Assembly (NCBI GenBank): GCA_000004985.1 | Contig: GG739045.1 | DNA: 9,141 nt | Reading direction: 5' to 3' (one strand) | Origin: Naegleria gruberi | Taxonomy: Eukaryota | Shown: in pieces, positions 1-9,141 of the stretch | Numbering within the stretch: position 1 is the stretch's first letter | How the letters are laid out: every line of letters starts with the position of its first letter | Program-made: the position numbers and the translations under genes | The notes under the pieces: model-generated | Databases searched by the model: none | What the model saw: only the letters and a program-made list of their open reading frames with translations | Told to the model about the DNA's origin: nothing

Positions 1-106
1 AAAAATCTTTCATTATAAAATTCAATTTTACTAGTATTGTAAAATTATATATTTAAGAGCACGAATTTCTTGTTAAATTGATATTTCATATTTTAATACA
101 AATGAT

Positions 107-224
107 GGCTACGGCCATATCACGATGAATGCACCTCATCCCGTCCGATTTGAGAAGTTAAGCATCGTCGAGCCACATCAGTACTGAGGTTGGAGACAAC
201 TTGGGAACCTGTGGTGCTGTAGTC
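107..224 (+). rRNA. 5S ribosomal RNA gene (Pol III)
   Basis: Seen in sequence: GCTACGGCCATATCACGATGAATGCACCTCATCCCGTCCGAT...AAGTTAAGC...CTTGGGAACCTGTGGTGCTGTAGTC matches the 5S rRNA consensus and is closest to nematode 5S as I recall it. The 5' and 3' ends pair to form helix I with G-U wobbles. It is followed immediately by a T7 run. Ends are +/-2 nt. Confidence 0.85.
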
Positions 225-231
225 TTTTTTT
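225..231 (+). terminator. Pol III oligo-T terminator of the 5S gene
   Basis: TTTTTTT directly after the 3' end of the 5S gene. Confidence 0.7.
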
Positions 232-823
232 CTGTTAGAGCATGATTCTTCTGGAATATGAAGAACAATATTAAAACATTGACTTGATATTTATCCTTAT
301 TATCTCTTCCTTTGTGAAAAATCATTTCTTGACTTACTGTCTAAAGATTTTGTTAATCGTAAACTATTTCAATGTTTGAAGACTCAAATTCGAAATTTTT
401 TCGTTTCTAAATAATAATTACTGAACCAACAATCAATAGATTAGTTGCCTTCACTGTTCATACAGTCAAAGACGGTAGCGGGATAGTCGCTATATTCCTG
501 GCAGGCTTCCCGTCCAAATTAATAATTGAAATGGTAATGTGACAATAACAACCACCAAAATAACACGCTTTCTGGTTAATCATGGATAGTCTGCTTATGC
601 TTATTTCTTAAAATAAGTGAAACAAGTAAGTATCCAAATTAATTTTCTTTCCATTAACCTTTTCTTCCGCTTGTGTCTCTTTTTCAAAGGTTTATTTCTT
701 CCGCTGCTACCAATCTTGTCGGAGGAAATGTTACTCAGTTAAATGGAGTAACTTTGCTTATTGGGTTGAACACAAGTATGTGTAGCTATGAAGGTTCCGA
801 ATAACAACTCATCCATATAGTTA

Positions 824-840
824 AGTTGTTTTAAACAACT
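824..840. repeat. 17-nt perfect palindrome agttgttttaaacaact; a third copy of the 7-mer aacaact lies at 805-811
   Basis: Seen in sequence: agttgttt is the reverse complement of aaacaact, centred on TTTAAA. Function unknown. Confidence 0.4.
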
Positions 841-1833
841 AAAAATATTAACTTTCTAAGCTGTTAGAATGAATGAAAGTTCTGAAGATCTGAATTAGAG
901 TAGGAACCTGTAAAGTTGTTATTTCAACTTGAGTTTCTTCAACAAGGTCTTTTGCTGTTATTACTAGAAAGGATTGTTATGTAAAAAGGAGGAGAAACAG
1001 AAGCTAAACCAAAAAGAGATGAACAGTTTCTGTTGTATTCACATAATGCAGTGATGGATCAGTGTTAACATGATTCATTAACTCCTCTTTGTACTAATTC
1101 ATTTCTAACATGCCTTATTATTTCATATTCAAGTCAATGACCTCTTTCAACAATTACAATACAGTGAAAAGTTGTGAATGTCAATAGATGAAAAATGAGA
1201 CAGGTCACTAATAACCATTCACTTGTTGGAGATGATCTATCCAATAATGATTCTTCTCTTGATTTTAATATAAGTAAAATTACTTTACAAAATACTACAA
1301 TTACTTACTACTTATATATTGTCAATGCATTGATATCCTTCTGATTGTTATTAATAAAATTCAAATGAATCAATTCATTACATTGTGATATAATCTGAAA
1401 TACTTAAACTGCTGCTACCACTTTGATTCTATCAAATCATAGCTGAAAGGCTATTTTTACCTTAAAAAAATGGCATGCAATAGTACTACTTTGTATGCGA
1501 GGAGGTCATTATTGCGTAACAGGTTGCTCAACTAGAATATTTACATTGGACAATCAAGGATTGGTAAATCGATGTAGTAGTTTAGAACAACATGAATTGG
1601 ATGAATAGACTAGTATGTATTTAAGGCTGTGAAATTCCGATCATCATTATTATAGTTGATCAACAGGACGATTCATCATCAACAACAAGAACAGCTTCCG
1701 AATCAGATCAAATCACAGAGGGTAGGAAGTTGCAACTCTGCTATCAAAATTCTGTTGTTTGCTTGTTGACTTTGCCGACACGTGTCATTGTTGCACAAAT
1801 ACCACTCGGTAATCCTGCCATGAAAAGAAAGAA

Positions 1834-1839
1834 TTTATT
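1834..1839 (-). promoter_or_regulatory. AATAAA polyadenylation signal overlapping the stop of the PIG-P-like gene
   Basis: The minus strand reads ttg taa taa att c. Confidence 0.4.
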
Positions 1840-2204
1840 ACAACGTTCTTAACTCTTCCAACTCATAAAATATGGCATCAAACTTTTTAGCTGTAAATAG
1901 GTTGACATATGGTCGAACAAAATGAGCAAAATCTAGAATATTTTGAATTTCAAACACAATAAAACCATGTTCACATCCAATCAATATTGGAATAACAGGT
2001 TGCCATAAAAGCCCATACAACAAACAAATAAATAGACTGCCCTATGTTGAAGGAAATAAACAAACAACATGATGTAGCAATCTGTTTCCAATATCCTTCA
2101 GCCTTTAATTGTTGGCCAGCAACGAAATAGACTATTGTAACCAAAACCAGTGGGCAGAAATAAAAAATAACAATAAATGTGGCTGGGGTTAAGAACTCCA
2201 ACAT
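1838..2204 (-). CDS. Putative PIG-P/DPM2-family small membrane protein (GPI-GlcNAc transferase subunit P-like). Reading frame is discontinuous (frameshift or unrecognised splice) near 2020
   Basis: The ATG at 2204 is preceded by an A8 run. Frame A (1971-2204) encodes MLEFLTPATFIVIFYFCPLVLVTIVYFVAGQQLKAEGYWKQIATSCCLFISFNIGQSIYLFVVWAF.., which has two predicted TM helices and a YW.Q loop motif like human PIGP. The +1 frame (1838-2023) encodes ..WQPVIPILIGCEHGFIVFEIQNILDFAHFVRPYVNLFTAKKFDAIFYELEELRTL*, whose LD..H....Y..KK resembles the PIG-P C-terminal PLDSIHTITDNY motif. The two frames overlap on the same nucleotides, so a 1-nt indel or an unusual splice is required to join them. AATAAA overlaps the stop. 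Family assignment is from memory of PIG-P, not a search. Confidence 0.35.
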
Positions 2205-2334
2205 TTTTTTTATACTTTAAATCGTAAACACGTGTTTTGGGACACTCTGTAAAATGACTTTTATGAATAATGAGGTTGACATGATAAAAAATTTCACAAT
2301 ATATCAATAATCATAGAAGCTACACCACCCCAGA

Positions 2335-3221
2335 NNNNNNNNNNNNNNNNNNNNNNNNNNNNNNNNNNNNNNNNNNNNNNNNNNNNNNNNNNNNNNNNNN
2401 NNNNNNNNNNNNNNNNNNNNNNNNNNNNNNNNNNNNNNNNNNNNNNNNNNNNNNNNNNNNNNNNNNNNNNNNNNNNNNNNNNNNNNNNNNNNNNNNNNNN
2501 NNNNNNNNNNNNNNNNNNNNNNNNNNNNNNNNNNNNNNNNNNNNNNNNNNNNNNNNNNNNNNNNNNNNNNNNNNNNNNNNNNNNNNNNNNNNNNNNNNNN
2601 NNNNNNNNNNNNNNNNNNNNNNNNNNNNNNNNNNNNNNNNNNNNNNNNNNNNNNNNNNNNNNNNNNNNNNNNNNNNNNNNNNNNNNNNNNNNNNNNNNNN
2701 NNNNNNNNNNNNNNNNNNNNNNNNNNNNNNNNNNNNNNNNNNNNNNNNNNNNNNNNNNNNNNNNNNNNNNNNNNNNNNNNNNNNNNNNNNNNNNNNNNNN
2801 NNNNNNNNNNNNNNNNNNNNNNNNNNNNNNNNNNNNNNNNNNNNNNNNNNNNNNNNNNNNNNNNNNNNNNNNNNNNNNNNNNNNNNNNNNNNNNNNNNNN
2901 NNNNNNNNNNNNNNNNNNNNNNNNNNNNNNNNNNNNNNNNNNNNNNNNNNNNNNNNNNNNNNNNNNNNNNNNNNNNNNNNNNNNNNNNNNNNNNNNNNNN
3001 NNNNNNNNNNNNNNNNNNNNNNNNNNNNNNNNNNNNNNNNNNNNNNNNNNNNNNNNNNNNNNNNNNNNNNNNNNNNNNNNNNNNNNNNNNNNNNNNNNNN
3101 NNNNNNNNNNNNNNNNNNNNNNNNNNNNNNNNNNNNNNNNNNNNNNNNNNNNNNNNNNNNNNNNNNNNNNNNNNNNNNNNNNNNNNNNNNNNNNNNNNNN
3201 NNNNNNNNNNNNNNNNNNNNN
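2335..3221. other. Assembly gap (887 N)
   Basis: Run of N. Any ORF spanning it is an artefact. Confidence 1.
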
Positions 3222-3426
3222 AAACTCCATCATCTGTCAAATTAAATGTAAAAACTTTTTCAAATCCAACTTCAGGTAAAACTAATTTCAATTCAATTTT
3301 ATGAGCACGAGCAATGGAAGGGAGAGGAAGATCCAAAACAAGTTCCTTATCAACTTCTCCTGTGGAATCTTCAAAAACAAGCTCAAATTCACTTGAGGTT
3401 GAGTTGAGTGATTTGATGAAAATTTT
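3222..3426 (-). CDS. Exon 2 (partial, runs into gap) of the same hypothetical protein: KIFIKSLNSTSSEFELVFEDSTGEVDKELVLDLPLPSIARAHKIELKLVLPEVGFEKVFTFNLTDDGV...
   Basis: In phase with exon 1 after removing the 50-nt intron. 68 open codons continue to the edge of the gap. No family recognised. Confidence 0.5.
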
Positions 3427-3476
3427 CTAATAATTAGGATTTAAATTATTTGATGAATTTTGATGTGATTACATAC

Positions 3477-3536
3477 TGCTGGATCTTCTTCACTGGCTGG
3501 GAGTTCCTTGACAAAGAGGTGGAGTTGTGTGGACAT
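3477..3536 (-). CDS. Exon 1 of a hypothetical protein (MSTQLHLFVKELPASEEDPA)
   Basis: ATG at 3534-3536 preceded by an A8 run. 20 codons, then the donor GTATGT (3476-3471). The intron is 50 nt (3427-3476) and ends in ttattAG. Confidence 0.55.
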
Positions 3537-3805
3537 TTTTTTTTGTTTATTAATAAAAGATAATTAAGACAGTTGAAGGAATCTTTTTATGGATTGACAT
3601 GTGTTAAAATTGGATGGTCAATAAATATTTTAAATGTTTTGTAATGTTGGGCGCTCTAATTATGTCATCTACAGTTGCTTTACAATGAGGGTTTCATTAC
3701 CATAGTACCTATCTGAAACTCCAATTCTAGTATGAACAATCAACAAGCTTAAAGTACACTATATTATTCAACAAGATTAGTGCACTATTATTAGTATGTT
3801 ACAAT

Positions 3806-3811
3806 TTTATT
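3806..3811 (-). promoter_or_regulatory. AATAAA polyadenylation signal for the 88-aa gene
   Basis: The minus strand reads gtaaataaaattg, about 40 nt after the stop. Confidence 0.45.
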
Positions 3812-3851
3812 TACATGATATTCGATTCGTTTACATTCGTTTACAATAAAT

Positions 3852-4118
3852 CTATTCTCTCTTAACCCAATAGGTATGAGAAATTGGAGCAAAATCAACC
3901 TGAGTCACAATATCCTTATTTTCACCAGGTCTAGCACAATACTTTGATTCGAAAGCAAGAGTTTCAGGTGTGGCACGAGCTTCAACAAATGATTTACCTT
4001 GTTCTGCTTCTTGCCATTTCAAGTTGGCTACTGAACCAGCAGAGAGGATGGCCATTGCTGATAACCAAACGTATGGCTTGTAGAAGAAGTATTGGAAACC
4101 AATTTTATGATAGGTCAT
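3852..4118 (-). CDS. Small (88 aa) protein with one N-proximal hydrophobic helix (YKPYVWLSAMAILSAGSVANL). Likely a highly expressed small membrane or mitochondrial-type subunit. Identity not established
   Basis: Complete ORF MTYHKIGFQYFFYKPYVWLSAMAILSAGSVANLKWQEAEQGKSFVEARATPETLAFESKYCARPGENKDIVTQVDFAPISHTYWVKRE. Strong bias to C-ending codons (TTC, TAC, AAG, GCC, ATC, CTC), unlike the surrounding AT-rich DNA. AAAA context at the ATG. AATAAA 41 nt downstream of the stop. Confidence 0.6.
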   Translation of the reverse strand: MTYHKIGFQYFFYKPYVWLSAMAILSAGSVANLKWQEAEQGKSFVEARATPETLAFESKYCARPGENKDIVTQVDFAPISHTYWVKRE

Positions 4119-4596
4119 TTTGGATTTTAATGATCAATTCGAAAGAGATCGAGATAATGTCGTTTTTTTTTAGAGTGGTGAAATAATGGAAAGTTGGCGA
4201 AACCAAAGAATTTAAAGTGATGGTCCTTGGGCAAGGAAACCGAAGCAAATTTGAAGGAGAAAATATTTCCAAACGTCGACATATTTTAAAAACTACATGT
4301 AAGGAAGTCAGTTACAACAAATTGACATTTTCGACGTTGTAATGTCATTTTTCCAAATTAGCACCTGTCAGCGAAATGTCATACAAAAACTGTAGATAAC
4401 ATTAATGTATTTTATTTTCAATTCTACAATCATTGAAGATTTCATCCCTTGATCAAAAAAACAACTCAATTTCATTTTCAACAATCTCTATTGAGGATTT
4501 CAATATCCTAATGAAATATATTCTTCGATCTTTCCTCTTCTTCTTGAAAGATTGCATGAATAGTTCAATTATTTACCATAGTTGACTTTACAATTC

Positions 4597-5237
4597 ATGA
4601 ACAGAAATATTACTCCACTCAAAAAAATGAATCAAGATCAAAATGCACTGCTATATGATAATTTTCCCTTCCACCGAAAAATATTGAACACCACCATCAC
4701 AACATGCCATTCTAGGATCATGATTAACAATTCACTTTATATGTTCCAACTCATTAAAGGAGAAAATATGATCAAGGTTTCTAGGGTGTCTTTTCTGGGT
4801 GAGGGTTTGGCATATAGAATTTACGAATATCAGAATGTGAGAATATACAATGAGGATGATGCTGATGAAAATTCACTTGTAGTTTTAACATTTATTGAAA
4901 TTGGAGAATTGAATGGTTATTTCTACATGTTTTCCGAATCTGAAGGAAGTGGCAGGAATTTAGAACAGGTTCATAGGTTGAAAATTATTGAAGAGAATAA
5001 TGCTTCTTCGATTCAAGTTGAGAGAATTTATAAGAGTTTTGAAACTTCGTATGTGAGAATTCTGAGTCCATTATTAGCAGATAGAGAGAGGAATTGTTTT
5101 TACTGGTTTGGTGGATATAGGATTAGAAAATCAACCAGTTTGAAGGATTGTATCAAGTTTAATGTGGAAACGTGTGAATTTGAATTTTTGACAAATTTTC
5201 AAATGGGATTTGTTTTACATTCTCAATCTTCATTGTT
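4597..5237 (+). CDS. Hypothetical protein, N-terminal ~214 aa (MNRNITPLKKMNQDQNALLYDNFPFHRKILNTT...FQMGFVLHSQSSL), truncated by the assembly gap. No confident family. Weak F-box-like LxxxFPFHRKIL stretch
   Basis: 656 nt of uninterrupted open frame (4582-5237) in AT-rich DNA where stops are expected about every 12 codons. In-frame ATGs at 4597 and 4627; the latter has an A7 context. The frame runs into the N run. Confidence 0.55.
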
Positions 5238-6470
5238 NNNNNNNNNNNNNNNNNNNNNNNNNNNNNNNNNNNNNNNNNNNNNNNNNNNNNNNNNNNNNNN
5301 NNNNNNNNNNNNNNNNNNNNNNNNNNNNNNNNNNNNNNNNNNNNNNNNNNNNNNNNNNNNNNNNNNNNNNNNNNNNNNNNNNNNNNNNNNNNNNNNNNNN
5401 NNNNNNNNNNNNNNNNNNNNNNNNNNNNNNNNNNNNNNNNNNNNNNNNNNNNNNNNNNNNNNNNNNNNNNNNNNNNNNNNNNNNNNNNNNNNNNNNNNNN
5501 NNNNNNNNNNNNNNNNNNNNNNNNNNNNNNNNNNNNNNNNNNNNNNNNNNNNNNNNNNNNNNNNNNNNNNNNNNNNNNNNNNNNNNNNNNNNNNNNNNNN
5601 NNNNNNNNNNNNNNNNNNNNNNNNNNNNNNNNNNNNNNNNNNNNNNNNNNNNNNNNNNNNNNNNNNNNNNNNNNNNNNNNNNNNNNNNNNNNNNNNNNNN
5701 NNNNNNNNNNNNNNNNNNNNNNNNNNNNNNNNNNNNNNNNNNNNNNNNNNNNNNNNNNNNNNNNNNNNNNNNNNNNNNNNNNNNNNNNNNNNNNNNNNNN
5801 NNNNNNNNNNNNNNNNNNNNNNNNNNNNNNNNNNNNNNNNNNNNNNNNNNNNNNNNNNNNNNNNNNNNNNNNNNNNNNNNNNNNNNNNNNNNNNNNNNNN
5901 NNNNNNNNNNNNNNNNNNNNNNNNNNNNNNNNNNNNNNNNNNNNNNNNNNNNNNNNNNNNNNNNNNNNNNNNNNNNNNNNNNNNNNNNNNNNNNNNNNNN
6001 NNNNNNNNNNNNNNNNNNNNNNNNNNNNNNNNNNNNNNNNNNNNNNNNNNNNNNNNNNNNNNNNNNNNNNNNNNNNNNNNNNNNNNNNNNNNNNNNNNNN
6101 NNNNNNNNNNNNNNNNNNNNNNNNNNNNNNNNNNNNNNNNNNNNNNNNNNNNNNNNNNNNNNNNNNNNNNNNNNNNNNNNNNNNNNNNNNNNNNNNNNNN
6201 NNNNNNNNNNNNNNNNNNNNNNNNNNNNNNNNNNNNNNNNNNNNNNNNNNNNNNNNNNNNNNNNNNNNNNNNNNNNNNNNNNNNNNNNNNNNNNNNNNNN
6301 NNNNNNNNNNNNNNNNNNNNNNNNNNNNNNNNNNNNNNNNNNNNNNNNNNNNNNNNNNNNNNNNNNNNNNNNNNNNNNNNNNNNNNNNNNNNNNNNNNNN
6401 NNNNNNNNNNNNNNNNNNNNNNNNNNNNNNNNNNNNNNNNNNNNNNNNNNNNNNNNNNNNNNNNNNNNNN
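5238..6470. other. Assembly gap (1233 N)
   Basis: Run of N. Confidence 1.
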
Positions 6471-6606
6471 AATAATTCAACCACTAATGAATTTGAGAAA
6501 ATTAAGAATGAATGACAGGGAGGAAAGTTTAAAGTATGTGAATTGGTTTTCATGTGGAGAGAATCTCTTGAGGAACCATTTCATGTCACTGAAAGAATAC
6601 CTTTAA
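6471..6606 (+). CDS. Possible C-terminal fragment of the gap-interrupted + strand gene (..IIQPLMNLRKLRMNDREESLKYVNWFSCGENLLRNHFMSLKEYL*)
   Basis: 45 open codons ending in TAA at 6604-6606. It is nominally in frame with the 4597 ORF, but the gap length is only an estimate, so frame continuity is unknowable. Confidence 0.2.
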
Positions 6607-6750
6607 ACATTTGAGCTATTGAAATTTGGTGTTAACAATTATTCTAATATGAAGAAGATTCCACAAAACCTCTAATTATTTCAGAGTTAAACTATTTGAT
6701 GAATTTGTTCACCTCAAATTCAAACATTCCTTCTAGTTGTCGAACAGTAG

Positions 6751-6756
6751 TTTATT
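6751..6756 (-). promoter_or_regulatory. AATAAA polyadenylation signal abutting the sirtuin stop codon
   Basis: The minus strand reads gat tag aataaa cta. Confidence 0.45.
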
Positions 6757-7596
6757 CTAATCAATATTAATCACTTGCAGAGCATCAAATGAAGTATCAA
6801 CATTCTCCTCTTCTTCCAATTCTGTCATTAACAATTGCATAAACAAGTCAGTCTTACCAAAAATTCTGACAGTTGCCAATCTATCATATTCAGTTTTCTG
6901 TAAATTTACAATACACATCATTCCCTTATTATCTAGAACTTCAAGTGGGAATTCACAACTAGGAGTAACTTTCATACTTGTTCCAAGAACCAATGCAAAA
7001 TCACCCTTCTTTGAATGATCCATTGCTTGATCAAAATCCTTCTCAGGCAAATCTTCATCAAAGTGAATTATATTATCCTTAAGTCTGCCACCACATTCAC
7101 ACTTTCTTCCAGTAAAGTGCTTGGTCCAATCCTTTTCATTCTTACTAACATCAAATCCTCTCAAATATTCCTTATCACACTTGTTACAATATTCAACATT
7201 ATGAAGACCATCCACATTGGTCGATACGACATACTTTACATAGTCCTTCTTGACCAAATGTGTGATGGCATAGTGACAATAGGTAGGAACAGCTTGCTCA
7301 ATTTCCACACCTTCATATTCCTCAACACCATATTCCATTGCAGTCCAAACTCCTTTCGGCCCACGATAATCACTCAATTGTGCACTTGTTGAAATACCAG
7401 CTCCAGTATAAATCACTACATGTTTGGCTTCTTTCAAATAATTGGCCAGTTTTTTGACTTTTCTCTTGATGGATGTTTCACTCTCTTCGTGTTCTTTCAA
7501 CGAAGCTGGAAGTTCTTTTGGTTTGGCTGGTTCTGATGCTTTTTCGGAGGTTGTTTGGGATGAGGATTTGCTCTTCTTTTTGGATTGCTTTGGCAT
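6757..7596 (-). CDS. Class IV sirtuin (SIRT6/SIRT7-like NAD-dependent deacylase), intronless, 279 aa. Variant core lacking the segment that normally carries the catalytic His
   Basis: GAGISTSAQLSDYRGPKGVW aligns with the SIRT6 [20 protein letters not shown] motif. STNVDGLH aligns with SQNVDGLH. Zn module is CNKC...CEC. LVLGTSMKVTPSCEFPL aligns with ITLGTSLQIRPSGNLPL. IVNLQKTEYDRLATVRIFG aligns with IVNLQPTKHDRHADLRIHG. N-terminal K/S-rich basic tail. The stop TAG is followed directly by AATAAA. Confidence 0.85.
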   Translation of the reverse strand: MPKQSKKKSKSSSQTTSEKASEPAKPKELPASLKEHEESETSIKRKVKKLANYLKEAKHVVIYTGAGISTSAQLSDYRGPKGVWTAMEYGVEEYEGVEIEQAVPTYCHYAITHLVKKDYVKYVVSTNVDGLHNVEYCNKCDKEYLRGFDVSKNEKDWTKHFTGRKCECGGRLKDNIIHFDEDLPEKDFDQAMDHSKKGDFALVLGTSMKVTPSCEFPLEVLDNKGMMCIVNLQKTEYDRLATVRIFGKTDLFMQLLMTELEEEENVDTSFDALQVINID

Positions 7597-7829
7597 GTTG
7601 TGAGAGGATCTTTAAGCTTAGTAGATAGTAGGTATTTTTTTGAACGAATGAATTAGATGTGAAAATTTAATGACGATTCTTAAAGAGGAAAAATCTGTAA
7701 CCAAAATATTCGTCATTTTCAAAGTTCTTAATTTCTCCTCTATTTTTATCAGCAAGGTTCACCTTTTGTTTTAATTGTGTTTTAAGGCTGATGTGTTTAA
7801 ACAACTGGTTTTAAAGATAAAGGTCGTAA

Positions 7830-7901
7830 AGCAAATTGGCGCAGCGGAAGCGCGATGGGCTCATAACCCATAGGTCCTAGGATCGAAACCTAGATTTGCT
7901 A
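7830..7901 (+). tRNA. Initiator tRNA-Met (anticodon CAT), eukaryotic cytoplasmic type
   Basis: Cloverleaf: acceptor AGCAAAT/ATTTGCT with an A1:U72 pair. D stem GCGC/GCGC with loop AGCGGAA. Anticodon stem ATGGG/CCCAT with three G-C pairs. Loop CTCATAA. T stem CTAGG/CCTAG with T loop ATCGAAA (A54 and A60 instead of TΨC). These are all hallmarks of eukaryotic tRNAi-Met. A box TGGCGCAGCGG and B box GGATCGAAACC are present. A T7 terminator follows 4 nt downstream. Confidence 0.9.
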
Positions 7902-7905
7902 ACTA

Positions 7906-7912
7906 TTTTTTT
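7906..7912 (+). terminator. Pol III oligo-T terminator of tRNAi-Met
   Basis: TTTTTTT. Confidence 0.7.
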
Positions 7913-7914
7913 AG

Positions 7915-7920
7915 TTTATT
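7915..7920 (-). promoter_or_regulatory. AATAAA polyadenylation signal of the cathepsin B-like gene. It lies next to, and on the complement of, the tRNA terminator region
   Basis: The minus strand reads caaaataaacta, about 97 nt after the stop at 8017-8019. Confidence 0.4.
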
Positions 7921-8016
7921 TTGTTATTTACAATTCCAACTCAATTTTGTTGGAATTACTGTTTCTGAAAGATCGATAGATCTGTCATATATATTTGGGG
8001 GTTTGAACTGTTCAAA

Positions 8017-8227
8017 TTAATAGACAGCTTCTCCAGCATAAACTTGATTCTCAATTCCACCCTCTCCTTGAGCAATTTTGAAATATCCAGACATTCCCCA
8101 ATTTGCGCCCCATGAATTGGCAGCTAACCAATAATTAGAACCTCCCTCAACTCCAAATCCAATTAAGGCAACAGCATGTCCACCAAGAACTGTGCTTACA
8201 ACGTGTTTATAGACACCAGACTTGTAA
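8017..8227 (-). CDS. Cathepsin B-like cysteine protease (papain family C1), last exon: (G)[69 protein letters not shown]
   Basis: Contains the catalytic His (GGHAV) and Asn (ANSWG) motifs and aligns with human CTSB [25 protein letters not shown]...ANSWNTDWG. The intron is 42 nt (8228-8269), with donor GTGAGT and acceptor ttttctAG. Confidence 0.85.
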
Positions 8228-8269
8228 CTAGAAAAACATGTTAGAATATATGAAACAAATTAAACTCAC

Positions 8270-8641
8270 CCTGTAAGATCTCTGTAGACTGTGAAACCAG
8301 CCTGAACGCTGCCATATGTCATGATTGCAGTCTTGATATTATTGATACCTGTAATGTAACGAGTATTTTTGGCCTTATACTTGCTCATGGACATGGAAGC
8401 AATCTTGCATTGAGTTGGACAAGTACCAGAGGAGAAGGTTCCTCTTCCACTAGCATATGGAATACAAGTATCGAGAGGTGTTCCAGTATTTTCCAAAAAT
8501 GTCCAAGAATATTTCAAATAACCTCCTTGACAGGCCTTATTCATTGTATCGCATTGTACTTGATATTCTGGTGAGAGGACAACATTGGTTTGACCATTGG
8601 TGGCAATGCACAATCTATGAGCCAATACATAATTTGCAGAA
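8270..8641 (-). CDS. Cathepsin B-like protease, middle exon: (F)SANYVLAHRLCIATNGQTNVVLSPEYQVQCDTMNKACQGGYLKYSWTFLENTGTPLDTCIPYASGRGTFSSGTCPTQC...FTVYRDLT
   Basis: Aligns with CTSB ...ISDRICIHTN...CCGSMCGDGCNGGYP...[12 protein letters not shown]...C. Phases close exactly: exon 1 leaves tt, which with t8641 gives Phe to complete CGACWAF. The intron is 84 nt (8642-8725), with donor GTAAGT and acceptor tatgatAG. Confidence 0.8.
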
Positions 8642-8725
8642 CTATCATAATATTACCAAAAAAAGGAAAATTGTGTCGAATGAAATTATAAGTTGAAATT
8701 AATAAAATCAAATTGTAAAACTTAC

Positions 8726-9141
8726 AAAGCCCAACAAGCACCACATGTTTGTTGATCTCTAATTGCTGGAACACAACCTCTCCATTGAGTTCTTGCATCA
8801 AAATTCATGGGTATATCCATTCTAGTTTCAATATTTTCCATTCTTGGAGTGTCTTCATCAGTGCTCATCAATGAAAGACCAAATAGATTATCTCTAAGTT
8901 GTGAAATGGTCATGTTATCAAATCTAGAGTATTCAGTTGCCTTCCATCCATGAGTATGATTGGAATTAATTCTGTCAATCAAAGATTTGTCATTGACAGG
9001 AGTGTTGGCATGAGTGTGGTTGGCAATTGGATGAGTTGGATGAACAGGATGAGTGCTATTGTGCTTTGGTGGTAATGGTTTCTTTTTGTTTCCTTTGGAA
9101 AGTTCAATTGGAGTGACCATTTCAAAAAAACCAAACAGACA
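8726..9141 (-). CDS. Cathepsin B-like protease, first visible exon (5'-partial; frame is open to the window edge): ..CLFGFFEMVTPIELSKGNKKKPLPPKHNSTHPVHPTHPIANHTHANTPVND KSLIDRINSNHTHGWKATEYSRFDNMTISQLRDNLF...MNFDARTQWRGCVPAIRDQQTCGACWA
   Basis: The catalytic Cys motif QQTCGACWAF aligns with the C1 family QGSCGSCWAF. The propeptide KSLIDRINSNHTHGWKA aligns with CTSB LSDELVNYVNKRNTTWQAG. In-frame codons upstream of the first ATG (CLFGFFE) are open to position 9141. This suggests a signal peptide that starts beyond the window. Confidence 0.8.

Follow-up and report, generated by a model that had tools for sequence, protein, structure and literature searches.

The window analysed here is the whole of a small unplaced scaffold, 9,141 bp in length, of the Naegleria gruberi NEG-M draft assembly. 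The scaffold is composed of three contigs of about 2–2.7 kb each, set across two runs of N, which are read from the sequence at 2335–3221 (887 N) and 5238–6470 (1,233 N), have no strand and make up 23% of its length. Open reading frames that six-frame listings extend across both runs are artefacts. Since the scaffold is thin and gapped, few reads stand behind each of its bases. Nematode sirtuins had been proposed as the kin with which its sirtuin gene should be compared; this does not fit the source, which is Naegleria gruberi.

The sirtuin ORF occupies 6757–7596 on the minus strand. It encodes 279 aa from ATG to TAG, is intronless, and contains neither N nor frameshift. The AATAAA element is read from the sequence at 6751–6756 (minus strand), immediately 3′ of the TAG stop. 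Continuous DNA, an intact start and stop and the presence of AATAAA, all reported in the initial annotation, are thus confirmed on the sequence. The exact protein is already on record as XP_002668482.1 (EFC35738.1, D2W5B3), named ‘silent information regulator family protein’. Upstream of the sirtuin, an intron-containing gene for a cathepsin-B-like cysteine protease (XP_002668483.1) lies on the minus strand at 8017–9120. The 420-bp spacer between the two genes carries a tRNA-Met with the anticodon CAT at 7830–7901 on the plus strand, opposite to both of them.

A further open frame of 218 aa at 4582–5237 (plus strand) enters the 1,233-N gap and resumes after it to 6606, being convergent with the sirtuin gene. 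Its 3′ end is also predicted by a gene caller on the environmental contig described below (positions 1853–2281 there). As a candidate third gene of synteny it was queried with 203 aa, starting from an internal Met at residue 16; in a collection of 5.8 billion proteins, the annotated N. gruberi ones included, no homologue reached E ≤ 1e-5. It is either a non-gene in that frame or an orphan.

The sirtuin ORF scores 66.1 bits with the Pfam SIR2 family (PF02146), for which the cut-off is 24, the match being split in two stretches. In phmmer searches against the PDB, residues 39–261 are colinear with human SIRT7 (E 1.2e-38) and SIRT6 (E 1e-37). Both results bear out the initial placement of the protein as colinear with SIRT6 and SIRT7, and on the evidence of its sequence it is a class IV (SIRT6/7-like) sirtuin. 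The NAD-binding motifs GAGxS, (I/L)xD(F/Y)R and (S/T)(Q/T)N(V/I)DGLH are all present. The glycine-rich GAGIS motif is unbroken at 7390–7404 (minus strand, residues 65–69), and T64, G65, A66, G67 and S69 fall in nearly invariant columns of the class IV alignment. QLSDYR, a variant of the (G/K)IPD(F/Y)R motif, follows at 7363–7380 (minus strand, residues 73–78); it has Ser where Pro is usual and retains D, Y and R. STNVDGLH is likewise unbroken at 7201–7224 (minus strand, residues 125–132), and the alignments identify its H132 as the DGLH His that is not catalytic. The zinc module lies at 7093–7188 on the same strand, with Cys137 and Cys140 as a CxxC pair and Cys166 and Cys168 as a CxC pair. All four cysteines stand in invariant columns, so that the four-cysteine module is kept.

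What the protein does not have is the segment that carries the catalytic residue. In all sirtuins the catalytic His serves as general base and activates the hydroxyl of the NAD ribose; in SIRT6 it is His133. This His, placed in the ELHG(N) strand, is absent from the window ORF, where its column is a gap. The phmmer alignments show the same as a single gap of about 15–17 residues right after DGLH, spanning the catalytic-His segment. Compared with human SIRT6 and SIRT7 (PDB 3K35, 9GMK), the window protein is therefore alike in being colinear from about residue 40 to 261 at 34–36% identity (E 1e-37 to 1e-38) and in sharing GAGIS, NVDGLH, the four zinc cysteines and the GTS and NLQ motifs. It differs in lacking an equivalent of the catalytic-His segment, in the CxC form of its second zinc pair and in its short C-terminus.

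The extent of the loss is clear from an alignment of 122 sequences, made of the window ORF and 121 class IV relatives drawn from a collection of 5.8 billion proteins. From D(G/N)LH to the first zinc cysteine there are 25–27 residues in 121 of 121 relatives, and 9 (DGLHNVEYC) in the window ORF alone; the catalytic-His column holds H in every one of the relatives. Hence, the observation in the initial annotation that just NVEY separates DGLH from the first zinc cysteine stands. The segment is present in N. lovaniensis, in a second N. gruberi paralogue, in Willaertia magna and in all farther relatives. The deletion could have been lineage-wide, or the compact architecture a normal form shared by orthologues; with the segment intact in N. 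lovaniensis, in Willaertia and in 118 others, and the compact form in none of the 121 relatives, the deletion is neither lineage-wide nor a family variant.

Two further traits of the protein had been listed alongside the missing segment, and both are indeed present, but neither is an unusual mark of the lesion. The CxC second zinc pair occurs in 22 of the 122 sequences and is a normal variant of zinc spacing. QLSDYR is confined to three near-identical sequences, namely the window ORF, an intact 296-aa copy from the same NEG-M assembly and an environmental copy, while D-Y-R is the majority form in the clade. As the intact copy has it too, QLSDYR is independent of the deletion and is a trait of the gene itself.

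The intact copy is XP_002677986.1 (EFC45242.1, UniProt D2VDJ0). It is 296 aa long, is encoded on a scaffold of 441,990 bp and falls in the same 90% cluster as the window protein. The two are 99% identical across all 279 aligned residues and have in common QLSDYR, CxC, the intronless structure and a cathepsin-B-like neighbour. The intact copy differs by E in place of D141, by K in place of T258 and by the 17-residue segment with the catalytic His146. The loss had been called unusual for so well conserved a gene; this loses its force when the assembly also has an intact copy, 99% identical and set in the same gene neighbourhood.

The resemblance extends to the neighbouring gene. On the 441,990-bp scaffold the intact sirtuin is adjoined by the cathepsin twin XP_002677987.1, which is identical to XP_002668483.1 at 224 of 225 residues, the one difference being A/P. 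Both twins carry private substitutions (M, QWRGC, NTRYIT) that set them apart from three N. gruberi paralogues at 96% identity. The sirtuin and cathepsin accessions are consecutive on each scaffold (XP_002668482/XP_002668483 and XP_002677986/XP_002677987). At the protein level, the window thus appears to duplicate at least a two-gene block of the 441,990-bp scaffold with the gene order kept. We note that the cathepsin-B-like family has at least five N. gruberi copies, 95–100% identical, on four scaffolds (of 712,659 bp, with two copies, 350,200, 441,990 and 9,141 bp), which suggests that the gene was amplified recently or that the assembly contains more haplotype duplicates.

For comparison at the DNA level, an environmental contig served as proxy for the intact copy. 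This contig (L001) is a 2,281-bp N. gruberi-like metagenome sequence (ENA ERZ929261, run ERR1078381, project PRJEB11402; ENA/Logan), and it encodes a 296-aa cluster mate of the window protein (P0122). It is colinear with window positions 8414 to 6471 at 95–98% identity, covering the cathepsin end, the tRNA-Met and the entire sirtuin gene; this identity implies that an organism closely related to N. gruberi NEG-M was in that environmental sample. The tRNA-Met is 100% identical and the spacer flanking it carries indels of 8 bp and 14 bp. The L001 sirtuin is itself a mosaic, with D141 as in the NEG-M version of the window and K at 258 as in that of the main scaffold. Within the sirtuin coding sequence there is one structural difference: positions 1218–1268 of L001 (51 bp, GAAGATCTGG...GGAAATTGTT) are missing between window positions 7200 and 7199. 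The deletion aside, 7 of 840 nt are substituted, 5 of them synonymously (99.2% identity), and some 530 nt around the junction are identical.

The missing DNA is exactly 51 bp, for which the intact relative has GAAGATCTGGATTACCTAGAGATAAGCTTGCTGAATTACACGGAAATTGTT. It holds the coding of 17 residues together with part of the next codon (Y), and the net loss is 17 residues, the catalytic His included. In the window the junction lies at 7199–7200 (minus strand), inside codon 133, where the 51 bp are gone from CAT A/AT GTT (the slash marks the junction); the flanks read GGTCTTCATA on one side and ATGTTGAATATT on the other. The breakpoints on the intact side, CAT A/GA...TGT T/AT, leave no room for a shift of even a single base, so that the deletion is blunt, with no microhomology and no direct repeats. 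It had been described as an in-frame deletion between short direct repeats, the two LH dipeptides having collapsed into one; the direct-repeat part of this description fails, as the LH codons differ in the intact proxy (CTT CAT against TTA CAC) and the breakpoints lie elsewhere. Seven substitutions in 840 nt and perfect identity over about 530 nt mean that there is no pseudogene decay. The deletion is recent, and apart from it the gene is undecayed.

Two other origins for the missing 51 bp were rejected. A retrogene from an exon-skipped mRNA does not agree with the flanks, the tRNA and the intron-bearing neighbour, all of which are colinear with the intact locus. The 51 bp are not an unrecognised intron either: they code for the most conserved motif of the family, have no GT..AG ends, and the breakpoints cannot slide.

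The predicted effect on the protein was followed with AlphaFold2 models of both versions. In the intact copy (mean pLDDT 92.6, pTM 0.88) a helix at 131–134 and a strand at 142–144 precede His146. In the window protein (mean pLDDT 85.8, pTM 0.82) the strand 122–125 passes straight into the zinc-module strand 134–137, and the helix and strand of the intact model are absent; confidence falls to 79–89 across residues 121–160. On this model the Rossmann sheet of the window protein is predicted to be incomplete. As a whole, the model remains SIRT6-like, with a Foldseek TM of 0.76 to 3K35, and structures of Sir2Tm H116A and H116Y are among its Foldseek matches. AlphaFold2 is insensitive to destabilising deletions. 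The confident SIRT6-like fold of the model makes misfolding less certain. Because the general-base His and a strand of the Rossmann core are both gone, we infer that the product is probably inactive, without NAD-dependent deacylation, and destabilised. The first of the two fates considered in the initial annotation, a catalytically dead protein, is thus the probable one; the second, an enzyme with a repositioned His, does not agree with the alignment of H132 to the non-catalytic His.

We suggest that the small scaffold most likely represents the second haplotype of the cathepsin-B-like/tRNA-Met/sirtuin locus on the 441,990-bp scaffold. One blunt in-frame deletion of 51 bp would have stripped 17 residues from a class IV sirtuin, taking away the short helix that follows DGLH, the AEL strand of the Rossmann fold and, within ELHG(N), the catalytic His. 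The resulting null allele would be recent and masked by the intact copy, rather than moulded by selection into a pseudo-enzyme. Naegleria is described as for the most part diploid and heterozygous (PMC9928731), and it is a known class of artefact that haplotypes end up in small contigs of their own (PMC6267036). The window resembles such haplotigs (PMC6267036) in being a small, gap-ridden scaffold that repeats, at about 99–100% protein identity, two genes lying side by side on a large scaffold, in an organism regarded as a heterozygous diploid. With a duplicated block, heterozygous diploidy and known haplotype splitting taken together, an alternative-haplotype scaffold is the simplest reading. 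The literature searched, to which the genome paper (PMID 20211133) does not belong, holds nothing specific on haplotype scaffolds in the N. gruberi assembly. We consider a recent loss-of-function allele on the alternative-haplotype scaffold of a heterozygous diploid moderately probable, with the allelism judged from two adjacent proteins and the order of their accessions.

The deletion might instead have arisen in a shotgun plasmid clone, in base-calling or in the assembly of a thin Sanger contig, the divergent reads then being set apart as a small scaffold of their own and annotated automatically. The make-up of the scaffold speaks for this: 9.1 kb in three gapped contigs of about 2–2.7 kb, with few reads per base. 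The gene is otherwise undecayed, and the junction is seen in no independent sequence. In JGI metagenome contigs it had 0 matches, while a control 19-mer upstream of it had 10, all in unrelated genes or other sirtuins, which shows that this collection does not contain the locus. However, the scaffold differs from the main copy elsewhere as well (D141E, T258K and the A/P of the cathepsin), and D141 is common to the environmental relative. These extra differences, and D141 in L001, indicate that the scaffold derives from a genuinely distinct DNA molecule. The deletion is also exactly in frame, for which the chance is 1 in 3, and clone deletions usually occur between repeats, of which there are none at the junction. 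We therefore regard such an artefact as rather unlikely, though it keeps an appreciable share of the probability.

A very recent segmental duplicate would also give a second, nearly identical locus, with the paralogue retained as a dead pseudo-enzyme, for example as a dominant-negative protein or as a binder of acyl-lysine or NAD. Local duplication does happen here, as the neighbouring cathepsin family with its at least five copies of more than 95% identity on four scaffolds suggests, and the ORF is unbroken from start to stop, with AATAAA, the NAD motifs and the zinc cysteines likewise intact and an AlphaFold2 model that stays SIRT6-like. But with 2 amino-acid differences from the intact copy the duplicate would be too young for selection to act, its architecture is found in 0 of 121 relatives, and the predicted structure is without the Rossmann core strand. 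Such a paralogue is improbable in our view. It is more doubtful still that the 51-bp deletion marks a real expressed allele or young paralogue whose stable dead product works beside the intact copy, as a dominant-negative or as a chromatin- or NAD-binding pseudo-enzyme.

Finally, an active sirtuin using His132 of DGLH as a repositioned catalytic His is highly improbable. The local LH-N does resemble ELHGN, and since in sirtuin folds D129 and the catalytic His each sit where one of two neighbouring strands has its C-terminal end, His132 might come close. But in the alignments it matches the non-catalytic His of DGLH, which is invariant; the model lacks the strand by which the catalytic His is positioned, and a single scaffold shows the compact form.

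The compact form is thus unmatched among the relatives, yet the protein is not special, for only one small haplotype-like scaffold carries the lesion. The two proteins are in public databases under a Sir2-family annotation, and the deletion, private to one copy, does not make a new kind of sirtuin. For sirtuin biology the consequence is small, as the family, the gene and the exact protein record are already public and an intact copy is in the genome. XP_002668482.1 (D2W5B3) is counted separately, yet it most likely stands for the gene of XP_002677986.1 in a second haplotype (or in artefactual form). Sirtuin counts and alignments that include XP_002668482.1 mislead, and it should not be taken as an independent functional sirtuin of N. 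gruberi. If the allele is real, the laboratory strain NEG-M carries one heterozygous loss-of-function lesion in this gene.

Follow-up and report, generated by a model that had tools for sequence, protein, structure and literature searches.

The DNA analysed here (the window) is a stretch of 9141 nt from Naegleria gruberi (contig GG739045.1 of assembly GCA_000004985.1), and the cathepsin B-like gene NAEGRDRAFT_76604 occupies its last part on the minus strand, up to the scaffold end. The gene is already annotated and its exact protein is already deposited: the conceptual spliced product of 9141–8017 has 332 residues and is identical from Met8 onwards to a deposited N. gruberi protein of 325 aa (P0122; EFC35739.1 / XP_002668483.1). 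The window comprises one small scaffold in full, from the published draft assembly of strain NEG-M, and is gap-rich (23% N). The features of the locus are as follows.

8017–9141, minus strand: cathepsin B-like gene NAEGRDRAFT_76604, 5'-incomplete, with three exons, two introns and a stop codon.
9121–9141, minus strand: scaffold-terminal 21 nt, reading CLFGFFE in the protease frame and homologous, in another frame, to the signal-anchor region of a paralogue.
9118–9120, minus strand: ATG, start codon of the deposited model; the corresponding Met of the full-length paralogue is internal.
9001–9114, minus strand: 38-residue Pro/His/Lys/Thr-rich spacer with a His/Pro core (9066–9001) and two sequons.
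8815–9000, minus strand: conserved propeptide, probably of cathepsin B type, PVNDKSLIDRIN ... ETRMD, placed by a weak Propeptide_C1 match, alignment to the human and S. mansoni proteins and Foldseek matches to zymogens.
9141–8726, minus strand: exon 1, in which the mature-domain part (8726–8814) is predicted to start at IPMNFDAR.
8754–8752, minus strand: oxyanion-hole Gln130 (exon 1).
8736–8734, minus strand: nucleophile Cys136 (exon 1).
8725–8642, minus strand: intron 1, 84 nt, GT..AG.
8641–8270, minus strand: exon 2.
8407–8466, minus strand: shortened occluding-loop region CIPYASGRGTFSSGTCPTQC, placed by alignments and an AlphaFold model (pLDDT 88–93).
8269–8228, minus strand: intron 2, 42 nt, GT..AG.
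8227–8017, minus strand: exon 3, which holds the next three residues.
8178–8176, minus strand: catalytic His280 (exon 3).
8118–8116, minus strand: catalytic Asn300 (exon 3).
8046–8044, minus strand: Gln at the position of Glu245 in the S2 pocket (exon 3).
8019–8017, minus strand: stop codon TAA.

Three exons separated by introns of 84 and 42 nt had been proposed in a first-pass annotation made from the DNA alone, and these coordinates are exact. The deposited protein agrees with them, and both exon junctions are gap-free in the alignment with the intronless N. fowleri orthologue. A paralogue, represented by an 861-bp ENA metagenome contig (L002) that also served as the paralogue DNA for the 5' comparison below, has a shorter intron at the position of intron 1.

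The product belongs to the papain family and, judged by its sequence and fold as a whole, to the cathepsin B subfamily, as the first-pass annotation had recognized. It matches the Pfam profile Peptidase_C1 [PF00112, E = 1.5e-50, 172.8 bits, cut-off 20.7 bits] over profile positions 1–218 of 220; the match to Propeptide_C1 is weak (22.5 bits, under the curated cut-off of 32.7 bits). Its best sequence relatives in the PDB are cathepsin B zymogens and enzymes (E = 1e-48 to 1e-35), headed by S. mansoni CB1 (PDB: 4i04, 5.9e-48); cathepsin C follows at 1e-30, and no match to cathepsin S or L is better than 1e-26. An AlphaFold model of the product built with 70 homologues has a pLDDT of 91.1 and a pTM of 0.86, and Foldseek matches it best to the procathepsin B structures of T. 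brucei, T. congolense, S. mansoni, rat and human (TM 0.76–0.88); cathepsin B accounts for the top 31 matches. Gln130, Cys136, His280 and Asn300 (332-residue numbering) are all present, in columns that show little or no variation across 128 aligned sequences. The presence of the nucleophile Cys rules out a non-catalytic protein of the TINAG type, cathepsin B-like but with Ser in place of this Cys. At the start of the conserved propeptide, PVNDKSLIDRIN pairs with human PLSDELVNYVN.

The closest database relatives all come from Naegleria and other Heterolobosea, the best being an N. gruberi 'predicted protein' (P0001, 96% identity), which rules out a nematode or parasite reading of the gene. N. 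gruberi is a free-living amoeboflagellate, not a parasite.

With human cathepsin B (MEROPS C01.060) the product shares the fold, probably the propeptide type, the catalytic Gln/Cys/His/Asn and the equivalents of the Cys62–Cys128 and Cys100–Cys132 pairs. It differs in an occluding-loop region that is 13 residues shorter and lacks the Cys108–Cys119 pair as well as His110–His111, in the absence of the Cys63–Cys67 pair, and in the 38-residue spacer added ahead of the propeptide. Smaller differences are Gln for Glu245, Gly for the free Cys240 and GFG for GWG; in the alignment of relatives all three states are also present in other members of the clade.

The loop was aligned with human cathepsin B and with relatives from Naegleria, Willaertia, Andalucia and Kipferlia. 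The segment between the equivalents of Cys100 and Cys128 (CIPYASGRGTFSSGTC) has 16 residues, compared with 29 in the human enzyme. The region keeps the equivalents of Cys100, Cys128 and Cys132 and is without Cys108, Cys119 and the His110–His111 pair, so that the short loop and missing His-His reported by the first-pass annotation are borne out. The same loop gaps appear when S. mansoni CB1 is aligned independently by HMMER, and in the AlphaFold model, a check that the first-pass annotation had proposed, the short loop is placed at a pLDDT of 88–93. An occluding loop of about 20 residues with Cys108–Cys119 and His110–His111 is therefore not present in the NAEGRDRAFT_76604 product, which instead has the features of a loop-less protist clade, a segment of 14–18 residues with the catalytic residues retained.

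The short loop had been presented as a departure of this single gene; it is in fact the modal state of the clade. Among 126 database relatives the segment has 14 residues in 99, 15 in nine, 16 in seven and 18 in two, whereas a segment of 27–33 residues is found in only four and a His-His pair in only one (P0119). The characterized N. fowleri enzyme fowlerpain-2 (P0007) is loop-less as well, with a 14-residue segment and the catalytic residues kept. Loop-less cathepsin B is already known in protists, and a short loop is the norm for this clade. The correct label for the product is 'cathepsin B-like, loop-less' and not canonical cathepsin B, because the occluding loop with its His-His pair, which defines the canonical enzyme, is absent. 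The loop state of the Naegleria enzymes was not described in any publication that we found; in the Naegleria papers that turned up, the term 'occluding loop' occurred only in reference lists or with respect to other organisms.

The dipeptidyl carboxypeptidase activity of cathepsin B rests on the occluding loop with His110–His111. Because the loop is short and the His-His pair absent, the mature enzyme is predicted to act as an endopeptidase only. This prediction, already made by the first-pass annotation, is a sound inference from the role of His110 and His111 in the human enzyme, and would also fit what is seen in Giardia. Nine Giardia cathepsin B enzymes are endopeptidase-only and three have the loop, and dipeptidyl peptidase activity is tied to the occluding loop (PMC10454693). 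The loop-less cathepsin B-like proteases of Giardia duodenalis (for example giardipain-1 / CP2), described as endopeptidase-only (PMC10454693), likewise have no His-His pair, and possess a short propeptide and a signal sequence. They belong to the Metamonada, whereas Naegleria is of the Heterolobosea lineage, and the protein of a related metamonad, Kipferlia (P0059), is only 38% identical to the N. gruberi product. Closer at hand is the N. fowleri cathepsin B family of the same genus (NfCPB, NfCPB-L and fowlerpain-2), of which the NfCPB enzymes are secreted and acid-active (PMC6988287). Fowlerpain-2 shares the 14-residue segment type and the catalytic residues but is only 46% identical to the N. 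gruberi product and has no spacer; the uncharacterized N. fowleri orthologue FDP41_010956 (P0004) is 62% identical and has the same spacer architecture.

The spacer, TPIELSKGNKKKPLPPKHNSTHPVHPTHPIANHTHANT, directly precedes the first conserved propeptide residues and consists of 38 residues, among them seven Pro, six His, five Lys and five Thr. A low-complexity insertion of ~45 aa with several N-x-T sequons had been described here by the first-pass annotation. The insertion is real and His/Pro-rich, but it is 38 residues long and has two true N-x-S/T sequons (NST and NHT), 'ANTP' not being one; the conserved propeptide carries two further sequons. It is also not a peculiarity of this gene. The N. 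fowleri and N. lovaniensis orthologues, 62–63% identical to the N. gruberi product, have spacers of 48 and 69 residues with three sequons each, which resemble that of N. gruberi in composition and differ from it in sequence, that of N. lovaniensis being a KPTKPTKPTKP repeat. Other relatives have only 5–10 residues at this position, including P0005 and P0006 (~60% identity), fowlerpain-2 and Willaertia. Among the relatives compared, which include the metamonad Kipferlia, a Pro-rich spacer before the propeptide occurs only in the Naegleria orthologues.

Metal binding had been suggested for the insertion. The idea is weakened because His-richness is not conserved across the three Naegleria species, with six His in N. 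gruberi, five in N. fowleri and two in N. lovaniensis. More broadly, the spacer could be a functional module that binds metal, or a His-protonation sensor that tunes zymogen activation or sorting. Six His within 38 residues in a (T)HP-x repeat, the weak 9-nt tandem repeat beneath them and the retention of a spacer at the same position in three species are in line with such a module, but in N. lovaniensis only two of the 69 residues of the KPT repeat are His, neither the length (38, 48, 69) nor the sequence is conserved, and the close relatives P0005 and P0006 do without a spacer altogether. Furthermore, AlphaFold models the region with low confidence, as if disordered (pLDDT 46–55 for residues 1–30 of the model), and judging from the alignment it sits in the part that would be removed on activation. 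We consider a functional module quite unlikely; metal binding or pH sensing by the N. gruberi copies is possible, with little in its favour.

The property shared by the three species is instead a Pro/Lys/Thr-rich, glycosylatable spacer that is modelled as if disordered, not a His motif. We take it to be a stalk, or else an extension at the N-terminal side of the propeptide, which would evolve by slippage and be discarded on activation. An origin of the spacer by tandem repetition was considered, for which there is a single weak 9-nt array (9027–9054, 3.1 copies, 73% matches, score 35) that hints at slippage and is not strong. A search of the literature on Naegleria enzymes found no published description of the spacer, so that a Naegleria-specific spacer between targeting signal and propeptide is, as far as our searches show, undescribed; within the same scope, the one other point not yet described is the likely error or damage at the 5' end of the deposited model. 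Since FDP41_010956 has a spacer too, this element could be of interest to those who study how the cathepsins of N. fowleri, candidate virulence factors, are sorted and secreted.

Five near-identical N. gruberi gene models fall into one 90%-identity cluster, the copies differing at 1–13 residues. Copy-specific SNPs lie in codons 87, 95, 101 and 114 of P0122, and Thr87, Glu95 and Met101 are examples of the resulting variants. Herman et al. 2021 (PMC8296547) counted 35 cathepsins of family C01 in N. gruberi and reported that the cathepsin B clade had undergone at least three lineage-specific expansions; the five-copy cluster fits one of these published expansions. The N. fowleri orthologue, by comparison, is intronless and was single in the search, against at least five near-identical two-intron copies in N. 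gruberi. Comparison of exon 1 with the paralogue contig gives pN = 0.019 and pS = 0.111 (pN/pS ~0.17), which argues for purifying selection on this exon. With the protein deposited, the expansion published and loop-less enzymes well known, the finding matters little beyond annotation.

At its 5' end the gene is incomplete. A full-length paralogue (P0123, 362 aa) and a metagenome fragment (P0125) have 37 more residues upstream of MVTPIEL, both starting MNNNSNKSFATTRRKSSNT-FLVLSCIVCFVLFTFMLTMV-TPIELSKGN. The start Met of the deposited model is therefore internal, and the first-pass annotation was right to place the true 5' end outside the scaffold; the deposited model XP_002668483.1 is 5'-incomplete and may carry a frameshift. 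The N-terminus of the paralogue opens with a basic stub that has four Lys/Arg and lacks acidic residues; behind it comes a hydrophobic segment of 20 residues, in which a 19-residue window has a mean hydropathy of 2.71. Because both n-region and h-region are long, this N-terminus may, by rule of thumb, be closer to a signal anchor than to a signal peptide of the short, cleaved kind. The coding region of this putative anchor in the paralogue includes ATGAATAACAATTCAAAC.

These N-termini bear on whether the deposited model could be correct as it stands, with the ATG at 9120 opening a 325-residue signal-less protease that is cytosolic or unconventionally exported. Disulphides and N-glycosylation need the ER lumen, and both the disulphide cysteines and the N-glycosylation sequons are conserved. 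In the paralogue and the metagenome fragment the equivalent Met is internal, hydrophobic N-termini are present in the orthologues of N. fowleri (P0004) and N. lovaniensis (P0003), and MVTPIELSKGNKKK of the deposited protein is without a hydrophobic stretch. Against these points stand the presence of the model in GenBank (P0122), an in-frame ATG at the right place and the mention of unconventional secretion based on autophagy for proteins that lack a signal peptide (PMC8296547); on balance we regard the deposited start as highly improbable.

Upstream of this ATG the frame had been reported to stay open through CLFGFF. It is open to the scaffold edge, but the seven codons (CLFGFFE) are not in the homologous frame, and the hydrophobic look of CLFGFF comes solely from the T-richness of the DNA. 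From ATGGTC onwards the scaffold end and L002 are ~96% identical. The last 20 nt of the scaffold (TGTCTGTTTGGTTTTTTTGA) match TGTCTGTTTCGTATTATTCA of the paralogue at 16 of 20 positions, located 13 nt further upstream, a level reached by none of 20000 random 20-mers and by 12 of 20000 shuffles. An ungapped, frame-keeping alignment of the terminal 21 nt was rejected, as it gives 6/21 by hand compared with 16/20 for the 13-nt shift. The 13 nt missing relative to the paralogue have the consensus ...CGTATTATTCACCTTCATGTTGACA..., and the paralogue frame in the scaffold end reads VCLVFL (compare VCFVLF), continues as KWSLQ... and stops at 8979, an ORF of 51 aa. As a result of the net 13-nt deletion the signal-anchor frame is uncoupled from the protease frame and runs to this stop. 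An exact metagenome scan for ATGGTCACTCCAATTGAACTTTC, seeking another allele, gave no match, and a protein scan of metagenomes guided by P0123 returned relatives that were all distant, none above 47% identity.

NAEGRDRAFT_76604 is thus either a 5'-damaged copy, or the scaffold end contains a sequence error, or a compensating indel lies further upstream. If the deletion is real and translation from upstream stops at 8979, the gene would be a pseudogene or decaying duplicate that yields no secreted protease. The net gap relative to the full-length paralogue with its 16/20 match at the shifted offset, and the ancestral frame VCLVFLKWSLQ... that ends in a stop, are what such a copy would show; the family holds many redundant copies, and the N-terminus is missing from three other gene models of the cluster (P0001, P0121 and P0124). 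Yet the remainder of the gene is intact, with no stops, canonical splice sites and all catalytic residues and disulphide cysteines kept; one of 225 residues differs from P0124, and the pN/pS of exon 1 is ~0.17. The case for decay moreover hangs on 21 nt at the very end of a draft scaffold rich in gaps, a place where wrong base calls are common, and a compensating indel may restore the frame further upstream. Decay of this copy is a possibility that we take seriously but do not favour. Damage, if there is any, is recent, given that all else in the gene is intact and pN/pS in exon 1 is low.

We favour, with considerable confidence, the reading of the region as one copy of a recently expanded N. 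gruberi family of loop-less cathepsin B-type (C1A) zymogens that act as secretory or endolysosomal endopeptidases. In an intact family member, the basic N-terminal segment and the hydrophobic segment of about 20 residues would direct the protein into the secretory or endolysosomal pathway, and the Pro-rich, N-glycosylatable spacer would stand between the hydrophobic segment and an ordinary cathepsin B propeptide, which would keep the active site blocked until it is removed, together with the spacer, by autoactivation at acid pH. The mature enzyme, with neither His110–His111 nor a loop that closes the primed side, would then be restricted to endopeptidase activity and might digest phagocytosed food or extracellular protein. 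Family, fold, catalytic residues, short loop, the low model confidence of the spacer, gene structure and copy number are direct observations, and targeting, glycosylation, activation route and substrate specificity are what we infer from them for the family. NAEGRDRAFT_76604 itself, if its sequence is correct, has the signal out of frame and may give no secreted enzyme. Cathepsin B-like enzymes of N. fowleri are secreted, and their assay used Z-Leu-Arg-MCA, an endopeptidase substrate, at pH 4.5 (PMC6988287); their secretion and the pH of the assay fit the proposed mechanism.

A more elaborate form of this mechanism is suggested by the N-terminal layout, which is possibly analogous to that of papain-family zymogens in Apicomplexa. 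Falcipain-2/3 and Toxoplasma cathepsin L are type II membrane-anchored zymogens with a cytosolic stub, an anchor and a lumenal prodomain, and are released on activation; they are cathepsin L-type enzymes with long prodomains. By analogy, the Naegleria orthologues might be type II membrane-tethered, loop-less procathepsins B, in which an uncleaved anchor with a glycosylated Pro/His/Lys-rich stalk keeps the zymogen at the lumenal or outer membrane face, autoactivation releases the enzyme and, in N. gruberi, the His-rich stalk tunes the pH of release. To our knowledge such a tethered sorting and activation device is not described for cathepsin B-type enzymes, and we think it unlikely here.

The S2 pocket of the loop-less family may differ in specificity from that of the human enzyme. 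Glu245 in human cathepsin B allows Arg at P2; because Gln replaces it in the NAEGRDRAFT_76604 product, the mature enzyme would be expected to have no preference for Arg at P2, an extrapolation from work on human cathepsin B and on the Giardia enzymes.

The 51-aa ORF that overlaps exon 1 of the protease is not a separate gene; it is the ancestral signal-anchor frame carried on past the 13-nt deletion near the scaffold end. It is listed here with the other features of the window.

2335-3221 and 5238-6470: stretches of N that together make up 2120 bases, 23% of the scaffold
4582-5237, + strand: open frame of ~218 residues that continues into the second N gap
6757-7596, - strand: 279-aa ORF belonging to the sirtuins (SIR2 family; PF02146, E = 5.1e-18)
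7830-7901, + strand: tRNA-Met gene (anticodon CAT), 115 nt past the protease stop codon
8979-9134, - strand: 51-aa ORF (MVFLKWSLQLNFPKETKR...), in a different frame from protease exon 1

The window is a draft scaffold rich in gaps, and this state, with its two N runs, bears on how far the terminal bases of the scaffold can be trusted. Three of the four other deposited N. gruberi family models, all outside the window (P0001, P0121 and P0124), start at an internal Met (for example MPPKHN... and MDIPMNF...), and therefore 5'-truncated models, or 5' damage, may be common in the N. gruberi cathepsin B-like expansion. Two introns interrupt each of the N. gruberi copies, whereas the N. fowleri orthologue (L001:4001-5098, VFQX01000007.1) has none, and the length of intron 1 varies among N. 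gruberi-type copies, from 84 nt in the window to ~65 nt in the ENA metagenome contig L002.

The protease and tRNA-Met genes are convergent. In the SIR2-family ORF, PF02146 is matched in a single stretch that covers profile positions 57-180 only and the GAGIS motif lies further upstream, which could mean that the domain is interrupted, either by an intron or by a small deletion. The sole match for the open frame at the second gap is to Kelch_6 (E = 0.0066) and is sub-threshold, its 16.9 bits falling short of the 25.3 required.
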